From: an uncultured Bifidobacterium sp.
GTDB lineage: Bacteria > Pseudomonadota > Gammaproteobacteria > Burkholderiales > Burkholderiaceae_D
Direction of reading: 5' to 3'
Assembly: GCA_964634245.1 (NCBI GenBank)
Contig: CAZWIE010000002.1
Span: 108,793 to 172,792, forward strand
DNA length: 64,000 nucleotides
Part shown: in pieces, positions 1 to 64,000 of the stretch
How the letters are laid out: every line of letters starts with the position of its first letter
How positions within the stretch are numbered: position 1 is the first letter of the stretch
The notes under the pieces: model-generated
The model's input: the letters and a program-made list of their open reading frames with translations, nothing else
Told to the model about the DNA's origin: nothing
The model's database searches: none
Translations under genes and position numbers: made by a program

Positions 1-254
1 AATTCGAAGAGCCGGCTTTGGGATTGCCAAGGACTCGCTTCGCCCGTGCCGGCATCGCCGATGCTCGCTGCAGTGCCCTTGCCTCACCGTTGCTCGGACC
101 TGGCCGTGACCTCGGCGGTATTCGGCATGCGCTGGCCATGCCCTCGCTATGCCCTCTCTGAGATTGATGGCACAATGCAACACTTTGCAGCGCATCGTTT
201 ACAAAATTTGAAACGAGCTTGTCCGACCGTCCGCCCCCATCTCTGCCCAGCACC

Positions 255-677
255 ATGAGCCTGAAAGAAAAGCTGTACGAGCACCTGAGAGAGCACGTCT
301 ATTGCAAGCTCGGCGTATCTCCCATCCATGGCATCGGCGTATTCGCGCTGCGCGATATCCCCAAGGGCACGCATCCGCTCAAGAGCATGGTCAGCAACAA
401 GGAGATCAAGTTCTCGCGCATCGAGCTCAAGTCAGTACCCAGCACCGTTCGCAAGCACCTGAACATGTTCTGCCTGGTCGAGAAAGGCCGCGTGTACGCG
501 CCCGAGATCGGCATGAATGCCGTCAACCTGTCCATCTACCTGAATCACTCGAAGACGCCGAACCTGTTCTACAACGACGATGGCGTGCTCGAGGCCATGG
601 TCGATATCGCCAAGGGCGATGAAGTGACGATTGACTACGACATCAGCTTCGACGACGAGCACATTTTCGACGAATAA
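255..677 (+). CDS. SET-domain protein (putative lysine methyltransferase)
   Basis: SET motifs GIGVFA, YLNHSKTPN and EVTIDY are present; there is no post-SET Cys cluster. ATG at 255 chosen within ORF 219..677. Confidence 0.88.
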   Translation: MSLKEKLYEHLREHVYCKLGVSPIHGIGVFALRDIPKGTHPLKSMVSNKEIKFSRIELKSVPSTVRKHLNMFCLVEKGRVYAPEIGMNAVNLSIYLNHSKTPNLFYNDDGVLEAMVDIAKGDEVTIDYDISFDDEHIFDE

Positions 678-733
678 GCGCAGACCTCAGCGTTGCCTTC
701 GCCAGCGCTGACGCGGGTTGCGCGCCCCATGAC

Positions 734-769
734 AAAGCCCCCGGCCTGCGACAGGCACGGGGGCTTTTT
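734..769. terminator. Bidirectional intrinsic terminator
   Basis: AAAGCCCCCG...CGGGGGCTTTTT hairpin between two convergent genes. Confidence 0.75.
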
Positions 770-811
770 CTTGCTCTGCAAAGGCGACCGAATCTACCCG
801 GCAGCGATGCT

Positions 812-1702
812 TCAGGCTGCGGCGTTGGCCAGCCCGGCGCTGCCTTCTTCGCGGTAGATGCGGTTCAGATCCTCGGGCTTGAAGTCGATCTTCAGCGGCG
901 AGGTCGGATCAGTCGCCAGCGGATGCTCGGGATCGACCAGCGCCATCGCATAGATGGGTTCATAGTCGGTGACGAACAGCGACTTGTAGCCGTAATCGTC
1001 GACCGGGCCCAGGTTGTACCAGCGCAGGCCGTTCTTGGCCGCCCAGCGCGAAGCCAGCAGGCAGGCGTAGTTGCCGGGGGACTTGTTCTTGTAGTCGCGG
1101 TTCCACTGGCAGAAGCTGCCATACAGCTGATCGTATTTGGGCAGGACGATGGACACATCGGTGAGCACCAGCTCACCGTTGGGTGCATGGACCTGCAGGA
1201 TCAGCACGTCGAGGTCGCGCACATAGTCGATGAAGCCTTCGACTTCGCGGTCGTCGATGTAGTACTTTTCGAAATGGTCGCCGCCGAGTTCGATCATGTC
1301 ATCGAAATCGAGGTCGCTGCCCGGGATCAGGTGCTCGGTGCAGGTGAAGTCGCGGTACTGCTTGTCGAATTCGCGGAACTTGCGCGCACGGCGCTCTTCG
1401 TTCCACAGCAGGTCGGATTGCGTGTCGACCATGCCGTACTTGTCATTGATGGGCACGCCGAAACGGCTGTCCGGCGGCAGCGCATAGACCACGAAGGGAC
1501 GTGGCGCCAATGCGATCATCTCTTCATTGACCTCGATGTAAGGGCACAGCGCATCCCAGCGCGAGGTGTAGTAATGGATCTCGTCGTGATAGCTGTCGAC
1601 GCACAGGTTTTCCACTGTCCAGCTCTGGTGCCCGACCTGGTGCACCTCGCGCGCGGCGCGGGCCTTCTTGGCCTCGCCGATGCGATGCAGGGTTCCATTC
1701 AT
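812..1702 (-). CDS. GNAT-fold protein of FemABX/BioF2-like (Acetyltransf_6 / aminoacyl-transferase-like) type
   Basis: The C-terminal half YGSFCQWNRDYKNKSPGNYACLLASRWAAKNGLRWYNLG...YGYKSLF resembles the end of FemABX/BioF2-like GNAT domains. Its start overlaps the upstream stop (ATGA at 1699-1702). Confidence 0.6.
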   Translation of the reverse strand: MNGTLHRIGEAKKARAAREVHQVGHQSWTVENLCVDSYHDEIHYYTSRWDALCPYIEVNEEMIALAPRPFVVYALPPDSRFGVPINDKYGMVDTQSDLLWNEERRARKFREFDKQYRDFTCTEHLIPGSDLDFDDMIELGGDHFEKYYIDDREVEGFIDYVRDLDVLILQVHAPNGELVLTDVSIVLPKYDQLYGSFCQWNRDYKNKSPGNYACLLASRWAAKNGLRWYNLGPVDDYGYKSLFVTDYEPIYAMALVDPEHPLATDPTSPLKIDFKPEDLNRIYREEGSAGLANAAA

Positions 1703-2142
1703 TGTTTCGCGCTCTCCCCAAGACGTGACGTCGGCAGCTTCTTGAGATCGAAGTAATCCGCATCGATCGCGAAGTTACTAATCAGGAAACGGCTGTCCGA
1801 CTTTTCAAGCCTGGCGATTTCTTTTTTGCACGCTGCCAGGTGCCGTGCTGCCTCGCTGTCTGCTTTTTTCAACTGCCTGATGTACTCCGGCATCAGCGGG
1901 CATTCGATGTCGTAGTAAAAGTGGCGCGCCTCGGGGTCGTAGGCCAGCGGGTAGAGGGTGCAGCTGAAAGGCTTGTCATCGCCCAGCGTGCAGCCGGAGG
2001 GACCGAGGTTGGTGCATTGGGTTTCGATGCAGATGCCGCCGAATTTTTTCTTTTCGTTGCGGGTCAGCGAGATCTCGAGAGGCGGGTAGTCCTGCTCGAC
2101 GTAGCAGCATCGACGACATTCGGCGCAGTGGTCAAAGGGCAT
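1699..2142 (-). CDS. YkgJ-family cysteine-cluster protein (CxxCxxCC, Zn/Fe-S binding)
   Basis: CAECRRCC, a central C..C pair, and CTLYP...C motifs. AGGA RBS upstream of ATG 2142; an alternative start is at 2199. Confidence 0.8.
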   Translation of the reverse strand: MPFDHCAECRRCCYVEQDYPPLEISLTRNEKKKFGGICIETQCTNLGPSGCTLGDDKPFSCTLYPLAYDPEARHFYYDIECPLMPEYIRQLKKADSEAARHLAACKKEIARLEKSDSRFLISNFAIDADYFDLKKLPTSRLGESAKQ

Positions 2143-2479
2143 GCGCGTTCCTGACGGAGTGTCTGTGCATGAGCGGCATAGGCTGCATTCGCACGGCATC
2201 GCATACTGCCTTGAACCGCGATGCCAGGTTCGTTTATAAGTGATTATTTCCGTACGATAACTCAATCCTCCCCGACATGTCACAAACTATTTGTGATTTT
2301 TAATCCTATTTGCCGGCAACTTGCTGCCAGTTTGCGCGCATGAAAACTGCAGTGAATTCGCAAGCGAGGGACGCACATGACAATGCCAATGCAAACACAT
2401 TGCGACCGACTTGCGGTCGACATTTGACCGACCTGCTGGCGATTCGCCCGCAACTTGCCGAAGGAATGGTGTGCACAAT

Positions 2480-4813
2480 TCAAGCCGGCTGCATCAGCAG
2501 GCGCGCTTCGTCGGCAGGCACCGACGGGCCATGCAGAAAGCCCTGGAATTCATCGCAGCCCAGTGCCCGCAGCGTCTCCTGCTGCGAGGTCGTTTCGATG
2601 CCTTCGGCAATCACCCGCATATGCAAGCTCTTGCCCAGCGTGATGATGGACTGGATGATTGCCGCATCGCTATCGTGCTGCTCACCATCGATGCGTTGCA
2701 CAAAAGACTGGTCAATCTTCAATTGATCCAGCGGCAGCTGCTGCAGGATGGACAGCGAAGAATAGCCTGTGCCGAAATCATCCAGCGAGAAGCGCACGCC
2801 CAAGCCATTGAGCGCGCGCATCTTGGCGGCTGTCTCGGGCACTTCGGTCACCAGCATGCTCTCGGTCAGCTCCAGCTTCAGGCAGAACGGGTCGGCACCG
2901 CTATCGGCCAGCGCCAGCCGCACGTCATTGACGAAATCAGCACTGCGCAACTGCCGCGGGCTGACGTTCACCGACACACGTATCGGCTGCAGCCCCATCG
3001 CAGCCCATGCCGCCAGCTGCAGGCATGCCCGCTGCAGCACCCAGCGCCCGAGCGACAGGATGAAGCCTGTCTCTTCGGCCGTCGGTATGAATTCGTCCGG
3101 CATCACCAGGCCGCGCTTGGGATGGCGCCAGCGCACCAGCGCTTCCATCCCGCGCAATTTCCCGTCGCGATCCAGCTGCGGCTGGTAGTGCAACTCGAAT
3201 TCCTGTTGCAGCGATGCGCGCCGCAAGTCGGCTTCCAGCGATGCGCGTTCCACCAGCAACTGCTGCATGCGCGGATCAAAGAAGCGCAAGGTATTGCGCC
3301 CCGCCTGCTTGGCGCCATACATCGCCATGTCCGCTTGCTTGAGCAATTCATCCACGCCGGAAGCATGGCCGTCGAACACGGTGATACCCAGGCTTGCCGA
3401 GCAATCGTAATGCCGGCCACGCAAGTCATAGGGAGCCGACAGCGCTTCGACGATCTTGCGTGCGGCCGTCTCTGCCTGAATTGCCGCCTTGCGCTCATCG
3501 GTACCCAGCTCCTCGAGCAGCAGCACGAATTCATCGCCGCCCAGGCGCGCAATGGTGTCGACGCTGCGCACCGACGCGCGCAACCGGGCCGCGACCTGCT
3601 GCAGCAGCAAATCACCGGTATCGTGACCGAAGGTGTCGTTGAGAATCTTGAAATTGTCGAGGTCGAGGAAGATCAGCGCGCCGTGCTGGCCATGCCGGCA
3701 ACTGACGGCATACGCATGATTGAGCCGGTCCATCAGCGCCACGCGATTCGGCAGCTGCGTCAGCGGATCGTGGAAAGCAAGGTACTGTACCTTTTCCTGG
3801 TCGCGCCGCAGGTCGGTGATGTCGCTCCAGATCGCGAGAATGGCCTTGGGGGTGCGCGTCACCTCGTCGCGCACCCGGGTCAGGTGGCCAAGCACCCGCA
3901 CGTGGTGACCATCCTTGCAGCGCTGCACCTGTTCCCCGGTGTACTCGTCCGTCGATTCCAGCGACTTGAGCATCATCCGCTGGTCCTCGGCGCTGATCTC
4001 CAGCAATTCCGCCGCGCGCCGCCCAAGGGCCTCGTCGCGGGTATAGCCGAACAGGCGCTCGGCTCCACCGTTCCAGAGGGTGATCCTTTGCTCAAGGTCT
4101 TTCACGAAGATCGCATCCTTGGCCTGGTCCAGCAGCGCAGCGCGCTGGCGCAGCTGCTCGGTTGCCGCGAGCACCGCATGCTCGACGTCGCGGAATGCCT
4201 TGTCCTTCGGGTCCAGTCCGAGGATACGAACCACTTCGCTCGCCACCTTGTTCAGCGATAAGTGCTTTTGCATCTCCTGGTCGAGCACCTGATGCAGGAA
4301 GAGTTCGCGCCGCCGTAATTCGATCGAGATCATGGCCTGCTGCGCCAGTGTCTTCAGCTGTTCGCGCTGCCTTGTCGTCAGGTGGCGCGACACACGGTCG
4401 ATCACCATCAGCGTACCGAGCGCATTGCCGTCGGGCGCCACCAGCGGGTACGCGGCATAGAAGCGTATGTAAGGCGGCCCGGTGACCAGCACGTTGTCAC
4501 AAAACCGGGGATCCAGCTGTGCATCCCGCACTTCGAAATAGTCGGGCTGCAGGATGGCATGCTTGCAGAAAGACACCGAGATACTGGTCTCCCGGATCGG
4601 CAAGCCTTCTACGGCCTTGAACCACTGCCGCTTTTCATCGACCATGCTCAGCGCTGCGATCGGCGTGCGGCATAATTGCGCCGCCAGCTTCACCAGCCGG
4701 TCAAATGCGATCTCGGGCGGCGTATCGAGAATGGAATAGGCGCGCAGGGTCGTCAGCCGACCTTGCTCGGCGGCGCCGGTCCCTTCGCACGGATATCCGA
4801 TCACTTCGGCCAT
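2480..4813 (-). CDS. GAF-PAS-GGDEF-EAL diguanylate cyclase/phosphodiesterase
   Basis: GAF N-terminus (LRAYSILDTPPE), PAS (WNGGAERLFGY), intact GGDEF with RSVD I-site, EAL, DDFGTGYSSL and EGIE motifs. Confidence 0.95.
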   Translation of the reverse strand: MAEVIGYPCEGTGAAEQGRLTTLRAYSILDTPPEIAFDRLVKLAAQLCRTPIAALSMVDEKRQWFKAVEGLPIRETSISVSFCKHAILQPDYFEVRDAQLDPRFCDNVLVTGPPYIRFYAAYPLVAPDGNALGTLMVIDRVSRHLTTRQREQLKTLAQQAMISIELRRRELFLHQVLDQEMQKHLSLNKVASEVVRILGLDPKDKAFRDVEHAVLAATEQLRQRAALLDQAKDAIFVKDLEQRITLWNGGAERLFGYTRDEALGRRAAELLEISAEDQRMMLKSLESTDEYTGEQVQRCKDGHHVRVLGHLTRVRDEVTRTPKAILAIWSDITDLRRDQEKVQYLAFHDPLTQLPNRVALMDRLNHAYAVSCRHGQHGALIFLDLDNFKILNDTFGHDTGDLLLQQVAARLRASVRSVDTIARLGGDEFVLLLEELGTDERKAAIQAETAARKIVEALSAPYDLRGRHYDCSASLGITVFDGHASGVDELLKQADMAMYGAKQAGRNTLRFFDPRMQQLLVERASLEADLRRASLQQEFELHYQPQLDRDGKLRGMEALVRWRHPKRGLVMPDEFIPTAEETGFILSLGRWVLQRACLQLAAWAAMGLQPIRVSVNVSPRQLRSADFVNDVRLALADSGADPFCLKLELTESMLVTEVPETAAKMRALNGLGVRFSLDDFGTGYSSLSILQQLPLDQLKIDQSFVQRIDGEQHDSDAAIIQSIITLGKSLHMRVIAEGIETTSQQETLRALGCDEFQGFLHGPSVPADEARLLMQPA

Positions 4814-4941
4814 TGCAGTGCCTCATCATGCGCCATCAAGGCGATGACATCAGCCTTCAGCATTGGACAACAGGCAGCGGCACAGTTCTGCCGGCCGGGC
4901 AAATTCTTGTTCCGGCCAGCAGGGCCTCGCGGCGGGGAAGC

Positions 4942-5319
4942 TTACTGCAGCTTCTCGATCTTCGTGACCACAAACTGGCCATTCACGCGATCCGGAATGA
5001 AGCGCACCTTGTCGCCGACAGCCAGCGTGTCGAGCTGCCTGGGATCGGCAACCCTGAAGTTCATCGTCATGCCGTTCATGTTGAACTTGCGTATCGCTTC
5101 ATGCTTGAGCATCAGCTTCCCGTTGTCGCGATCGATGGACTTCACTTCCGCATTCACGAATTCGTCGACGGCAGCGTCGGCTTCGCTGTGCGCGCCCGTG
5201 CCGTGTTCATGCTCGTGCTGGTTCGCATGAGCCGGCGCAACCAGCGCCAGCAACAACGACGACACGACGGCCGTGACCAGCAGCACAAGCTTCATGTTGG
5301 CTTTCGCTTTGGCATTCAT
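4942..5319 (-). CDS. cusF: CusF-like periplasmic copper-binding protein
   Basis: Signal peptide, His-rich linker, and LKHEAI...MNGMTMNFRV...GDKVRF CusF signature. Confidence 0.85.
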   Translation of the reverse strand: MNAKAKANMKLVLLVTAVVSSLLLALVAPAHANQHEHEHGTGAHSEADAAVDEFVNAEVKSIDRDNGKLMLKHEAIRKFNMNGMTMNFRVADPRQLDTLAVGDKVRFIPDRVNGQFVVTKIEKLQ

Positions 5320-5363
5320 AGTGTTTCTCCTTCAATCGTTCAATGTGCGTAAAGAACGGTGGT

Positions 5364-6764
5364 TCAGCGGTGGCCTTCGTGCCCGGATGGCTTCTTCGCC
5401 TTCAGATCAGTCGCTGCCGGCGGGCCGCTGGACGGCATGGCCTGGCCGCCCGCAGCATCGCTGCGCGGCGCTTCGGCCAGTGCGCCGGTCCATTCGTAGG
5501 CCACGGTACCGGGCGGATGCGCATACCAGCCTGGATCGCTGTAATCGCCGGGCTTCTGGTCCTTGCGCACCTTGATCACGGTGAACATGCCGCCCATCTC
5601 GACGCTGCCGAACGGGCCGTCACCGGTCATCATCGGCAAGGTGTTCTCGGGCAGCGGCATCTCCATGGTCGCCATATCGCCCATGCCCTTGTCTCCCATC
5701 ACCATGTAGTCGGGCACCAGCTTGCTGATCTTCTCGGCCACGCCGCGATGGTCGACGCCGATCATGGTCGGGACCTGGTGGCCCATCGCATTCATCGTGT
5801 GGTGCGACTTGTGGCAATGCAGCGACCAGTCGCCCGGATCGGTGGCATCGAATTCCAGCGCACGCATCTGGCCGACGCCGATATCGAGCGTGACCTCCGG
5901 CCAGCGCGAAGCCGGCGGCGTCCAGCCGCCGTCGGTGCCGGTGACGACGAACTCATGCCCATGCATGTGAATGGGGTGGTTCGTCATCGTCAGATTGCCG
6001 ACGCGGATGCGCACGCGGTCACCCTGCCGCACATGCATGCTGTCGATGCCGGGGAAGACGCGGCTGTTGAAGCCCCACATATTGAACTCGGTCATCGTAT
6101 TCACCTTCGGCACGGCACTGCCCGGCTCGACATCGAAGCTGTTGAGCAGGAACACGAAGTCGCGGTCGACACGCATGAAGTTGGGATCCTTCGGGTGCGT
6201 GACCCAGAAGCCGTACATGCCCATCGCTATCTGCACCATTTCATCGGCATGCGGGTGATACATGAAGGTGCCGGGGCGCTGTGCGATGAATTCGTACACA
6301 AAGGTCTTGCCGGGCTCGATGCGCGGCTGCGTCAGGCCGGCCACGCCATCCATGCCGTTTGGCAGGCGCTGGCCGTGCCAGTGCACCGCCGTTGCTTCGG
6401 GCAGGCGATTGGTGACGAAGATGCGTACGCGATCGCCCTCCACTACCTCGATGGTCGGCCCGGGCGACTGCCCGTTGTAACCCCACAGCTGCACCTTCAT
6501 GCCGGGCGCGAGTTCACGCACCACCGGCTCCGCAACCAGATGGAATTCCTTGACGCCGTTGTTCATGCGCCAGGGCATCGACCAGCCATTGAGCGTGACC
6601 ACCGGATGGAAGGGCCGGCCATTCGGCGGTAGCGGTGGCGGCGTGGTTTTCGGTCCGACTGCCACCGGCGCTTCCGGCAACGATGCGGCGCCGACGCGGC
6701 TCACCAGCCCGGCGCCGAGCGCCGCAATGCCGGCGCCCATGAAAAATTCTCTGCGTGAGACCAT
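5364..6764 (-). CDS. Tat-exported multicopper oxidase
   Basis: SRREFF twin-arginine signal; HWHG, MYHPH, HPIHMHGH and HCHKSHH copper motifs; GAGGAG RBS before ATG 6764. Confidence 0.93.
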   Translation of the reverse strand: MVSRREFFMGAGIAALGAGLVSRVGAASLPEAPVAVGPKTTPPPLPPNGRPFHPVVTLNGWSMPWRMNNGVKEFHLVAEPVVRELAPGMKVQLWGYNGQSPGPTIEVVEGDRVRIFVTNRLPEATAVHWHGQRLPNGMDGVAGLTQPRIEPGKTFVYEFIAQRPGTFMYHPHADEMVQIAMGMYGFWVTHPKDPNFMRVDRDFVFLLNSFDVEPGSAVPKVNTMTEFNMWGFNSRVFPGIDSMHVRQGDRVRIRVGNLTMTNHPIHMHGHEFVVTGTDGGWTPPASRWPEVTLDIGVGQMRALEFDATDPGDWSLHCHKSHHTMNAMGHQVPTMIGVDHRGVAEKISKLVPDYMVMGDKGMGDMATMEMPLPENTLPMMTGDGPFGSVEMGGMFTVIKVRKDQKPGDYSDPGWYAHPPGTVAYEWTGALAEAPRSDAAGGQAMPSSGPPAATDLKAKKPSGHEGHR

Positions 6765-6777
6765 GATCTGGCCCTCC

Positions 6778-8358
6778 TCAATGGCCGCCGCCGGCGGCGG
6801 CCGGGGCACTGGTGGTGATGGAAGCAGGTAGCAACACAGCGGTGTTGCCGGCACTGCCGCCATGGATCGCGAACTGCAGCTCGGACTCGGCGATCCAGTA
6901 GTCGCGCTGCGCATCGATGGCCGCGGTCACGCTGGCGATCTGCGAGCGTGCATCGGCCAGCAACTCGAACACGCTGGCCAGCATGCCGTTGTAGCGCAGC
7001 AGCACTTCTTCGGAGATGCGCTTGCGGGCCGGTACGATCTCGTCGCGATACTGGCGTGCGACATCGTATTGGCTGCGCATGCGCGAATAGCCTTCGCGCA
7101 CCTCGGAGCGCGCCTGCAGGGCCACGTCGGCCGTACGTAGCAGCGTGCGCTGGTAGCTGGCTTCGGCGCGGCGCAGGCGCGCATCGCCACTGTCGAATAC
7201 CGGCAAGGCCAGTTCGATCTCGTAGCCATCGGCGCGTGATGCGCCGGTTTCGCTCTTGTTCTGGTAGCCGAGTTCGAACACATTGACGAAGCGGGTCGCG
7301 CGCGTCAGCCCGAGGTTTTTCGCCGTCGCTTCGGCATCGAGCTTCGCCACCTGAAGATCGAGGCGTTGCGCCAGCGCGCTCGACTCGATATCGGTACGGC
7401 TCGCCAGTGATGCCGGCAGGTCGGGCAAGCGCTCGGGCAGGCGCAGTACGGTGTCGCCGTCACTCAGACCCAGCAGGCGCAGCAGTTGCTCGCGCGCCGA
7501 CAGCGCGCCGTGTTCGGCACGCTTGAGTTGCGCGCTGACTTCCGCATAAAAAGCCTGTTCGCGTGCTTCGTCGAGTTTGTTGAAGTTGCCGGCCTTCGCC
7601 ATCCTTTGCGCCAGCTCTGCCGATGCTTCGGCAGCGAGCGCGGCCTGCCGCAGGTATGCCAGCGATTGCTCGGCTGCCAGTGCCTGGAAATAGGCGCGCC
7701 GCGTATTGGAAGCCAGGCGCACCGCCTGCAGCGCCGTCTGCAATTGCGCCTGTCGGAATCGGCTCTGCTCGACCGCCCTGCGCATCGGCAGCGTCAGCAG
7801 CCCGACGAGGTCGAACATCACGCTGCGGTCGATCTCGACACTGTCGTCACCCGACAGGCGGCCAAAACCGAAACGGGGATTGCGTAGCCGACCGGCCTGC
7901 ACCAGGTCGGCTTCGGCAATGCCGAGCTCGGCCAGCGCGATCTTCACGCGCGGGTTGTTGAGCAGTGCAACGCGCACCGCACCTTCGGCGGTCAGCGGCG
8001 CTGCCAGCAGGCGCCGCACCTCGTCCTGCGCCTGCAAGGCAGCGGGCGTGTCGTTGCGCGCATCTGTCGGCAGTGGTTGGCCAATGCGCGCACTGGTCAG
8101 CGCATCAACCTCCGTCCGGCCGCCATCGGCGGAGAAACTGGCACAGCCGGCCAGCGCAGACGCCATCGCCAACATCGCCAGCGAAGTCCGGAATGCCGGC
8201 TGGAATGTTGGCTTGAACGCCGGCTTGAAGGTCAGCTTGACGGTTCGCCTGCCTGCCGGATCGACAAGCTTCAGGGTGTTCGAATCAAAGCCCGGATCGG
8301 CTGTCGGCCGGACGTTCAGGCAAGGCAAGGCCTTGCGAGCGGATTTCAGGGGTGACAT
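6778..8358 (-). CDS. TolC-family outer-membrane lipoprotein (copper resistance, CopB-like)
   Basis: Lipobox LAGC and outer-membrane efflux repeats (ADLVQAGRLRNP; ELALPVFD); lies directly upstream of the oxidase. Start is uncertain (8358 or 8175). Confidence 0.85.
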   Translation of the reverse strand: MSPLKSARKALPCLNVRPTADPGFDSNTLKLVDPAGRRTVKLTFKPAFKPTFQPAFRTSLAMLAMASALAGCASFSADGGRTEVDALTSARIGQPLPTDARNDTPAALQAQDEVRRLLAAPLTAEGAVRVALLNNPRVKIALAELGIAEADLVQAGRLRNPRFGFGRLSGDDSVEIDRSVMFDLVGLLTLPMRRAVEQSRFRQAQLQTALQAVRLASNTRRAYFQALAAEQSLAYLRQAALAAEASAELAQRMAKAGNFNKLDEAREQAFYAEVSAQLKRAEHGALSAREQLLRLLGLSDGDTVLRLPERLPDLPASLASRTDIESSALAQRLDLQVAKLDAEATAKNLGLTRATRFVNVFELGYQNKSETGASRADGYEIELALPVFDSGDARLRRAEASYQRTLLRTADVALQARSEVREGYSRMRSQYDVARQYRDEIVPARKRISEEVLLRYNGMLASVFELLADARSQIASVTAAIDAQRDYWIAESELQFAIHGGSAGNTAVLLPASITTSAPAAAGGGH

Positions 8359-8434
8359 GGACTGCCTCCATCTACAGGGTGCAGCAGCGCCGCACGGGAA
8401 CACGGCCGCGCGCAATGCGCAGGCCGACGCTGTA

Positions 8435-8899
8435 TCAGGCGGTCAGGGAGCGTGGCGGTCGTTCGGGACCGTCGGGAATGTGGGCGATGATGCGCGCCCG
8501 GAAGGGGAGATACGCCGCACGCATGGCGGGCGATTCGAAAGCTGCGGCTGGTGATGGCGGAGGCGCGACGGCAGCCGTGACACAGCACTTGCCGCAATCG
8601 CTGCAATTGCCCTTCGCGTGGCGCGCCTTGTGCGTCGCCTCACCCTTGCCGGACGGGGCGGCCTTTTTTACATGGTGATGTTCATGAAGCGCGTGCGCGT
8701 TATGCTGGTGGGGCACGCCAATCGCATGCGCCAGCTGCAGCGGTGCGGCACCGTTGTTGCCGGTGGCGGCCGTGGTGGCCGTGGCCGACGCCTGATGCCG
8801 GGCCAGCATGCCTGCCGAACGCGCGAGTGCCGACCCGGACTGCAGCGGCAGCAGCAAGCTCAGGAACACGGCAATCAGCAGACGGAAGGTAGTGCGCAT
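8435..8899 (-). CDS. CopL/DUF2946-like His- and Cys-rich metal-binding membrane/periplasmic protein
   Basis: Hydrophobic N-terminus, HQHNAHALHEHHH, CSDCGKCC, and the C-terminal PERPPR typical of these proteins upstream of copper operons. Confidence 0.7.
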   Translation of the reverse strand: MRTTFRLLIAVFLSLLLPLQSGSALARSAGMLARHQASATATTAATGNNGAAPLQLAHAIGVPHQHNAHALHEHHHVKKAAPSGKGEATHKARHAKGNCSDCGKCCVTAAVAPPPSPAAAFESPAMRAAYLPFRARIIAHIPDGPERPPRSLTA

Positions 8900-8951
8900 G
8901 GGTCTACGTTAACACAGCGAGCGGGTACAGGCAAAGGCTGGCCGGCTGTCC

Positions 8952-9371
8952 TCAGTTGACGGTGAACTCGAAGTGGTGCCGGCGGCAGTCCAGGGTGTTG
9001 ATGTAGTAGTAGGCAAAGCGCGCGCCATTGGCAGCGCCGACGCGCAGCCGCTGGGTGCTGCGGCCGACGACATCGCCTTCATCGTCCGTAACGGCGACGG
9101 CCAGCGAGCCACGGAAAGGCTTGCCGCTACGGTTGACGATCACGCCGCCCAGACCGTAGTCGACGCAGTAGACGCGCTTGACCACGATATCAGGGTTGTT
9201 GGTCTCCAGCGTCTCCGTCTCCGCCTGCGCGGGCAGCGGCATCCAGCCCAGCGCCACGGCAGCGACGACCGACGTCGCCAGCGCCAATGCGGCGCGGCGC
9301 AAGCGGCGGCCAACGGCCTGCCCCGGCACCTGTTGCGGATGATGGTTGCGATGCTGGCCGTATGCTTTCAT
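8952..9371 (-). CDS. Exported protein with FxLYD-like Ig-fold domain
   Basis: Signal peptide ending AQA; GGVIVNRSG...VAVTDDEGDVVG pattern; two Cys. Confidence 0.55.
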   Translation of the reverse strand: MKAYGQHRNHHPQQVPGQAVGRRLRRAALALATSVVAAVALGWMPLPAQAETETLETNNPDIVVKRVYCVDYGLGGVIVNRSGKPFRGSLAVAVTDDEGDVVGRSTQRLRVGAANGARFAYYYINTLDCRRHHFEFTVN

Positions 9372-9433
9372 GCTGCCTCCCTATGCCTGACATGGCTGCG
9401 CTGGCCGCAACCTGTCTTCAGGCGCGGGCGGCG

Positions 9434-10522
9434 TCAGCCGATTGCGTACTTCGCAACGGCCGCTTCGTCCCACGCCATGCCCAGTCCCGGGCCTTGCGCG
9501 GTCACGCAACCGTCGATTACTTCACACGGGTTCGCCAGTATCGACGAACCGAAATCCATATGCTCCAGCCAGTGGCAGGTTGGCGTCACCGCCAGCACAT
9601 GCGCGCTGGCCTCGATGAACAGGTGGCTCGACAGCGGCATGGACGCTGCCGCCGCCAGCCCCATCACCGACAGCCAGCCGGTGATGCCGCCGATCTTCAT
9701 CAGGTCCGGCATCATCATGTCGCAAGCGCCAACGCTCAATGCGCGCTCGGCGTCACGCGGGAACCACCAGTTCTCGCCGGTCTGGATGGCCATGCCCAGC
9801 GGCGCGACCGCCTTGCGCACCTGCGCATGGCCTTGCAAATCTTCGGCCGCGACTGGCTCCTCGATCCAGTGCAGGTCAAAGCCCTGCAGCAGCCGTATAC
9901 GGCGTATCGCTTCGTGCGGCGGCAGGCTCTGGTTGAAGTCCACCATCAGCGCCACGTCCGGGCCGATCAGTTCGCGCACACCGCGCGTGACTTCGACATC
10001 GCGGCTGGCTTCCGAATAGCCGAGCTTGATCTTGATGCCCTTGAAGCCACGCTCCAGCGAACGCCGCAGCGCCGCCGCATCGTTCTCCGCGTCGACCAGC
10101 CCGTAGCTGTCATACGCCAGTACCGGCCGCGCCTCCCCGCCCAGCAGTTGCACCACCGGCAGGCCGGCGGCCTTGCCCAGCGCATCCCAGTAAGCCATGT
10201 CCAGCGTCGACAGCAGCATGCCCAGCAAACCCTGCACGCCAAGCAGCCGGAAACGCTGCAGCATCTGCTCCATCCGGGCCTGCGGCACCAGCGGCTGGCC
10301 GACCAGCAGCGGCTTGAGCTCGTCGAGCAGCGCCAGCAGCGGCTTGAGCGTCACCGGCGTGTAGCCGAACAGGTAGGCATGGCCGCTGACGCCCTGCCGG
10401 GTATGCACATCGACCAGCAGCAGCGGCGCCACCTCGATGGCGCCCGAGGCCGTGCGAATCTTGCGCGCCAGCGGAGCGTGGACCGCGCGGGCGCGGATAT
10501 CGCTGATTTTCAGGCTGTCCAT
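9434..10522 (-). CDS. mdlA: Mandelate racemase (enolase superfamily)
   Basis: Colinear with P. putida MdlA as I recall it: RAVHAPL..., YLFGYTP, KxK, VDFNQ, WIEEP, GENW, PDLMKIGGITGW, SSHLF, HWLE. Confidence 0.8.
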   Translation of the reverse strand: MDSLKISDIRARAVHAPLARKIRTASGAIEVAPLLLVDVHTRQGVSGHAYLFGYTPVTLKPLLALLDELKPLLVGQPLVPQARMEQMLQRFRLLGVQGLLGMLLSTLDMAYWDALGKAAGLPVVQLLGGEARPVLAYDSYGLVDAENDAAALRRSLERGFKGIKIKLGYSEASRDVEVTRGVRELIGPDVALMVDFNQSLPPHEAIRRIRLLQGFDLHWIEEPVAAEDLQGHAQVRKAVAPLGMAIQTGENWWFPRDAERALSVGACDMMMPDLMKIGGITGWLSVMGLAAAASMPLSSHLFIEASAHVLAVTPTCHWLEHMDFGSSILANPCEVIDGCVTAQGPGLGMAWDEAAVAKYAIG

Positions 10523-10601
10523 CGTGAAGCTTCCTTTGTTGTATCGGTTCCGGAGCCGATAATTTTAGGCAGGATTGGCGCGACGGATGCTTTGCAAATC
10601 G

Positions 10602-12884
10602 CTAAGCGGGCATTGGCAGGCTTTCGGCCGGCAGGGCCGGTCGCTGCGGGGGGGCCGAGGCCAGCGGCGCCGTGAGCCGGAATGCCACCGCCGTCACGTC
10701 GTCGCGCCGCTTGCGGCTGCCCTGCCATTGTGCGAGCGCGGCCCGCATCGCTGCGGCGATCTCGGTGGCGCTGGCTGCCGACATCGAGGCCAGCAAGGCT
10801 TCCAGCCGGCGATAGCCAAACGACACCCCGGTCTCGCCAGGGCCGCCCAGCTGGTCGGTGAAGCCGTCGGTGACGATCACGAAGGCATCGCCATCATCGC
10901 AATGGATGCGGCACGTGACGGGTTCATCCTCTTCGGCTATCGGGTCTCGATAGCCGAGGCTGGCCCGCGATGCATGGTGGCGCTGCACCTCGCCATTGGC
11001 CTTGAGCTGGAACACACCGATCTTGGCGCCGGCGAAACGGATTTCCTTGTGCGCGGCGTCTACGCACAGCAACGCCGCATCGCAGCCATCGTCGCTTTCA
11101 CTGTCGACCGCATCCTGATTCAGGCCGCTGCGCACCAGGTAGTCGAGCGAGGCCAGTGCCCGCGCCGGGTCTTCGTGCGGATTGCCGGAATAGATGCGCT
11201 CCAGCGAATTGGACACCAGCAGCGACAGCATCGCGCCCGGCACGCCATGGCCGGTGCAATCGGCGACGGCTATCGTGAACGGGCCGTCGACCTGCGATGA
11301 CGAGATCCACCACAGGTCGCCGCCGATGGTGTCGCGCGGTTCCCAGACCACGCCCAGCGAATGGAAGCGGCCATCGATGCGATGCCGGCGCGGCAGCTGG
11401 CTGCGCTGCAGCCGGCTGGCATAGTTCACCGAGCCGACGACGATCTGGTGCGTCTCTTCCAGTTCGCGATGCTGTGCTTCGAGTTCGCGTGTGCGCTCGG
11501 CGACGGTCGCTTCGAGCACGCGGTTCTGGTTCTCGACCAGCGCCTTCTGTTCCAGCATCTGCGCCGCCAGCTTGTCCTGCAGCCAGCGCGTGCGGCTGAC
11601 GACGGCCAGCGCCATGATCAGCGCTTCCAGCGTCACGCCCAGTGCCTGTGCAGTCGATGCATCCTTGATGAAGTAGGCGAGGCCGGTGTCGGGCAATAGC
11701 TGGAACGGCGAAGGCAGGCCGGCGACGTTGAGCAGGAAGACGGTGCGGAACACCAGATACGGCACCATCGCGACCATGAAAAAGCGTGCGATTTCCATAC
11801 CCTCGCGCAAACGTATGAATGCACAGATGTAAATGCCTAGCAACATCATGAATGTCGATAGCCCGACCGGCACCCAGAACAGGGTCGCATTGATGTCCTT
11901 CATATCGACAAACAGCAGAACGGACAGATAGCACGCGTAGAACAGCAAGTAGGCGTTGGTGATCCGATAGAACACCGGGAAGCGCTTCCTGACCTCGAGG
12001 AAGGTACGAGCGAAATACACATAGGTCATCGATTGTCCGAAGGACAGGATGTAGGTCAGCGCTTCCGACACATACAAATGCGTCATCAGGACGTTTTCAA
12101 CTTTGAAGAACAGCTCGTACAGCCGCTGTCCGTCGTGCACGATCTGCGTACAAGAAGAAAACAGCGCGAACAAGATCCAGACGCCGTACGCGATGCTGGT
12201 ACGGTCCTTGTTCCGGAAAGCGGAGTACCAGCCAAAGATGGCAAGCGCAAGCATTGCGCCGGCAAGCGCACCTTCGGCATACAGGCCGAGGCGGCGCATC
12301 TCGAGATAGCGCAACTGATCAACGACACTGGCCGCATAGGAGCGCGGCGGGAATCGCACGTCGATCTCGCCGCGCATGTAGACAGTCACTGCATGCCCGC
12401 TTCTTAGCGTGAAAATGGGCAGGGTCGAACGTGGCGAATCCGCCAGCGGCAGATAGGGGTTGAGGTCGGCGATGTAATTGTGCGCACCCTGCAGGGTGCC
12501 CGAGGGTCCGGCATGTGCAATAACCTGCCCGTCACTGTCGACGACCGTAAGCTCGACATTGCGCCAGCCGCGGCCGCCACCCGGCATCAGTCGGATTTCG
12601 CGATCGGTGGGCAATTTGCTGACGATGCGCTGCATGACCCAGTAGCGGCTCATTGCATCGGGCGGCCCCAGACTTGCAGCAGGCACGAATCGGTCAGCCA
12701 GTCCGCGAATGTCGATGAATTCGAGCTTGCGCTCCGAGTCCACCAGCACGGATGCGGCGTTCTTGTCAGGCTGTTGGATGACAGGCGATTCAGGCCTGAC
12801 TTCGACGACCGCAGCGGGGTACGCGGCCAGCGGGCACAGCAAGGACAACAGCAGTACGGCGACGACACGAGGCAAGGTCTTCAT
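10602..12884 (-). CDS. 7TM-DISM membrane sensor fused to a SpoIIE/RsbU-type PP2C phosphatase
   Basis: Signal peptide, extracellular domain, about 7 hydrophobic helices, coiled coil (ATVAERTRELE), PP2C motifs IGGDLWW, VADCTGHGVPGA, TDG and DDVT. Confidence 0.88.
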   Translation of the reverse strand: MKTLPRVVAVLLLSLLCPLAAYPAAVVEVRPESPVIQQPDKNAASVLVDSERKLEFIDIRGLADRFVPAASLGPPDAMSRYWVMQRIVSKLPTDREIRLMPGGGRGWRNVELTVVDSDGQVIAHAGPSGTLQGAHNYIADLNPYLPLADSPRSTLPIFTLRSGHAVTVYMRGEIDVRFPPRSYAASVVDQLRYLEMRRLGLYAEGALAGAMLALAIFGWYSAFRNKDRTSIAYGVWILFALFSSCTQIVHDGQRLYELFFKVENVLMTHLYVSEALTYILSFGQSMTYVYFARTFLEVRKRFPVFYRITNAYLLFYACYLSVLLFVDMKDINATLFWVPVGLSTFMMLLGIYICAFIRLREGMEIARFFMVAMVPYLVFRTVFLLNVAGLPSPFQLLPDTGLAYFIKDASTAQALGVTLEALIMALAVVSRTRWLQDKLAAQMLEQKALVENQNRVLEATVAERTRELEAQHRELEETHQIVVGSVNYASRLQRSQLPRRHRIDGRFHSLGVVWEPRDTIGGDLWWISSSQVDGPFTIAVADCTGHGVPGAMLSLLVSNSLERIYSGNPHEDPARALASLDYLVRSGLNQDAVDSESDDGCDAALLCVDAAHKEIRFAGAKIGVFQLKANGEVQRHHASRASLGYRDPIAEEDEPVTCRIHCDDGDAFVIVTDGFTDQLGGPGETGVSFGYRRLEALLASMSAASATEIAAAMRAALAQWQGSRKRRDDVTAVAFRLTAPLASAPPQRPALPAESLPMPA

Positions 12885-13021
12885 CTTCGCTCCCGGAACG
12901 AACAGCTGCGGCGCGCAAGCGCGCAAAAGCGCCGGTTCGTTCAGAACCAGCGCTTGCGTCGGCCGCGGCTGCGGCCTTGTCCTGTCGTGCGCGGGGGCGG
13001 CGCGTCAAGCGCGCCCGGCGG

Positions 13022-14545
13022 TCAGGGGAACCTGACCCACCCCTTGGCCGGCCCGCTGTCGCTGGCCGACTTGGCCTGCGCAGCGGCAGCGGGAGCCGGC
13101 TGTGCATGGCCGTCGGCCGCTGCTGTCTCCGCCTTTTCAGGCATCGCCGACGAATGATGGCTGGTGATCAGCCACTGGCCGTCGATCTTCTTGTAAGAAA
13201 ACGAGTAACGGGCCTTGACTGAAGAGCCATCCGCAAAGCGGAAGGTATACAGGCCCGCATCGGTGGCGCTGTTGCAATCGACGTCGATCACGCGGTCGTC
13301 GATGCGACCTTCGGGACGGCGCTGCAGGAAATGCATGAAATAGTCTTCCTTCTCGGCGACGGTGTAGCGCGCGCGATTGGACACAGTTGGCAGTAGCACC
13401 GAGTTGGGTGCGTAGTTGGCGACCACCTTGCGCGGATCGCCAGTGCGCAGCGAGGCATTCCAGCGGTCGAACAAGGCCGCGACTTCACCCTTGAGCGGCG
13501 GGTCACATTCACTGCTTGCCGCAGACTTCGGTGCAGCTGATGCCGCTTCCGTCGTGCCAGCGGTCAATGCTGCCGGCGCAGGCTGTGCAGCTGCATGCAT
13601 GTCCTGCATGCCATGCGCACTGTGATCGGCCTTGGCCGCATGATCATCGGCGGCGGCGGCATCAGTGTGAGTGTGAGCGTGAGCATCGCCATGTGCATCG
13701 GCGGCGGCCGGCGATGCATGGCCAGCATCGGCGTTCGCAGCGGCGTCCGGAGCCGGCTTGGCAGCGACCGGCTTCTTCGGCGATACGCGGCTGGCACGCG
13801 GTGCCGGTGCTGCCGGGATGGCATCGACATGTGCAGCATCAGCGTTCGCCGGTGCGGCCGACGATGCTGCAGGCGCTGCAAGGTGCGCGTCGCCGTGGGC
13901 AGCGCCGTGTGCGTCGCCATGTTTATCGCTGGGCGTATCACTGTGTGCATCGGCCCGGGCTGCAGCATGGCCGGTGTCGGCCGGCGCAGCATGTGCGTCG
14001 GCTGCGGCGCCGCCATGCGCATCCGCCTGCGCGGCAACGGCGGCGCTGGCAGCTGCACGGTCCTTCACGCGGGTGCGGCGCGCAGATGGTGCCGGCGCTG
14101 CCGAAGCAGCCGGCGCATCATGAGCAGCATGGGCATGCTGTGCACTGTGTCCGTCGTGAGCACCATGCGCATCGGCTGCCTCGGTCGCGGGCTTGTTGTG
14201 TGCGGGCGCATGCGCATCGATCGCGGGCGCTTCAACATTCTTCGCAGCGGCAGGCTTGGCGGCCCTGGGCTTGCGCTTTGCCTTTTTGACCGGCTTGGGG
14301 TCGGCGGCCGGCGCATTATGTGCGGCGGCCTCGGCCTTGGCAGCGTCGCCGCCATGCGCGTCGGCTTTCGCGGGCTCCGATTTTGCCGGCTCGGCCTTTG
14401 CCGTGGCAGCCTTTGCCGTAGCAGCCTTCGCCGGCGCAGCGTGCGCATCATGGCCGCTGCCATGATCGTCATGCGCGGCGTCGGCGGCCAGTGCAAGTCC
14501 GCTACTGAACGCAAGCGCAAGCAAGGTGATGTGGTTGATGTTCAT
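13022..14545 (-). CDS. Exported iota-class carbonic anhydrase candidate (COG4875 / SgcJ-EcaC / CaMKII-association-domain-like) with long His/Ala-rich N-terminal region
   Basis: Signal peptide, about 330 aa of low-complexity sequence, then a C-terminal domain LFDRWNASL...VLLPTVSN...DYF...ARYSFSY...WLITSHHSSAMPE carrying the HHSS motif. Confidence 0.8.
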   Translation of the reverse strand: MNINHITLLALAFSSGLALAADAAHDDHGSGHDAHAAPAKAATAKAATAKAEPAKSEPAKADAHGGDAAKAEAAAHNAPAADPKPVKKAKRKPRAAKPAAAKNVEAPAIDAHAPAHNKPATEAADAHGAHDGHSAQHAHAAHDAPAASAAPAPSARRTRVKDRAAASAAVAAQADAHGGAAADAHAAPADTGHAAARADAHSDTPSDKHGDAHGAAHGDAHLAAPAASSAAPANADAAHVDAIPAAPAPRASRVSPKKPVAAKPAPDAAANADAGHASPAAADAHGDAHAHTHTDAAAADDHAAKADHSAHGMQDMHAAAQPAPAALTAGTTEAASAAPKSAASSECDPPLKGEVAALFDRWNASLRTGDPRKVVANYAPNSVLLPTVSNRARYTVAEKEDYFMHFLQRRPEGRIDDRVIDVDCNSATDAGLYTFRFADGSSVKARYSFSYKKIDGQWLITSHHSSAMPEKAETAAADGHAQPAPAAAAQAKSASDSGPAKGWVRFP

Positions 14546-14913
14546 GACGACTGTCCTTTGCGGTCCTTTGCGACCAACAGCTGATTAACAATGTCGCAAC
14601 AAGCTTCGACAAGCTGAATGTGAATCAGGCGTTGCCGTCATCGCATTTACACTCGATGTACTGGCAAGCGCATGATCGCTCGTCTAGGATTATCGAACCG
14701 GCGCGCAAAATCTGGAGTCCACTTGGCACGAAATATAATCAGCCGCGCTAAAGGTTTGCAATCCTTCGTTCGATAAACTGAGTTGACGAGATTGTCTGTC
14801 GTCCCGCGCGCGCGCTTTTCGCGGGAGCTTGATTCAGTTTTTGCATCACATTCATACATGTCGGGCACGTGGCATTTGTGCGCCCGCTGATTCGTTATCA
14901 AAAGGAGAACCAC

Positions 14914-15528
14914 ATGTCCGACAAGACTATTGCGACCTTGTCCCGCGAACTTCAGCAAGAACTGCATGACGCAGCTTGCCCGTGCTGCTCGCCCGCAGCC
15001 AGCAGCACTTCGCGTCGCCAGTTCCTGGCGACTGGTGCCGCCATGCTGGCCGGCGGCCTGATCGGTTTCGTCCCGGGCCGCTCGATGGCCGGTGGCGGCA
15101 ATTACGAAGCGATGCTGGTCAATTGCATCGACCCGCGCTTCACCACGCTGAGCTGGCAGTACATGGGCCTGTTGTCGGGCGTTGACCGTGAAAAGCTGGG
15201 CGACAACTACAGCCACTTCGTGATGGCCGGCGGCCCGATCGGCGCCGTGCATCCGAAGTTCCAGCCCTGGCACAAGACCTTCTGGGACAACCTCGACATC
15301 ACCGTCGGCCTGCATCACATCAAGCGCGTGGTCGCGCTGTCGCACCGTGACTGCGGCGCAGCCAAGCTGGCCTTCGGCGCCGACAAGGTCGCCGAGAAGG
15401 AAGTCGAGACCGTGTCGCATGCGGAAGCGCTGCTGACCTTCCGCAAGGAAGTCGCTACTCGCCATCCGAAACTGAGCGTCATCACGGGCATCATGGGCCT
15501 CGATGGCCGCGTCGACCTGATCGGCTGA
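14914..15528 (+). CDS. Tat-exported beta-class carbonic anhydrase-like protein
   Basis: SRRQFL twin-arginine signal; zinc-ligand motifs CIDPR (CxDxR) and HRDC (HxxC); AAGGAG RBS before ATG 14914. Confidence 0.8.
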   Translation: MSDKTIATLSRELQQELHDAACPCCSPAASSTSRRQFLATGAAMLAGGLIGFVPGRSMAGGGNYEAMLVNCIDPRFTTLSWQYMGLLSGVDREKLGDNYSHFVMAGGPIGAVHPKFQPWHKTFWDNLDITVGLHHIKRVVALSHRDCGAAKLAFGADKVAEKEVETVSHAEALLTFRKEVATRHPKLSVITGIMGLDGRVDLIG

Positions 15529-15553
15529 TACGGTGGCAACCAGCCGCAATGGC

Positions 15554-15585
15554 AAAAAGGCAGCGATGATTCGCTGCCTTTTTTT
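15554..15585 (+). terminator. Intrinsic terminator
   Basis: AAAAAGGCAGCGA-TGAT-TCGCTGCCTTTTTTT. Confidence 0.8.
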
Positions 15586-15633
15586 ATGGCCAGATCAAGT
15601 TGATATCCGGCGCGCAGGACGACCCGGATATTT

Positions 15634-15647
15634 TTGACTCAAGTCAA
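15634..15647. promoter_or_regulatory. FNR-like box
   Basis: TTGAC-TCAA-GTCAA perfect inverted repeat ending 53 bp before ATG 15700. Confidence 0.7.
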
Positions 15648-15699
15648 AGTAATGAATGTGCCATAAGGAAATACTGAGCTTGTTCGCATCGGAGTCCTC

Positions 15700-16068
15700 A
15701 TGGCCATCCCCCACTACAAAGAGCTGACCCAGCAAGTATCAGCAGGCATGCGCGGCCTGCGCCAGTCGCAACCGGAGCTGATGACGGCATTCGCCCAACT
15801 GGCGGCCGCCGGAACGAAGGAAGGCGCACTCGACAAGAAAACGCGCGAACTGGTCGCGCTGGGCATTTCGGTCGCGAGCCGCTGCGACGATTGCATCGGC
15901 TTCCATGTGCAGGCGCTGGTGAAGCTCGGCGGAACCCGCGCCGAGCTGGAAGAAGTGATGGCGACCGCTGTCTACATGGGCGGCGGCCCGTCGATGATGT
16001 ATGCGACCCATGCGCTGAAGGCATGGGATGAATTCACAGGCGCGGCCAACGAGGCCCAGGCCGCCTGA
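15700..16068 (+). CDS. AhpD-like / carboxymuconolactone decarboxylase family protein
   Basis: LDKKTRELVAL...RCDDCIGFH (CxxC) and MGGGPS motifs. Confidence 0.9.
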   Translation: MAIPHYKELTQQVSAGMRGLRQSQPELMTAFAQLAAAGTKEGALDKKTRELVALGISVASRCDDCIGFHVQALVKLGGTRAELEEVMATAVYMGGGPSMMYATHALKAWDEFTGAANEAQAA

Positions 16069-16105
16069 CACCTACCGTCTCCTCCGCAGGGCTTGCCCTG
16101 GTTCC

Positions 16106-16140
16106 GCCGTCCGGTCGCTCGACCGGGCGGCTTTTTATTT
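16106..16140 (+). terminator. Intrinsic terminator
   Basis: GCCGTCCGGTC-GCTC-GACCGGGCGGC followed by TTTTTATTT. Confidence 0.8.
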
Positions 16141-16227
16141 GCGCGTTCGCCCGGGCGGCTCGCGTCATGCGCTTGCTGGCTTCTTGCCGTTGCTGGCTTC
16201 TTGCAGCTGACAGCGCCTCGCGCTGGC

Positions 16228-16497
16228 TTACATCTTGCGGCCCGCGAGATAGCGTACGCCCTGCGGCCCGTAGTGCTCGGTATGCGGCACGTTGGCAGCG
16301 AGGCGGAAGGTATCGCCCGGCTTGCAATGCACCGACTTGCCTTCAGCGACCAGCGTGATCTCGCCCTCGAGGATCAGCGCATGCGCCTCGAATGGATGAC
16401 TATGCGTATCGAGCGAGCCATTCGGCTCGCGCACCACTTCAACGACGGTCTCGACGCCGTTCTCGGCGAGCATTTTCTCGAATTCTTCTTTGGTCAT
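16228..16497 (-). CDS. Small cupin-domain protein
   Basis: HSHPFE...LEGEI...PGDTFRLAANVPHTE cupin motifs. Confidence 0.85.
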   Translation of the reverse strand: MTKEEFEKMLAENGVETVVEVVREPNGSLDTHSHPFEAHALILEGEITLVAEGKSVHCKPGDTFRLAANVPHTEHYGPQGVRYLAGRKM

Positions 16498-16516
16498 GGC
16501 TTGCTCCGGCGGCCGT

Positions 16517-17539
16517 TCAGGCCTGTTCAGTCTTTTCTACCAGTTTGACCAAGCTTAGCAGGGTCTGGTTGATGGGCGTAGCGATGCCATGGGCACGGCC
16601 GTGCCGCACCACATAGCCATTCAGGTAATCGATTTCGTTGGGCTTGCCGCGCGCGACGTCCTGCGCCGTCGATGAATACTGGCCCGCCATGCTGCCGGCA
16701 ATGCGGCGCACGGCTTCGTAAGGGTCGCCCGGCACCATGATGCCGTCGGCACGGGCGACAGCCAGGCACTCGTCGACGACGGCGCTCATCAGTTCCGGAA
16801 TGCCGGCCACCTTCACCAGTTCGCCATAGGGCTTTTGCGCAATCGCCGACATGGCGTTGTATGCGCAGTTGACGATCAGCTTGGCCCACAGCGCGCCCAT
16901 CACGTTCGCGTCGACCTGCACTGGCACACCGGCCGCTGCAAAGTCGGCGACGATGGCGGCGCTGGCCTCGGACTCGCCGATCACGAGTTCACCGCGTCCG
17001 TGATGCAGCAGGTGCCCGGGGCCGGCCATCTCGGTCGCCACATAGACGACGGTCGGGATCACTGTGTGCGTCAGCACGTTGCGCACGATCTCGGCATTCT
17101 CGACGCCGTTCTGCAGCGACAGCACGACTGCGCCGGGCTTGAGCAAGGGCAGCAGCTGGCGCGCGGTCGCTTCGCTGTCGGTGGACTTCACGCAGAACAG
17201 CACAACATCGGCCGTGGCAACGGCCAATGCATCGGTCGATGCGTCAATCGCCACCTGTTCATCGAAGCTTGTGGTCTGCAGGTGCAGCCCGTTGGCACGT
17301 ATCGCGTCGACATGCGTCGCACGGCCCACCAGCGTGACCGGCACACCGGCGCGCGCGAGCATGCCGCCGAAGTAGCAGCCGACCGCGCCGGCGCCCATCA
17401 CCACGTAGCGCCTGCGGCCGTCAGCCTGCTTGACGTCGGACTGTTTGACGCCGGCCTGCTGGCTGCCGCCCTGCGGGGCGCCTTGCACTGCTTCTGATCC
17501 CTGAGAACCTTGTCTTTCTTTTCCTGCTGCCTGCGTCAC
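16517..17539 (-). CDS. panE: 2-dehydropantoate 2-reductase (ketopantoate reductase)
   Basis: MGAGAVGCYFGG Rossmann motif, VK, LQNG, WAKLIVN, SSTAQD...NEIDYLNG. GTG at 17539 follows a GAGGAG RBS; start is uncertain. Confidence 0.88.
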   Translation of the reverse strand: MTQAAGKERQGSQGSEAVQGAPQGGSQQAGVKQSDVKQADGRRRYVVMGAGAVGCYFGGMLARAGVPVTLVGRATHVDAIRANGLHLQTTSFDEQVAIDASTDALAVATADVVLFCVKSTDSEATARQLLPLLKPGAVVLSLQNGVENAEIVRNVLTHTVIPTVVYVATEMAGPGHLLHHGRGELVIGESEASAAIVADFAAAGVPVQVDANVMGALWAKLIVNCAYNAMSAIAQKPYGELVKVAGIPELMSAVVDECLAVARADGIMVPGDPYEAVRRIAGSMAGQYSSTAQDVARGKPNEIDYLNGYVVRHGRAHGIATPINQTLLSLVKLVEKTEQA

Positions 17540-17669
17540 TGCCCTCTCCTCTTGCCAGCTTGCCATCTGTCGCAGCGACTATACCGGAACCCTGCAGCCT
17601 GCGCTGTCGAAATGCCGGTGCCCGCCGTCGTATACTGGCCGGCACAAGAAGAATTGCGGGGAGACACCC

Positions 17670-18254
17670 ATGAGGAAGTGCCTGGACCTGATCGCGGCCA
17701 CTGCGGCCACGGTGACCATGCTGGCCTGCCTGTGCAGCGCCCCGGCCGCCCATGCTGCGCCGCCTGTCGGCAAGCGTGCGATCGTGCTGTCGAATGCCGC
17801 TGGTGAGCGGCACACCATCGGCCATGTGACATTCACCGATGCTGGCAACGGCAAGTCGGCATTCAAGATCACGATGGCCGACAACATGCAGGAATACTTC
17901 CTCGCGATGCGTCCCTTCCTGTGCCTGACCGGTCCGGTGCAGCGCCTGTGCTGGTTCCCCGTGCATAACGAGGCGGCGCTGATATCGGACGACGACCTGC
18001 TGCCCCTCGAGTACGCGCTGATGTTCATGCGCACCCGCGCCAAGGACCTGCACGTGAACCCGTTCAACGGCATGTACTACAAGCTGCATCGCGACGGCGA
18101 CAAGCTGGTCGGCGAGCTGCTGGAAGTCGACATGGCGCCCTTCATCGCGCCGGACATCCTGCCAGTCGAGGAGCGGCAGCGCCCGCTGAAGCCGGCCGAT
18201 TTCACCGAAGCCGACCCGGGATCGAACTGGCTGCCGCGGCTGAGCATCGAATAG
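17670..18254 (+). CDS. Exported hypothetical protein
   Basis: Signal peptide ending AHA, coding-like codon usage, RBS GGAG; no family recognised. Confidence 0.7.
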   Translation: MRKCLDLIAATAATVTMLACLCSAPAAHAAPPVGKRAIVLSNAAGERHTIGHVTFTDAGNGKSAFKITMADNMQEYFLAMRPFLCLTGPVQRLCWFPVHNEAALISDDDLLPLEYALMFMRTRAKDLHVNPFNGMYYKLHRDGDKLVGELLEVDMAPFIAPDILPVEERQRPLKPADFTEADPGSNWLPRLSIE

Positions 18255-18313
18255 GGTCGCGACTCGACACTCAGCGACGGCAACTCAATAGTGGCAAACC
18301 CAACATCGGCTAC

Positions 18314-18727
18314 TCAACTGCGCAGGCGCGCGTCGGCGTAGTAGCCGAAGTAGGTACCGAGGGCGGCCGTCGCCGCATGCAGCCAGATGTCATGGCCGTA
18401 CAAGGGCAGCAAGCCGAAAGCCACGTTCAGCGTCGGGAACAATCCCATGATCGCCAGCACTGCGAACAGCAGCGCGAGCGTGCGTGAATAGATGATCGCA
18501 CCGTAGTCGCTGCGTGCCGCGATCGTTCCCCACAGGCCTATGCCGAGGTGCACCAGCGTATGGGCGATGTTGACCGGGAAATAGCCGAACAGCTTACCTT
18601 CGAGCAGATGGATGGTGATGTGCGGGCTGTCGGCCGGCAGTGGCCGAAGCATGTCGGGCAGGAAGCCACCGATGGCCACCAGCAGGTAGATGATGCCGGC
18701 GATCAGCGCGAATTGCCGGGTATTCAT
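18314..18727 (-). CDS. DUF4383-like membrane protein
   Basis: Four hydrophobic segments; FPVNIAHTLVHL and DIWLH patterns. Confidence 0.75.
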   Translation of the reverse strand: MNTRQFALIAGIIYLLVAIGGFLPDMLRPLPADSPHITIHLLEGKLFGYFPVNIAHTLVHLGIGLWGTIAARSDYGAIIYSRTLALLFAVLAIMGLFPTLNVAFGLLPLYGHDIWLHAATAALGTYFGYYADARLRS

Positions 18728-18836
18728 GGCGCCCTCCTTGCAAGCAGACCTTACCGGGGTCTGACCTCAGGGGGCGGCAAATGACAGCGCCGGCAATGCG
18801 CGGATGCGGCAGGAAGTGGCGCGCGCTTGAGCGAAC

Positions 18837-19256
18837 TCAGCCCTTGTCGTCGATTTCGGCAAACACCTTCTGCGCCAGCGCGAAGGCGGAATTGGCCGCC
18901 GGCACACCGCAATAGATGGCTGTCTGCAGCAAGGCTTCCTTGATCTCATCGCGCGTGACGCCATTGTTGGCGGCGGCGCGCAGGTGCAGCTTCAGTTCTT
19001 CTTCGCGGCCCAGCGCGACCATCATGCAGATGGTCATCAGGCTGCGCGTATGGCGCGGCAGTCCTTCGCGGGTCCAGATCTCGCCCCACGCATAGCGGGT
19101 AATCAGGTCCTGGAAGTCATCGGTGAACGTGGTACGGTTGGCTTGCGCGCGATCGACATGCGCATCGCCCAGCACCGCGCGGCGCACGACCATGCCTTGT
19201 TCGAAGATCTCGCTGCGCCGCTGGTCAGGGTTGAGGTCCGGCTTGTGATCAGCCAT
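18837..19256 (-). CDS. pcaC: 4-carboxymuconolactone decarboxylase
   Basis: GMVVRRAVLGDAHVD...FQDLITRYAWGEIW...LQTAIYCGVPAAN; lies within the pca cluster. Confidence 0.95.
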   Translation of the reverse strand: MADHKPDLNPDQRRSEIFEQGMVVRRAVLGDAHVDRAQANRTTFTDDFQDLITRYAWGEIWTREGLPRHTRSLMTICMMVALGREEELKLHLRAAANNGVTRDEIKEALLQTAIYCGVPAANSAFALAQKVFAEIDDKG

Positions 19257-20040
19257 GCTGTTCCCCGCGCAGGAAATTGACCGCATGTCGGGTGAAGGCT
19301 TGCGCCGCCTCCCAGTTCGACAGGTGGGCAGCGCTCAGTTCCACATAGCGCGCGCCCGGCACCGATTTGGCGATCAGTTCGCCATGTTCGGGCGGCGTCG
19401 ACTTGTCGTATTTGCCGCCAATGACCAGGGTCGGCGTGGCGATGCGGCCGAGATCGGCGCGCTGGTCCATGTCGCGCACGGCAGCGCAGTTGGCGACATA
19501 GCCTTCGACTGGCGTATTGGCCAGCATCGCGCGCACACGGTCGACCTGGGCCGGCGCATGCGACAGGAAGTCATTCGTGAACCAGCGTTCGAGCACGGCA
19601 TCGATGACGGCGGCCAGACCGCCCTGCCGCACTTGCGCGATGCGCGCATTCCACATCTCTGGCACGCCGATCGCGGCGCTGGTATTGCAGAGCACGAGGC
19701 GGTCGATGCGGTCCGGCGCATGGATGCCGAGCCAGATGCCGGTCATGCCGCCCATCGACAAGCCGCAGAAGTGCGCGCGCGGCGCTTTCACATGGTCGAG
19801 CAGCGCCAGCACGTCATTGCCGAGCTGCGCGATCGAGTACGGGCCGGGCGTGACCTCGGACTGCCCGTGACCGCGCGTGTCATAGCGCAGCACGCGGAAA
19901 TGCTCGAGCAGCGCAGGCATTTGCGGCACCCACATGTCGAGGGTGGTCCCGAGGGAATTCGACAGCACCAGCAGCGGCGCGTCTTCGGCGCCTTCAAGCT
20001 GGTAATGCAGCTTGCCCTTGCCGGAATCAAAAATGGCCAT
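19249..20040 (-). CDS. pcaD: 3-oxoadipate enol-lactonase
   Basis: LSNSLGT, YDTRGHGQS, GLSMGG nucleophile elbow, AAHLSNWE. Confidence 0.95.
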   Translation of the reverse strand: MAIFDSGKGKLHYQLEGAEDAPLLVLSNSLGTTLDMWVPQMPALLEHFRVLRYDTRGHGQSEVTPGPYSIAQLGNDVLALLDHVKAPRAHFCGLSMGGMTGIWLGIHAPDRIDRLVLCNTSAAIGVPEMWNARIAQVRQGGLAAVIDAVLERWFTNDFLSHAPAQVDRVRAMLANTPVEGYVANCAAVRDMDQRADLGRIATPTLVIGGKYDKSTPPEHGELIAKSVPGARYVELSAAHLSNWEAAQAFTRHAVNFLRGEQHG

Positions 20041-20053
20041 AGTCTCGCTCCAA

Positions 20054-20098
20054 TTGTCTTGTCGTGCTTTGTCTTGTCGTGCTGTGTCCTGCCGCAGC
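20054..20098. repeat. 15-bp tandem repeat (2 perfect + 1 degenerate copy)
   Basis: TTGTCTTGTCGTGCT x2 followed by GTGTCCTGCCGCAGC, between pcaB and pcaD. Confidence 0.8.
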
Positions 20099-20107
20099 TA
20101 CCCGTAC

Positions 20108-21463
20108 TCAGGCCTTGCGCGCGCGATGCGCGGCCAGCACCCGGTCCACCAGGGCGCCGGCTTCGCCGGTATACGCCAGCGGTTCGAACAGTTTTTCCAG
20201 TTCCTGTGCGGGCATGATGCCGGTCACCTGCGGGTCGGCGCGCAGCACCGCGAGCAAGCTCTGACCTTGCGCAAGAGCGCGATGGCACGCCGTCTCGACC
20301 AACTCGTGCGCATGCGAGCGCCCGATGTGCGCGGCCAGCGCCAGCGATACGGCCTCGGCCATCACCAGACCGCGCGTGATATCGATGTTGGCGCGCATGC
20401 GCACCGCATCAACATTCAAACCTTCGATCACGTCGCGCATTTGCGTCAGCGCAGCGCCGCACAACGTTGCGATCTCGGGCAGCGTGTCCCATTCGGCTTG
20501 CCAGCCGCCGAGCGCGCGCTCATGTTCATTGTCCATGGCCGCCAGCATCGTGGCCACCAGTCCGGGCACGCGAGCAGCGGCGGCCAGCACGGCGGCGCTG
20601 GCGACCGGGTTGCGCTTGTGCGGCATGGTGGATGAACCGCCGCGCCCGGGCGCGGCCGGTTCCGACAGTTCGGCGACTTCAGTCTGCATCTGCAGCGACA
20701 GGTCGCGCGCGATCTTGCCCAGTGTACCGGTCAGCAAGCCGAACACGGTCGCGCATTCGGCGATGCGATCGCGATGCGCATGCCAGGGCAGGTGCGGCAG
20801 TTTCAGTTCGAGTGCATGCGCCAACGCATCAGCCACCGGCAAACCACGGTTGCCGAGGCTGGCCAGCGTGCCAGCCGCGCCACCGAACTGCAGCACGGCG
20901 ATGCGCGCGCGCAGTTCATGCAGGCGCTGCTGGTGGCGCATCACGGCATCGAGCCAGCCGGCGGCCTTCAGGCCGAAGGTGATCGGCAATGCATGCTGCA
21001 TCCAGGTGCGCCCAATCATCGCGGTCTCGCGATGGCGATGCACGAGGCCGGCCAGTGCATCGGCCAGTTCGCCCAGTTCGACCGAGATCAGGTCGATGGC
21101 CTCGCGCAGCTGCAGCACGAGGCCGGTGTCGATAACGTCCTGGCTGGTCGCACCCCAGTGCACGTAGCGCGCGGCATCGGCATCGATGGCGGCCACTTCG
21201 GCCGTCAATTGCTTGACCAGGGGAATGGCGAGATTGCCGGCCATGCGTGCAGCGGCTGCCAGCGCCTTCTGGTCGATGCGCGAGGCTTCGCAAGCAGCCT
21301 TGATCGCCGCCGGGGCAGCGGACGGAATCACGTCTTCGGCCGCCAGCGCATGCGCGAGCGCGGCTTCAAAATCGAGCATGCGCTGTATCGTGTTCTCGGA
21401 TGAGAACACTTGCTGCATCGCTGCGTTCGAGAACATGCGGGCTGTCAGCGCATTGGCGGCCAT
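20108..21463 (-). CDS. pcaB: 3-carboxy-cis,cis-muconate cycloisomerase
   Basis: VHWGATSQDVIDT, GRTWMQHA, and the fumarase-family signature GSSTMPHKRNP. Confidence 0.95.
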   Translation of the reverse strand: MAANALTARMFSNAAMQQVFSSENTIQRMLDFEAALAHALAAEDVIPSAAPAAIKAACEASRIDQKALAAAARMAGNLAIPLVKQLTAEVAAIDADAARYVHWGATSQDVIDTGLVLQLREAIDLISVELGELADALAGLVHRHRETAMIGRTWMQHALPITFGLKAAGWLDAVMRHQQRLHELRARIAVLQFGGAAGTLASLGNRGLPVADALAHALELKLPHLPWHAHRDRIAECATVFGLLTGTLGKIARDLSLQMQTEVAELSEPAAPGRGGSSTMPHKRNPVASAAVLAAAARVPGLVATMLAAMDNEHERALGGWQAEWDTLPEIATLCGAALTQMRDVIEGLNVDAVRMRANIDITRGLVMAEAVSLALAAHIGRSHAHELVETACHRALAQGQSLLAVLRADPQVTGIMPAQELEKLFEPLAYTGEAGALVDRVLAAHRARKA

Positions 21464-21495
21464 GAACGGGACTTCCTATCCTCAGTTAGCTTCGA

Positions 21496-22071
21496 TCAGA
21501 GTTCGAAGAAGACGGTTTCGTCACCGCCCCCACCGATCAGCACGTTCCATTCAACCACACCTGCACCGGCCGGCTTGGCCACCAGGGTTTCGCGGCGTGC
21601 GACTGGCACCAGTTGCAGCACGCTGTCGGTATCGTGCGCATCGCCGGGGAAATACATGCGGGTCACCAGTTGCTTCAGCAAACCGCGCGCAAAGACGTTG
21701 ACGATCAGGTGCGGCGCCTGCGGACGGCCTTGCGCATCGGGCACGCTGCCGGGCTTGATGGTCGAGAAACGGAAACGTCCCTGCTCATCGGTGGCCACGC
21801 GGCCGAAGCCATGGAAGCCGGGATCCAGCGGCAGCGCGCGCTGGTCATCGACATGCGCATACTTGCCGTGCGAATTCGCTTGCCAGATCTCGACCATGCC
21901 ATCGGGAATCGGCTGGCGGTCGGCGTCGAGCACCTGGCCCTGGATCACGATGCGCTCGCCGGCAACGCCTGCCGGCGCGAGCTCGGTGCTGGTCAGCCAG
22001 TCGAGGCCGATGTGCAGGTAGGGACCGACGGTCTGTGAAGGGGTGAGACCGTGTTTCATCGCATTTTTCAT
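21496..22071 (-). CDS. pcaG: Protocatechuate 3,4-dioxygenase alpha subunit
   Basis: TPSQTVGPYLHIGL, EIWQAN, APHLIVNVFARGLL. Confidence 0.96.
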   Translation of the reverse strand: MKNAMKHGLTPSQTVGPYLHIGLDWLTSTELAPAGVAGERIVIQGQVLDADRQPIPDGMVEIWQANSHGKYAHVDDQRALPLDPGFHGFGRVATDEQGRFRFSTIKPGSVPDAQGRPQAPHLIVNVFARGLLKQLVTRMYFPGDAHDTDSVLQLVPVARRETLVAKPAGAGVVEWNVLIGGGGDETVFFEL

Positions 22072-22074
22072 CGA

Positions 22075-22776
22075 TTATTTCTCCATCGGCGTCGCATCGC
22101 GGCCGCGCAGGACGATATTGAAGCGGAAGCCGAGCGCATGCTCGGGTTCGGTGACGTCGAGTTCGAACGACGAGATCATGCGCTCGCGCGCGCCTTCGGG
22201 CACGGCGTTATAGATCGGGTCGAACGGCAGCAACGGATCGCCGGGGAAATACATTTGCGTGACCAGACGCGTCGCGAAGGCATTGCCGAACAGCGAGAAG
22301 TGAATGTGCGCCGGACGCCAGGCATTCGGATGATTGCGCCACGGGTAGGCGCCGGGACGGATCGTGGTGAAGCGGTAATTGCCCTGGTCATCGGTCATCA
22401 TGCGACCGGTGCCGGTGAAATTCGGATCGAGCGGCGCATCGTGCTGGTCGCGCTTGTGCTGGTAACGGCCGGCAGCATTGGCCTGCCAGATTTCGACCAG
22501 GGTGTTGCGTACGGGGTGGCCGTCTTCATCCATTACGCGGCCGGTGACGATGATGCGCTCGCCCAGCGGCTCGCCGGCGTGCTGTTTGGTCAGGTCGGCA
22601 TCTTGCGGGCGTACGCGCTCGTGGCCGAACACGGGACCGGTAATCTCGGTCAGCGATTGCGGCAGCAAGATCAGCGGCTGCGACGGCGAACGCTTCACGG
22701 TCGATGCGTAGCCGGGGTACAGGTAGTCGGAATGGCTGCCCGGTGCGGGCTGATGGTAAGGGTGGAGCTTGGACAT
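22075..22776 (-). CDS. pcaH: Protocatechuate 3,4-dioxygenase beta subunit
   Basis: WQANAAGRY, PGAYPWRNH, WRPAHIHFS iron-ligand motifs. Confidence 0.97.
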   Translation of the reverse strand: MSKLHPYHQPAPGSHSDYLYPGYASTVKRSPSQPLILLPQSLTEITGPVFGHERVRPQDADLTKQHAGEPLGERIIVTGRVMDEDGHPVRNTLVEIWQANAAGRYQHKRDQHDAPLDPNFTGTGRMMTDDQGNYRFTTIRPGAYPWRNHPNAWRPAHIHFSLFGNAFATRLVTQMYFPGDPLLPFDPIYNAVPEGARERMISSFELDVTEPEHALGFRFNIVLRGRDATPMEK

Positions 22777-22982
22777 GGAGGTCTCGTCTCTGCGGAGTAT
22801 CGTTCTTGTTCAAGGCCGGCGGCAAAGTGATCCGGCCGGATCTTGGCTGCATGGCTGATCCGCGCTGAGCGCTTGCTGCAGCCTGTGGTCGCTGATGGCT
22901 TCCGCTCAGTGCTGATTTTCGCCGATGGCCGCGGAAATGGGAATCTCCGCGACCATGCGGGCATCAATGCTGAGACGGTGGT

Positions 22983-23037
22983 GCTGCATCAGCGCTGCAT
23001 CAGCGCTGCATCAGCTTGGCATCAGCTTGCCATCGGG
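22983..23037. repeat. 11-bp tandem repeat (5 copies, degenerating)
   Basis: GCTGCATCAGC x3, then TTGGCATCAGC and TTGCCATCGGG, in the pcaF-pcaH intergenic region. Confidence 0.85.
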
Positions 23038-23111
23038 TCGGCTTCAGCTCGCTTGTTTCAACCTGTTTGCAGGTAGGTTTCAAGTAGGCTTTCAACGACT
23101 GGCAATGGCGT

Positions 23112-24314
23112 TCAGACACGCTCGATCAGTACGGCAATACCCTGGCCGACACCGATGCACATCGTGCACAACGCATAGCGGCCGCCGGTACGGTGCAGCT
23201 GGTACATGGCCGTGGTCACGAGGCGCGCGCCGCTCATGCCGAGCGGGTGACCGAGAGCAATCGCACCGCCATTCGGGTTCACGCGCGGATCATTGTCGGC
23301 GATACCGAGTTGGCGCAGCACGGCCAACCCCTGCGCTGCAAAGGCTTCGTTGAGTTCGATCACGTCGATCTGGTCGAGCGTAAAGCCGGTCTGCCTGAGC
23401 AGCTTCTGCACGGCCGGCACCGGGCCGATGCCCATCACGCGCGGCGGCACGCCGGCAGTAGCCATGCCGATCACGCGGGCCTTTGGCGTCAGGCCGTATT
23501 TGGCCGCCGTGTCGCCATCGGCCAGCAGCAAGGCGCAAGCGCCATCGTTGACGCCGGAGGCATTGCCGGCGGTCACCGTGCCATCCGGGCGCACCACGCC
23601 TTTCAGCTTGGCCAGTGCCTCGGTCGAGGTCGCGCGCGGGTGCTCGTCATGCAGCACCGTGACCGGCTCGCCTTTCTTTTGCGGAATGATGACTGGCACG
23701 ATCTCGTCGGCCAGGATGCCGTTGGCTTGGGCAGCAGCGGCCTTGTTCTGGCTGTGGACGGCGAACGCATCCTGGTCGGCCCGGTTGATCTGGTAGTCGG
23801 TGGCGACGTTCTCGGCTGTTTCGGGCATCGCATCGACGCCGTACAGCGCCTTCATCTGCGGATTGACGAAGCGCCAGCCGATGGTGGTGTCGAAGATCTG
23901 CGCGTTGCGCGAGAACGCACTGTCGGCCTTGCCCATCACGAAGGGCGCGCGCGTCATCGATTCGACGCCGCCGGCGATCACCAGCGATGCCTCGCCAGCC
24001 TTGATCGCACGGGCGGCGGTACCGAGCGCATCCATGCCGGAGCCGCACAGGCGGTTGATGGTGGAGCCCGGTACCTCGATCGGCAGTCCCGCCAGCAGCG
24101 AGGACATGCGCGCCACATTGCGGTTGTCTTCGCCGGCCTGGTTGGCGCAGCCATAGATCACTTCATCGACGGCTTTCCAGTCGACCGTAGGATTGCGCTC
24201 CTGCAGCGCGCGCAGCGGCACGGCACCAAGGTCATCGGCGCGCACATCTTTCAGCGCGCCACCGAAGCGACCGATCGGGGTACGGATCGCATCGCAGATA
24301 TAGGCTTCTCTCAT
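23112..24314 (-). CDS. pcaF: 3-oxoadipyl-CoA thiolase
   Basis: NQAGEDNRNVARM, NRLCGSG, NEAFA, GHPLG, MCIGVGQG. Confidence 0.95.
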   Translation of the reverse strand: MREAYICDAIRTPIGRFGGALKDVRADDLGAVPLRALQERNPTVDWKAVDEVIYGCANQAGEDNRNVARMSSLLAGLPIEVPGSTINRLCGSGMDALGTAARAIKAGEASLVIAGGVESMTRAPFVMGKADSAFSRNAQIFDTTIGWRFVNPQMKALYGVDAMPETAENVATDYQINRADQDAFAVHSQNKAAAAQANGILADEIVPVIIPQKKGEPVTVLHDEHPRATSTEALAKLKGVVRPDGTVTAGNASGVNDGACALLLADGDTAAKYGLTPKARVIGMATAGVPPRVMGIGPVPAVQKLLRQTGFTLDQIDVIELNEAFAAQGLAVLRQLGIADNDPRVNPNGGAIALGHPLGMSGARLVTTAMYQLHRTGGRYALCTMCIGVGQGIAVLIERV

Positions 24315-24350
24315 CAATGGCTTCCTGTCGTTCTTGGGGGATGGTTCAAC

Positions 24351-24989
24351 TCAGCCGGCCAGCAAGGGCAGGCCCGTGATCTCTTTGAGCGCGTCGAGGC
24401 TGACGCCGTCGGCCATGTCAGTCACGCGCAAGCCTGCCGGCGTGACATCGAACACGGCGAGATCCGTATAGATGCGCGATACGCAGGCTACGCCCGTCAG
24501 CGGGTAGCTGCATTGGCTGACGATCTTGCTTTCGCCGCTCTTGGTCTGCAGTTCCATCATTACGAACACTTTTTTCGCGCCGATCGCCAGGTCCATCGCA
24601 CCGCCGACCGCAGGGATCGCATCCGGCGCACCGGTATGCCAGTTCGCCAGATCGCCTTGCGCCGACACCTGGAAGGCACCCAGCACGCAAATGTCCAGGT
24701 GGCCGCCGCGCATCATGGCGAATGAATCGGCGTGATGGAAATAGGCGCCGCCGGTCAGCAAGGTGACGGGCTGCTTGCCGGCATTGATCAGATCTTCATC
24801 TTCCTGTCCCGGCGCGGGCGCCGGGCCCATGCCGAGGATGCCGTTTTCGCTGTGCAGGAAAATTTCTTTCGACTTGTCGAGATGGTTCGCGACCATGGTC
24901 GGCAAGCCGATGCCGAGGTTCACGTACGCGCCTTCGGGAATGTCGCGCGCGACGCGCTGTGCGATTTCATCACGGGTAAAACGCTTCAT
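24351..24989 (-). CDS. pcaJ: 3-oxoadipate CoA-transferase subunit B
   Basis: YVNLGIGLPT, HSENG (catalytic Glu), GGAMDL. Confidence 0.93.
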   Translation of the reverse strand: MKRFTRDEIAQRVARDIPEGAYVNLGIGLPTMVANHLDKSKEIFLHSENGILGMGPAPAPGQEDEDLINAGKQPVTLLTGGAYFHHADSFAMMRGGHLDICVLGAFQVSAQGDLANWHTGAPDAIPAVGGAMDLAIGAKKVFVMMELQTKSGESKIVSQCSYPLTGVACVSRIYTDLAVFDVTPAGLRVTDMADGVSLDALKEITGLPLLAG

Positions 24990-25657
24990 TGGCCACCTCC
25001 GACTTGCACGATGCGCTGGACGAAGATGCCCGGCGTGACGATGACTTCGGGATCGAGTTCGCCCAGGGCCACGACTTCATTGACTTCAGCGATGGTGCAT
25101 TTCGCGGCGCTGGCCATGATCGGGCCGAAGTTGCGTGCGGCCTTGCGGTAGACGAGGTTGCCCCAGCGGTCGCCCTTGAGCGCCTTGATCAGTGCGAAGT
25201 CGGCGTGGATGGGCAGCTCGAACACATAAGGGCGGCCATTGATGACGCGCGTTTCCTTGCCGTCGGCCAGCTTGGTGCCATAGCCGGTCGGCGTGAAGAA
25301 GCCGCCAATGCCGGCGCCGGCCGCGCGTATGCGTTCGGCGAGGTTGCCCTGCGGCGTCAGTTCGAGCTCGATCTTGCCGGCACGGTAGAGGCCGTCGAAC
25401 ACATGCGAATCGGCCTGGCGCGGGAAAGAACAAATGATCTTTTTCACGCGGCCCGCGGCCAGCAGGGCCGCCAGCCCGGTGTCGCCGTTGCCGGCATTGT
25501 TATTGACGATGGTGAGGTCGCGCGCGCCCTGGTCAATCAGCGCATCGATCAGCGCTTTGGGCATGCCGGCATTGCCGAATCCGCCAATCATGACGGTCGC
25601 ACCGTCGTGAATGCCGGCCACGGCTTGCGCGAGGTCGGGAACGATCTTGTTGACCAA
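24986..25657 (-). CDS. pcaI: 3-oxoadipate CoA-transferase subunit A
   Basis: IGGFG, CSFPRQ, PQGNLAERIRAAGAG, ARNFGP; TTG start after GGAGG. Confidence 0.93.
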   Translation of the reverse strand: MVNKIVPDLAQAVAGIHDGATVMIGGFGNAGMPKALIDALIDQGARDLTIVNNNAGNGDTGLAALLAAGRVKKIICSFPRQADSHVFDGLYRAGKIELELTPQGNLAERIRAAGAGIGGFFTPTGYGTKLADGKETRVINGRPYVFELPIHADFALIKALKGDRWGNLVYRKAARNFGPIMASAAKCTIAEVNEVVALGELDPEVIVTPGIFVQRIVQVGGGQ

Positions 25658-25708
25658 GGATGGCCTCCGGGAGTTTATATTTTCTTTGTTATCAAGTTAC
25701 CGGAAAGA

Positions 25709-25725
25709 TGTTCGATAAACGAACA
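25709..25725. promoter_or_regulatory. PcaR/PcaU/PobR-type (IclR) operator
   Basis: TGTTCG-ATAAA-CGAACA inverted repeat matching the known PcaR/PcaU consensus, about 50 bp upstream of pcaI. Confidence 0.8.
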
Positions 25726-25798
25726 AATAACTGGTAATAGAACAACGGCTGAGTTTATCCTCCATGAAACGACCGAACAAGCAGGCTTGCGCAATTTG

Positions 25799-25815
25799 TG
25801 TGCGATGCCCGAACA
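25799..25815. promoter_or_regulatory. Second PcaR-type operator
   Basis: TGTGCG-ATGCC-CGAACA, the same consensus in reverse orientation with a divergent centre. Confidence 0.55.
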
Positions 25816-26040
25816 CCGCTGGTCGACCACAGTAAAGCGAGTGTTGTCAGCAAGACGCAGAAATTCGTCGTTTGCGGACAATTCATACGGGATCAATCGC
25901 AAGCAAGCACAGGGATTATCAAATAATTATTGAGTTCCGTTACGGTAACGCTTCGATGCAACGCCCCTTCCCGACTTGCGCGGACCGGGCGGTCCAATCC
26001 GTAGTTCGAACGACACAAACTTTCCGTGAGCGAAACGACC

Positions 26041-26961
26041 ATGCAGAACGTCTCCACCCCGATGCCCGAACCCACGAAAGAAGTCCAGCGCGCGCCGTTG
26101 CCAGCCGCAGCTGCGACCGCAGCCGCCGGAGCCACCGCAGCCGCCGGCGCCGCGGCAAGCGCCGCACCCTCGCGCCCGCTGACGATTGCCGAAGAAATCG
26201 ACGCGCTGACCGACCCGAGTTTCATGACCTCGCTGGCACGCGGGCTGGCAGTGGTGAAGGCTTTCAGCGACCAGCGCCGTGCGATGACGATTGCGCAGAT
26301 CAGCCACAAGACCGGCATTCCGCGTGCCGCCGTGCGCCGCTGCCTGTACACGCTCAAGCAGCTGGGCTATGCGGATTCGGAAGCCAACAATTTCTTCCTG
26401 AAGCCGAAAATCCTGACCCTGGGTTACTCCTACCTGTCGTCGACGCCCCTCACCGTCTCGGCCCAGCCCTGCCTGAATCAGTTGTCGCGCACGCTCAACG
26501 AATCCTGCTCGCTGGCTGTCCTCGAAGACAACGAGGTGCTGTACATCTCGCGCTCGCAGACTTCGCGCGTGCTGTCGGTGGCGCTGAATGCCGGCAGCCG
26601 CCTGCCGGCGTACTGCACTTCGCTTGGCCGCGTGCTGCTGGCCGGGCTGACGGAAGCGGCGCTGGACCAGTACCTGTCCAAGGTGAAGCTGGTGGCCTAT
26701 ACCGACCGTACGGTGGTGAATGAAGCGCGACTGCGCGAGATCATCGCCGAGACTCGCCAGCGCGGCTTTGCGCTCGTGGAAGAAGAGCTGGAAATCGGAT
26801 TGCGCTCGATTGCGGTGCCGGTGCGCGGCGCATCGGGCGCAACGATGGCGGCGCTCAACATCGGCGCACAAGCGACCCGCGTGTCGCGCGCGCAGCTCGA
26901 ACAGACCTTCCTGCCCGCCTTGCTCACCGCAGCGTCCGAACTGTCGGTGCTGCTGCCCTGA
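26041..26961 (+). CDS. pcaR: IclR-family regulator PcaR
   Basis: FMTSLARGLAV HTH, RAAVRRCLYTL, GSRLPAYCTSLGRVLL, EELEIGLRSIAVP; divergent from pcaIJ. Start is uncertain (26026, 26041 or 26062). Confidence 0.9.
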   Translation: MQNVSTPMPEPTKEVQRAPLPAAAATAAAGATAAAGAAASAAPSRPLTIAEEIDALTDPSFMTSLARGLAVVKAFSDQRRAMTIAQISHKTGIPRAAVRRCLYTLKQLGYADSEANNFFLKPKILTLGYSYLSSTPLTVSAQPCLNQLSRTLNESCSLAVLEDNEVLYISRSQTSRVLSVALNAGSRLPAYCTSLGRVLLAGLTEAALDQYLSKVKLVAYTDRTVVNEARLREIIAETRQRGFALVEEELEIGLRSIAVPVRGASGATMAALNIGAQATRVSRAQLEQTFLPALLTAASELSVLLP

Positions 26962-27002
26962 GCCCTGAGCCCCGTCCCCTCCTCCTCCGCGCCTGACGAT
27001 CG

Positions 27003-27932
27003 TCAGGCCATCTGCTGCTGACCTGCCTGCTGCGCCTGTTCCCGGAACTGGCGCGGCGACAGCCCGCTGCCGCGCTTGAAGAAGCGCGTGAAATAGGCAG
27101 GGTCGGCAAACCCCAATGCATCACCGATATCGCGCACGCTCATCGACGTGTACACCAGGTTGCGCCTGGCTTCGAGCATCAGCCGCGCATGCACCAGCGA
27201 CAGCGCCGAACAGCCCGCCAGTTCGCGGCAGACCGCGTTCAGGTGCGCGGTGCTGATGCCCAGCTGTTCCGCATACTGATCCAGCGGCAGGTGCTGCGCA
27301 TAGCTGCGCTCGATGGCAGCAGAAAAGGCTGACAGGTATTGCCGGCCGCGGTCGCTGGCGGTCAGCGCATCGCGCGCCGCGGGTTCGCGCCTGAGCCAGC
27401 ACAAGACACTGACCAGCAAGGACTCGAGCAGCAAGTGCCTATGCTCGCCCTGCCCGCCATATTCGCGCAGCAGGGCAGGCAGCAAGGCTTCGATCTCGGC
27501 CTGATGGCCGCCTTCGGACAACAGCAGCGTCTGCGCGGAGGCCATCGCGGCCAGGCTTTCGCCCAGTCCGCCGTGCAGGCGCGCAAAGAACGCATAGGCC
27601 AGCGTCACCACCACCCCTTGCGCATTGGGCGAAAAATGAAAGCCGTGCACGCAGTGCTGCGGCAATAGCAGCACACTGCCCGATGCGAGCTTGTCGCTGC
27701 GGCCGTCGAGCTGCACATCGGCGCTGCCCTGCTGCAGCCACAGCAATTGGAACAGCCCGTGGTGCCGGTGCGGCCGAATTTCCCACTGGTGCAATCGGCT
27801 GCGCGCAGCAATCGACTCCACATGCACAAGGTCCGGCGTCAGCCATGGCTGGCCCTCTCCGTAGAGCTGGTAGACGGGAACGGGAGATGGGGCGGCGGCA
27901 GCGCGGCGCCGGGGGCTCATCGGAGTACTCAT
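27003..27932 (-). CDS. AraC-family regulator divergent from pobA (PobR-like)
   Basis: VPVYQLYGE, HVESI, HRHHGLFQ cupin sensor and C-terminal LGFADPAYFTRFFKR; start is uncertain. Confidence 0.88.
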   Translation of the reverse strand: MSTPMSPRRRAAAAPSPVPVYQLYGEGQPWLTPDLVHVESIAARSRLHQWEIRPHRHHGLFQLLWLQQGSADVQLDGRSDKLASGSVLLLPQHCVHGFHFSPNAQGVVVTLAYAFFARLHGGLGESLAAMASAQTLLLSEGGHQAEIEALLPALLREYGGQGEHRHLLLESLLVSVLCWLRREPAARDALTASDRGRQYLSAFSAAIERSYAQHLPLDQYAEQLGISTAHLNAVCRELAGCSALSLVHARLMLEARRNLVYTSMSVRDIGDALGFADPAYFTRFFKRGSGLSPRQFREQAQQAGQQQMA

Positions 27933-28040
27933 CAGGCGGCTCAAGGGACCCATATAGGCAGGAATTCCTCGAAATGTACAATTTTCCTTCGGAAACGTCC
28001 ATTCCCTGCAGAGGGCGGAGACGCGATGATGGCGGATTGA

Positions 28041-29258
<1,218 letters not shown>

Positions 29259-29334
29259 TTCAGATTTACTAACGAAAGTGGCACAGCCGCGCCGAATGCG
29301 GTAAATTGGCGGATACTTTCGTTGCGCCTTAACT

Positions 29335-30093
29335 ATGAGCCAAGCCCAGCCCCTTACCCCCGCCGCGAACCTGAACATGCAGGCCCTGCGTGCCAGCTGC
29401 TCGGCGTGCAGCATGCACCAGCTGTGCCTGCCGATGGGACTGGGCGAGCTGGACATGCACAAGCTGGACCAGATCATCGGTCGCCGCCGCAAGGTGCCGA
29501 AGGATACGCTGCTGTACCGGATGGACGACCCGTTCACCACGTTGTACGCAATACGCCTCGGCCACTTCAAGACCTATCAGGTCAGCGCCAATGGCGAGCA
29601 GCAGATCACGGGCTTCCAGATGGCCGGCGAATTGCTGGGCATGGATGCGATCAGCGCTGACCGCCATCATTGCGATGCGATGGCGCTGGAAGACAGCGAA
29701 GTCTGCGAGATTCCATTTGCACGTCTCGAGGAATTATTCGGCACCATACCGACGCTGCTGCACCACTTCCACCGGATGATGAGTCAGGAAATCACGCGCG
29801 AACAAAGCGTGATGCTTTTGCTGGGCAATATGCGCGCCGAACAGCGCTTTGCCGCTTTCCTGGTCAACCTGTCGTCGCGCTATGCGGCGCGCGGTTATTC
29901 GTCGACCACTTTCCAGCTGCGCATGTCGCGCGAGGAAATCGGCAACTACCTCGGACTTACGATCGAGAGCATCAGCCGCTTGCTGTCGAAGCTGAAGAAA
30001 GATGGCCTGCTGCGCGTGGCCAATCGCGAGATCGAACTGCTGCAACCGGAAAGGCTGCGTGCGATCGCGGCCGGCACCGAAACCTGCAACTGA
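29335..30093 (+). CDS. fnr: FNR/ANR oxygen-sensing transcriptional regulator
   Basis: N-terminal CSACSMHQLC plus EVCEIP Fe-S ligands; recognition helix GLTIESISR; adjacent to the cco genes. Confidence 0.95.
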   Translation: MSQAQPLTPAANLNMQALRASCSACSMHQLCLPMGLGELDMHKLDQIIGRRRKVPKDTLLYRMDDPFTTLYAIRLGHFKTYQVSANGEQQITGFQMAGELLGMDAISADRHHCDAMALEDSEVCEIPFARLEELFGTIPTLLHHFHRMMSQEITREQSVMLLLGNMRAEQRFAAFLVNLSSRYAARGYSSTTFQLRMSREEIGNYLGLTIESISRLLSKLKKDGLLRVANREIELLQPERLRAIAAGTETCN

Positions 30094-30136
30094 GGCGAAC
30101 GCTCAGCCAGCTGACGCCGCCAGGAAAGCAAGCGCC

Positions 30137-30173
30137 AACAAAAACGGCCCGCGATTGCGGGCCGTTGTGTTTT
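30137..30173. terminator. Bidirectional terminator
   Basis: AACGGCCCGC-GATT-GCGGGCCGTT with A- and T-rich flanks. Confidence 0.75.
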
Positions 30174-30207
30174 GTCTGGCATCTTCGCCATCCGGCTTGG
30201 CAGGCGC

Positions 30208-30447
30208 TCAGAATGGTGGCTGTTTGGGGGCTTCTTCAGCCTTGAACAGGTAAAGGCTCAGCATGCTGGCAATAGCCGCAAAAGCCCAGAAGAAGAAGAA
30301 TCCCAGCGTATACGCTGCAATCGACGGCAGCTCGGCATGGCCGCCGGCCAGCATCAGGTCCATCGGATCGAAGGTCGAGAAAAACAGACCCTCGGCCATG
30401 ATCGCCGAAAGAAATGAAGGCCACAGGACTGCCATTGCCAACTTCAT
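30208..30447 (-). CDS. Small membrane protein associated with cco clusters
   Basis: LWPSFL...FFSTFDP...YTLGFFFFW; directly follows fixH/ccoH. Confidence 0.8.
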   Translation of the reverse strand: MKLAMAVLWPSFLSAIMAEGLFFSTFDPMDLMLAGGHAELPSIAAYTLGFFFFWAFAAIASMLSLYLFKAEEAPKQPPF

Positions 30448-30453
30448 CATGCG

Positions 30454-30993
30454 TTATCTCCCCCCTGCATCCTGGCGCTGCGGCTGGATGTCGACATGCT
30501 TGTTTTGCGGCCACAACCACTGACCATGCAGGCGCCACTGGCGCTGGCCGTCTTCGAGCTGCACCTGCCAGTTGGCGCGTTCGAGCATGGCCAGCGGCAG
30601 TTCGAAATCACCGTTCGCATTCGGCACCACGCTCAGGCGGATGTCTTTCTGCGGCACGGTCGGATGCACCAGCAGCACCGTCAGCGGCGCTGCATCCGCT
30701 GCCTGGCGCATGCCCGTCACCTTGCCCAGCACGCGACCGGCCGCGGCATCATAGCGCAAGGCTGCCGCCAGGCCGCGTTCGGCCGCGACGCGATCGCGTC
30801 GCAAGTCCTGATTGATGGCCTTGCCCTGCTTGTAGTAATCATCGACCACCAGCGCATCGGCGCCGGAGAACGAGATCCACATCGTGATGAAGCCGGCCAC
30901 CAGCACGACGACCGGGCCCAGCATCAGCAGCCAGGGCCAGCGATGCCGGTACCAGGGTTCGGTGGAAGGTTTGTCCATGTGCAAAGTATGCAT
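30454..30993 (-). CDS. ccoH: FixH/CcoH family protein
   Basis: PWYRHRWPWLLM, DDYYKQGKAIN, HPT motifs. Confidence 0.9.
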   Translation of the reverse strand: MHTLHMDKPSTEPWYRHRWPWLLMLGPVVVLVAGFITMWISFSGADALVVDDYYKQGKAINQDLRRDRVAAERGLAAALRYDAAAGRVLGKVTGMRQAADAAPLTVLLVHPTVPQKDIRLSVVPNANGDFELPLAMLERANWQVQLEDGQRQWRLHGQWLWPQNKHVDIQPQRQDAGGR

Positions 30994-31100
30994 GATTGCT
31001 TTCCGTATCGGATGTGATCTGCTGCCTCAACCGGCCTGCGCGGCCCCGCCCTTGGCAAGGAGCCCGCTGTCAGCGGCTGATGCGGCAGTTCATTGCGCGC

Positions 31101-32501
31101 TCAGCGCGGAACGAAGAACACCGCCTTTTCCTTCACTTCGACCCCCTGCTCGTCGAGCGCAGTGATCGTGAACCAGATCTTGTTCGAGCCCTTGTTGCCG
31201 TGGCCTTCATCGACCCGCACGTTGACCGGCACGCCACGCGATTCCGTCGCACCCAGCTCGATCTCGTCCTTGCCATGCAACTTGATCGTATCGATGCCCG
31301 ACACCGAAATCTTGTAGCGATGCGCAGTCTCTTCGGTGTTCATGACCTGCAGCCGGTACACGTTCTCGATCATGCCGTTCTCGATTTCGCGACCCATCGA
31401 GCCGCGGTCGCGGATCACATCCATCTTCAGCGGCGTGCGCGCGAACAGCGTGCCAAAGAAGACCGACACGATGACCAGCAGCACGGCGCTATAGATCAGC
31501 ACCCGCGGGCGGAATGCATGGCGCAGGATCTCGGCCGACGACCAGCGATGCGCGGCCGCATGGTCGGTCCAGTAACGGACCAGTCCGCGCGGCGCACCGA
31601 TCTTGTCCATCACGCTGTTGCAGGCATCGACGCAGGCGGCACAACCGATGCAGTCATACTGCAGGCCATTGCGGATATCGATGCCCGTCGGGCAGACCTG
31701 CACGCACATCGAGCAGTCGATGCAGTCGCCCAGTGCCTTCGCGCCTTCCGCGTCGTTCTTGCTGCGCGCACCGCGCGGCTCGCCGCGTTCCTTGTCATAG
31801 GTGATGATCAGACTGTCCTTGTCGAACATCGAGCTCTGGAAGCGCGCGTACGGACACATGTACTTGCAAACCTGCTCGCGCATCCAGCCGGCATTGCCAT
31901 AGGTGGCGAAGCCGTAGAACAGGACCCAGAATGCTTCCCAGGGGCCCAGAGACCAGGCCACGATTTCGTCGCCCAATACATGGATGGGCGTGAAATAGCC
32001 GACGAAGGTAAAGCCGGTCCACAGCCCGACCGCACCCCAGGCGAGATGCTTGGCGGTCTTGCGTGAAAACTTGTCGAGCGACAGGGGCTGGCGGTCGAGG
32101 CGCATGCGCGCGCTGCGGTTGCCTTCGATCTTGCGCTCTATCCACATGAAGATCTCGGTATAGACCGTCTGCGGACAGGTGAAGCCACACCAGACGCGGC
32201 CGAAGATAGCCGTGAACAGGAACAGCGAATAGGCGCAGATGATCAGCAGCGCGGCGAGGTAGATGAAGTCCTGCGGCCACAGCACGATGCCGAAAATGTA
32301 GAACTTTCGGGCACCGAGATCGAACAGCACGGCTTGCCGGCCATTCCATTGCAACCAGGGCAGGCCGTAGAAGAGCGCCTGGGTCAGCCAGACGAACAGC
32401 CAGCGCAGGCTCGCATAGCGACCCTGGATTTCGCGCGGATAAATTTCCTCCCGCGCTGCATACATCTTGATGACAGAGACTTGCGGAGACGAGCTTTCCA
32501 T
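31101..32501 (-). CDS. ccoG: Cytochrome c oxidase accessory protein CcoG/FixG
   Basis: WCGFTCPQT, CKYMCPY, CIDCSMCVQVCP and CIGCAAC ferredoxin motifs. Confidence 0.96.
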   Translation of the reverse strand: MESSSPQVSVIKMYAAREEIYPREIQGRYASLRWLFVWLTQALFYGLPWLQWNGRQAVLFDLGARKFYIFGIVLWPQDFIYLAALLIICAYSLFLFTAIFGRVWCGFTCPQTVYTEIFMWIERKIEGNRSARMRLDRQPLSLDKFSRKTAKHLAWGAVGLWTGFTFVGYFTPIHVLGDEIVAWSLGPWEAFWVLFYGFATYGNAGWMREQVCKYMCPYARFQSSMFDKDSLIITYDKERGEPRGARSKNDAEGAKALGDCIDCSMCVQVCPTGIDIRNGLQYDCIGCAACVDACNSVMDKIGAPRGLVRYWTDHAAAHRWSSAEILRHAFRPRVLIYSAVLLVIVSVFFGTLFARTPLKMDVIRDRGSMGREIENGMIENVYRLQVMNTEETAHRYKISVSGIDTIKLHGKDEIELGATESRGVPVNVRVDEGHGNKGSNKIWFTITALDEQGVEVKEKAVFFVPR

Positions 32502-32578
32502 TGGGCTTTCCGGCTGTGCTTCGACGCATTCCGGGGGACGGCCGGGCGGCCGTCCCTGCGGAAGCGGATCTTGCTGTA

Positions 32579-33508
32579 TTACTTCGCGGCGTCCAGCGTC
32601 GAGTTGTTCGACAGGCCCCAGACGTAGGCGGCCAGCACGTGGACCTTGTCTTCACCGAGGAATTCCTCGAAGGCCGGCATCACGTTGTCGCGACCCTTGC
32701 GGATGGTTTCCATGATGGTCGCGGTGCTGCCGCCATACAGCCAGACCTTGTCGGTCAGGTTCGGTGCGCCGAGCGCCGGGTTGCCCTTGCCATCTGCACC
32801 ATGGCAGGCGGCGCAGGCGCCGAACTTCTCTTTGCCGAACGAGGCCTTGATCGGGTCATGCGCGGCGCCCGACAGCGACTGCACGTAGTGGGCGACATTC
32901 TCAATGTCCTTTTCACCACCGACGGCAGCGGCCATCGAAGGCATCTGGCCATGGCGGCCTTTGAGCAGCGTCGTCTTGATCGTCTCCGGATCGCCGCCAT
33001 GCAGCCAGTCGGTATCGGTCAGGTTCGGATAGCCCTTGTTGCCGCGCGCGTCCGACCCATGGCACTGCGAGCAGTAGGTCAGGAACAGGCGCTCGCCGAT
33101 GGCACGGGCCTGCGGGTCGGCGGCCAGCGCCTTGACGTCGGTGCCCTTGAACTTCTGGAACAGCGGGCCGTATTCGGCGTCGGCTGCCTGCAGTTCGGCT
33201 TCGTACTCGCCGGTCGACTTCCAGCCCAGCTTGCCGGCATAGGTGCCGAGGCCCGGATACAGCGCGAGATAAGCAAAACCGAACACGATGGTGATGTAGA
33301 ACAGCCACATCCACCAGCGCGGCATCGGGTTGTTCAGCTCTTCCAGGCCCTCGTCCCAGCTGTGGCCGGTGGTTTCGGCCTTGCCGTTCTTGGGTATCTC
33401 GATCTTCACCGACGACTGCGACCACAGCAGCAAACCGCAGCCAATGATGGAGACGATGGTGATGACGGTGATGTAAGGACCCCAGAATCCGTTGATGAAA
33501 TCAGCCAT
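32579..33508 (-). CDS. ccoP: cbb3-type cytochrome c oxidase subunit III
   Basis: TTGHSWDEG...NPMPRWW; two CxxCH motifs. Confidence 0.97.
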   Translation of the reverse strand: MADFINGFWGPYITVITIVSIIGCGLLLWSQSSVKIEIPKNGKAETTGHSWDEGLEELNNPMPRWWMWLFYITIVFGFAYLALYPGLGTYAGKLGWKSTGEYEAELQAADAEYGPLFQKFKGTDVKALAADPQARAIGERLFLTYCSQCHGSDARGNKGYPNLTDTDWLHGGDPETIKTTLLKGRHGQMPSMAAAVGGEKDIENVAHYVQSLSGAAHDPIKASFGKEKFGACAACHGADGKGNPALGAPNLTDKVWLYGGSTATIMETIRKGRDNVMPAFEEFLGEDKVHVLAAYVWGLSNNSTLDAAK

Positions 33509-33686
33509 GTCGCGGCTCCTGCGATTGAGTGTTCATGTCTTCGTCCGCGAAGGGCAGCATGGCCGCCTCTTCGAAGTCATTCTTGCGACGTGCGCTGTAA
33601 GCCCACGCGATGATGCCGAGGAAGGTCAGCATGCACAGCAGCGTGATGGCGCTGCGCGCATCCGACACGAGGGATAGGAAGTCCAT
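33501..33686 (-). CDS. ccoQ: cbb3-type cytochrome c oxidase subunit IV
   Basis: FLGIIAWAYS...FEEAAMLPFAD, between ccoO and ccoP. Confidence 0.9.
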   Translation of the reverse strand: MDFLSLVSDARSAITLLCMLTFLGIIAWAYSARRKNDFEEAAMLPFADEDMNTQSQEPRHG

Positions 33687-33688
33687 GC

Positions 33689-34303
33689 TTACCTCCGCGC
33701 CTTGATCTGCACGCCCATGCCCTGCAGGTAGGCGACCAGCGCATCGAGTTCGGTCTTGCCTTCGAGTTCTTTCGGCGCGACCGCGATCTGCTCGTCGGTG
33801 TACGGGTCGCCGAGGCGCTTGAGCGCCTTCAGCTTCGGCACGATCTCCTGCGGGTCCAGCGCATTCTTGGCCAGCCACGGATAGCCGGGCATGTTCGACT
33901 CGGGCACCAGGTCACGCGGGTTGATCAGGTGGGCGCGATGCCATTCATCGCTGTAGCGGCCGCCGACACGGGCCAGGTCCGGACCGGTGCGCTTGGAGCC
34001 CCACTGGAACGGGCGGTCGTAGACGAATTCGCCAGCGACCGAGTAGTGGCCATAGCGCTCGGTCTCGGCGCGGAACGGACGGATCATCTGCGAGTGGCAG
34101 TTGTAGCAGCCTTCACGGACGTAGATGTCGCGGCCGGCGAGGCGCAGCGGGCTGTACACCGTCAGGCCCGCCACCGGCTCGGTGGTGGACTTCTGGAAGA
34201 ACAGCGGAACGATCTCGACCAGGCCGCCGATGCTGACCACCAGGATCACCAGGATCGCCAGCAGCCAAGGCTTCTTCTCAATGGATTCGTGAGCAAGTTT
34301 CAT
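33689..34303 (-). CDS. ccoO: cbb3-type cytochrome c oxidase subunit II
   Basis: [30 protein letters not shown]. Confidence 0.97.
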
Positions 34304-34317
34304 TCAGATCTCCTGGT

Positions 34318-35745
34318 TCAGGCGTGCGCGCCGGTGATGGCCGGGATGCGTGCATCGACCGGCTTGCCATCGGCGATGGTCTTCATCATGTTGTAGAACA
34401 TGATCAGCATGCCGCCGAGGTACAGTGCGCCACCGAGGAAGCGGATCACGTAGTACGGATAGGTAGCCTTCACGCTTTCGACGAAGGTGTAGGTCAGCGT
34501 GCCATCGGCGTTCACGGCGCGCCACATCAGGCCCTGCATCACGCCAGCGATCCACATCGAGGCGATGTACAGCACGATGCCGATGGTGGCGACCCAGAAG
34601 TGCACTTCGACCAGGCGCACGCTCCACATCTCCTTCTTGCCCGACAGGCGCGGCAGCAGGTAGTAGATCGAGCCCATCGACACCAGGCCGACCCAGCCCA
34701 GCGCACCCGAGTGCACGTGGCCGACGGTCCAGTCGGTGTAATGCGACAGCGCGTTGACGGTCTTGATCGACATCATCGGGCCTTCGAAGGTCGACATGCC
34801 GTAGAAGGACAGCGACACGATCAGGAACTTCAGGATCGGGTCATTGCGCAGTTTGTGCCATGCGCCCGACAGGGTCATGATGCCGTTGATCATGCCGCCC
34901 CAGCTCGGTGCCAGCAGGATCAGCGAGAACACCATGCCGATCGACTGCGCCCAGTCCGGCAGCGCGGTGTAGTGCAGGTGGTGCGGGCCCGCCCACATGT
35001 AGGTGAAGATCAGCGCCCAGAAGTGGACGATGGACAGGCGGTACGAGAAGACCGGACGCTCGGCCTGCTTCGGAATGAAGTAGTACATCATGCCGAGGAA
35101 GCCGGCGGTCAGGAAGAAGCCGACCGCGTTGTGGCCGTACCACCACTGGATCATCGCGTCCTGCACGCCGGTGTAGGCCGAGTAAGACTTGCCCAGCGAC
35201 GCCGGCATCGCAGCCGAGTTGACGATATGGAGGATGGCGACGGTCAGGATGAACGCGCCGTAGAACCAGTTCGCCACATAGATATGCGAGGTCTTGCGCT
35301 TGATCAGCGTGCCAAAGAACACCACGGCATACGAAACCCAGACCAGCGCGATCAGGATGTCGATCGGCCATTCGAGTTCGGCGTATTCCTTGCCGGAGGT
35401 ATAGCCCAGCGGCAGCGAGATCGCCGCGGCGAGGATGACCAGTTGCCAGCCCCAGAAGGTGAAGGCGGCCAGCGCATCCGAGAACAGGCGCGCCTGGCAG
35501 GTGCGCTGCACCACGTAATAGGAAGTCGCAAACAGCGCGGAGCCACCGAACGCGAAGATGACGGCGTTCGTGTGCAGCGGACGCAGGCGGCTGTAGGTCA
35601 GCCAAGGAATATCAAAATTTAGCGCCGGCCAGGCCAGCTGCGCGGCGATGAAAACGCCAACCAGCATGCCCACCACGCCCCACACCACGGTCATGATCGC
35701 GAATTGCTTGACCACCCGGTAGTTGTAGTTCAGTGCTGTGTCCAC
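34318..35745 (-). CDS. ccoN: cbb3-type cytochrome c oxidase subunit I
   Basis: [34 protein letters not shown]; GTG start after GGGGAG. Confidence 0.98.
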
Positions 35746-35807
35746 AGAAACTCCCCAAGGTTTACGACGAAGATGCCGCAGGGTACGTTTCGGGGGGGCA
35801 AATTTCC

Positions 35808-35821
35808 TTGATATGAGTCAA
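35808..35821. promoter_or_regulatory. FNR box of the ccoN promoter
   Basis: TTGAT-ATGA-GTCAA, 63-76 bp upstream of the ccoN start. Confidence 0.85.
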
Positions 35822-35967
35822 AAATGGCCGGACGCCGGACGACCGTGCGCTTGGCTTATATCTGGTATTCGGAATGCAGACGCGTCAGGCTGCAATGCGA
35901 CTTGGCAATCCGGAACTTTAACTGGCTGTCACCTCCCTCAGTCGCCATTGCCCTGACCGGACCTGCC

Positions 35968-37677
35968 ATGCGCCCCTATTCCAGCCATTCCTCCCCCCTG
36001 TCCAACCACGTCCCGCCCCTGTCCGTTGAGGCTCCAGGGCAAGCCCCAGCGCAAACCTCAACCCAAAACTCAACCCAAACCACCTCAGCACAGGTGTCAA
36101 CGCGGACTGGATCTCAGGCCGGCTTGCAGGCCGAATTGCAGGCCAACCCGCAAGCAGGCCGTGCCAGCGCACTTCCACTGCCGGATAACGGCCCGGCCAT
36201 CCGGACCAGGCTGGCATATCCGATACCTGGCGCTGCTGCCAGTCATCCCGACCACCCTTCAATGCAGGTTGCAACCGAACCCGCGCTCGTGGTGCTGGCA
36301 CCGCGCGTCGTCAATCCCGAGTTCTACGCGCAGCTGCCGTCGCATGAGCAGGCGGCAGCAGTCAATCGCAGCTGGCTGGCGACGCAATCGGCACCGGTGG
36401 TCGATGAAGCGAAGCGACGCGAAGCAGACCATCTGATCGAAGGCTTGCTCACACTACATGCGGTGTCAGTCGCGCAAGTCGATCGCCACACACTGTTGCA
36501 GGCCTGCCTGTCCGGCATCGATGTCGGTTACGCGATCCGACTCAGCAAGCGGCTGGGTCGGAACGAATCGCCATTGAACGCGGATGAAATCGCCGGCTGC
36601 GCAGCCGCCGGCCTGCACGGCAAACGCGGTGCGCGAATCCTCCGCTTGTACCGCGCGATGCAACTGCCTTTGCGTGCCGATACCGCACCTTTCCTGTGGA
36701 AGAAGAAGGCCTTCGCAACGATGCGCTTCCTGAGCAAGGGCTCGTACAACGAAACATCGATCCTGAGCATCAACGGCAAGCAGTACGTGTTCAAGCCTGA
36801 TCCCGGCAGTGTGAGTCCCTCCCATGTGACAGGGCCAGCGTTTGCGCCGCGGATGAACTGTAGCGCCAACAATGTCGCCGCCTCCCGGCTGGACGAGGTA
36901 CTGGGCTGGAAAACCATCTGCAAGGTTCGGATGGCCGCCGGCGAGTACAAGGGCGAGCTCCGGCTGGGAATCCTGATGGACTTCGTTCACGGCAGGAACC
37001 TCACGACGGGCAACTGGCGTGAAATGGAGCCCGAGAACCAGGCGCAATTGCAGGCGGTTCTGAACCGGCTCGGCCTGCCCTGCACGCCGCAACGCAAGCA
37101 GGCATGGATATCGCGGCTGGTGGCCGACCAATTGGCCGGTGTGGCCGAAGATGACCATACGCTGATGGTGCTGCCCGACCTCAGTACCGGAAAGCTGACG
37201 CCCGCAGAGGCGCGCCGGCCGGAGATCATTGTCGCCATGCTGCGCAAGCAGGCTGTCGACTGGATCATCGGGGATCTTGATTCAAGCGGCGGCAATTACC
37301 TGTATGACGCCACCAATGCCAGCTTTACCAGCTTCGACAAGGACTTCGCGTTTCCGACGCGTGCCGCGTTCGAAGAGAATTATTGCTGGGAGGGCGACAT
37401 GCCTGCGTTCTGGCGCAACATGGGCGTGCCGCCGCTGCTGGACCACGCCTCCTATGCCGATGTGCGCCGCCTGCGCGACCGCCTGCCGGCGCTGTTGTCC
37501 GGACTGCTGGCACCCGAGGCCATCAGTGCGTGCGTCGCACGCACCAACCTGCTGCTCTGTTTCACCCGCACCGCCACCGTGGATGAACTCGCCGCGATGG
37601 ATTGGCGCCAGCCGCCGTCCGCAGGTAGCCTGAATGGCTCAACGCTGTTGTGGCGCGATGTGTATCGCTTTGGTTGA
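35968..37677 (+). CDS. Atypical kinase-fold protein (PI3/4-kinase / HipA-like) with low-complexity N-terminus
   Basis: LSKGSYNET loop, YVFKP, NNVAASRLDEVLG, LMDFVHG, DWIIGDLDSSGGNY and SFDKDFAFP occur in PI4K-type order. Start is uncertain. Confidence 0.65.
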   Translation: MRPYSSHSSPLSNHVPPLSVEAPGQAPAQTSTQNSTQTTSAQVSTRTGSQAGLQAELQANPQAGRASALPLPDNGPAIRTRLAYPIPGAAASHPDHPSMQVATEPALVVLAPRVVNPEFYAQLPSHEQAAAVNRSWLATQSAPVVDEAKRREADHLIEGLLTLHAVSVAQVDRHTLLQACLSGIDVGYAIRLSKRLGRNESPLNADEIAGCAAAGLHGKRGARILRLYRAMQLPLRADTAPFLWKKKAFATMRFLSKGSYNETSILSINGKQYVFKPDPGSVSPSHVTGPAFAPRMNCSANNVAASRLDEVLGWKTICKVRMAAGEYKGELRLGILMDFVHGRNLTTGNWREMEPENQAQLQAVLNRLGLPCTPQRKQAWISRLVADQLAGVAEDDHTLMVLPDLSTGKLTPAEARRPEIIVAMLRKQAVDWIIGDLDSSGGNYLYDATNASFTSFDKDFAFPTRAAFEENYCWEGDMPAFWRNMGVPPLLDHASYADVRRLRDRLPALLSGLLAPEAISACVARTNLLLCFTRTATVDELAAMDWRQPPSAGSLNGSTLLWRDVYRFG

Positions 37678-37698
37678 TGGATGACGCAGGAAGCGGCG

Positions 37699-37920
37699 TC
37701 AATGCTTGCCCGGACGATCGGCCGGCGACGCAGCATCGTTCGCCGCCTCTCGCGGGTGCTCATGCTCGACAGCCGCCGGACGATCGTCATCCTGCAGGAT
37801 GCGCAGCGCCGGGCCTTCGAGGTCGTCGAACTGGCCGCTATCCATCGCGCGGAAGAAGATCCACAGCGCGATGAAGACCACGATCACGGACAAGGGTATC
37901 AGCAGGTACAGGGATTCCAT
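37699..37920 (-). CDS. ccoS: cbb3 oxidase maturation protein CcoS/FixS
   Basis: MESLYLLIPLS...SGQFDDLEGPALRIL. Confidence 0.93.
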   Translation of the reverse strand: MESLYLLIPLSVIVVFIALWIFFRAMDSGQFDDLEGPALRILQDDDRPAAVEHEHPREAANDAASPADRPGKH

Positions 37921-37927
37921 GCGGGGC

Positions 37928-40474
37928 CTATCGAAGGTTCTTGTCGGTCTGCACGCGCTGCAGCCGCAGCGCATTGAGCACCACCAGCGCCGAGCTGGCC
38001 GACATGCCGACACCTGCCATCCACGGTGTCAGCAAGCCAAAGGCAGCGGCCGGTATCGCGACCAGATTGTAGATCGTCGCCCACCACAGGTTCTGCCGAA
38101 TCACGCGCATGCTGTCCGCGGCCGCACGCGCCGCATCCAGCAAGGATGCCAGGCTGGCATGCAGTAGCACCGCATCCGCATGCGACTGCGCCAGCGCTGC
38201 GCCCGAACCCATCGCGAACGATACATCGGCAGCCTTCAGCACGGCGGCATCGTTGATGCCGTCGCCGACCATCGCCACGACCGCGCCCTGCCGCTGAAGC
38301 TGCTGCACGTACTCCATCTTTTGCGCCGGCAGCATGCCGCCATGCGCTTCATCGATCTGCAAGTGCCGCGCGACCTCGCCCGCAATCGCCGGTGCATCAC
38401 CGGACAGCAGCACGGTCCGGCAGCCGCGCTCGCGGAACCAGGAGATCGCCGCACCGGCATCGGCCTTGATCGCATCGGCCAATTCGAAACGCGCGATCCA
38501 TTCACCGTCAGTGCCGAGAAAGACTTCGGAGACGCCGGCTGCCTCAGCCACCGGCACGGCCTTGCCCTCGGTGCCTGCCAGTTCGGCGACCCAGGCCGCG
38601 CTGCCCAAGCGCCAGCGCCTGCCCTCGACATCGGCGGCGATGCCGCAGCCCGGTACAGATTGCATCGCGCTTGCCTGCGGCAGCATGACCTTCGCGCCGG
38701 CTTGCGCGGCGGTGAAGGCTTGCGCGATCGGATGCGCGCTACCGGATTCGAGTGCGGCCGCGATGCGCAGTGCCGAGGCTTCATCGATGCTGCCCAGGAT
38801 GACAGTTCGCTGCAGTGAAGGCTTGCCTTCGGTCAGCGTGCCCGTCTTGTCGAACACGACATGCGTCGCGCGGTGCAAGGTCTCCAGCACATGCGGCTGT
38901 ATCACCAGCACGCGCTGCCGCAGCAGGCGCTCGGTGGCTGCGGCCAATGCCGACGGCGTGGCCAGCGACAACGCGCACGGGCAAGACACGACCAGCACCG
39001 CAATCGCCACCGGCCATGCGCGCGCGGCGTCATGCCAGTACCAGAACGCGAACACGGCAACCGCCAGCAGCAGCAGCGCCGCGACAAACCATGCGGCGAC
39101 ACGGTCGGCCCATTGCGCAATCTTCGGCTTGCCCTGCCCGGCGCGCTCGACCAGCCGCACCAGCGCCGCCAGCGTGCTGTCACGCGCGACTTTCTCGACG
39201 CGCAGGTAAACAGGCTGGCTGACATTGACAGCACCACCGGCGACCGACTCGCCGATGCGGCGCGGCTGCGGCTTGCTCTCGCCGGTCAGCAGCGACAGAT
39301 CGACCGTAGTCTCGCCGTCGAGCAGCACGCTGTCGGCCGGGATGGTCTCGCCGGGCTTTGCCAACACCACATCACCGGCGCGCAGCTGCGCGGCCGCGAC
39401 TTGCTGCAGATCGCGCACCGCCGGCCAGCCCGGCACCAGCCATGCGGCGTCCGGCAGCGCATGCTGCAAGGTCTCCAGCGATCCGGCTGCCCGACGCCGC
39501 GCCACCAGTTCGAGGTAGCGGCTGCCGAGCAGCAGGAAGATGAACATCGTGACCGAATCGAAATACACATCGCCCTGCCCGGTCACGGTGGCCCATACGC
39601 TGCCGACAAAGGCGGCCACAATGCCCAGCGCCACCGGCACGTCCATGCCGGGCGCGCGTGCCTTCAGGTCCGACCAGGCGCCTTGATAGAAAGGCAGCGC
39701 CGAATAGAACACCGCCGGTGCCGTCAGCGCGAGGCTGGCCCAGCGCATCAGCGCTTCCATGTCGGGCTCGATGGCGCCGGCCTCGGCCACGTAGGCCGGC
39801 ACCGCGTACATCATCACCTGCATCATCGACAAGCCGGCGACGAACAGCCGCTTGAACAGCGTGCGCGCATTCTTGCGCAGCCGTTCGCCGTGCTGAATCG
39901 GGTCATAGGGGTAGGCGACATAGCCGACTTCGCGCACCGCATGCAGGATGTCGCTGGGCTTGCACTGCGCGGCATCCCAGCGCACTTGCAGTTTTTCGGT
40001 GGCCACATTCAGGCTGGCCGACTGCAGGCCCGGCACTTGCGACAGGCGCTTTTCGATCAGCCACACGCAAGCGGCACAGCGTATGCCTTCGACCGACAGC
40101 AGCGCTTCGGCGCCGCCCTCGGTATTCGTGAATTGCGACGCCAGTTCCGGCGCGTCATACAGCTTCAGCGCATCGGGCACCAGTTGCGCCTGACCGCCGG
40201 CAGCGCCGTCGGGCCATTGCTGGCGATTGCGGTAAAAGTCTTCGAGACCATTGTCGACGATGGATTGCGCCACGGCCTCGCAACCGGGGCAGCACATGGC
40301 GCGCGGCAGCTCGTCGATGACGACCGACCAATGGCTGCCGACAGGTACCGGCAGGCCGCAATGGAAGCAGGAGGGATCGCTGACCGTTGAACTGGATACG
40401 GCGCCGGCTGCGGTGCCGGCTGCGGTGCCGGTCGCGATATCGGCAGCTGCATTGCCTGGCATGGCGGTGGTCAT
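37928..40474 (-). CDS. ccoI: Copper-translocating P1B-type ATPase CcoI/FixI
   Basis: CFHCG, CCPGC, CAAC, TGES, CPCAL, DKTGTLT, HP, GDGIND; ATGA overlap with the upstream gene. Confidence 0.95.
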   Translation of the reverse strand: MTTAMPGNAAADIATGTAAGTAAGAVSSSTVSDPSCFHCGLPVPVGSHWSVVIDELPRAMCCPGCEAVAQSIVDNGLEDFYRNRQQWPDGAAGGQAQLVPDALKLYDAPELASQFTNTEGGAEALLSVEGIRCAACVWLIEKRLSQVPGLQSASLNVATEKLQVRWDAAQCKPSDILHAVREVGYVAYPYDPIQHGERLRKNARTLFKRLFVAGLSMMQVMMYAVPAYVAEAGAIEPDMEALMRWASLALTAPAVFYSALPFYQGAWSDLKARAPGMDVPVALGIVAAFVGSVWATVTGQGDVYFDSVTMFIFLLLGSRYLELVARRRAAGSLETLQHALPDAAWLVPGWPAVRDLQQVAAAQLRAGDVVLAKPGETIPADSVLLDGETTVDLSLLTGESKPQPRRIGESVAGGAVNVSQPVYLRVEKVARDSTLAALVRLVERAGQGKPKIAQWADRVAAWFVAALLLLAVAVFAFWYWHDAARAWPVAIAVLVVSCPCALSLATPSALAAATERLLRQRVLVIQPHVLETLHRATHVVFDKTGTLTEGKPSLQRTVILGSIDEASALRIAAALESGSAHPIAQAFTAAQAGAKVMLPQASAMQSVPGCGIAADVEGRRWRLGSAAWVAELAGTEGKAVPVAEAAGVSEVFLGTDGEWIARFELADAIKADAGAAISWFRERGCRTVLLSGDAPAIAGEVARHLQIDEAHGGMLPAQKMEYVQQLQRQGAVVAMVGDGINDAAVLKAADVSFAMGSGAALAQSHADAVLLHASLASLLDAARAAADSMRVIRQNLWWATIYNLVAIPAAAFGLLTPWMAGVGMSASSALVVLNALRLQRVQTDKNLR

Positions 40475-41262
40475 CGCACATGCCCCGGCGTGATACACAC
40501 GCTGTCGAGCCAGCCATACGACAGGCCGGTACCGACGCGCACCAGACCGAGCACGCCGAAGGCCAGCACCAGTGCGCCGGCCGCCACGCGCACGCGCGGG
40601 CGCTGCAGGAAAGACTGCATCGATGTGCCGGCAATGCCGATCGAGAACAGCAGCGGCAAGGTACCGAGACCGAAGGCCAGCATCACCAGCGCGCCCTGCG
40701 CTGCGGAACCCGTCAGCAGCGCCGTCATCAGCACGCTGTACACCATGCCGCACGGTACCCAGCCCCACAGCCCTCCCAATGCCAGCGCCTGCCATGCATG
40801 CTGCACCGGCAGCAGCCGGCGGATGGCCGGTTGCACCCGGCGCCAGAGCAGTTGCCCGGCCTGCTCGACGCGCGCCAGTCCATGCCAGGCATTCATCAGC
40901 GTCAGGCCCAAAGCGACCAGCATTGCATTAGCAAGCCAATAAGCGGCGGTCTGCACGATGGCGACATTGATCAGCGCCGGCACGCTGCCGAGCAGGCCTG
41001 CCAGGGCCCCGGCGATCGCATAACTGCCGATGCGGCCGGCGTTAAAGGCGAGCACGCGCGTGCCGCTGTCCGCAGCGGCAGCAAGGAAAGTGGCCGGACC
41101 GGCCGGCGGGTCTGCCGGAGCAGCAGTGACAGCGACAGGAAATGGACGGCGGCCGGGCGTCGCGATCGAAAACGCGCTGACGATGCCGCCGCACATGCCC
41201 ACGCAATGCACGCCGCCCAGCAGGCCGATCACGAAGATCGGCAGGAGCGCGATGGATTCCAA
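40471..41262 (-). CDS. TauE/SafE (DsbD_2-like) membrane protein of cco clusters
   Basis: GGVHCVGMCGG and WGWVPCGMVYS motifs. Confidence 0.9.
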   Translation of the reverse strand: MESIALLPIFVIGLLGGVHCVGMCGGIVSAFSIATPGRRPFPVAVTAAPADPPAGPATFLAAAADSGTRVLAFNAGRIGSYAIAGALAGLLGSVPALINVAIVQTAAYWLANAMLVALGLTLMNAWHGLARVEQAGQLLWRRVQPAIRRLLPVQHAWQALALGGLWGWVPCGMVYSVLMTALLTGSAAQGALVMLAFGLGTLPLLFSIGIAGTSMQSFLQRPRVRVAAGALVLAFGVLGLVRVGTGLSYGWLDSVCITPGHVR

Positions 41263-41286
41263 AACTTGCGATTCAGGCTTACGGTT

Positions 41287-42726
41287 TCAGAAGGTACGGG
41301 AATAGCGTTGCTGGGGAACGCCTGTCTGTGATTGTAACTGCCGTGCCTCATGCAGGTGGCGATCAAAGACCATGCAGACATTACGGATCAGCAGCCGCCC
41401 CTTCAGGGTGACAGTGATCCAGTCATCGTCGAGGGTGACCAGGCCAAGTTCGGCCAGTTCCTTCAGCGCTTCCAGTTCGCGCGTGAAGTAGGCCTTGAAG
41501 GTGATCGGGTACGCTTGTTCGAGCGAACGCAGCGACAGCTCGAAATTGCACATCAACATCTGGATGATGAAGCGGCGCAGCACATCGTCCAGCGACAGCG
41601 TATAGCCACGCACCACCGGCAGCTCGCCGCTGTCGAGATGGTCGTAATACTCGTCGAGCGTCTTGGCATTCTGGCTGTAGCACATGCCGACCGAGCTGAT
41701 GGCCGAGACGCCGACCGCGACGAGATCGGCTTCCGCATGGGTCGAATAGCCCTGGAAGTTGCGGTGCAGCCGGCCCTGACGCTGCGCAATCGCCAGTTCG
41801 TCATCGGGCTTGGCGAAGTGGTCCATGCCGATGTAGATGTAGCCGGCGTCATTCAGGCGCCGGATGCACAAGGCCAGCATGTCGAGCTTGGCGTCAGAGC
41901 TTGGCAGCTCATCCTCGTTGATGCGGCGCTGCGGCTTGAACAGATGCGGCAGGTGCGCGTAATGGTAGACAGCGATACGGTCCGGGTTGGCCGCGATCAC
42001 CTTGTCGAGAGTCTGGTTCATCGACATCACGGTCTGCTTGGGCAGGCCGTAGATCAGGTCGATGCTGACCGAGCGAAATCCCGCGTCGCGCGCCGCCTGG
42101 ATCACGCCCAGCGTGGCCGCTTCCGGCTGAATGCGGTTGACGGCCTTCTGCACTTCGTCATCGAAGTCCTGCACACCGAGGCTGATGCGGTTGAAGCCCT
42201 GACTGCGCAGGATGTGGATGCGCTCGGTGGTCACGCTGCGCGGGTCGACCTCGATCGAGTATTCGCCCTTTTCATCGTCGGCCAGCAGGAACCAGCGGCG
42301 GATGACCTGCATCAGGTCGTCCATCTGCGCATCGGACAGGTAGGTGGGCGTGCCGCCGCCGAAGTGCAGCTGCTCCACATGATTGGCGCCGGCGAACAGC
42401 TTGCCCTGCATGGCGATCTCGCGTTTCAGGTAGCCGAGGTAGGTGGCCGCCTTCTCGCGGTTCTTGGTGACGATCTTGTTGCAACCACAGTAGTAGCAGA
42501 CCGTGTCGCAGAACGGGATGTGCACATACAGCGACAAGGGATGACGAGCGCCGCGCGACTGCGCATGACTGACCGCCTGCAGGTAATCCTTGTAACCGAA
42601 TTGATCGGAGAAGCGGTCAGCCGTCGGGTAAGACGTGTAGCGCGGGCCGGACTGCGACAGCCGACGGATCAGGCCGCCGTCGAATTCAACATGCTGGACA
42701 GGATGGATTGCTACTGTTGAAACCAT
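41287..42726 (-). CDS. hemN: Oxygen-independent coproporphyrinogen III oxidase
   Basis: GPRYTSYPTA, radical-SAM CDTVCYYC, HFGGGTP, LHRNFQGY. Confidence 0.96.
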   Translation of the reverse strand: MVSTVAIHPVQHVEFDGGLIRRLSQSGPRYTSYPTADRFSDQFGYKDYLQAVSHAQSRGARHPLSLYVHIPFCDTVCYYCGCNKIVTKNREKAATYLGYLKREIAMQGKLFAGANHVEQLHFGGGTPTYLSDAQMDDLMQVIRRWFLLADDEKGEYSIEVDPRSVTTERIHILRSQGFNRISLGVQDFDDEVQKAVNRIQPEAATLGVIQAARDAGFRSVSIDLIYGLPKQTVMSMNQTLDKVIAANPDRIAVYHYAHLPHLFKPQRRINEDELPSSDAKLDMLALCIRRLNDAGYIYIGMDHFAKPDDELAIAQRQGRLHRNFQGYSTHAEADLVAVGVSAISSVGMCYSQNAKTLDEYYDHLDSGELPVVRGYTLSLDDVLRRFIIQMLMCNFELSLRSLEQAYPITFKAYFTRELEALKELAELGLVTLDDDWITVTLKGRLLIRNVCMVFDRHLHEARQLQSQTGVPQQRYSRTF

Positions 42727-42822
42727 GGGGACACTCGCTCCTCGCCGTGAATGCCATGCGAAGGTGCACGTTCCGGGCTTTTCAGGCGATTCGGAGTCTA
42801 CGGATGCAGCAGGGCAAATTCC

Positions 42823-42836
42823 TTGACTCAGGTCAA
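42823..42836. promoter_or_regulatory. FNR-like box upstream of hemN
   Basis: TTGAC-TCAG-GTCAA. Confidence 0.8.
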
Positions 42837-42850
42837 AAATGACCGGGCGC

Positions 42851-45550
42851 TCATGTGGACGAAGCAGCAAGGTCGAGTTTCATCTCGACGGTGCCATCGC
42901 CGATATTGCTGCGCACCTCGAAGCCAAGCTCGCGCGTCAGGTCCTGGATCGCATGGTTTTCTGACAAGGCTTCACCAACGATCCAGCGTGTGCCGCGCTG
43001 GCGGAAGTAGGCAATCAATTTCGACATCAAGATGTGTCCCAGCCCCATGCCCTTGAGATCGGAACGGATGCAGATCGCGAACTCGGCCTGGTGGTTGTCC
43101 GGGTCGGCCACGCCGCGCACCACGCCCAGCGTCTCGTCGCTGCCATCGCTGCGCAGGCGTACCGCGATGAAGGCCATCTCGCGGTCGTAATCAATCTGCG
43201 TCAGGCGCGCCAGCTGCGAAGGCTGCAACTCGCGCATGTGAATGAAGAAACGCATGCGCACGTCGACCGGGTCAAGCGCCTGCACGAAGCGCACATGCTC
43301 TTCGCTGTCTTCAGGACGGATCGGTCGCAGCACCAATTCTTCCTGCATCCAGGCCATGCGCTCTTCCAGTTCCTGCGGATATGGTCGGATCGCAAGCCTG
43401 TCATGCCGGTGGCGCAAGGCCTGAGGGCGCAGCATGACGCGCGCATCGAGCGCGATCACGCCATCGGCATCGGCCAGCAGCGGATTGATGTCGAGCTCGG
43501 CAACTTCGGGCAACTCGGCGGCAAGGTGCGCGACCTGGATCATCACGCGGCAGACTTCATTGATGTCGGCCGCGGGCCGGTTGCGGTAGCCCCTCAGCAG
43601 CGCGGCCACGCGCGTGCGGTTGATCGTGTCGCGCGCCAGCACCTGGTTGAGCGGCGGCAGCGCGATCGCATGGTCGTGCAGCACCTCCACCGCAATGCCG
43701 CCCTGCCCGAACAGGATCACCGGCCCGAAGATGTGGTCGCTGGTGATGCCGACAATGAGTTCATGCGCGTCTGGCCGGCGCGCCATTGCCTGCACCGTGA
43801 AGCCTTGCAGCCGCGCGCCGGGACGTAGTTGCAGCAAGCGCTGCTGCATGCCGGTGGCGGCGGCTTCGACCGCATCGCCATCGGCGAGGTCGAGCGCAAC
43901 GCCGCCGACCTCGGTCTTGTGGGTCACGTCGGGCGACAGGATTTTTACCGCCACCGGATAGCCGATATGCTCGGCCACTTCCCGCGCCTGCTGCGGCGTG
44001 CTCGCGGTACGCGTGTCGACGATGGGAATGTGACAGGCATCGAGCAGCGCCTTGGCCTCGGGCTCGGTCAGCGTGAAGCGCCCTTCGGCCAGCGCCTTGT
44101 CGATCACGGCGCGCGCGGCCTTCAGGTCGATCGGGTCATGCTGGGTGCCAGCGGCCGGCACCTGCACCAGCAACTGCTGGTTGCGCCGGTATTCCACCGC
44201 CTGCATGAACGCCTGCACCGCTTCTTCCGGCGTACCGAAATGCGCGAGGCCGGCATCGGAAAAAATTTGCCGCGCATTGGCTACCGCAGAGCTCCCCAGC
44301 CAGCAGCTGACGATGTGATGGTGCGACTGCTGCATCATTGGCGCGATGACGCGCGCAATGTCGGCGCTGGGCACGATGGCCGTCGGCGAATGAATGAACA
44401 GGATGGGATTGTCGGGCTGCTTTTCGAGCAGCACTTGCAGCGCGGCCCGGTACCGTTCGACCGGCGCATCACCGATGATGTCGATGGGATTGCCATGCGA
44501 CCAGCTGGCCGGCAGCGCCCGGTTCAAGGCCGTCATCGTCTCGGTCGATAGCGTGGCCAGTCTTCCCCCCGACAGCATCAGGGCATCCGTCGCCATCACG
44601 CCGGGCCCACCGCCGTTGGTGAGGATGATCAGCTCTTCGCTGACCATGGGCTGCACGCGCGACAGGGTCTCGACCGCATCGAACAGCGCATCGGTGGTCA
44701 GCACGCGTAGCATGCCGGCGCGACGGATCGCGGCGTCATATACCGCATCCATGCCAGCCAGTGCGCCGGTGTGCGAGGCGGCGGCCTTCGCGCCCTCGGG
44801 CACGCGTCCGGCCTTGAGCACCAGCACTGGCTTGTTGCGGCCGGCCGCACGCGCGGCCGACATGAACTTGCGCGCGCTGCGCACGTCTTCGATATAAAGC
44901 AGGATGGCGCTGGTCTTGGGGTCCGTGGCCAGGTAGTCGAGCGTATCGCCGAAATCGACATCGGTGGCGTCGCCGAGCGAAATGAAATGCGAAAAGCCGA
45001 TGCCGCGCGAGCGCGCCCAGTCGAGCACGGCCGTTACCAGCGCGCCGGACTGCGACACGAAGGCGATCTTGCCCGGCAGTGCCGAGGTATGCGCAAAGCT
45101 CGCGTTCAGGTGTGCATGCGGCGCGATCAGGCCGACGCAGTTGGGCCCAAGGATACGGAACACCGATGCCTTCGATGCTTCCAGCATCGCTGCGCGGTGC
45201 GAGCGGCCATCACCGTGGTCGGCATCGAGGCCTGCGGTCAGCACGATGCCGGCACGCGTGCCCTTCTCTGCCAGCTGCCGGATCAGGTCGGGTACCGTCG
45301 CGGGCGGCGTGGCGATCACCGCGAGATCTGGCACGGCAGGCAGGCTGGCCACGTCGGGATAGACGGGAACGCCCAGCAATTCGGTATGGCGCGGATTGAT
45401 GGCCATCACGCTGTGCGGCCGCGTGTCGCCGCGGCGGCTGGCGATCAGGTTCGCGAGCACGGTGGCGCCGACACTGTGCGGCCGATCGCTGGCCCCGATC
45501 AGCACGACCGACTTGGGCGAGAACAGGTAGTCAAGGTTGCGTATGCTCAT
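42851..45550 (-). CDS. Pat/YfiQ-type protein lysine acetyltransferase (NDP-forming acyl-CoA ligase-like + GNAT)
   Basis: PKSVVLIGAS, GPNCVG, SQSGA, SHTGAL, NPIDIIGDA, ATP-grasp HKTEVGGV, ELDINPL, and a C-terminal GNAT (DYDREMAF...KGMGLG). Confidence 0.93.
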   Translation of the reverse strand: MSIRNLDYLFSPKSVVLIGASDRPHSVGATVLANLIASRRGDTRPHSVMAINPRHTELLGVPVYPDVASLPAVPDLAVIATPPATVPDLIRQLAEKGTRAGIVLTAGLDADHGDGRSHRAAMLEASKASVFRILGPNCVGLIAPHAHLNASFAHTSALPGKIAFVSQSGALVTAVLDWARSRGIGFSHFISLGDATDVDFGDTLDYLATDPKTSAILLYIEDVRSARKFMSAARAAGRNKPVLVLKAGRVPEGAKAAASHTGALAGMDAVYDAAIRRAGMLRVLTTDALFDAVETLSRVQPMVSEELIILTNGGGPGVMATDALMLSGGRLATLSTETMTALNRALPASWSHGNPIDIIGDAPVERYRAALQVLLEKQPDNPILFIHSPTAIVPSADIARVIAPMMQQSHHHIVSCWLGSSAVANARQIFSDAGLAHFGTPEEAVQAFMQAVEYRRNQQLLVQVPAAGTQHDPIDLKAARAVIDKALAEGRFTLTEPEAKALLDACHIPIVDTRTASTPQQAREVAEHIGYPVAVKILSPDVTHKTEVGGVALDLADGDAVEAAATGMQQRLLQLRPGARLQGFTVQAMARRPDAHELIVGITSDHIFGPVILFGQGGIAVEVLHDHAIALPPLNQVLARDTINRTRVAALLRGYRNRPAADINEVCRVMIQVAHLAAELPEVAELDINPLLADADGVIALDARVMLRPQALRHRHDRLAIRPYPQELEERMAWMQEELVLRPIRPEDSEEHVRFVQALDPVDVRMRFFIHMRELQPSQLARLTQIDYDREMAFIAVRLRSDGSDETLGVVRGVADPDNHQAEFAICIRSDLKGMGLGHILMSKLIAYFRQRGTRWIVGEALSENHAIQDLTRELGFEVRSNIGDGTVEMKLDLAASST

Positions 45551-45609
45551 GGGGCAGCGTAAGAAAGATGTAGCCAGCCGCCACGATGCGTGACGGTACG
45601 GGATGTCGC

Positions 45610-45623
45610 TTGACCTGAGTCAA
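45610..45623. promoter_or_regulatory. FNR-like box upstream of pat (divergent pat/usp region)
   Basis: TTGAC-CTGA-GTCAA, 60-73 bp upstream of the pat start. Confidence 0.75.
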
Positions 45624-45846
45624 ATTCTACAGAAACATCGCAGGCAACCGAGGCCCGCTGCGATGGACGGATACCTGCCCGGGGAATTACGCTAGCAATA
45701 GCATTAGCGGTAGACGTTGCCGGAAGGGGAAGCTACTGATCTGTTACCCTGCGCCAAACTACTGATACCAGTTTTCATACCAAGCCGCCGATGCCGGTGC
45801 TGATCTCTGTGCCGGTCGGACGAAGATACCCGCAGAAAGGATATCC

Positions 45847-46686
45847 ATGAGCTACAAGACCGTGCTGGTCCATGTCGATCAATCCCGCCAGGCGCCGATG
45901 CGCGTGGGCGTCGCCGCCGACATCGCCCGTGCGCAGTCGGCCCATCTGGTCGGCGCAGCGATGACTGGCATCTCGCGCTATGTGTTCGACAGCGGCGCGT
46001 TCAACCCGAACGACCCGACCTTCTCACATCACTTGGAGCACCTGCGCCGTTATGCGAGCGAGGGCCTGCACAAGTTCGAGGCGGTGGCCCGAGCCACCGG
46101 CGTGGACGAGATCGAGGCGCGCGTGGTCGATGATGATGCGGCCGGCGGCATGGCGCTGCAGGCGCGCTATGCCGACCTGACCGTGATCGGCCAGTTCGAT
46201 CCCTCGGAATCGGTACCGGGACTGATGTCGAATTTTCCCGAGCATGTGATCCTGCACAGCGGTCGTCCGGTGCTGGTAGTGCCGTATGCCGGCAGCTTCA
46301 GCGGCAAATTCCGCAAGGCCGTGATTGCATGGGATGGCGGCATGGCGGCCAGCCGCGCGATCGCGGGCGCGCTGCCGCTGCTGGCTGCGGCCGACGCCGT
46401 CGATATCCTGATATTCAACCCGGAGCAGGATGCCGAAGCCCATGGCGAGCAGCCGGGCGCCGACCTTGCGCTGTTCCTCGCGCGCCATGGCGTGAAGGCG
46501 AATGTGCATGCGCACCGCAGCGACATCGATACCGGCAATGCGCTGCTGTCAGTCGCGGCTGACCTCGATGCCGAACTGCTGGTGATGGGTGCCTACGGCC
46601 ATGCCCGCTTCCGCGAAGTGGTGCTGGGTGGCGTTACGCGCACGGTGCTGGCGTCCATGACGATGCCGGTGCTGATGGCGCACTGA
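45847..46686 (+). CDS. Universal stress protein (tandem USP domains)
   Basis: YKTVLVHVD, SGRPVLVVP, IAWDGG, LLVMGAYGH...GGVTRTVL...PVLMAH. Confidence 0.93.
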   Translation: MSYKTVLVHVDQSRQAPMRVGVAADIARAQSAHLVGAAMTGISRYVFDSGAFNPNDPTFSHHLEHLRRYASEGLHKFEAVARATGVDEIEARVVDDDAAGGMALQARYADLTVIGQFDPSESVPGLMSNFPEHVILHSGRPVLVVPYAGSFSGKFRKAVIAWDGGMAASRAIAGALPLLAAADAVDILIFNPEQDAEAHGEQPGADLALFLARHGVKANVHAHRSDIDTGNALLSVAADLDAELLVMGAYGHARFREVVLGGVTRTVLASMTMPVLMAH

Positions 46687-46740
46687 CCTGCACCCCACTG
46701 ACCCGCACCCCACCGACCTGCACCTCACTGACCTGCACGC
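46681..46740. repeat. 15-bp tandem repeat (4 copies)
   Basis: CACTGACCTGCACCC consensus x4, beginning at the last codons of the USP gene. Confidence 0.85.
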
Positions 46741-46792
46741 CAGTACCGGCGCGTGCCACACAAGGCGCCGGTCTGGCAGCATGAGCGGACAA

Positions 46793-47230
46793 TCAGCGGT
46801 AAACCAGCACCGGTATCGACGCGTGCGACAGTACGCGCTGGGTCTCGCTGCCGAGCAGCAGCTTGTCGAGGCCCTTGCGGCCGTGCGAGGCCATCCAGAT
46901 CAGGTCGCAGCTGCGATCGGTCGCGGTCTTGATGATTTCCTCGTAGGGATGGATGCCACGCGTGGCCGTGACCTCGCTGTTGACCTTGGCGGCGGCGGCC
47001 ATTCTGGCGAACTTCTCCATCGCCTGCTGCGCGCTCTTGTCCTGGATTTCTTCGTAAGTCGACAAATCCACCATTGCGCCGGCTTCGGGCATCAGCATGA
47101 ACGGATATAGCTGGGCCACCGACAGCCCCACCACCGATGCACCGGTGGCTACGGCAAAGTCCAGCGCCGCCTGCACCGCCTTGTCCGACAGCGCCGAGCC
47201 ATCGGTAGGTACCAGGATTTTCTTGAACAT
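46793..47230 (-). CDS. Universal stress protein UspA family
   Basis: FKKILVPTDGS, DLIWMASHGRKG, LLGSETQRVL...PVLVYR. Confidence 0.95.
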   Translation of the reverse strand: MFKKILVPTDGSALSDKAVQAALDFAVATGASVVGLSVAQLYPFMLMPEAGAMVDLSTYEEIQDKSAQQAMEKFARMAAAAKVNSEVTATRGIHPYEEIIKTATDRSCDLIWMASHGRKGLDKLLLGSETQRVLSHASIPVLVYR

Positions 47231-47294
47231 GACCGTTCCCCTGTCTGAGCCACGAAGATGCGGCCGACTCTAGCAAACGAACCCTGAAAAAAAA

Positions 47295-47308
47295 TTGACC
47301 GAGGTCAA
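47295..47308. promoter_or_regulatory. FNR-like box upstream of the single-domain usp
   Basis: TTGAC-CGAG-GTCAA, overlapping the srkA stop codon. Confidence 0.75.
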
Positions 47309-48294
47309 ACGGGCCACAGAGGGGGCTCGTCCATCAGCGCAACCTGCTCGCGCAGCTCCAGGATGCGATCCTGCCAGTAACGGACGGTGTTAAACCACGG
47401 GAAGGCTTGCGGAAAGGCCGGATCGTCCCAGCGCATCGCCAGCCAGGCCGAATAGTGCAGCAGCCGCAGCGTGCGCAGCGCTTCCAGCAGGTACAGCTCG
47501 CGCGGATCAAAATCGCAGAAGTCTTCGTAGCCGGCCAGCAGGTCGGCCAGCTGGCGCTGCATGTCGTTGCGCTCGCCGGAGAGCAGCATCCACAGGTCCT
47601 GGATCGCCGGGCCGCTGCGGCTGTCATCAAAGTCGACGAAATGCGGGCCGTCATCGGTCCATAGCAGGTTGCCCGGATGGCAGTCGCCATGCAGCCGCAG
47701 CAGGCGAACATCGCCGGCGCGCTCATAGCAGCGGCGCACGCCGTCCAGCGCCAGCGCACTGACGCTCTCCCAGCTCGCGCGCAGCTCGGCCGGCACGAAT
47801 TCATGCGAGATGAGCCACAGGCGCGGCATTTCGCCGAAACTTTCGACATCGATATTGGGCCGCTGCGTGAAGGGGCGCGCTGCGCCAATGGCATGGATGC
47901 GGCCCATCAGCCGCCCTATCCATTCCAGCGTGCCCGGTGCATCGAGCTCGGGCGTGCGGCCGCCCTGACGCGGGAACACGGCAAAGCGATAGCCTTCGTG
48001 CTGGTGCAGGGTGCGGCCGGCGATTTCCAGTGCGGGCACGACCGGCACCTCGGCCTCTTTCAGTTCGTGCACGAACGCATGTTCTTCGAGGATGGCGGCA
48101 TCGGTCCAGCGCTGCGGCCGGTAGAACTTGACCACCAGTGGCGGGCCCTCTTCCATGCCGACCTGATAGACGCGGTTCTCGTAACTGTTGAGCGCCAGCA
48201 GGCGGCCATCACCGTACAGGCCGAGCGCATCGAGCGCGTCGAGCACGGTGCCGGGCCCAAGGCCGGCGAAGGAGTGCATGGGGGAAGCATTCAT
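47305..48294 (-). CDS. srkA: Stress response kinase SrkA/RdoA (YihE)
   Basis: ALNSYENRVYQ, VKFYRP, RLHGDCHPGN, VDFDD, IQDLWMLL. Confidence 0.93.
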   Translation of the reverse strand: MNASPMHSFAGLGPGTVLDALDALGLYGDGRLLALNSYENRVYQVGMEEGPPLVVKFYRPQRWTDAAILEEHAFVHELKEAEVPVVPALEIAGRTLHQHEGYRFAVFPRQGGRTPELDAPGTLEWIGRLMGRIHAIGAARPFTQRPNIDVESFGEMPRLWLISHEFVPAELRASWESVSALALDGVRRCYERAGDVRLLRLHGDCHPGNLLWTDDGPHFVDFDDSRSGPAIQDLWMLLSGERNDMQRQLADLLAGYEDFCDFDPRELYLLEALRTLRLLHYSAWLAMRWDDPAFPQAFPWFNTVRYWQDRILELREQVALMDEPPLWPV

Positions 48295-48366
48295 TGGCGA
48301 GATTTTAGTCGCTGGCGGGGTAAACTCCGCCTTATTGATTGTTTACCTGACTGGAATGCACGCACC

Positions 48367-48948
48367 ATGGCGCACGAACCTTTGCTGAGCGAGAAGGAAT
48401 TCGACGAACTCGACCGCTTCCTGATGTCCGAACATTGCGGCGACGAGACGATGGCGATGGATGCGCTGCACGGCTACCTGACGGCGATCGCGATTGGCCC
48501 GGAACCGATCCCGGTCGACGAATGGCTGCCGCGCGTCTGGGGGCCGGACGATGAAGATGCGCCGCAATTCCGCGATACGAAGCAGGCCGAGCGCGTGCGC
48601 TCGCTGGTGACGCGCATGCTGGAAGAGATCGTCGTGACCTTCGAGGTGGCGCCGAAGGATTTCGAGCCGCTGTTCAGCGAATACCCGCACAAGGGCAAGA
48701 GCGTGCTCGATGGCGAGGCCTGGTGCTGGGGCTTCCTCGAAGGCGTGAACCTGCGGCCGCAAGCGTGGGCGCCGTTGTTCGACTCGCCGCAGGCCAGCCT
48801 GCTGCGCGCAATCGAGCTGCTGGGCGCAGAAGAGATCGATGACGAGGAAGTGGCGCTGGTCGACGATCCGGCCAAGTGCCACAAGCTGGCGATCGAGGTC
48901 GAGGCCTCGGTGCCGCAGATACAGCGCTTCTGGAAAGCCGCGCGCTAA
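48367..48948 (+). CDS. UPF0149 / YecA family protein
   Basis: ELDRFL...LHGYLTAIAIGP...WLPRVWG...WCWGFLEG. Confidence 0.88.
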   Translation: MAHEPLLSEKEFDELDRFLMSEHCGDETMAMDALHGYLTAIAIGPEPIPVDEWLPRVWGPDDEDAPQFRDTKQAERVRSLVTRMLEEIVVTFEVAPKDFEPLFSEYPHKGKSVLDGEAWCWGFLEGVNLRPQAWAPLFDSPQASLLRAIELLGAEEIDDEEVALVDDPAKCHKLAIEVEASVPQIQRFWKAAR

Positions 48949-48994
48949 AAGAAAGTCGCCGCCGGCCGCCACAGACGGCGGCCGCGCTTGCACA

Positions 48995-49576
48995 TCACGC
49001 CTTGATGAAGTGCTCGCGGTAGTACTTCAGCTCTTCCACCGATTCACGGATATCGGCCAGTGCCGTGTGCAGCTGGTGCTTCTTGAAGCCGGCGATCAGC
49101 TCCGGCTTCCAGCGGCGGCACAGTTCCTTCAGCGTCGATACGTCGAGGTTACGGTAGTGGAAGAAGGCTTCCAGCTTGGGCATGTGACGCGCCATGAAGC
49201 GGCGGTCCTGGCAGATCGAGTTACCGCACATCGGGGACTTCCCGGCCGGCACGTACTGCTTCAGGAATTCGATCATTTGCAGCGAAGCTTCTTCTTCGGT
49301 CACGGTCGACGCTTTCACGCGGTCGATCAGGCCGGAGCGGCCGTGGGTGCCCTTGTTCCACGCATCCATGCCGTCCAGCACAGCGTCGGACTGATGGATC
49401 ACGAATACCGGCCCCTCGGCCAGCACATTGAGTTCAGGGTCGGTAACGATCGCGGCGACCTCGATGACCTTGTCGTTATCGGGGTCAAGGCCGGTCATTT
49501 CCATGTCTATCCAGACAAGATTGAACTCGTTGGGGCGGGTGGCGGGCGCCGAATGGGCTTCGTTTGCTTGTGACAT
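48995..49576 (-). CDS. orn: Oligoribonuclease
   Basis: [32 protein letters not shown]. Confidence 0.96.
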
Positions 49577-49625
49577 AATTCTTTTCCAGATGGGCGCGGG
49601 GCAGAGCCGCGCAACACTGCGGGGA

Positions 49626-49711
49626 TTGTCCCGCGCAAAACTTAGTCGTTTTTCGCTGGACTTATCCCGCGCAAAACATAGTTGTTTTTCGCGGGACAAG
49701 CCCGCGCAAAC
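49626..49711. repeat. Tandem 36-bp palindromic (REP-like) units, 2 full + 1 partial
   Basis: TTGTCCCGCGCAAAACTTAGTCGTTTTTCGCTGGAC and TTATCCCGCGCAAAACATAGTTGTTTTTCGCGGGAC, then AAGCCCGCGCAAAC; no spacers. Confidence 0.8.
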
Positions 49712-49734
49712 TCGCATTTTCTCACACGCCTACG

Positions 49735-50991
49735 ATGGACTCACAAAGCTTCTCCCTGCTGTTTGCTGCCTTCCTGCTGGCCACGCTCGCGGTCAAGCTG
49801 TGGCTGTCGTCGCGCCATATCCGCCATGTGGCGCGCCATCGCGACACGGTGCCCGAGCAGTTCGCCCACAAGATTCCACTGGCCGCGCACCAGAAGGCGG
49901 CTGACTACACGATTGCCAAGAGCAAGCTGAAAATCGTGCTGCTGACGGTGAACACGATGGCCGTACTGGGCTTCACGCTGCTGGGCGGCCTGCAATGGCT
50001 GTCGGAACAACTGGTGCCGCTGGCGGGTCACGGCATGGCGTACCAGCTGGCGCTGATAGCTGCAGTGGCCGTGATCTCGAGCGTGATCGACCTGCCGATC
50101 GACTACTACAAGCAATTCAAGCTGGAAGAGCGATTCGGCTTCAACAAGATGACGCCGGCGCTGTTCTTCAGTGACCTGGTCAAGCACACGCTGGTCGGCG
50201 CCGCCATCGGCCTGCCCCTGCTGTGGGTGACGCTGACGCTGATGGAGAAAGCCGGCTCGCTGTGGTGGCTGTATGCGTGGCTGATCTGGTGCGGCTTCCA
50301 GTTCTTCATGCTGGCCTTCTACCAGAACCTGATTGCGCCGCTGTTCAACAAATTCTCGCCGCTGGAAGATGTGTCGCTGCGCGAGCGCATCGAGGGCCTG
50401 ATGCAGCGCGTCGGCTTCGCCAGCAAGGGCTTGTTCGTGATGGATGGCTCGCGCCGCAGCGCGCATGGCAATGCCTACTTCTCCGGCTTCGGTGCTGCCA
50501 AGCGCATCGTGTTCTTCGACACCTTGCTGTCGCGCCTGCAGCCAAGCGAGATCGAGGCAGTGCTGGCGCATGAGCTGGGCCACTTCAAGCTCAACCATGT
50601 GATCAAGCGCATCGCGCTGATGTTCGTGCTGTCGCTGGGCTTCCTGGCGCTGCTCGGCTGGCTGAAGAACCAGGTCTGGTTCTACACAGGCCTGGGCGTG
50701 GCGCCGCTGATGGATGGCGCCAATGATGCGATGGCGCTGATCCTGTTCATGTTCGCGCTGCCGGTGTTCACTTTCCTGTTCTCGCCGCTGCTGTCGATCA
50801 TGTCGCGCAGCAATGAGTTCGAAGCCGATGCCTTCGCTGCGAAACACAGCAATGCGCAAGACCTGATCGCGGCACTGGTGAAGCTGTATGAAGACAATGC
50901 GTCGACGCTGACGCCGGACCCGCTGCACTCGGCCTTCTACGATTCGCACCCGCCGGCATCGGTGCGCGTGCAGAAGCTGCTGTCTGCCTGA
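49735..50991 (+). CDS. M48 (Ste24-like) zinc metallopeptidase
   Basis: Membrane helices, HGNAYFSG, HELGH zinc motif, EFEADAFA, SHPP. Confidence 0.94.
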   Translation: MDSQSFSLLFAAFLLATLAVKLWLSSRHIRHVARHRDTVPEQFAHKIPLAAHQKAADYTIAKSKLKIVLLTVNTMAVLGFTLLGGLQWLSEQLVPLAGHGMAYQLALIAAVAVISSVIDLPIDYYKQFKLEERFGFNKMTPALFFSDLVKHTLVGAAIGLPLLWVTLTLMEKAGSLWWLYAWLIWCGFQFFMLAFYQNLIAPLFNKFSPLEDVSLRERIEGLMQRVGFASKGLFVMDGSRRSAHGNAYFSGFGAAKRIVFFDTLLSRLQPSEIEAVLAHELGHFKLNHVIKRIALMFVLSLGFLALLGWLKNQVWFYTGLGVAPLMDGANDAMALILFMFALPVFTFLFSPLLSIMSRSNEFEADAFAAKHSNAQDLIAALVKLYEDNASTLTPDPLHSAFYDSHPPASVRVQKLLSA

Positions 50992-51341
50992 TGATGAAGC
51001 GCGACGACTTGCTGGCGCTGTCCTGCAGCCACCGCACCGATGCGGCGACGGCTGCCGAGATCGATGAAGCGCTGGCCGCGCTGCCCGATTGGAAGGTCGA
51101 TGGCGGCAAGCTGGTGCGCGGCTTTCGCTTCAGGGACTATCACCAGACGCTGGCCTTCGTGAATGCGATCGCCGAGGTGATCCACCGCGAAGACCATCAC
51201 CCCGAGCTGGTGGTCGGCTACAACCGTTGTACCGTGAGCTACGACACCCATTCCGTCAATGGCGGCAAGGGCGGCTTGTCCGCCAATGACTTCATTTGCG
51301 CCGCCAAGATCGATCAGGTCTTTGCGCAGCAATTCAGCTGA
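50991..51341 (+). CDS. Pterin-4-alpha-carbinolamine dehydratase
   Basis: FRFRDY...FVNAIA...EDHHP...[19 protein letters not shown]. Confidence 0.93.
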
Positions 51342-51360
51342 CCTGTTGACGATCGCACGC

Positions 51361-52257
51361 ATGACTGAACTGCAAGGATTGATCATCGCCGCCCATGGCC
51401 GCCATTACCTGGCGCAGGCCGACGGCAAGCTGTACCAATGCGTCACCCGCGGCAAGAAGAGCGACGTCGCCACCGGCGATCGGGTGCGCATGAAAATCAC
51501 GTCGGAAGACCAAGGGGTGATCGAGGAGATCCTTCCGCGCGCGTCCCTGCTCTACCGTTCCGACCAGTACAAGTCCAAGCTGCTGGCGGCGAACGTGACG
51601 CAACTGTTCATCGTGGTCGCGACCGAGCCCGGCTTTACCGACGACCTGGTGTCGCGTGCACTGGTGGCAGCGAATGCCGCCGGCATCAAGGCCCATCTGT
51701 TGCTGAACAAGGTCGACCTGACCGAGGGGCTGGACGCGGCACGCCACCGCATGAAGGTCTATGCCGACATCGGCTACCCGGTACATGAGGTCAGCGCCAA
51801 AGGGCAGCCGGAACAGACGCTGGCGACGCTCAAGCCGCTGCTGGCCGGGCAATCGACGATCCTGATCGGCCAGTCCGGCATGGGCAAGTCGTCGCTGGTG
51901 AATCTGCTGGTGCCCGAGGCCGAACTGGCAGTGCGGGAGATCTCCAAGCGTCTGGACAGCGGCAAGCACACCACCACCTTCACGCGTCTATATTCGCTGG
52001 ACGGCGAATCCACCATCATCGATTCACCGGGCTTCCAGGAATTCGGGCTTTACCACCTGAGCGAAGGCATGCTGGAGCGCGCGTTCCCGGAATTTGCGGA
52101 AGCGCTTGGCCAGTGCCGCTTCTACAACTGCCATCATGTGGCCGAACCGGGCTGTGCCGTAAGGCAGGCTGTGGACGATCATCGAATCAGCGAATCAAGG
52201 CATGGCCTGTATCTGCAGTTACGACATGAATCATTGCAGAAAATAGGATTTCGCTGA
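51361..52257 (+). CDS. rsgA: Ribosome small subunit-dependent GTPase A
   Basis: [24 protein letters not shown], and the zinc finger [14 protein letters not shown]. Confidence 0.96.
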
Positions 52258-52350
52258 CCATCCAGACCGTGGTTTTTGATTGCCAATTCGGCATCCCCAT
52301 GTCAGCCTGCCGGTATCAGTATGTCCAACGATCTGCTCCGGAGGCCATCC

Positions 52351-52611
52351 ATGAACCTGACGATGCAAGAACCCACCCTCGGCCGGCAATCAGGTCAGCG
52401 TTCCTCAGCCCTTGCAATGACATCCCACGCACAGCCACTTGAGCAGTCAGCAGACAACCTGGCAGAGCGCTTCGCCGCCCAACCGCAGGCTTTGGCCGCA
52501 TTGCACCGACTGATCGGCGAAGGTCTTGATGGCGGCCTGGAGGGCGAAGTCGACGATGAATGGCTTGCCTCGCTGGCAGAAGATATCCGAAACCGCGCCG
52601 CCACCCGCTGA
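52351..52611 (+). CDS. ParD-like antitoxin (divergent N-terminus)
   Basis: GGAGG RBS; C-terminal LAALHRLIGEGLDGG...acidic tail typical of ParD; stop overlaps the toxin start (TGATG). Confidence 0.6.
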   Translation: MNLTMQEPTLGRQSGQRSSALAMTSHAQPLEQSADNLAERFAAQPQALAALHRLIGEGLDGGLEGEVDDEWLASLAEDIRNRAATR

Positions 52612-52967
52612 TGACGCGGATTTACCGCGGTTCGGCGCTGCGCCTGGACGTGGAAAAGGCTGCCGAGTACTACGAGCTTGAATCCGGAACGCTGGCCCTG
52701 AAATTCCTCGCCGCATTCGGTGATGCGTTCCGGCTCCTGCGGCAGTATCCATCGGCCGGCTCCCCAAGATTCGGGCAAGTGCTCGGTATCAGCGGCCTGC
52801 GCTGCCTGCCAACCAACACTTTTCCCTACTTGCTGTTCTACCGCGAACAGCCCGGGCATCTGGTCCTGTCCCGACTGCTGCCTATGTCGCGCGACATGGA
52901 GTCGCTGCTGGATGCTTACCGATTGCCCGAGCGTAAGGCTGTCCGCGGGCAGCGAAACCCCTTATAA
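52611..52967 (+). CDS. RelE/ParE-family toxin
   Basis: DVEKAAEYY...F...LRQYPSAGSPR...GLR...FPYLLFY...RLL..SRD pattern. Confidence 0.78.
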   Translation: MTRIYRGSALRLDVEKAAEYYELESGTLALKFLAAFGDAFRLLRQYPSAGSPRFGQVLGISGLRCLPTNTFPYLLFYREQPGHLVLSRLLPMSRDMESLLDAYRLPERKAVRGQRNPL

Positions 52968-53022
52968 TCCAAAGGGTTAAAAAATTTCGGCGGCAGCCGC
53001 AGGCTAGCCGCCGATTTCATTT

Positions 53023-53934
53023 ATGGCAATCAAACACTATCTGCAGTTTGCGGACCTGTCGCTCGACGAGTACGTGTACCTGATCGAGCGCAGCAAAGTC
53101 ATCAAGCGCAAGTTCAAGAACTACGAGCCCTACCATCCGCTGCAGGACCGCACGCTCGTGATGGTGTTCGAGAAGAATTCGACGCGCACCCGCCTGTCCT
53201 TCGAGGCCGGCATGCACCAGCTCGGCGGCGCGGCGATCTACCTGAACACCCGCGACAGCCAGCTCGGCCGTGGCGAACCCGTGGAAGACGCAGCGCAGGT
53301 GATGTCCCGTATGTGCGACATCATCATGATCCGCACCTTCGGGCAGGAAATCATCGAGCGCTTCGCCGCCAACTCGCGCGTGCCGGTAATCAATGGCCTG
53401 ACCAATGAACACCACCCGTGCCAGGTGTTTGCCGACGTGTTCACCTTCATCGAGCATCGCGGCTCCATCGCAGGCCGCACCGTGGCCTGGGTTGGCGATG
53501 CCAACAACATGCTGTACTCGTGGCTGCAAGCCGCTGAAGTGTTCGGCTTCCATGTGAACGTGTCGACGCCGGCTGGCTACGACATCGATCCGGCCCTGGT
53601 CTCGCCGGGCAACCAGCGCTACACGGTGTTCAAGAACCCGGCGGATGCCTGCGAAGGCGCGGACCTGGTGACCACCGATGTCTGGACCAGCATGGGCTAC
53701 GAGCAGGAAAACGCAGCGCGACTGAAAGCCTTCGATGGCTGGATCGTCGACGCGGACAAGATGAAGCGCGCCAACAAGGATGCGCTGTTCATGCACTGCC
53801 TGCCCGCGCACCGCGGCGAGGAAGTGTCGGCCGACGTGATCGACGGCCCGCAATCGGTGGTGTGGGAGGAAGCGGAAAACCGCCTGCACGTGCAGAAGGC
53901 GCTGCTCGAGTACCTGGTGCTCGGCAAGGTCTGA
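53023..53934 (+). CDS. argF: Ornithine carbamoyltransferase
   Basis: STRTR, HPCQ, DVWTSMG, FMHCLP. Confidence 0.97.
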   Translation: MAIKHYLQFADLSLDEYVYLIERSKVIKRKFKNYEPYHPLQDRTLVMVFEKNSTRTRLSFEAGMHQLGGAAIYLNTRDSQLGRGEPVEDAAQVMSRMCDIIMIRTFGQEIIERFAANSRVPVINGLTNEHHPCQVFADVFTFIEHRGSIAGRTVAWVGDANNMLYSWLQAAEVFGFHVNVSTPAGYDIDPALVSPGNQRYTVFKNPADACEGADLVTTDVWTSMGYEQENAARLKAFDGWIVDADKMKRANKDALFMHCLPAHRGEEVSADVIDGPQSVVWEEAENRLHVQKALLEYLVLGKV

Positions 53935-53992
53935 ACGCCCCTGACCACAACCCGACAAGAATATTGTTTCTGGAATCAAGGAAGATAAGCAC

Positions 53993-55225
53993 ATGAGCGA
54001 CATCAAGAAAGTCGTCCTCGCCTACTCGGGCGGACTCGACACCTCCGTCATCCTGAAGTGGCTGCAGGACCATTACCACTGCGAGATCGTCACCTTCACC
54101 GCCGACCTCGGCCAGGGCGAAGAACTGGAGCCGGCACGCACGAAGGCGATCAAGTTCGGCATCAAGCCGGAAAACATCTTCATCGACGACGTGCGCGAAG
54201 AATTCGTGCGCGACTTCGTGTTCCCGATGTTCCGCGCCAATACCGTCTATGAAGGCGAGTACCTGCTCGGCACCTCGATCGCCCGCCCGCTGATCGCGAA
54301 GCGCCTGATCGAAATCGCCAGGGAAACCGGTGCCGATGCGATCTCGCACGGCGCCACCGGCAAGGGCAATGACCAGGTGCGTTTCGAGCTCGGCGCGTAT
54401 GCGCTGATGCCGGGCGTGAAGATCATCGCCCCGTGGCGCGAGTGGGACCTGCTGTCGCGCGAGAAGCTGCTGAAGTATGCGGAAGACGCAGGCATCGAAA
54501 TCGACATGAAACACAAGAACGGCGGCGCGCCGTACTCGATGGATGCGAACCTGCTGCACATCAGTTACGAAGGCCGTCACCTCGAGAACCCGAGCGCCGA
54601 GGCTGAAGAGTCGATGTGGCGCTGGACGGTCAGCCCGGAAGCGGCACCGGACGAAGCCGAGTACCTCGACATCGAATTCAGCAACGGCGACATCGTCGCG
54701 CTGAATGGCAAGGCCATGTCGCCGGCCACCGTGCTGGCCGAGCTGAACCGTATCGGCGGCAAGCATGGCATCGGCCGCCTCGACCTGGTCGAGAACCGTT
54801 ACGTCGGCATGAAGTCGCGCGGCTGCTACGAAACCCCTGGCGGCACCATCATGCTGCGCGCACACCGCGCGATCGAATCGATCACGCTGGACCGCGAAGT
54901 CGCGCACCTGAAGGATGACCTGATGCCGCGCTACGCTTCGCTGATATACAACGGCTACTGGTGGGCACCGGAGCGCGTCGCGCTGCAGACCCTGATCGAC
55001 CACACCCAGAAGAGCGTCAACGGCTGGGTCCGTCTGAAGCTTTACAAGGGCAATGTGATCGTCGTGTCGCGCGACTCGAAGACCGACTCGCTGTTCGACC
55101 AGACCATCGCTACCTTCGACGAAGATGGCGGCGCCTACAACCAGGCTGATGCCGGCGGCTTCATCAAGCTGAACGCGCTGCGCATGCGCATCGCGGCCAA
55201 CGCTCGTCTCAAGCGCGGCCAGTAA
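53993..55225 (+). CDS. argG: Argininosuccinate synthase
   Basis: [37 protein letters not shown]. Confidence 0.98.
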
Positions 55226-55242
55226 ATTTTCAAGGAAAAACA

Positions 55243-55557
55243 ATGACCACTCAATTCGACAACGTGTCCGTCGTCAAGAAAGCCAATGTCTACTTCGATG
55301 GCAAGTGCGTGTCGCACACCGTCGTTTTCCCGGATGGCACCAAGAAATCCGTCGGCGTGATCTTCCCGTCTTCGCTGGTGTTCAATACCGGCGCACCGGA
55401 AATCATGGAACTGAACGCAGGCAAGTGCCGCATCCGCCTCAAGGGCGAGACCGAGTGGAAAACTTACGAAGGAGGCCAGAGCTTCAATGTGCCGGGTAAT
55501 TCGAGCTTCGACATCGAGACGCTCGAGATGCTGGACTACGTCTGCCACTTCGGCTGA
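55243..55557 (+). CDS. ppnP: Pyrimidine/purine nucleoside phosphorylase (YaiE/DUF1255)
   Basis: [33 protein letters not shown]. Confidence 0.92.
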
Positions 55558-55585
55558 TCTCGCGTTGTAATCCCCCCTTCTCTTT

Positions 55586-55618
55586 GCGCAAGTTGCATCC
55601 TCGATTGCGACTTGCGCA
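55586..55618. terminator. Hairpin downstream of ppnP (possible terminator)
   Basis: GCGCAAGTTGCA...TGCGACTTGCGC stem; no clear U tract. Confidence 0.4.
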
Positions 55619-55672
55619 CCTCGCTTCACCCCTTCATTACCAATAGCTAGTCTACGGCACGCCGCGCTGCTT

Positions 55673-55686
55673 TTGATTTGAGTCAA
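55673..55686. promoter_or_regulatory. FNR-like box upstream of the TA promoter
   Basis: TTGAT-TTGA-GTCAA. Confidence 0.45.
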
Positions 55687-55703
55687 GCCTGCAGCGTCTC
55701 CAG

Positions 55704-55734
55704 TTGACTAACTATTGGGTAGCTTTTAAGCTAC
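55704..55734 (+). promoter_or_regulatory. Sigma70 promoter with overlapping antitoxin operator
   Basis: TTGACT-N17-TAAGCT; the palindrome GTAGCT-TTTA-AGCTAC (55719-55734) covers the -10 element. Confidence 0.7.
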
Positions 55735-55743
55735 AAATGTCCG

Positions 55744-56064
55744 ATGCCTGAATTGTGTCGATAACAAGGACTTAATGGAGATGAGCCTTTCAGTATCTGG
55801 TTTGCAAAGCTTCGTGACAATGACGCGAAAGCGAAGATCCGGATGCGCTTGCATCAACTCGCTTCTGGCAATTTCGGTGATTGGGCCTCGGTTGGCGATG
55901 GTGTATTCGAGCTGAGAATTCACTACGGACCAGGCTATCGCATTTATTGCGGACGTCATGGACCGAACTTGATAGTGCTTCTGTGTGGCGGTAACAAGGA
56001 CACGCAGCCAGAAGATATCCGACGAGCAAAATACATGTGGTCCAACTGGAGGGATCAGCAATGA
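55744..56064 (+). pseudogene. Addiction-module killer (RelE/HigB-like, HI1419 type) with in-frame TAA at codon 7
   Basis: Reads MPELCR*QGLNGDEPFSIWFAKLRD...GNFGD...VGDGVFELRIHYGPGYRIY...LLCGGNKDTQ; TAA at 55762-55764. Confidence 0.8.
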
Positions 56065-56384
56065 CCAAAAGCTACAAAGCTTGTGTTTCTCATCATCAGC
56101 GTGAAGTGGAGGAGTTACGCAATGACCGAGAGGAAGCGATTGCCTATCTAAAAGTGGCGATGGAATCGCTAAGCAACCCTGATGATCGTGCAGCAGGACT
56201 ACTTGCTCTTCGCGCGATTGCTGAAGCTTATGGCGGTCTAGGAAAAATCGCGGAAGAGGCAGACATAAGCCGCGAATCCTTGTATCGCGCTTTGTCCGCG
56301 TCCGGGAATCCTACTTTAAAGACCCTGATTGCCGTCTTGAATACCGTTGGCATGAGACTCTCGGTAGAGCCTGCACCACATTGA
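56061..56384 (+). CDS. Addiction-module antidote protein (HTH, HI1420 type)
   Basis: AYL..A...LRAIAEAYGG...IAEEADISRESLYRALS.SGNPTLKTL; ATGA coupling with the toxin. Confidence 0.9.
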   Translation: MTKSYKACVSHHQREVEELRNDREEAIAYLKVAMESLSNPDDRAAGLLALRAIAEAYGGLGKIAEEADISRESLYRALSASGNPTLKTLIAVLNTVGMRLSVEPAPH

Positions 56385-57425
56385 TCAGATAATCACAGGT
56401 TCAGGCTCGATATCAACCCCGAATTTCATAAAAACATCCTCCCTGACTCGCGCGGCCAGTCGCAGCACTTCTTGCCCGCTTGCTCCGCCTCGATTTACGA
56501 GCACCAAGGCTTGCCTCTCGTGCACTCCAACCGCTCCCAGTGACTTCCCTTTCCAGCCGCACTGGTCGATCAGCCAGCCGGCCGCCAGCTTGTAGCTGCC
56601 ATCGGGCTGCGCATAGCTGACTAGCGCCGGATGCTGCGCCAGCAATTCATCACGCTTTGCGGCAGGCACCACCGGGTTCTTGAAGAAGCTGCCGGCATTG
56701 CCAATCTGCGCCGGGTCCGGCAGCTTGCGGCGGCGGATCGCGATGACGGCATCGCTGACTTGTTGGGGCGTCAGTTTCGCAATGCCTTGCGCCGCGATCT
56801 CGGCCGCCAACTCCGCGTAGCGCAGGTTCGGCTGCCACTGCTTCGGCAAACGGAAGCGAACGCTGCAGATCACCGCACGGTCTTTCCATGCCTGCTTGAA
56901 GACGCTGTCGCGATAAGCGAAGCGACAAGCCTCTGCATCGAGGGTGAAGCTGGCGCCAGTCGTGAAATCGAAAGCGGTCACCGAATCCACGTATCCCGCC
57001 AATTCGCTGCCATAAGCGCCAATGTTCTGGATTGGCGATGCGCCGACCGTGCCCGGAATCAGCGACAAATTCTCCAGCCCTGGGCAGCCGTTGGCCAGCG
57101 TCCACTGCACGAAGCCGTGCCAGCTCTCCCCAGCCTGCGCGGTCACATAACGGTACTGCGCATCCTCGCCATCGATCGCGATGCCGGTGCCGGTCATGTG
57201 CAGCACCAGCCCGTCAAAATCGCGCGTCAGCAGCAGGTTGCTGCCGCCGCCCAGCACCAGCCGCGGCATTGCCGACAGTGCCGGATCGGCGCGTACCGCC
57301 TGCAGGTCCGCCACCGAGCGTATGCGCGCATAGGCCTTCGCGCTGGCGGCAATCCCGAAGGTATTGAGCTCGCGCAGCGGGTAGTCGTAACGCAGGTCGG
57401 GGATAGGACTGGGAGCGGCAGGCAT
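56385..57425 (-). CDS. murB: UDP-N-acetylmuramate dehydrogenase
   Basis: [51 protein letters not shown]. Confidence 0.96.
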
Positions 57426-57550
57426 AGGCGAGCGATTATACCGGCGCAATCCACGCCACCCGCCCCCGTCACCTGCCCCGTCACCCGCACGCACCTTGCC
57501 AAAATGATTCGGATAAAATTCGCGCCATCCAATCAATTCAGGAGGAAACT

Positions 57551-58036
57551 ATGCCATCGTTCGACGTCGTGTCGGAAGCCAACCAGGTCGAGGTCAAGAA
57601 TGCGGTCGACCAGGCCAACAAGGAAATCACCACCCGCTTCGACTTCAAGGGCAGCGATGCCCGCGTCGAGCAAAAGGAACGCGAGCTGACCGCTTACGCG
57701 GACAGCGACTTCCAGCTCGGCCAGGTGCGCGATGTGCTGACCACGAAAATGACCAAGCGGAATGTGGATGTGCGTTTCCTCGACCTCGGCAAGATCGAGA
57801 AGATCGGCGGCGACAAGGTCAAGCAAGTGATCAAGGTGAAGAACGGCATCGAGTCCGACGCCGCGAAAAAAATCCAGCGCATCATCAAGGACAGCAAGAT
57901 CAAGGTGCAGGCCAGCATCCAGGGCGACACGCTGCGCGTACAAGGCGCCAAGCGTGACGACCTGCAAGCCACGATCGCGCTGCTGAAAAAAGAAGTCACC
58001 GACCTGCCGCTGGAATTCAACAACTTCCGTGACTGA
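57551..58036 (+). CDS. yajQ: YajQ-family nucleotide / c-di-GMP-binding protein
   Basis: [36 protein letters not shown]. Confidence 0.96.
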
Positions 58037-58124
58037 GCCCGGGGTTTCGTGAAGCAATGCTTCACGCCGGGCGAAGGGTGAGCGCCTGTGAGCGCGAGCC
58101 GCCGAGCACGCCTTCGTGAAGTAC

Positions 58125-58161
58125 AAACAACAAAGCCACGCAATGCGTGGCTTTGTTGTTT
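58125..58161. terminator. Bidirectional intrinsic terminator
   Basis: Perfect AAACAACAAAGCCACGC-AAT-GCGTGGCTTTGTTGTTT hairpin between convergent yajQ and aroG. Confidence 0.88.
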
Positions 58162-58175
58162 CAGGCGTAGGCAGC

Positions 58176-59237
58176 TTATTCGCTCTTGGTGAGGCGACGC
58201 TGGCGCACGGCTGCCGCGAGGTTCTCGAGTACCTGCAGGCTGCTGTCCCAGTCGATGCAACCATCGGTGATGGACTGGCCATAGGTCAGGTCCTTGCCCG
58301 GCACTAGGTCCTGGCGACCGCCGACCAGATGCGACTCGACCATCACGCCGATGATGCGGTCGTCGCCGCCCGCCACCTGCTCGCCGATGTTGGCGCACAC
58401 CGGCACCTGGTTCTCCGGCTTCTTCGAGCTGTTCGCATGCGATGCATCGATCATCAGCTTCTGAGACAGGCCGTTGGCGGCCAGTGCAATCGCTGCATCT
58501 TCGACGCTGGCGGCGTCATAGTTCGGCGCCTTGCCGCCGCGCAGGATGATGTGGCAATCCTCGTTACCGGCAGTCGACACGATGGCCGAGTGGCCGCCCT
58601 TGGTCACTGACAGGAAGTGGTGCGGCTGCGATGCGGCCTTGATCGCGTCAGCGGCGATCTTGATGTTGCCATCGGTGCCGTTCTTGAAGCCGACCGGGCA
58701 CGACAGGCCCGACGCCAGTTCACGGTGCACTTGCGACTCGGTGGTACGCGCGCCGATCGCGCCCCAGCTGATCAGGTCGGCGATGTATTGCGGGCTGATC
58801 ACGTCGAGGAATTCGGTGCCGGCCGGCAGGCCCAGCTCATTGATGTTCACCAGCAGCTCGCGCGCGATGCGCAGACCGTCGTTGATGCGGAAGCTGCCGT
58901 CGAGATAGGGATCGTTGATCAGGCCCTTCCAGCCGACGGTGGTACGCGGCTTCTCGAAGTAGACGCGCATCACGATCTCGAGATCGTCCTTGAAGCGCTC
59001 GCGCTGCTCGACCAGGCGGCGTGCGTATTCCATGCCGGCCTTGGTGTCGTGGATGGAGCACGGTCCGATGACGACCATGAGGCGATCATCCTGGCCGTGC
59101 AGGATGCGGTGCAACGCAGTACGCGCGTCTGCGGTCACGTTCGCGATCTTGTCCGAGCACGGGAATTCCCGGATAAGGTGCGACGGCGGCGTCAGTTCCT
59201 TCAATTCTCTAATCCTCAGGTCATCAGTACGGGGCAT
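58176..59237 (-). CDS. aroG: 3-deoxy-7-phosphoheptulonate synthase, class I (AroG/F/H type)
   Basis: GPCSIHD, YFEKPRTTVGWKG, IGARTTESQ, GFKNGT, SHANS, ITDGCI; GGAGA RBS before ATG 59237. Confidence 0.96.
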   Translation of the reverse strand: MPRTDDLRIRELKELTPPSHLIREFPCSDKIANVTADARTALHRILHGQDDRLMVVIGPCSIHDTKAGMEYARRLVEQRERFKDDLEIVMRVYFEKPRTTVGWKGLINDPYLDGSFRINDGLRIARELLVNINELGLPAGTEFLDVISPQYIADLISWGAIGARTTESQVHRELASGLSCPVGFKNGTDGNIKIAADAIKAASQPHHFLSVTKGGHSAIVSTAGNEDCHIILRGGKAPNYDAASVEDAAIALAANGLSQKLMIDASHANSSKKPENQVPVCANIGEQVAGGDDRIIGVMVESHLVGGRQDLVPGKDLTYGQSITDGCIDWDSSLQVLENLAAAVRQRRLTKSE

Positions 59238-59298
59238 GGCTTCTCCAGGAATATGCGGTTCGGATTCGATGCTGCTTGTATTCGGATTCGGGCTGCAG

Positions 59299-59329
59299 AA
59301 AAACAAAAACCGCCATTCCTGGCGGTTTT
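59299..59329 (-). terminator. Attenuator terminator upstream of aroG
   Basis: On the minus strand, AAAACCGCCA-GGAA-TGGCGGTTTT followed by TGTTTTT, between the leader ORF and aroG. Confidence 0.8.
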
Positions 59330-59364
59330 CAAAGATTCGGTCTAGGTCCTGTTTCTACGTGAAC

Positions 59365-59436
59365 TTACCGCTTCTCCACCGCCCGGGGGCTGGGGTAGCT
59401 AAAGTAAAAGTGGAAGTAGAACGCACGGACGGACAT
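59365..59436 (-). CDS. Phe/Tyr-rich leader peptide (23 aa) of aroG
   Basis: MSVRAFYFHFYFSYPSPRAVEKR; not in the ORF track; followed by a terminator and containing a potential antiterminator sequence GGCGGT. Confidence 0.78.
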   Translation of the reverse strand: MSVRAFYFHFYFSYPSPRAVEKR

Positions 59437-59521
59437 TGCTGTTTCCAACGCTTCAGGTTCAATACAGATCGATGGTGCTACAAATCACGCGCTTTGGCAA
59501 GCAAGGATAGCAAATCAGCAA

Positions 59522-60982
59522 TCAACCCGTGCCGCCGACGGTCAGTTCTTCGATCCGCAGGGTGGGCTGGCCGACGCCGACCGGCACGCTCTGGCCGTCC
59601 TTGCCGCACACGCCCACGCCCGGGTCGAGCTTCATGTCATTGCCGATCATGGACACACGGTTGAGCACGTCCGGACCATTGCCGATCAGGGTAGCGCCCT
59701 TGACCGGGTAGGCCAGCTTGCCATCCTCGATCATCCAGGCTTCGCTGGCCGAGAACACGAACTTGCCGTTGGTGATGTCGACCTGGCCGCCGCCGAAATT
59801 CACCGCATACAGGCCGTTCTTGACCGAGCGAATGATCTCTTCCGGGTCCTTGTCGCCGGCCAGCATGTAAGTGTTGGTCATGCGCGGCATCGGCAGGTGC
59901 GCATAGGATTCGCGACGGCCGTTGCCGGTCGCCGGCATCTTCATCAGACGCGCGTTCAGCGTGTCCTGAATATAGCCCTTCAGGATGCCGTCTTCGATCA
60001 GGGTGGTGCACTGGGTCGGGTTGCCTTCGTCGTCAACGTTCAGCGAGCCGCGGCGGTCGGCCAGCGTGCCGTCATCCACCACGGTCACGCCCTTGGCAGC
60101 GACACGCTCACCGATGCGGCCAGAGAACGCGCTCGAGCCCTTGCGGTTGAAATCGCCCTCGAGGCCGTGGCCGATCGCTTCGTGCAGCAGCACGCCGGGC
60201 CAGCCCGGGCCGAGCACCACAGTCATCGGGCCGGCCGGGGCCGGACGCGCTTCAAGGTTCACCAGCGCCGCATTGACAGCTTCGGCCGCGTATTTTTCCA
60301 GCAGATCGTCGGTGAAATAGCCGAATTCGTAGCGGCCGCCACCGCCGGCGCTGCCGACTTCGCGGCGGCCATTCTGCTCGGCGATCACGGTCAGCGACAG
60401 ACGTACCAGCGGACGGATGTCGGCGGCGATCACGCCATCGCTGCGCACCACCAGCACCACATCATGTTCGCCCGACAGGCCGGCCATCACCTGCACGATG
60501 CGCGGGTCTTTGGCGCGCGCGATACGCTCGATCTTTTCCAGCAGCCGGACCTTGGAGGTCGCGTCCAGCGACACCAGCGGGTCATGCGGGCGGTACAGCG
60601 CGCGGGCGCTGCCACGCTGCACGCCCTGCGCGACCTTCATGCGGCCCGCGCCCTGGCGCGCGATGGTGCGCGTCGCAGCAGCGGCTTCCAGCAGCGCGCG
60701 CTCGGAAATGTCATCGGAATACGAGAAAGCGGTCTTGTCGCCGGACACGGCCCGCACGCCCACGCCCTGGTCGATCGAGAAGGAGCCGGTCTTGACGATG
60801 CCCTCTTCGAGGCTCCAGCTCTCGCTCTTGGTGAACTGGAAATACAGGTCGGCGTAATCGACCTTGTGCGTGAAGATCGAGCCCAGGGCTTTCAGCAAAT
60901 GGCTTTCGTCCAGGCCATGGGGCGTCAGCAAGACATTGCTGGCGGCGGTCTGGATGGCGATGTTGGGTTCGATCAGCTTCAT
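59522..60982 (-). CDS. tldD: Metalloprotease TldD
   Basis: [54 protein letters not shown]. Confidence 0.96.
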
Positions 60983-61135
60983 GGCGGGGCTCTCAGCGGG
61001 AGTGTTTCCGAAACGGGACACGAGCGTCGATTTTACTGGATCGCCCCCGTCCCTGCTGCCGAGCGGCGTGCCGCCGCCTTGCAGCCAGGGACCAAGACCC
61101 GCCACGGGCGCCGCGCTGCCCGGGCCGGCACACGC

Positions 61136-61974
<839 letters not shown>

Positions 61975-61978
<4 letters not shown>

Positions 61979-64000
61979 TGCGCCTCCGCCTTGCCGTCCT
62001 TGCCATCCTTGTCGCCGTCGTTGGCGATCTTGCGCTTGCTCGTGCTCTTCTTGATCACCGGGTCTTTCCACGGGCCGGTGACCTGGTATTCCTGGGTCAG
62101 CGCCTGCGACAGCGGGTTCTTCAGGAAAAGCTGCGCAAGGAAGGAACCGAGGCCGATGACCGGGTTCACCGCCAGTCCATACACGACCGATGCGCCGCCG
62201 GCATTGAGCTCGGGGATCACGACCACGGCCAGGTTCTGCGTTTCTTCATTCAGGTCCACCGTGCCATCCATCAGCACGGCCGCATTCACGCCGCGCATCT
62301 TGAAGCTGTCAGTCTTCAGGATGCCGCGCGTGATGGTAGCCGTGCTGGCGATCGAATCGAACTGGAAGCCATCGGTGAAGATGTCGCGGAAGTCCAGCGT
62401 CAGCCGGCGCGGCAGCGATTGCAGGCTCAGCACGCCCAGCAGCTTGGCTACCCCCGGATCGGCCTTCAGGAACTGGCCGGTGGCCAGCTTCAGGCTGAGG
62501 TTGCCGGCCAGCGTGGGGAAATCGATCGATGAGGGCGCGCCGCGCCAGCTGACTTCGCCTTCCATCCGGCCCTTGCCGCCCTTGAGCGTACGCTCGAAGC
62601 CAAGGCGATCGAGCAGCTTGCCGGCATCGTTGATGTCGAGTTCATAGTTGAGAACGGTCTGCCCTTCGACGACACCCGCGGCCCAGAGGCCGGTGGCGCG
62701 CATGGTCGCATCCGGATTGACGATGGCCAGCTTGCTGATGCGCCATTCACGGCCCGGACCGGCTGCCAGGCCCGCATTGGTCGCCGCCAGTTCGAGGCGG
62801 CCGAGCTTCATGCTGCGCAATTCAAAGTTATCAGCCGTGACATCCAGGCCCGGCAATTCACTGAAGGACTTCTTGCCGGCCAGGATGTCGACCACTTGTG
62901 TGGCGGCGCTCTGCTCGATGCGCAGCAAGGTCAGGCGCGCGGTCAGCTTGCCGGCGCCACGTTCTGCCAGTGGGTCTTCCCAGGTCGCATGGCCGATCAC
63001 TTCATCGGATTGCACATTGAATTGCCAGCCGGCCTTGGTGCGGGAGCCACCGAGCAAGGCATTCTCGATCACGCGGTCGGCGAGGTTCAGTTGGTTCGCG
63101 CGCAGGTTGACCGTATCGGGTGACAGGTAGCCGCCAAAGTCACTGCCGGCACCGGCGTCGGCACTGCCGCTGCCTTCGTTGAGGCTGTTGGCCAGCGTAC
63201 GCCAGGCATCAAGGTTCAGCGACGCCATGCTGACGGCAAGCGACACGCCGCTCTCGAGCATCGGCGGCGGCGCATTGACACCGATGCCGCCGCGCACCAG
63301 CTTCCATGGCGCATTGCGCACCGCCACGGGCCGCTGCCGCAAGTAACGCGCATTGACCGCGCGGCCGAGGCTGACGCGAATTTCTTCATTCAGGTTCTGC
63401 TGGTCGGACAGGCCGACCGGCATCACCGTCACCTTCAATGGCATCGTTTCCGAGACCGCTTTCTGCAGCGGAGATGGCAGATCGATGCCCATCCCGGCCA
63501 GCGACGATTCGAGCGTGATCTCGGGACGCTGGTTGCGCACCCGGACCATGCCGCTGTAGCGCGTGGCGCCGGTCAACTTGCGCATCAGCTTTTTCGCGCT
63601 CGGCATCGTCAGGTAACGCGTAATGCCATCGGCAGTCAGGGCGCCATCGAACCTGACCATCGTGCTACCGTCGCCCTGGGTGCCGCCCGACAGCACCAGC
63701 GGGCCGCCCAGCAGGTTGCCCTGCACCTTGTTCAACTGCATGCCCTTGTCGGAGAAAGCCAGTTCGCCATTGACCTGCTGCAGCGCTGGCAGCGCTTTCC
63801 ACAACTGCACTTCATTGCCTGCAAACTTCACCGCGCCCTGCACCACCGGCTGTCCGTCAACCAGCGGGATCTGCATCTTCAGCGCAACGCGTGCATTGCC
63901 CAGCGTACGCGCTTCATCGGTCAGGCCATCGATCCAGTCGACAATGGGGGTCGCATTCACATAGGCCAGCATGGCCTGCAGCGAACCGCTGGCATTGCCG
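61975..64000 (-). CDS. yhdP: YhdP/AsmA-like phospholipid transporter, 3' part (5' end outside window)
   Basis: LLGVLSLQSLPRRLTLDFRD, FQFDSI, YQVTGPWKDPVI; the reading frame runs to the window edge. Confidence 0.92.

Follow-up and report, generated by a model that had tools for sequence, protein, structure and literature searches.

What does a carbonic anhydrase (CA) of the iota class gain from a long, disordered, histidine-rich arm? The question is raised by a gene at 13022..14545 (minus strand, stop codon included) of the window, the 64,000-nucleotide stretch of DNA analysed here. The gene is predicted to encode a 507-aa exported iota-CA homologue that carries both an arm and a tail. The iota class was recognised only recently, its mechanism and metal need are still debated, and the bacterial members have been treated as small single-domain enzymes; prokaryotic COG4875 proteins are described as single-domain with a signal peptide (PMC8132391). 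The N-terminus of the protein (MNINHITLLALAFSSGLALA, followed by AD) resembles a signal peptide with an AxA-type site, as originally predicted and as in other prokaryotic members, and by eye we place cleavage near ALA/AD, at the end of aa 1-21 (MNINHITLLALAFSSGLALAA; 14483..14545, minus strand). There follow, on the same strand, a disordered arm of His/Asp/Ala/Pro/Lys low complexity (aa 22-345; 13511..14482; pI 6.5), a COG4875/CaMKII-AD (NTF2-like) iota-CA domain (aa 346-470; 13136..13510), and a C-terminal tail (aa 471-507; 13025..13135) in which an Ala/Pro/His linker leads into a GWVRFP end (WVRFP at 13025-13039). The usual single-domain, ~160-aa description does not fit a protein in which a 324-aa arm and a 37-aa tail bring the length to 507 aa.

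Several comparisons support the identification of the protein as an exported COG4875/CaMKII-AD iota-CA homologue, with CA activity predicted from that homology. The domain matched Pfam PF08332 CaMKII_AD above cutoff (2.4e-16), and the motifs that the original prediction had listed for it were all located: ECDPP at 346, LLPTVS at 384, DYF at 401, DVDCN at 421 and HHSS at 463, with Cys347 and Cys424 as the Cys pair. The automatic name foreseen for the protein was also right, because NCBIfam TIGR02246 'SgcJ/EcaC family oxidoreductase' matches (8e-11). PDB searches retrieved 3h51 and the iota-CA 7c5x, by sequence (7e-36 and 1e-10 respectively) and by profile (2.8e-48 and 5.5e-18). AlphaFold2 modelled residues 350-470 at pLDDT ~90 with alpha+beta barrel elements, and the best Foldseek match of the predicted domain was again 3h51, with a TM score of 0.75.

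3H51, a Xanthomonas campestris 'putative CaMKII association domain' and apparent iota-CA, is thus the best match in both sequence and structure (54-56% identity), and shares LLPTVSN, HHSSAMPE and an xYF motif (NYF in 3H51, DYF here). It differs in being 156 aa long and armless, and in having no Cys at the Cys424 position. BteCA-iota of Burkholderia territorii, an active CO2 hydratase, belongs to the same domain family and has an N-terminal signal peptide, HHSS and the SgcJ/EcaC annotation, but at 162 aa, 25 of them signal peptide, it has no appendages, in contrast to the 507-aa window protein with its partner gene. LCIP63 of diatoms and Bn86287/all2909 (COG4337) have in common with the domain an NTF2-like cone-shaped barrel and HHSS, and probably the proposed Thr/Tyr/His/Ser active site. 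Eukaryotic iota-CAs grow by 2-5 repeats of the catalytic domain, whereas the window protein grows by a disordered, non-catalytic arm.

The arm had been predicted to be a disordered, His/Ala/Asp-rich, low-complexity region of ~330 aa with about 30 His, about 11 DAH and Lys/Pro patches, and this held up closely. Its 324 residues include 129 Ala, 32 His, 31 Asp, 29 Pro and 21 Lys, with a Lys/Pro patch, PKPVKKAKRKPRAAKP. DAH occurs 11 times in the arm, compared with 1.2 +/- 1.05 in composition-preserving shuffles, none of 5000 of which reached 11. The acid-x-His pattern [DE]-x-H occurs 16 times in the arm (3.7 expected), whose calculated pI is 6.54. In the AlphaFold2 model, for which the alignment is shallow across the arm, nearly all of residues 7-334 have pLDDT <50 and no secondary structure, a few short stretches reaching 50-70; no docking of the arm motifs or tail onto the domain was seen in this model.

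Within this disordered chain we found features that the original prediction had missed. A basic patch (aa 83-99, PKPVKKAKRKPRAAKPA; 14249..14299, minus strand) has 6-9 K/R per 14 residues and recurs at the equivalent place in all arms >150 aa. Motif 1 (aa 153-174, PSARRTRVKDRAAASAAVAAQA; 14024..14089, minus strand) consists of [KR]-[VL]-R-[VP]-[KR]-[DNEQ]-R, here RVRVKDR, with an Ala-rich stretch after it; it recurs in arms from every sub-lineage, L039 (an arm of 88 aa) and the short-armed P0142 and P0146 among them. Motif 2 (aa 249-266, PRASRVSPKKPVAAKPAP; 13748..13801, minus strand) is a weaker second copy of its P-x-x-R-x-R-V-K theme. We considered whether motif 1 might be a Tat-like signal within the chain (S-x-R-R, Ala-rich stretch, AQA) and set this aside, since it sits ~130 residues into a protein exported by Sec and has only a short hydrophobic stretch. 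Nor is there support for an ATCUN (N-terminal X-X-His) site in the mature arm, since the likely cleavage sites put the His at position 4-5. Every clade member closes its tail with W[VI]R[FY]P-stop, a sequence that the 896 kb of window plus loci contain at no other place; the short-form relatives have no such tail. A general C-terminal sorting signal is ruled out for the sampled DNA, as all 42 occurrences of WVR[FY]P in the 896 kb fall in one protein family.

The arm is specific to one freshwater Oxalobacteraceae/Burkholderiaceae clade. Complete frames opening with a signal peptide were found at 33 of 41 clade loci, with arms of 88-344 aa; seven of the remaining loci run off a contig end or into a run of N, and one (L027) is 5'-truncated. 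Thirty-nine more distant relatives are only 150-216 aa long. The arm is not unique to the window, being common to ~35 sampled species of the clade. The view that bacterial iota-CAs are short and single-domain stands for those described in PMC8132391 and for BteCA-iota, but not for other members with tethers of their own, namely a lipoprotein with an Ala/Pro linker and an iota-CA-linker-TonB_C fusion (TonB_C 4e-12). A literature search combining iota-CA with Oxalobacteraceae gave no match, and one on carbonic anhydrase and histidine-rich disordered regions turned up no account of a bacterial iota-CA with a His-rich arm.

His-richness did not survive as the conserved hallmark of the arm. Among orthologues the His content ranges from 0.9% (L017) to 14% (L016), with His-poor arms (0.9-3%) in L017, L031/32, L036 and L039, and no positionally conserved His cluster was found in the orthologue arms beyond an N-terminal xDAxHDDH block. 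Constant across the clade instead are the basic patch, the RVRVKDR and Ala-rich motif, the WVR[FY]P tail, the acid-x-His dyads and a divergent neighbour gene. Because arm, tail and neighbour are linked in a single clade, their association is phylogenetically confounded. The clade nevertheless offers a natural series, with arms of 88-344 aa and 1-14% His on a near-invariant catalytic domain. Several of its sources are cultured isolates (MaE-M21, GE-M3). Series and isolates together lend themselves to testing whether a tethered titratable chain makes CA catalysis faster, or stores metals, where waters are dilute.

The neighbour, at 14914..15528 on the plus strand, is transcribed divergently from the CA gene across an intergenic region at 14546..14913. 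It encodes a 204-aa Tat-signal protein, co-inherited with the arm, whose twin arginines are preceded by a CPCC motif. The beta-CA zinc-site motifs CxDxR (C86-I-D88-P-R90) and HxxC (H159-R-D-C162) are invariant in 10 orthologues, all of which match the beta-CA profiles, with scores for the neighbour that lie below cutoff (Pro_CA_2, 20.4 bits against 30; Pro_CA, 16 against 25.7). Its best PDB profile match is the beta-CA 1ddz, a weak one at E = 0.034; a direct phmmer search against PDB gave chance Kelch matches only, and a single-sequence AlphaFold2 model (pLDDT 37) was unusable. We regard the neighbour, on its motifs and profile matches, as a candidate divergent beta-class CA-like protein. The gene adjoins every arm-bearing locus with upstream DNA, except the 5'-truncated L027, and is absent from all 39 short-form loci. 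Further out, a multicopper oxidase, an OEP protein and a small His/Cys-rich secreted protein are encoded 4-8 kb away.

We tentatively favour, as possible rather than probable, a reading in which the protein is a Sec-exported, periplasmic iota-CA on a flexible tether, with Asp/His dyads that may serve as a built-in proton buffer or antenna. In this clade the usual 150-160-aa enzyme would have been extended at both ends, by a disordered N-terminal arm of 90-345 residues and by a C-terminal linker of ~35 residues that ends in WVR[FY]P. The basic patch, the RVRVKDR and Ala-rich stretch and the tail might dock the enzyme to an envelope partner, which would make the arm a flexible tether; candidate partners are the Tat-exported beta-CA-like neighbour and anionic envelope polymers. 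As for the Asp/His decoration, it takes the form of acid-x-His dyads, and the net charge of the arm would shift from ~+19 at pH 5.5 to ~-7 at pH 7.5. Proton removal is the rate-limiting step in CAs. A covalently attached buffer or antenna could accept the proton from CO2 hydration, and would presumably let the enzyme stay fast in fresh water that is dilute and poorly buffered.

Other CAs lend the antenna reading some support. A proton antenna has been described as a combination of acidic 'collectors' with histidine 'retainers', and the PG domain of CA IX has been described as an intrinsic buffer (PMC8003680); the arm joins both kinds of residue to a catalytic domain, with 31 Asp and 32 His in 324 aa. 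BteCA-iota is activated by L-His (KA 8.6 uM) and histamine (6.0 uM) via faster proton transfer (PMC8128165). The likeness to the human CA IX PG domain, and to the His cluster and proton antenna of CA II, is one of analogy, not homology. The PG domain too is an N-terminal, disordered, titratable appendage of an extracytoplasmic CA, proposed to be an intrinsic buffer or antenna, but CA IX is of the unrelated alpha class, and its PG domain has 59 residues and is acidic throughout, whereas the 324-aa window arm combines Asp/His dyads with basic motifs. An antenna is not the arm's universal function, because His drops to 0.9-3% in some orthologue arms. The more elaborate proposal, that the iota-CA and its beta-CA-like neighbour form a dedicated periplasmic module in freshwater Oxalobacteraceae, with RVRVKDR and/or WVRFP docking the two proteins or anchoring them to the envelope and with the Asp-x-His arm as a tethered proton sink, seems to us doubtful; such a module would make CO2/HCO3- interconversion independent of external buffer. 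Bacteria would then have an iota-class equivalent of the CA IX antenna, and no other CA in nature would be known to carry an 'activator' chain of its own.

The strongest competitor, though on balance rather unlikely, is that the arm stores or chaperones metals: periplasmic Zn, Ni, Cu or Mn would be chelated by its Asp-x-His, HDDH and HxHxH clusters, either for delivery to the iota-CA or its Cys2His-type neighbour or to buffer metal levels where the water is poor in them. The ZnuA His loop and Hpn are metal-binding, disordered His-rich regions with similar clusters of His and acidic residues, and in histatin-5 and the His-rich region of HRG, likewise disordered, the His clusters also have acidic neighbours. 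Asp/His dyads are just as characteristic of peptides that bind metal. The arm has 32 His and 31 Asp; two His lie 3-4 residues apart in 13 cases against 4.7 expected, and the clusters include HDDHGSGHDAH and DAHGDAHAHTHTD. BteCA-iota is reported to be Zn-dependent and LCIP63 Mn-dependent, the neighbour retains the beta-CA Zn-ligand motifs as well as CPCC, and the oxidase, OEP and His/Cys-rich genes are close by. On the other hand, the resemblance to ZnuA, Hpn, histatin-5 and HRG is compositional, with no sequence homology, and the arm's His clusters are not positionally conserved outside the xDAxHDDH block. His-poor arms still have the partner gene and the motifs, and the copper genes are syntenic in the closest relatives only. 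Furthermore, Tat substrates usually receive their cofactor before export. COG4337 iota-CAs are active without metal, and the metal ligands of COG4875 proteins are undefined (PMC8132391).

Alternatively, the arm could be a mere flexible spacer or tether that provides reach, and anchoring via its motifs, its His and Asp reflecting drift and repeat expansion; we consider this unlikely. It would accommodate the wide range of His content beside a constant basic patch, RVRVKDR motif and tail, and the short tandem repeats (15-bp unit) that grow and shrink; other lineages rely on plain Ala/Pro linkers, lipid anchors or TonB_C. Against it, [DE]-x-H dyads greatly outnumber what composition predicts in 29 of the 30 orthologue arms (median z 5.7), in sub-lineages with different repeat units, and His makes up 9.9% of the arm versus 3.0% of the window's other long ORFs, more than threefold over background (binomial P = 6e-9). 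Moreover, the arm is fast-evolving and under purifying selection: among WIN, L081 and L001 it is 63-67% identical and the domain 98-100%, and its pN is ~0.22 against a pS of 0.66-0.72. We also considered a nacrein-like role in carbonate mineralisation, and found no evidence for it.

It is very unlikely, in our judgement, that the domain is not a CA in vivo, but serves another periplasmic function and leaves the beta-like neighbour as the real CA of the pair. NTF2-like and SgcJ-type folds host many activities, and Foldseek also matched the predicted domain to ketosteroid isomerases, SgcJ, AtzH and CaMKII hubs (TM 0.65-0.79). 3H51, the nearest solved relative, is without measured activity, and an adjacent pair of CAs seems redundant. 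Nevertheless, H463 H464 S465 S466, the C-terminal (H)HHSS motif defined in PMC8132391 and PMC8425729, is invariant across 22 homologues, and the candidate cavity residues T387 (LLPTVS), Y402 (DYF), H464 and S466 are invariant and common to 3H51. Their counterparts in all2909 would be Thr106, Tyr124, His197 and Ser199; because the alignment to COG4337 structures spans the C-terminal half only, we infer the Thr/Tyr equivalence rather than derive it from superposition. In addition to its match to the iota-CA 7c5x, the domain is 64-68% identical to homologues from Burkholderia/Paraburkholderia, the genus group of the active BteCA-iota.

The arm is translated sequence, with an open frame conserved behind a signal peptide, and it is transcribed. 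Strain variants differ by indels of 3, 6 and 15 nt, every one in frame, and each complete orthologue opens its long frame with an equivalent signal peptide, judged by eye. That the arm is an untranslated annotation artefact, with the real start at an internal Met near residue 313-316 as database gene calls have it, is hardly credible: although five database clusters with domains 97-98% identical are only 189-196 aa long and start within the His-rich region, and the L081 caller placed an antisense, minus-strand 253-aa gene over the arm and cut the CA to 196 aa, these short products lack a signal peptide while all short-form homologues carry either a signal peptide or a lipobox, the long frame persists with its signal peptide through many indels in ~35 freshwater Oxalobacteraceae/Burkholderiaceae genomes, pN is below pS in that frame, a good Shine-Dalgarno (AGGA) lies ~10 nt 5' of its ATG, metatranscriptome contigs (13444-13973 and 13935-14671) run across the arm and 5' UTR, and other gene callers gave full-length clade forms of 418-484 aa that are already in protein databases.

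A 329-aa open frame on the plus strand (13595..14584), which overlies the arm, is a by-product of the GCN-rich coding sequence and of the kind that relatives have annotated where the arm should be. Annotation fails here systematically, callers often trimming the arm to leave a product of ~190 aa or placing an antisense ORF over it, and protein-level surveys therefore under-count such architectures. Upstream, the 5' UTR is without a known riboswitch, because Rfam gave no matches across the whole window. A sigma-70-like promoter for the CA gene lies on the minus strand, with its -35 at 14761 and its -10 ending at 14732; RNA contigs stop at 14671 and 14702, and X25 depth is near zero at 14699-15061. 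Finally, a 10-bp direct repeat, CGCAAAGGAC, occurs twice at 14553-14572, with the Shine-Dalgarno inside the second copy.

The CA gene (13022–14545, minus strand; 507 aa) encodes an exported homologue of iota-class carbonic anhydrases (iota-CAs) whose disordered arm is under selection, is transcribed and contains conserved short motifs. A signal-peptide-like N-terminus (MNINHITLLALAFSSGLALA, judged by eye, with the boundary before AD) is followed by the arm (aa 22–345; by direct residue counting A129 H32 D31 P29 K21; it includes a Lys/Pro patch, and the triplet DAH occurs 11 times), the CA domain (aa 346–470, containing ECDPP, LLPTVS, DYF, DVDCN and HHSS) and a 37-residue C-terminal tail ending in GWVRFP. 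The signal peptide, low-complexity arm and COG4875-type domain of the original prediction are all present at the coordinates it gave, and the compositional bias that it described lies well beyond chance; His makes up 9.9% of the arm, a share that in the window's remaining long ORFs is 3.0% (P = 6e-9), and the 11 DAH triplets compare with 1.2 expected, a number reached in 0 of 5000 composition-preserving shuffles. The arm has a pI of 6.54, its net charge passing from +18.6 at pH 5.5 to −6.6 at pH 7.5, and AlphaFold2, from an alignment that is shallow over this region, gives it no predicted structure. A 15-bp tandem repeat (14382–14440, 3.9 copies) codes for its AKAAT/AKAEP repeats, and one metatranscriptome strain variant (in X26) lacks exactly one repeat unit, an in-frame 15-nt deletion in the arm.

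We compared 41 genome loci with domains at least 74% identical, from freshwater Oxalobacteraceae/Burkholderiaceae MAGs and the isolates MaE-M21, GE-M3 and MsE-6, with 39 loci whose domains are 64–73% identical (Variovorax, Cupriavidus, Paraburkholderia, Janthinobacterium and others). The outcome that the original prediction named as counting against it, long arms being common in the family, holds within the freshwater clade only. The 39 more distant loci encode proteins of 150–216 aa, with the single exception of a longer read-through frame at L080. The orthologue arms are 88–344 aa long and range in His content from 0.9% (locus L017) to 14.2% (L016); richness in His is thus not what has been conserved in the arm. 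What remains constant is the signal peptide, a basic patch (6–9 K/R per 14 residues), the motif [KR]-[VL]-R-[VP]-[KR]-[DNEQ]-R with AAAxAAVAAxQ directly after it, placed 40–50 residues past that patch and having a weaker second copy in long arms, and the tail W[VI]R[FY]P at the C-terminus, all 42 occurrences of which in 896 kb of sampled DNA fall in the arm-bearing iota-CA family.

The conserved islands resemble docking motifs, and the arm may thus act as a tether, while its Asp-x-His decoration could serve as a tethered proton buffer or antenna. Turnover by carbonic anhydrases is limited by proton transfer to buffer. The organism is found in freshwater, riverine and groundwater metagenomes, and also in bioreactors and wastewater; the antenna reading assumes that fresh water is poorly buffered. 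Proton antennae have been described as combining acidic collectors with His retainers, and the PG domain of CA IX, a functional analogue of the arm in an unrelated CA class, as an intrinsic buffer (PMC8003680); BteCA-iota is activated by free L-His and histamine at 6–9 μM (PMC8128165). Tether and antenna combined are a tentative proposal, to which we give somewhat less than an even chance. The original interpretation, which also offered a metal sponge, is supported in part. A metal reservoir or chaperone would use the same residues as an antenna with equally plausible chemistry; we consider it rather unlikely. A plain spacer, its His being drift, is unlikely as well, and a little more so; in 29 of 30 arms an acidic residue stands two places before a His far more often than expected from composition (median z 5.7). 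Outside the arm clade, bacterial COG4875 proteins are not all bare single domains. Three from a 50%-clustered protein library (P0156, P0168 and P0169) are tethered by a lipobox and a 40–90-aa Ala/Pro linker, and in a fourth (P0255, 349 aa) an Ala/Pro/Lys linker joins the iota-CA domain to TonB_C (4e-12).

That the domain is not a carbonic anhydrase is very unlikely. It matches Pfam CaMKII_AD (PF08332, 2.4e-16) and, as anticipated for automated annotation, NCBIfam TIGR02246, 'SgcJ/EcaC family oxidoreductase'. The closest structure is the Xanthomonas protein 3H51 (7e-36, 54–56% identity), also the top Foldseek match (TM 0.75) to an AlphaFold2 model with pLDDT ∼90 over aa 350–470; the iota-CA 7c5x is matched at 1e-10 by sequence and 5.5e-18 with a profile. 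Iota-CAs are recognized by a CaMKII-AD-type fold, an (H)HHSS motif and a Thr/Tyr/His/Ser cavity (PMC8132391, PMC8425729), and 22 homologues all keep H463-H464-S465-S466, the candidate cavity residues T387 and Y402, and the Cys pair C347/C424. Library matches, fold and invariant residues therefore make family membership well supported, and from sequence the protein would be expected to have CA activity. Its closest characterized relative, BteCA-iota, has 162 aa and a signal peptide only, in contrast to the arm and tail found here; eukaryotic iota-CAs enlarge through repeats of the catalytic domain, whereas the freshwater clade has added a disordered non-catalytic arm. We found no paper describing such arms in the literature on iota-CAs, also in combination with Oxalobacteraceae, or on CAs with His-rich disordered regions; full-length arm-bearing sequences are already in databases, unremarked.

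Database proteins with 97–98% identical domains are 189–196 aa long, lack a signal peptide and start at an internal Met in the His-rich stretch; their contigs, when inspected, reveal mis-calls. The idea that the arm is an annotation artefact is hardly credible and is rejected in view of conserved frames, substitution pattern, indels, RNA contigs and full-length database forms. The open frame upstream of the domain, up to 412 codons, is kept at the 41 loci except at a contig end or gap, and complete frames begin with a signal peptide (by eye) at 33. Among the window and relatives' loci L081 and L001, domains are 98–100% and arms 63–67% identical; arm pN is ∼0.22 against a pS of 0.66–0.72, with Ks near saturation and the low-complexity alignment uncertain, and each of the many arm indels preserves the frame. 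In two freshwater metatranscriptomes, contigs (13444–13973, 13935–14671; strandless, and may contain DNA) span the gene from end to end, arm and 5′ UTR included, depth is about zero in the intergenic region, and strain variants differ by 3-, 6- and 15-nt indels. Ahead of the full-length ATG lie an AGGA Shine–Dalgarno and a sigma-70-like promoter whose −10 element ends at 14732, and the library holds correctly called forms of 418–484 aa (P0124, P0125, P0129, P0132, P0135). Just 5′ of the start codon lies a 10-bp direct repeat (14553–14572; CGCAAAGGAC twice, coding strand), with the Shine–Dalgarno in its second copy; a metatranscriptome variant in X26 has one additional copy.

Mis-annotation is systematic in relatives, with an antisense ORF or no gene over the Ala/His-rich arm (window plus strand 13595–14584; L081 4005–4766; L083 3806–5000) and a CA of 189–226 aa deprived of its signal peptide. 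At L081 a 253-aa opposite-strand gene shortens the CA to 196 aa, the true frame having 521 aa including the signal peptide; at L083, 1.2 kb is left empty. Locus L027 (5635–6525; isolate MsE-6) has neither signal peptide nor partner gene and is short of the 5′ two-thirds of the arm; in their place lies part of a 332-aa opposite-strand ORF resembling, by eye only, an FAD-dependent monooxygenase. The locus is either a natural truncated copy, probably dead, or an assembly join.

The partner gene (14914–15528, plus strand; 204 aa), divergent from the CA gene, has an ATG with a AAGGAGAA Shine–Dalgarno. It adjoins every arm-bearing locus with upstream DNA except the 5′-truncated L027, at 72–95% identity, and is absent from 39 of 39 short-form loci; arm, tail and partner thus arose together in one clade, and their co-occurrence is suggestive, and phylogenetically confounded. 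The protein has a twin-arginine signal, preceded in the n-region by an invariant CPCC motif, and its mature domain contains invariant beta-CA-type CxDxR and HxxC motifs. Pro_CA_2 and Pro_CA matches are sub-threshold in 10 of 10 orthologues, and a profile search of the PDB has the beta-CA 1DDZ as its best match (E = 0.034). We regard the partner as a candidate for a divergent beta-CA-like protein; it may represent a poorly described periplasmic family of this type.

Directly downstream of the CA gene lies a 7TMR-DISM sensor fused to a PP2C/SpoIIE phosphatase (10602–12926, minus strand; SiaA-like, under the equivalog cutoff), syntenic in the closest relatives only. An RNA contig (12454–13046) spans the CA stop codon and the phosphatase gene, a hint of co-transcription. 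With a GAF-PAS-GGDEF-EAL c-di-GMP signalling protein (2480–4813, minus strand), the phosphatase suggests biofilm-type regulation in the neighbourhood. An outer-membrane efflux protein (6778–8415), a multicopper oxidase (5364–6914) and an adjoining small secreted protein (8435–8899) bearing clustered His (HQHNAHALHEHHH) and clustered Cys (CSDCGKCC), all on the minus strand and 4–8 kb from the CA gene, probably form a copper- or metal-handling cluster.

Follow-up and report, generated by a model that had tools for sequence, protein, structure and literature searches.

[quoted passage not shown] In the window studied here, a stretch of DNA of 64,000 nucleotides that was matched in metagenome DNA runs only in a sequence-run search, a short leader open reading frame (ORF) and a terminator occupy the minus-strand interval that separates tldD from aroG. 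All of the elements that an initial annotation of this DNA had proposed (a Phe/Tyr-rich leader, a terminator and a competing antiterminator) were found in position on that strand, and the locus comprises the following features, given in the direction of transcription.

59522–60985, minus strand: tldD, the upstream gene (NCBIfam TldD, 674 bits)
59495–59500, minus strand: promoter-like −35 hexamer TTGCCA, a conserved motif
59472–59477, minus strand: promoter-like −10 hexamer CACCAT, weak, 17 nt after the −35 hexamer, read from the sequence
59365–59436, minus strand: leader ORF of 23 codons plus TAA, MSVRAFYFHFYFSYPSPRAVEKR, with ATG at 59436 and TAA at 59367–59365
59395–59421, minus strand: regulatory codon run UUC UAC UUC CAC UUU UAC UUU AGC UAC (FYFHFYFSY), with four Phe and three Tyr codons
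59388–59408, minus strand: region 1, the 5′ strand of a proposed 1:2 (anti-antiterminator) hairpin, overlapping the last Phe/Tyr codons
59364–59383, minus strand: region 2, GGCGGUGGAGAAGCGGUAAG, the switch strand, stop codon included, lying at the ORF's 3′ end
59320–59341, minus strand: region 3, ACCGAAUCUUUGAAAACCGCCA, the partner of region 2 (antiterminator) or region 4 (terminator)
59299–59330, minus strand: intrinsic terminator (regions 3:4) from a terminator scan, stem 59330–59320/59315–59305, loop GGAA, U-tract to 59299
ATG at 59237 and GGAG at 59247–59244, minus strand: start signals of aroG, read from the sequence
58176–59237, minus strand: aroG, DAHP synthase (3-deoxy-7-phosphoheptulonate synthase), the presumed regulated gene (NCBIfam AroG equivalog NF006723, 586.9 bits against a cutoff of 568)

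Translation of 59436–59365 gives the 23-codon ORF that had been claimed, a short 5′ leader with its cognate codons clustered (seven Phe or Tyr codons in nine). A run with at least six Phe/Tyr per nine codons is found a single time across the six frames of the window and in none of 200 first-order Markov simulations of it. The ORF was said to be unannotated, and this is borne out: none of ten peptide versions turns up in a collection of 15 billion proteins, and the leader peptides match no Pfam or NCBIfam model.

Alignment across Burkholderiales, which the initial annotation had put forward as a check, recovers a conserved Phe/Tyr-rich leader ORF before aroG in 79 of 80 genome loci of Oxalobacteraceae and Burkholderiaceae (including Ralstonia, Cupriavidus, Burkholderia, Paraburkholderia and Caballeronia), together with covarying stems, and a terminator is present in all leader-bearing genome loci but one. 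The upstream neighbour is less constant: in some 51 of the 80 related loci tldD is found no more than about 400 nt upstream of the leader and, where the neighbour differs, the leader keeps company with aroG. The wider taxonomic range was defined by a metagenome scan seeded with divergent AroG and by exact cluster look-ups, in which a Phe/Tyr(/Trp)-rich leader precedes aroG in about 43 of 75 more distant loci; these carriers map to Bradyrhizobium, Stenotrophomonas, Rhizobacter, Lautropia and Parasutterella. The loci taken as negative controls (E. coli aroG, Rhodocyclaceae and Cycloclasticus) show neither ORF nor terminator. The occurrence in Stenotrophomonas and Bradyrhizobium extends beyond the Betaproteobacteria, contrary to the betaproteobacterial framing of the initial annotation. 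In some records the leader is hidden beneath a mis-extended aroG start.

The leader sequences bear the marks of a translated frame. Start codon, frame and stop position are all conserved; among 102 distinct versions 97 begin with ATG, and in-frame stops number 0 in frame 0 versus 58 and 76 in the other two frames. Aromatic codons are enriched frame-specifically, Phe making up 18% and Tyr 11% of leader residues, and Tyr alternates with Phe in alpha-, beta- and gammaproteobacterial versions alike (FYFYF, YFWYF and similar). Trp is carried by 45 of the 102 distinct versions (∼44%). The rare codon UUU accounts for 79% of Phe codons in the leaders versus 18% in aroG of the relatives, and UAU for 47% of Tyr codons versus 33%. 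His sensing, which the initial annotation had added with a 'perhaps', was rejected, as the His position is not conserved and His, at 3% of leader residues, is not enriched. The tail of the peptide is also conserved, as AVEKR or, in Burkholderia, PLADREG. A Shine–Dalgarno-like GGA, even a weak one, precedes only 20 of the 102 distinct leaders, the window having GGA at −10 to −8; since most leaders are without a clear Shine–Dalgarno sequence, efficient translation of the leader is an assumption.

Between the leader ORF and aroG lies the intrinsic terminator, with stem strands GAAAACCGCCA and UGGCGGUUUUU followed by GUUUUU to 59299. Its predicted folding energy is −16.6 kcal mol−1 (z = −4.6), and none of 200 shuffled sequences folds as well. 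The distance from the stop codon, given earlier as 36 nt, is 34–38 nt depending on the stem start chosen. The same annotation had taken GGCGGU in the leader as a ready antiterminator; its complementarity to the 5′ arm of the terminator holds (GGCGGU 59383–59378 with ACCGCC 59326–59321), but this 6 bp helix alone is incomplete, and the antiterminator (2:3) comprises three helices that pair 59383–59367 with 59341–59321 (−22.1 kcal mol−1, z = −2.95, one of 200 shuffles as good). Antiterminator and terminator share a strand and are mutually exclusive. With region 4 left out, the antiterminator is the minimum-free-energy fold in all 115 of 115 distinct leaders, and the triple GGCGG/CCGCC/GGCGG is found, together with the terminator, in 120 of 122 leader-bearing loci. 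The inner helices differ by lineage within the same architecture, and the loop regions vary in sequence and length among loci. The median spacing is 11 nt from the aromatic run to the region 2 core and 19 nt from that core to the end of the stop codon, which fits the footprint of a ribosome.

The part with the least support is region 1 and the 1:2 hairpin. In the window this fold (−12.8 kcal mol−1) is no better than those of shuffled sequences, as its z of +0.2 indicates. Across the family, 112 of 115 distinct leaders have an upstream segment predicted to sequester the region 2 core, and region 1 is placed differently from lineage to lineage; in Burkholderia, 1:2 pairing of UCCGCCA with UGGCGGA accounts for the conserved N-terminal codons.

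Covariation was counted in a gapless alignment of the three switch segments, and the counts are inflated by shared ancestry: the 2:3 pairing scores 0.076 against 0.045 ± 0.005 for shuffled alignments, with 37 double-change cells, and the 3:4 stem scores 0.146 against 0.075 ± 0.006, neither value being reached in 500 shuffles. Slid controls score far lower than the true 2:3 and 3:4 registers. The flanking terminator pairs are exchanged as AU:65/GC:13 and AU:59/GC:8/UA:4, and one locus (L154) offers a clear compensatory case, with CCGUC in region 3 and GACGG in region 2. In one subgroup, for which the inner helices were specified by hand, 92% of cells pair in the antiterminator compared with 22–53% in slid registers. 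From a MAFFT alignment, RNAalifold recovered no helix but the invariant outer one.

Almost every related locus has, about 25–60 nt before the leader ATG, TTGCCA followed after 17–18 nt by a −10-like hexamer, and this holds also where the upstream gene is not tldD. Close relatives carry CACCAT, CAGTAT or CACTAT at the −10 position. A promoter scan called nothing in the window or in the related locus L076, and was positive in another (L017: TTGCCA-18-TATAGT, 10 of 12 matches); the promoter assignment is based on the conservation of the motif and on this one positive scan. Transcription would then start at about 59463–59469. An assembled RNA contig in L076 begins 17 nt upstream of the leader ATG, the one hint, and a weak one, from the RNA contigs of relatives.

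Conservation, geometry, codon usage and covariation together support the earlier reading of a leader-peptide attenuator for aroG. Its parts are present and conserved, exclude one another and covary, and we consider it highly probable, judging from sequence, that the element works as a classical ribosome-mediated attenuator of transcription, tuning that of aroG to the supply of charged Phe-tRNA and Tyr-tRNA. RNA polymerase would initiate at the promoter some 30 nt ahead of the leader ATG or arrive by read-through from tldD, and a ribosome would translate the 23 codons of the leader. With Phe and Tyr plentiful, the ribosome should reach the UAA codon and mask region 2 (59383–59364), leaving regions 3 and 4 to pair as the terminator (59330–59305 plus the U-tract), and RNA polymerase would halt 61 nt before aroG. 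When Phe-tRNA or Tyr-tRNA is scarce, the ribosome would stall in the aromatic run, masking region 1 and leaving region 2 free about 11 nt downstream; region 2 could then capture region 3 as soon as it is made, and the terminator would be blocked because the antiterminator (−22 kcal mol−1) is predicted to be more stable than the terminator (−17 kcal mol−1), so that aroG is transcribed. If the leader is not translated, region 1 probably sequesters region 2, and termination would therefore be the default. The coupling of the attenuator to tRNA charging is what we infer from this arrangement. RNA runs of Burkholderia, Bradyrhizobium and Ralstonia relatives come as assembled contigs only; contig-mean depth is flat and shows no 3′ end at the terminator, where the contigs of Burkholderia and Ralstonia relatives give no resolution.

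Several other explanations bear on the same observations. The attenuator may be narrower in its sensing and respond effectively to Phe only, the Tyr codons (and the Trp codons of relatives) counting for little. Phe is the commonest leader residue, the strong rare-codon bias is confined to Phe codons, and the enzyme falls in the NCBIfam AroG equivalog, E. coli AroG being the Phe-inhibited isoenzyme. As summarized in PMC11802643, transcription of the Corynebacterium glutamicum aroF operon rises on Phe limitation and Tyr has no effect, despite a Phe-Tyr-Phe leader; because Tyr supply is without effect on that analogous attenuator, Tyr sensing is not guaranteed here. The alternation of Tyr with Phe has nevertheless been kept in alpha-, beta- and gammaproteobacterial versions, which is hard to explain if it is neutral, and the Tyr codons sit where a stalled ribosome would uncover region 2, and we regard Phe-only sensing as rather unlikely. 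An additional trans role of the terminated leader RNA or of the peptide, on top of the action in cis, has a precedent in Sinorhizobium, for which an attenuator sRNA (rnTrpL) and a peptide (peTrpL) are known (see PMC7968998 and PMC7298713). Termination would here release a stable RNA of about 165 nt capped by the terminator, and the peptide tail is conserved; RNA pairing of region 2 is, however, enough to account for this tail in full, and nothing observed requires a function in trans. We regard such a role as improbable.

Two further explanations dispense with translation of the leader, and the scarcity of clear Shine–Dalgarno sequences could be held in favour of either. Termination might be controlled by an RNA-binding protein or a small ligand, in the manner of TRAP, PyrR or a riboswitch, and the near-invariant switch core, kept across classes, could in principle be its binding site. 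Yet no Rfam family matches the window or nine diverse loci, the loops vary, the spacing agrees with ribosome footprints and all that is conserved besides the helices is an in-frame aromatic run with rare-codon bias; we consider control of this kind highly improbable. The hairpin might instead be a mere terminator or insulator of tldD and the Phe/Tyr-rich ORF an untranslated coincidence, since tldD has no terminator of its own ahead of the leader (by the terminator scan and by reading of the tldD–leader interval). The retention of ORF and terminator with aroG at synteny breaks, where the neighbour is not tldD, argues strongly against this and led us to reject it. The promoter-like motif between tldD and the leader, the uniqueness of the Phe/Tyr run in the window and its absence from simulations, the conserved frame, start codon and stop position, and the covariation of region 2, which lies within the ORF, with the terminator arm all leave this explanation barely credible.

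Taking the element as a ribosome-mediated attenuator, we also incline, with some reserve, towards a broader proposal: that a single attenuator family, marked by the near-invariant GGCGG/CCGCC/GGCGG switch, accompanies class I-alpha aroG in Alpha-, Beta- and Gammaproteobacteria (Bradyrhizobium, Burkholderiales and Stenotrophomonas); that, with ∼44% of versions adding Trp codons, entry to the shikimate pathway is set by two or by all three aromatic tRNAs; that this is the main transcriptional control in lineages without TyrR and TrpR; and that it represents a multi-amino-acid aromatic attenuator previously undescribed in Proteobacteria. According to PMC5343134, TyrR and TrpR, the aromatic regulators of E. 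coli, do not occur outside Gammaproteobacteria, and the transcriptional control of shikimate flux in Burkholderia, Ralstonia, Cupriavidus, Oxalobacteraceae and others is for that reason a gap, to which the aroG leader is a concrete candidate answer. For annotation, it is a candidate both for a new family in Rfam and for a new leader-peptide gene, absent from Rfam, Pfam, NCBIfam and gene calls. In metabolic engineering, removal of the attenuator should derepress DAHP synthase in aromatic-producing Cupriavidus or Burkholderia. With regard to attenuator evolution, one switch core is retained as region 1 and the inner helices arise anew in different lineages.

Premature terminators ahead of aroG had been noticed before. 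In the survey of Naville and Gautheret (2010; Genome Biol. 11, R97; Tables S0, S1 and S8), aroG (HBG000409) is among the families most often preceded by premature terminators, its 5′ terminators being enriched (22 cases, p = 2.5e-10), with the mechanism entered as '? (21)' and Acidovorax Aave_0852 as an example. The aroG case in Table S8 carries no 'Peptide_leader' tag, and the main text is silent on aroG; the survey gave no leader ORF, antiterminator or amino-acid specificity, the elements described here, and its terminators are probably the same element. The initial annotation knew of no description of this leader for betaproteobacterial aroG. This stands to the extent that no description of an aroG leader in Proteobacteria was found in the literature searched, which comprised freely readable full texts, a prior account in Vitreschak et al. 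(2004; FEMS Microbiol. Lett. 234, 357) being possible; it does not extend to the premature terminators, flagged in 2010, nor to the analogous aroR–aroF system, already known. The element is real, and as a predicted amino-acid sensor it is of a textbook kind, for aroG an uncatalogued one; the mechanism being textbook, the conceptual surprise is modest.

Both pheL and trpL are ribosome-mediated attenuators, and trpL–trpEDCBA is the archetype. The aroG leader resembles trpL and pheL–pheA (RF01859, Phe_leader) in having a short ORF with clustered codons for the products of the pathway followed by an intrinsic terminator, in an antiterminator that uses the 5′ arm of that terminator and in a read-out by ribosome stalling, which for aroG is predicted. 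With pheL–pheA it further shares Phe codons as the main signal. Homology to pheL in sequence or structure is not seen: the Rfam Phe_leader model reaches only 20.1 bits in the window (gathering score 55, E = 4.3) and covers the terminator alone (59358–59300). In nine diverse relatives, every Rfam family stays below its gathering score. The two leaders differ in position, pheL preceding a Phe branch enzyme and the aroG leader the entry enzyme of the common pathway; in codon content, pheL having Phe only and the aroG leader a mixture of Phe and Tyr, with Trp in many relatives; and in distribution, the aroG leader occurring in Burkholderiales, Stenotrophomonas and Bradyrhizobium and not in enterics, in which TyrR controls aroG.

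The C. glutamicum aroR leader (Phe-Tyr-Phe), which attenuates aroF (Neshat et al., 2014, as cited in PMC11802643), is likewise a Phe/Tyr leader before a DAHP synthase operon and follows, in that account, the same logic at the same metabolic step, stalling at Phe-Tyr-Phe raising transcription under Phe limitation and Tyr being without effect. Only three aromatic codons are reported there for aroR, compared with seven or eight in the aroG leader. Going by the published description of aroR, the proteobacterial leader differs in having its own conserved GGCGG/CCGCC/GGCGG switch, and the actinobacterial aroR–aroF attenuator is presumably an independent invention.

The minus strand of the window carries, in gene order, the C-terminal part of yhdP, a carbon-nitrogen hydrolase gene, tldD, a leader region and aroG, which encodes DAHP synthase. 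The initial annotation had proposed a Phe/Tyr leader-peptide attenuator of aroG, and its description of the leader region proved accurate in every detail when the window sequence was re-read. The leader ORF has the codons ATG TCC GTC CGT GCG TTC TAC TTC CAC TTT TAC TTT AGC TAC CCC AGC CCC CGG GCG GTG GAG AAG CGG TAA. The attenuator strands are termed regions 1-4, pairing as 1:2 (proposed anti-antiterminator), 2:3 (antiterminator) and 3:4 (terminator).

Features of the aroG leader locus
59522-60985, minus: tldD, the gene upstream of the leader
59500-59495, minus: promoter-like TTGCCA, 3' of the tldD stop codon
59477-59472, minus: CACCAT at the -10 position, 17-nt spacer from TTGCCA
59446-59444, minus: weak GGA ahead of the leader ATG at 59436
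59436-59365, minus: leader ORF (ATG 59436, stop codon 59367-59365), peptide MSVRAFYFHFYFSYPSPRAVEKR
59408-59388, minus: proposed region 1 of the window's subgroup, UUUACU..GCU.CCCC.GCC, overlapping the last Phe/Tyr codons
59383-78 with 59326-21, minus: antiterminator helix 1, GGCGGU / ACCGCC (fold)
59377-73 with 59335-31, minus: antiterminator helix 2, GGAGA / UCUUU (fold)
59370-67 with 59341-38, minus: antiterminator helix 3, CGGU / ACCG (fold)
59330-59305, minus: terminator hairpin GAAAACCGCCA-GGAA-UGGCGGUUUUU, starting 34 nt past the leader stop, then GUUUUU to 59299
58176-59237, minus: aroG, ATG 61 nt beyond the terminator U-tract, GGAG ahead of the ATG

Across all six reading frames of the 64-kb window, a single nine-codon stretch contains six or more Phe/Tyr, and none of 200 first-order Markov simulations of the window produced one. 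The terminator (-16.6 kcal/mol, z = -4.6) is the sole terminator-like site within the 900-nt region scanned. The longest ORF containing aroG has a TTG start at 59306 and crosses the attenuator U-tract (59238-59306, minus; P0001, the window's AroG protein, 376 aa); a 97%-identical public AroG is recorded at 376 aa and further records also exceed 353 aa. With the aroG start over-extended in public records, some gene calls cover the terminator and conceal the leader region. Between the convergent aroG (minus) and yajQ (plus, 57551-58036), a GC-rich hairpin at 58128-58158, AAAGCCACGC-AAT-GCGTGGCTTT, flanked by A-runs/T-runs on both strands, looks like a bidirectional terminator and gives rise to sub-threshold Rfam matches to Leu_leader and asX2. 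Elsewhere in the window, two small overlapping ORFs (55843-56384, plus) resemble a toxin-antitoxin pair: a Gp49/HigB-like fragment (PF05973, 20 bits, under cutoff) comes first, then an HI1420-type addiction-module antidote (PF21716, 50 bits).

A scan with the AroG protein, taking one genome per species, yielded 80 loci (76-94% identity) from Oxalobacteraceae (Noviherbaspirillum, Massilia, Janthinobacterium, Duganella, Collimonas, Herminiimonas, Undibacterium) and Burkholderiaceae (Ralstonia, Cupriavidus, Burkholderia, Paraburkholderia, Caballeronia). Conservation of the leader across Burkholderiales tldD-aroG regions, a check suggested with the original proposal, was borne out: an F/Y-rich ORF of 20-33 codons lies upstream of aroG in 79/80 loci. 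All 79 match the CCGCC...GGCGG-U-tract pattern, a stricter screen dropping one locus (L057) alone. The leader peptides fall mainly into the window's own type, ...F(Y/F)FYFSYSSPxAVEKR, a second type, ...FFTxYFYFSNSNPKAVE (Janthinobacterium, Massilia, Duganella), and a third, MSAKFYFYFFW(H/Y)LRPLADREG (Burkholderia, Paraburkholderia, Caballeronia, Ralstonia). The sole exception, L044, is a MAG labelled uncultured Burkholderiaceae bacterium (AroG 83% identical), with neither leader ORF nor terminator (L044:2458-2501); because only 42 nt separate tldD from aroG, the leader has been deleted there, a natural loss of the attenuator.

A second scan, of metagenome contigs with one divergent AroG, added 80 loci whose AroG is 63-93% identical to that of the window. 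In 75 of these the contig extends far enough upstream, and about 43 of the 75 have an aromatic leader with a terminator. Peptide types not met in the genome set are, for example, MITVATSYFWYFSYDSSLAAGGSRSI, MNAARASFYFWYYFPKPLAEEGLRSP and MRCQSPVFFTYFWFSHRTGGREASA. By exact look-up of the AroG next to each leader, the metagenome types were placed in Bradyrhizobium (exact sequence in Bradyrhizobium genomes) and in Stenotrophomonas, Rhizobacter, Lautropia and Parasutterella (assigned via 90%-identity clusters). The loci of this set that lack a leader map to Rhodocyclaceae, Cycloclasticus and E. coli AroG itself. E. coli thereby provides a negative control from within the set, consistent with TyrR control of enteric aroG (PMC5343134; PMC11802643), to which the initial annotation had pointed. 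The leader is more widely distributed than the initial annotation supposed, extending over Alpha-, Beta- and Gammaproteobacteria. At the Bradyrhizobium-type loci (L120, L121, L133, L136, L140, L142, L146, L149, L156), AroG is ~69% identical to the betaproteobacterial enzyme and the leader has the same GGCGG / CCGCC / GGCGG switch, which suggests either very old descent or joint transfer of aroG and attenuator. In the protein collection, the 90%-identity cluster of E. coli AroG also includes several proteins of 166 aa under the name CpxP, which looks like an artefact of clustering or labelling and has no bearing on the leader.

The switch itself is nearly invariant. The triple GGCGG (region 2, near the ORF 3' end), CCGCC (region 3, terminator 5' arm) and GGCGG (region 4, 3' arm) occurs in 120/122 leader-bearing loci, and in minimum-energy folds with region 4 omitted the region 2 core pairs with that of region 3 in 115/115 distinct leaders (median -21.7 kcal/mol for the antiterminator versus -15.6 kcal/mol for the terminator). 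In the window the three antiterminator helices together reach -22.1 kcal/mol (z = -2.95) and take 6/11 nt of the terminator 5' arm, so that the two structures are mutually exclusive. Burkholderia-type leaders share the architecture with other inner helices (CUGGCGG / CCGCCAG, then UCG / CGA and GGG / CCC).

For covariation, the three switch segments (11 nt each) of 78 distinct sequences were aligned without gaps, and counts are uncorrected for shared ancestry. The covarying stems sought in support of the proposal were found, both helices exceeding all 500 shuffles: helix 2:3 scored 0.076 (shuffles 0.045 +/- 0.005, 0/500 reaching it; slid controls 0.007-0.029) and helix 3:4 0.146 (shuffles 0.075 +/- 0.006, 0/500; slid controls 0.007-0.069). 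Double-change cells, uncorrected for ancestry, numbered 37 in helix 2:3 (17.6 +/- 3.3 expected) and 38 in helix 3:4. Flanking pairs switch in both (2:3, U-A:25 / C-G:8 / A-U:4 and U-A:48 / C-G:4; 3:4, A-U:65 / G-C:13 and A-U:59 / G-C:8 / U-A:4). The clearest single compensatory case is the relative L154, with CCGUC in region 3 and GACGG in region 2, region 4 staying GGCGG with a G-U pair. Antiterminator cells of the window's subgroup pair in 92% versus 22-53% with the partner slid, and one inner pair varies A-U:14 / G-U:8 / G-C:5.

Signs of translation are found in 102 distinct leader peptides (median 23 residues, ATG start in 97). Frame 0 is free of internal stops and has 737 aromatic codons, whereas the two alternative frames have 58 and 76 stops and 352 and 248 aromatic codons. 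Residues are 18% Phe, 11% Tyr, 2% Trp and 3% His, with at least one Trp in 45/102; since His is neither enriched nor positionally conserved, the additional His sensing once considered is unsupported. Over-use of rare codons is a hallmark of attenuator leaders. UUU makes up 79% of leader Phe codons (288/365) versus 18% (93/524) in aroG of the same loci, and the window's own genes have 5 UUU versus 40 UUC. Only 20/102 leaders, however, have so much as a GGA in the 16 nt before the start codon.

The aromatic run ends a median of 11 nt (range 8-23; window 11) before region 2, a spacing that would put region 2 just beyond the footprint of a ribosome stalled where the run ends. The median from region 2 start to stop codon end is 19 nt (window 19), so that region 2 would lie within the footprint of a terminating ribosome. 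This spacing is what the classical attenuation model requires. An upstream segment that differs between lineages sequesters the region 2 core in folds of 112/115 leaders (median -15.3 kcal/mol). It is ACCGCC directly ahead of YFYF in the Janthinobacterium type, and in Burkholderia the N-terminal codons AUG UCC GCC AAG, whose UCCGCCA pairs with UGGCGGA of region 2. MSAK is therefore conserved as RNA structure, not as peptide. Variants of these first four codons in L055-L078 (Burkholderia, Paraburkholderia, Caballeronia), namely UUCGCCA, ACCGCCA, UUUGCCA and, in L061, CGCCAGC, retain the pairing. Because the window's 1:2 hairpin (-12.8 kcal/mol, z = +0.2) is no better than shuffled sequence, the 1:2 element is plausible rather than established.

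TTGCCA (or TTGTCA), followed after 17-18 nt by CACTAT, TATAGT or TATAAA, is conserved in all groups some 25-60 nt ahead of the leader ATG, also where the upstream gene differs, and the leader is therefore probably under its own promoter. A promoter scan calls the motif in one relative, L017 (10/12 matches), and made no call in the window or in L076. Read-through from tldD would reach the same terminator.

When Phe-tRNA and Tyr-tRNA are abundant, the ribosome would arrive at UAA and cover region 2, 3:4 would form and transcription would end ahead of aroG. A ribosome stalled in the F/Y run would cover region 1 and expose region 2, the more stable 2:3 structure would form first and aroG would be transcribed. 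Anatomy, mutual exclusivity, conservation and covariation make it very likely that the leader is a classical ribosome-mediated attenuator, for which we infer a response to tRNA charging; conservation, geometry, codon bias and covariation indicate that the original interpretation was essentially right. The hairpin might instead be only the terminator of tldD, which in about 51/80 genome loci is found no more than about 400 nt upstream of the leader. Where the upstream neighbour is another gene, the leader still stands ahead of aroG and hence belongs to it, and these synteny breaks contradict a tldD terminator, which fits poorly. Termination controlled by a protein or ligand also fits poorly, and the ORF, frame-specific and biased in its codon use, contradicts it. 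Action of the leader in trans would be an add-on, for which no evidence was found. Within the attenuator model the main uncertainty is amino-acid specificity; the analogous C. glutamicum aroR leader responded to Phe and not to Tyr (PMC11802643).

Rfam 15 contains no family for the window's aroG leader element: Phe_leader reaches 20 bits (threshold 55) and matches the terminator only, and no Rfam family reaches its gathering score in nine diverse relatives. The leader peptides are absent from a 15-billion-protein collection and have no Pfam or NCBIfam match. Searches of openly readable full texts recovered no account of a leader peptide ahead of aroG from Proteobacteria. Two relevant precedents exist. 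One is the Corynebacterium aroR-aroF attenuator (PMC11802643). The supplementary tables of Naville and Gautheret (2010) list aroG among families preceded by premature terminators (22 cases, p = 2.5e-10), with Acidovorax Aave_0852 as one example and the system entered as "?". The aroG leader element is real and uncatalogued, very likely a new regulator of a well-known kind; it often includes Trp codons, and its carriers matter to medicine, agriculture and biotechnology. Its mechanism is textbook, but the element would fill a known gap, the control of entry into aromatic biosynthesis in non-enteric Proteobacteria.
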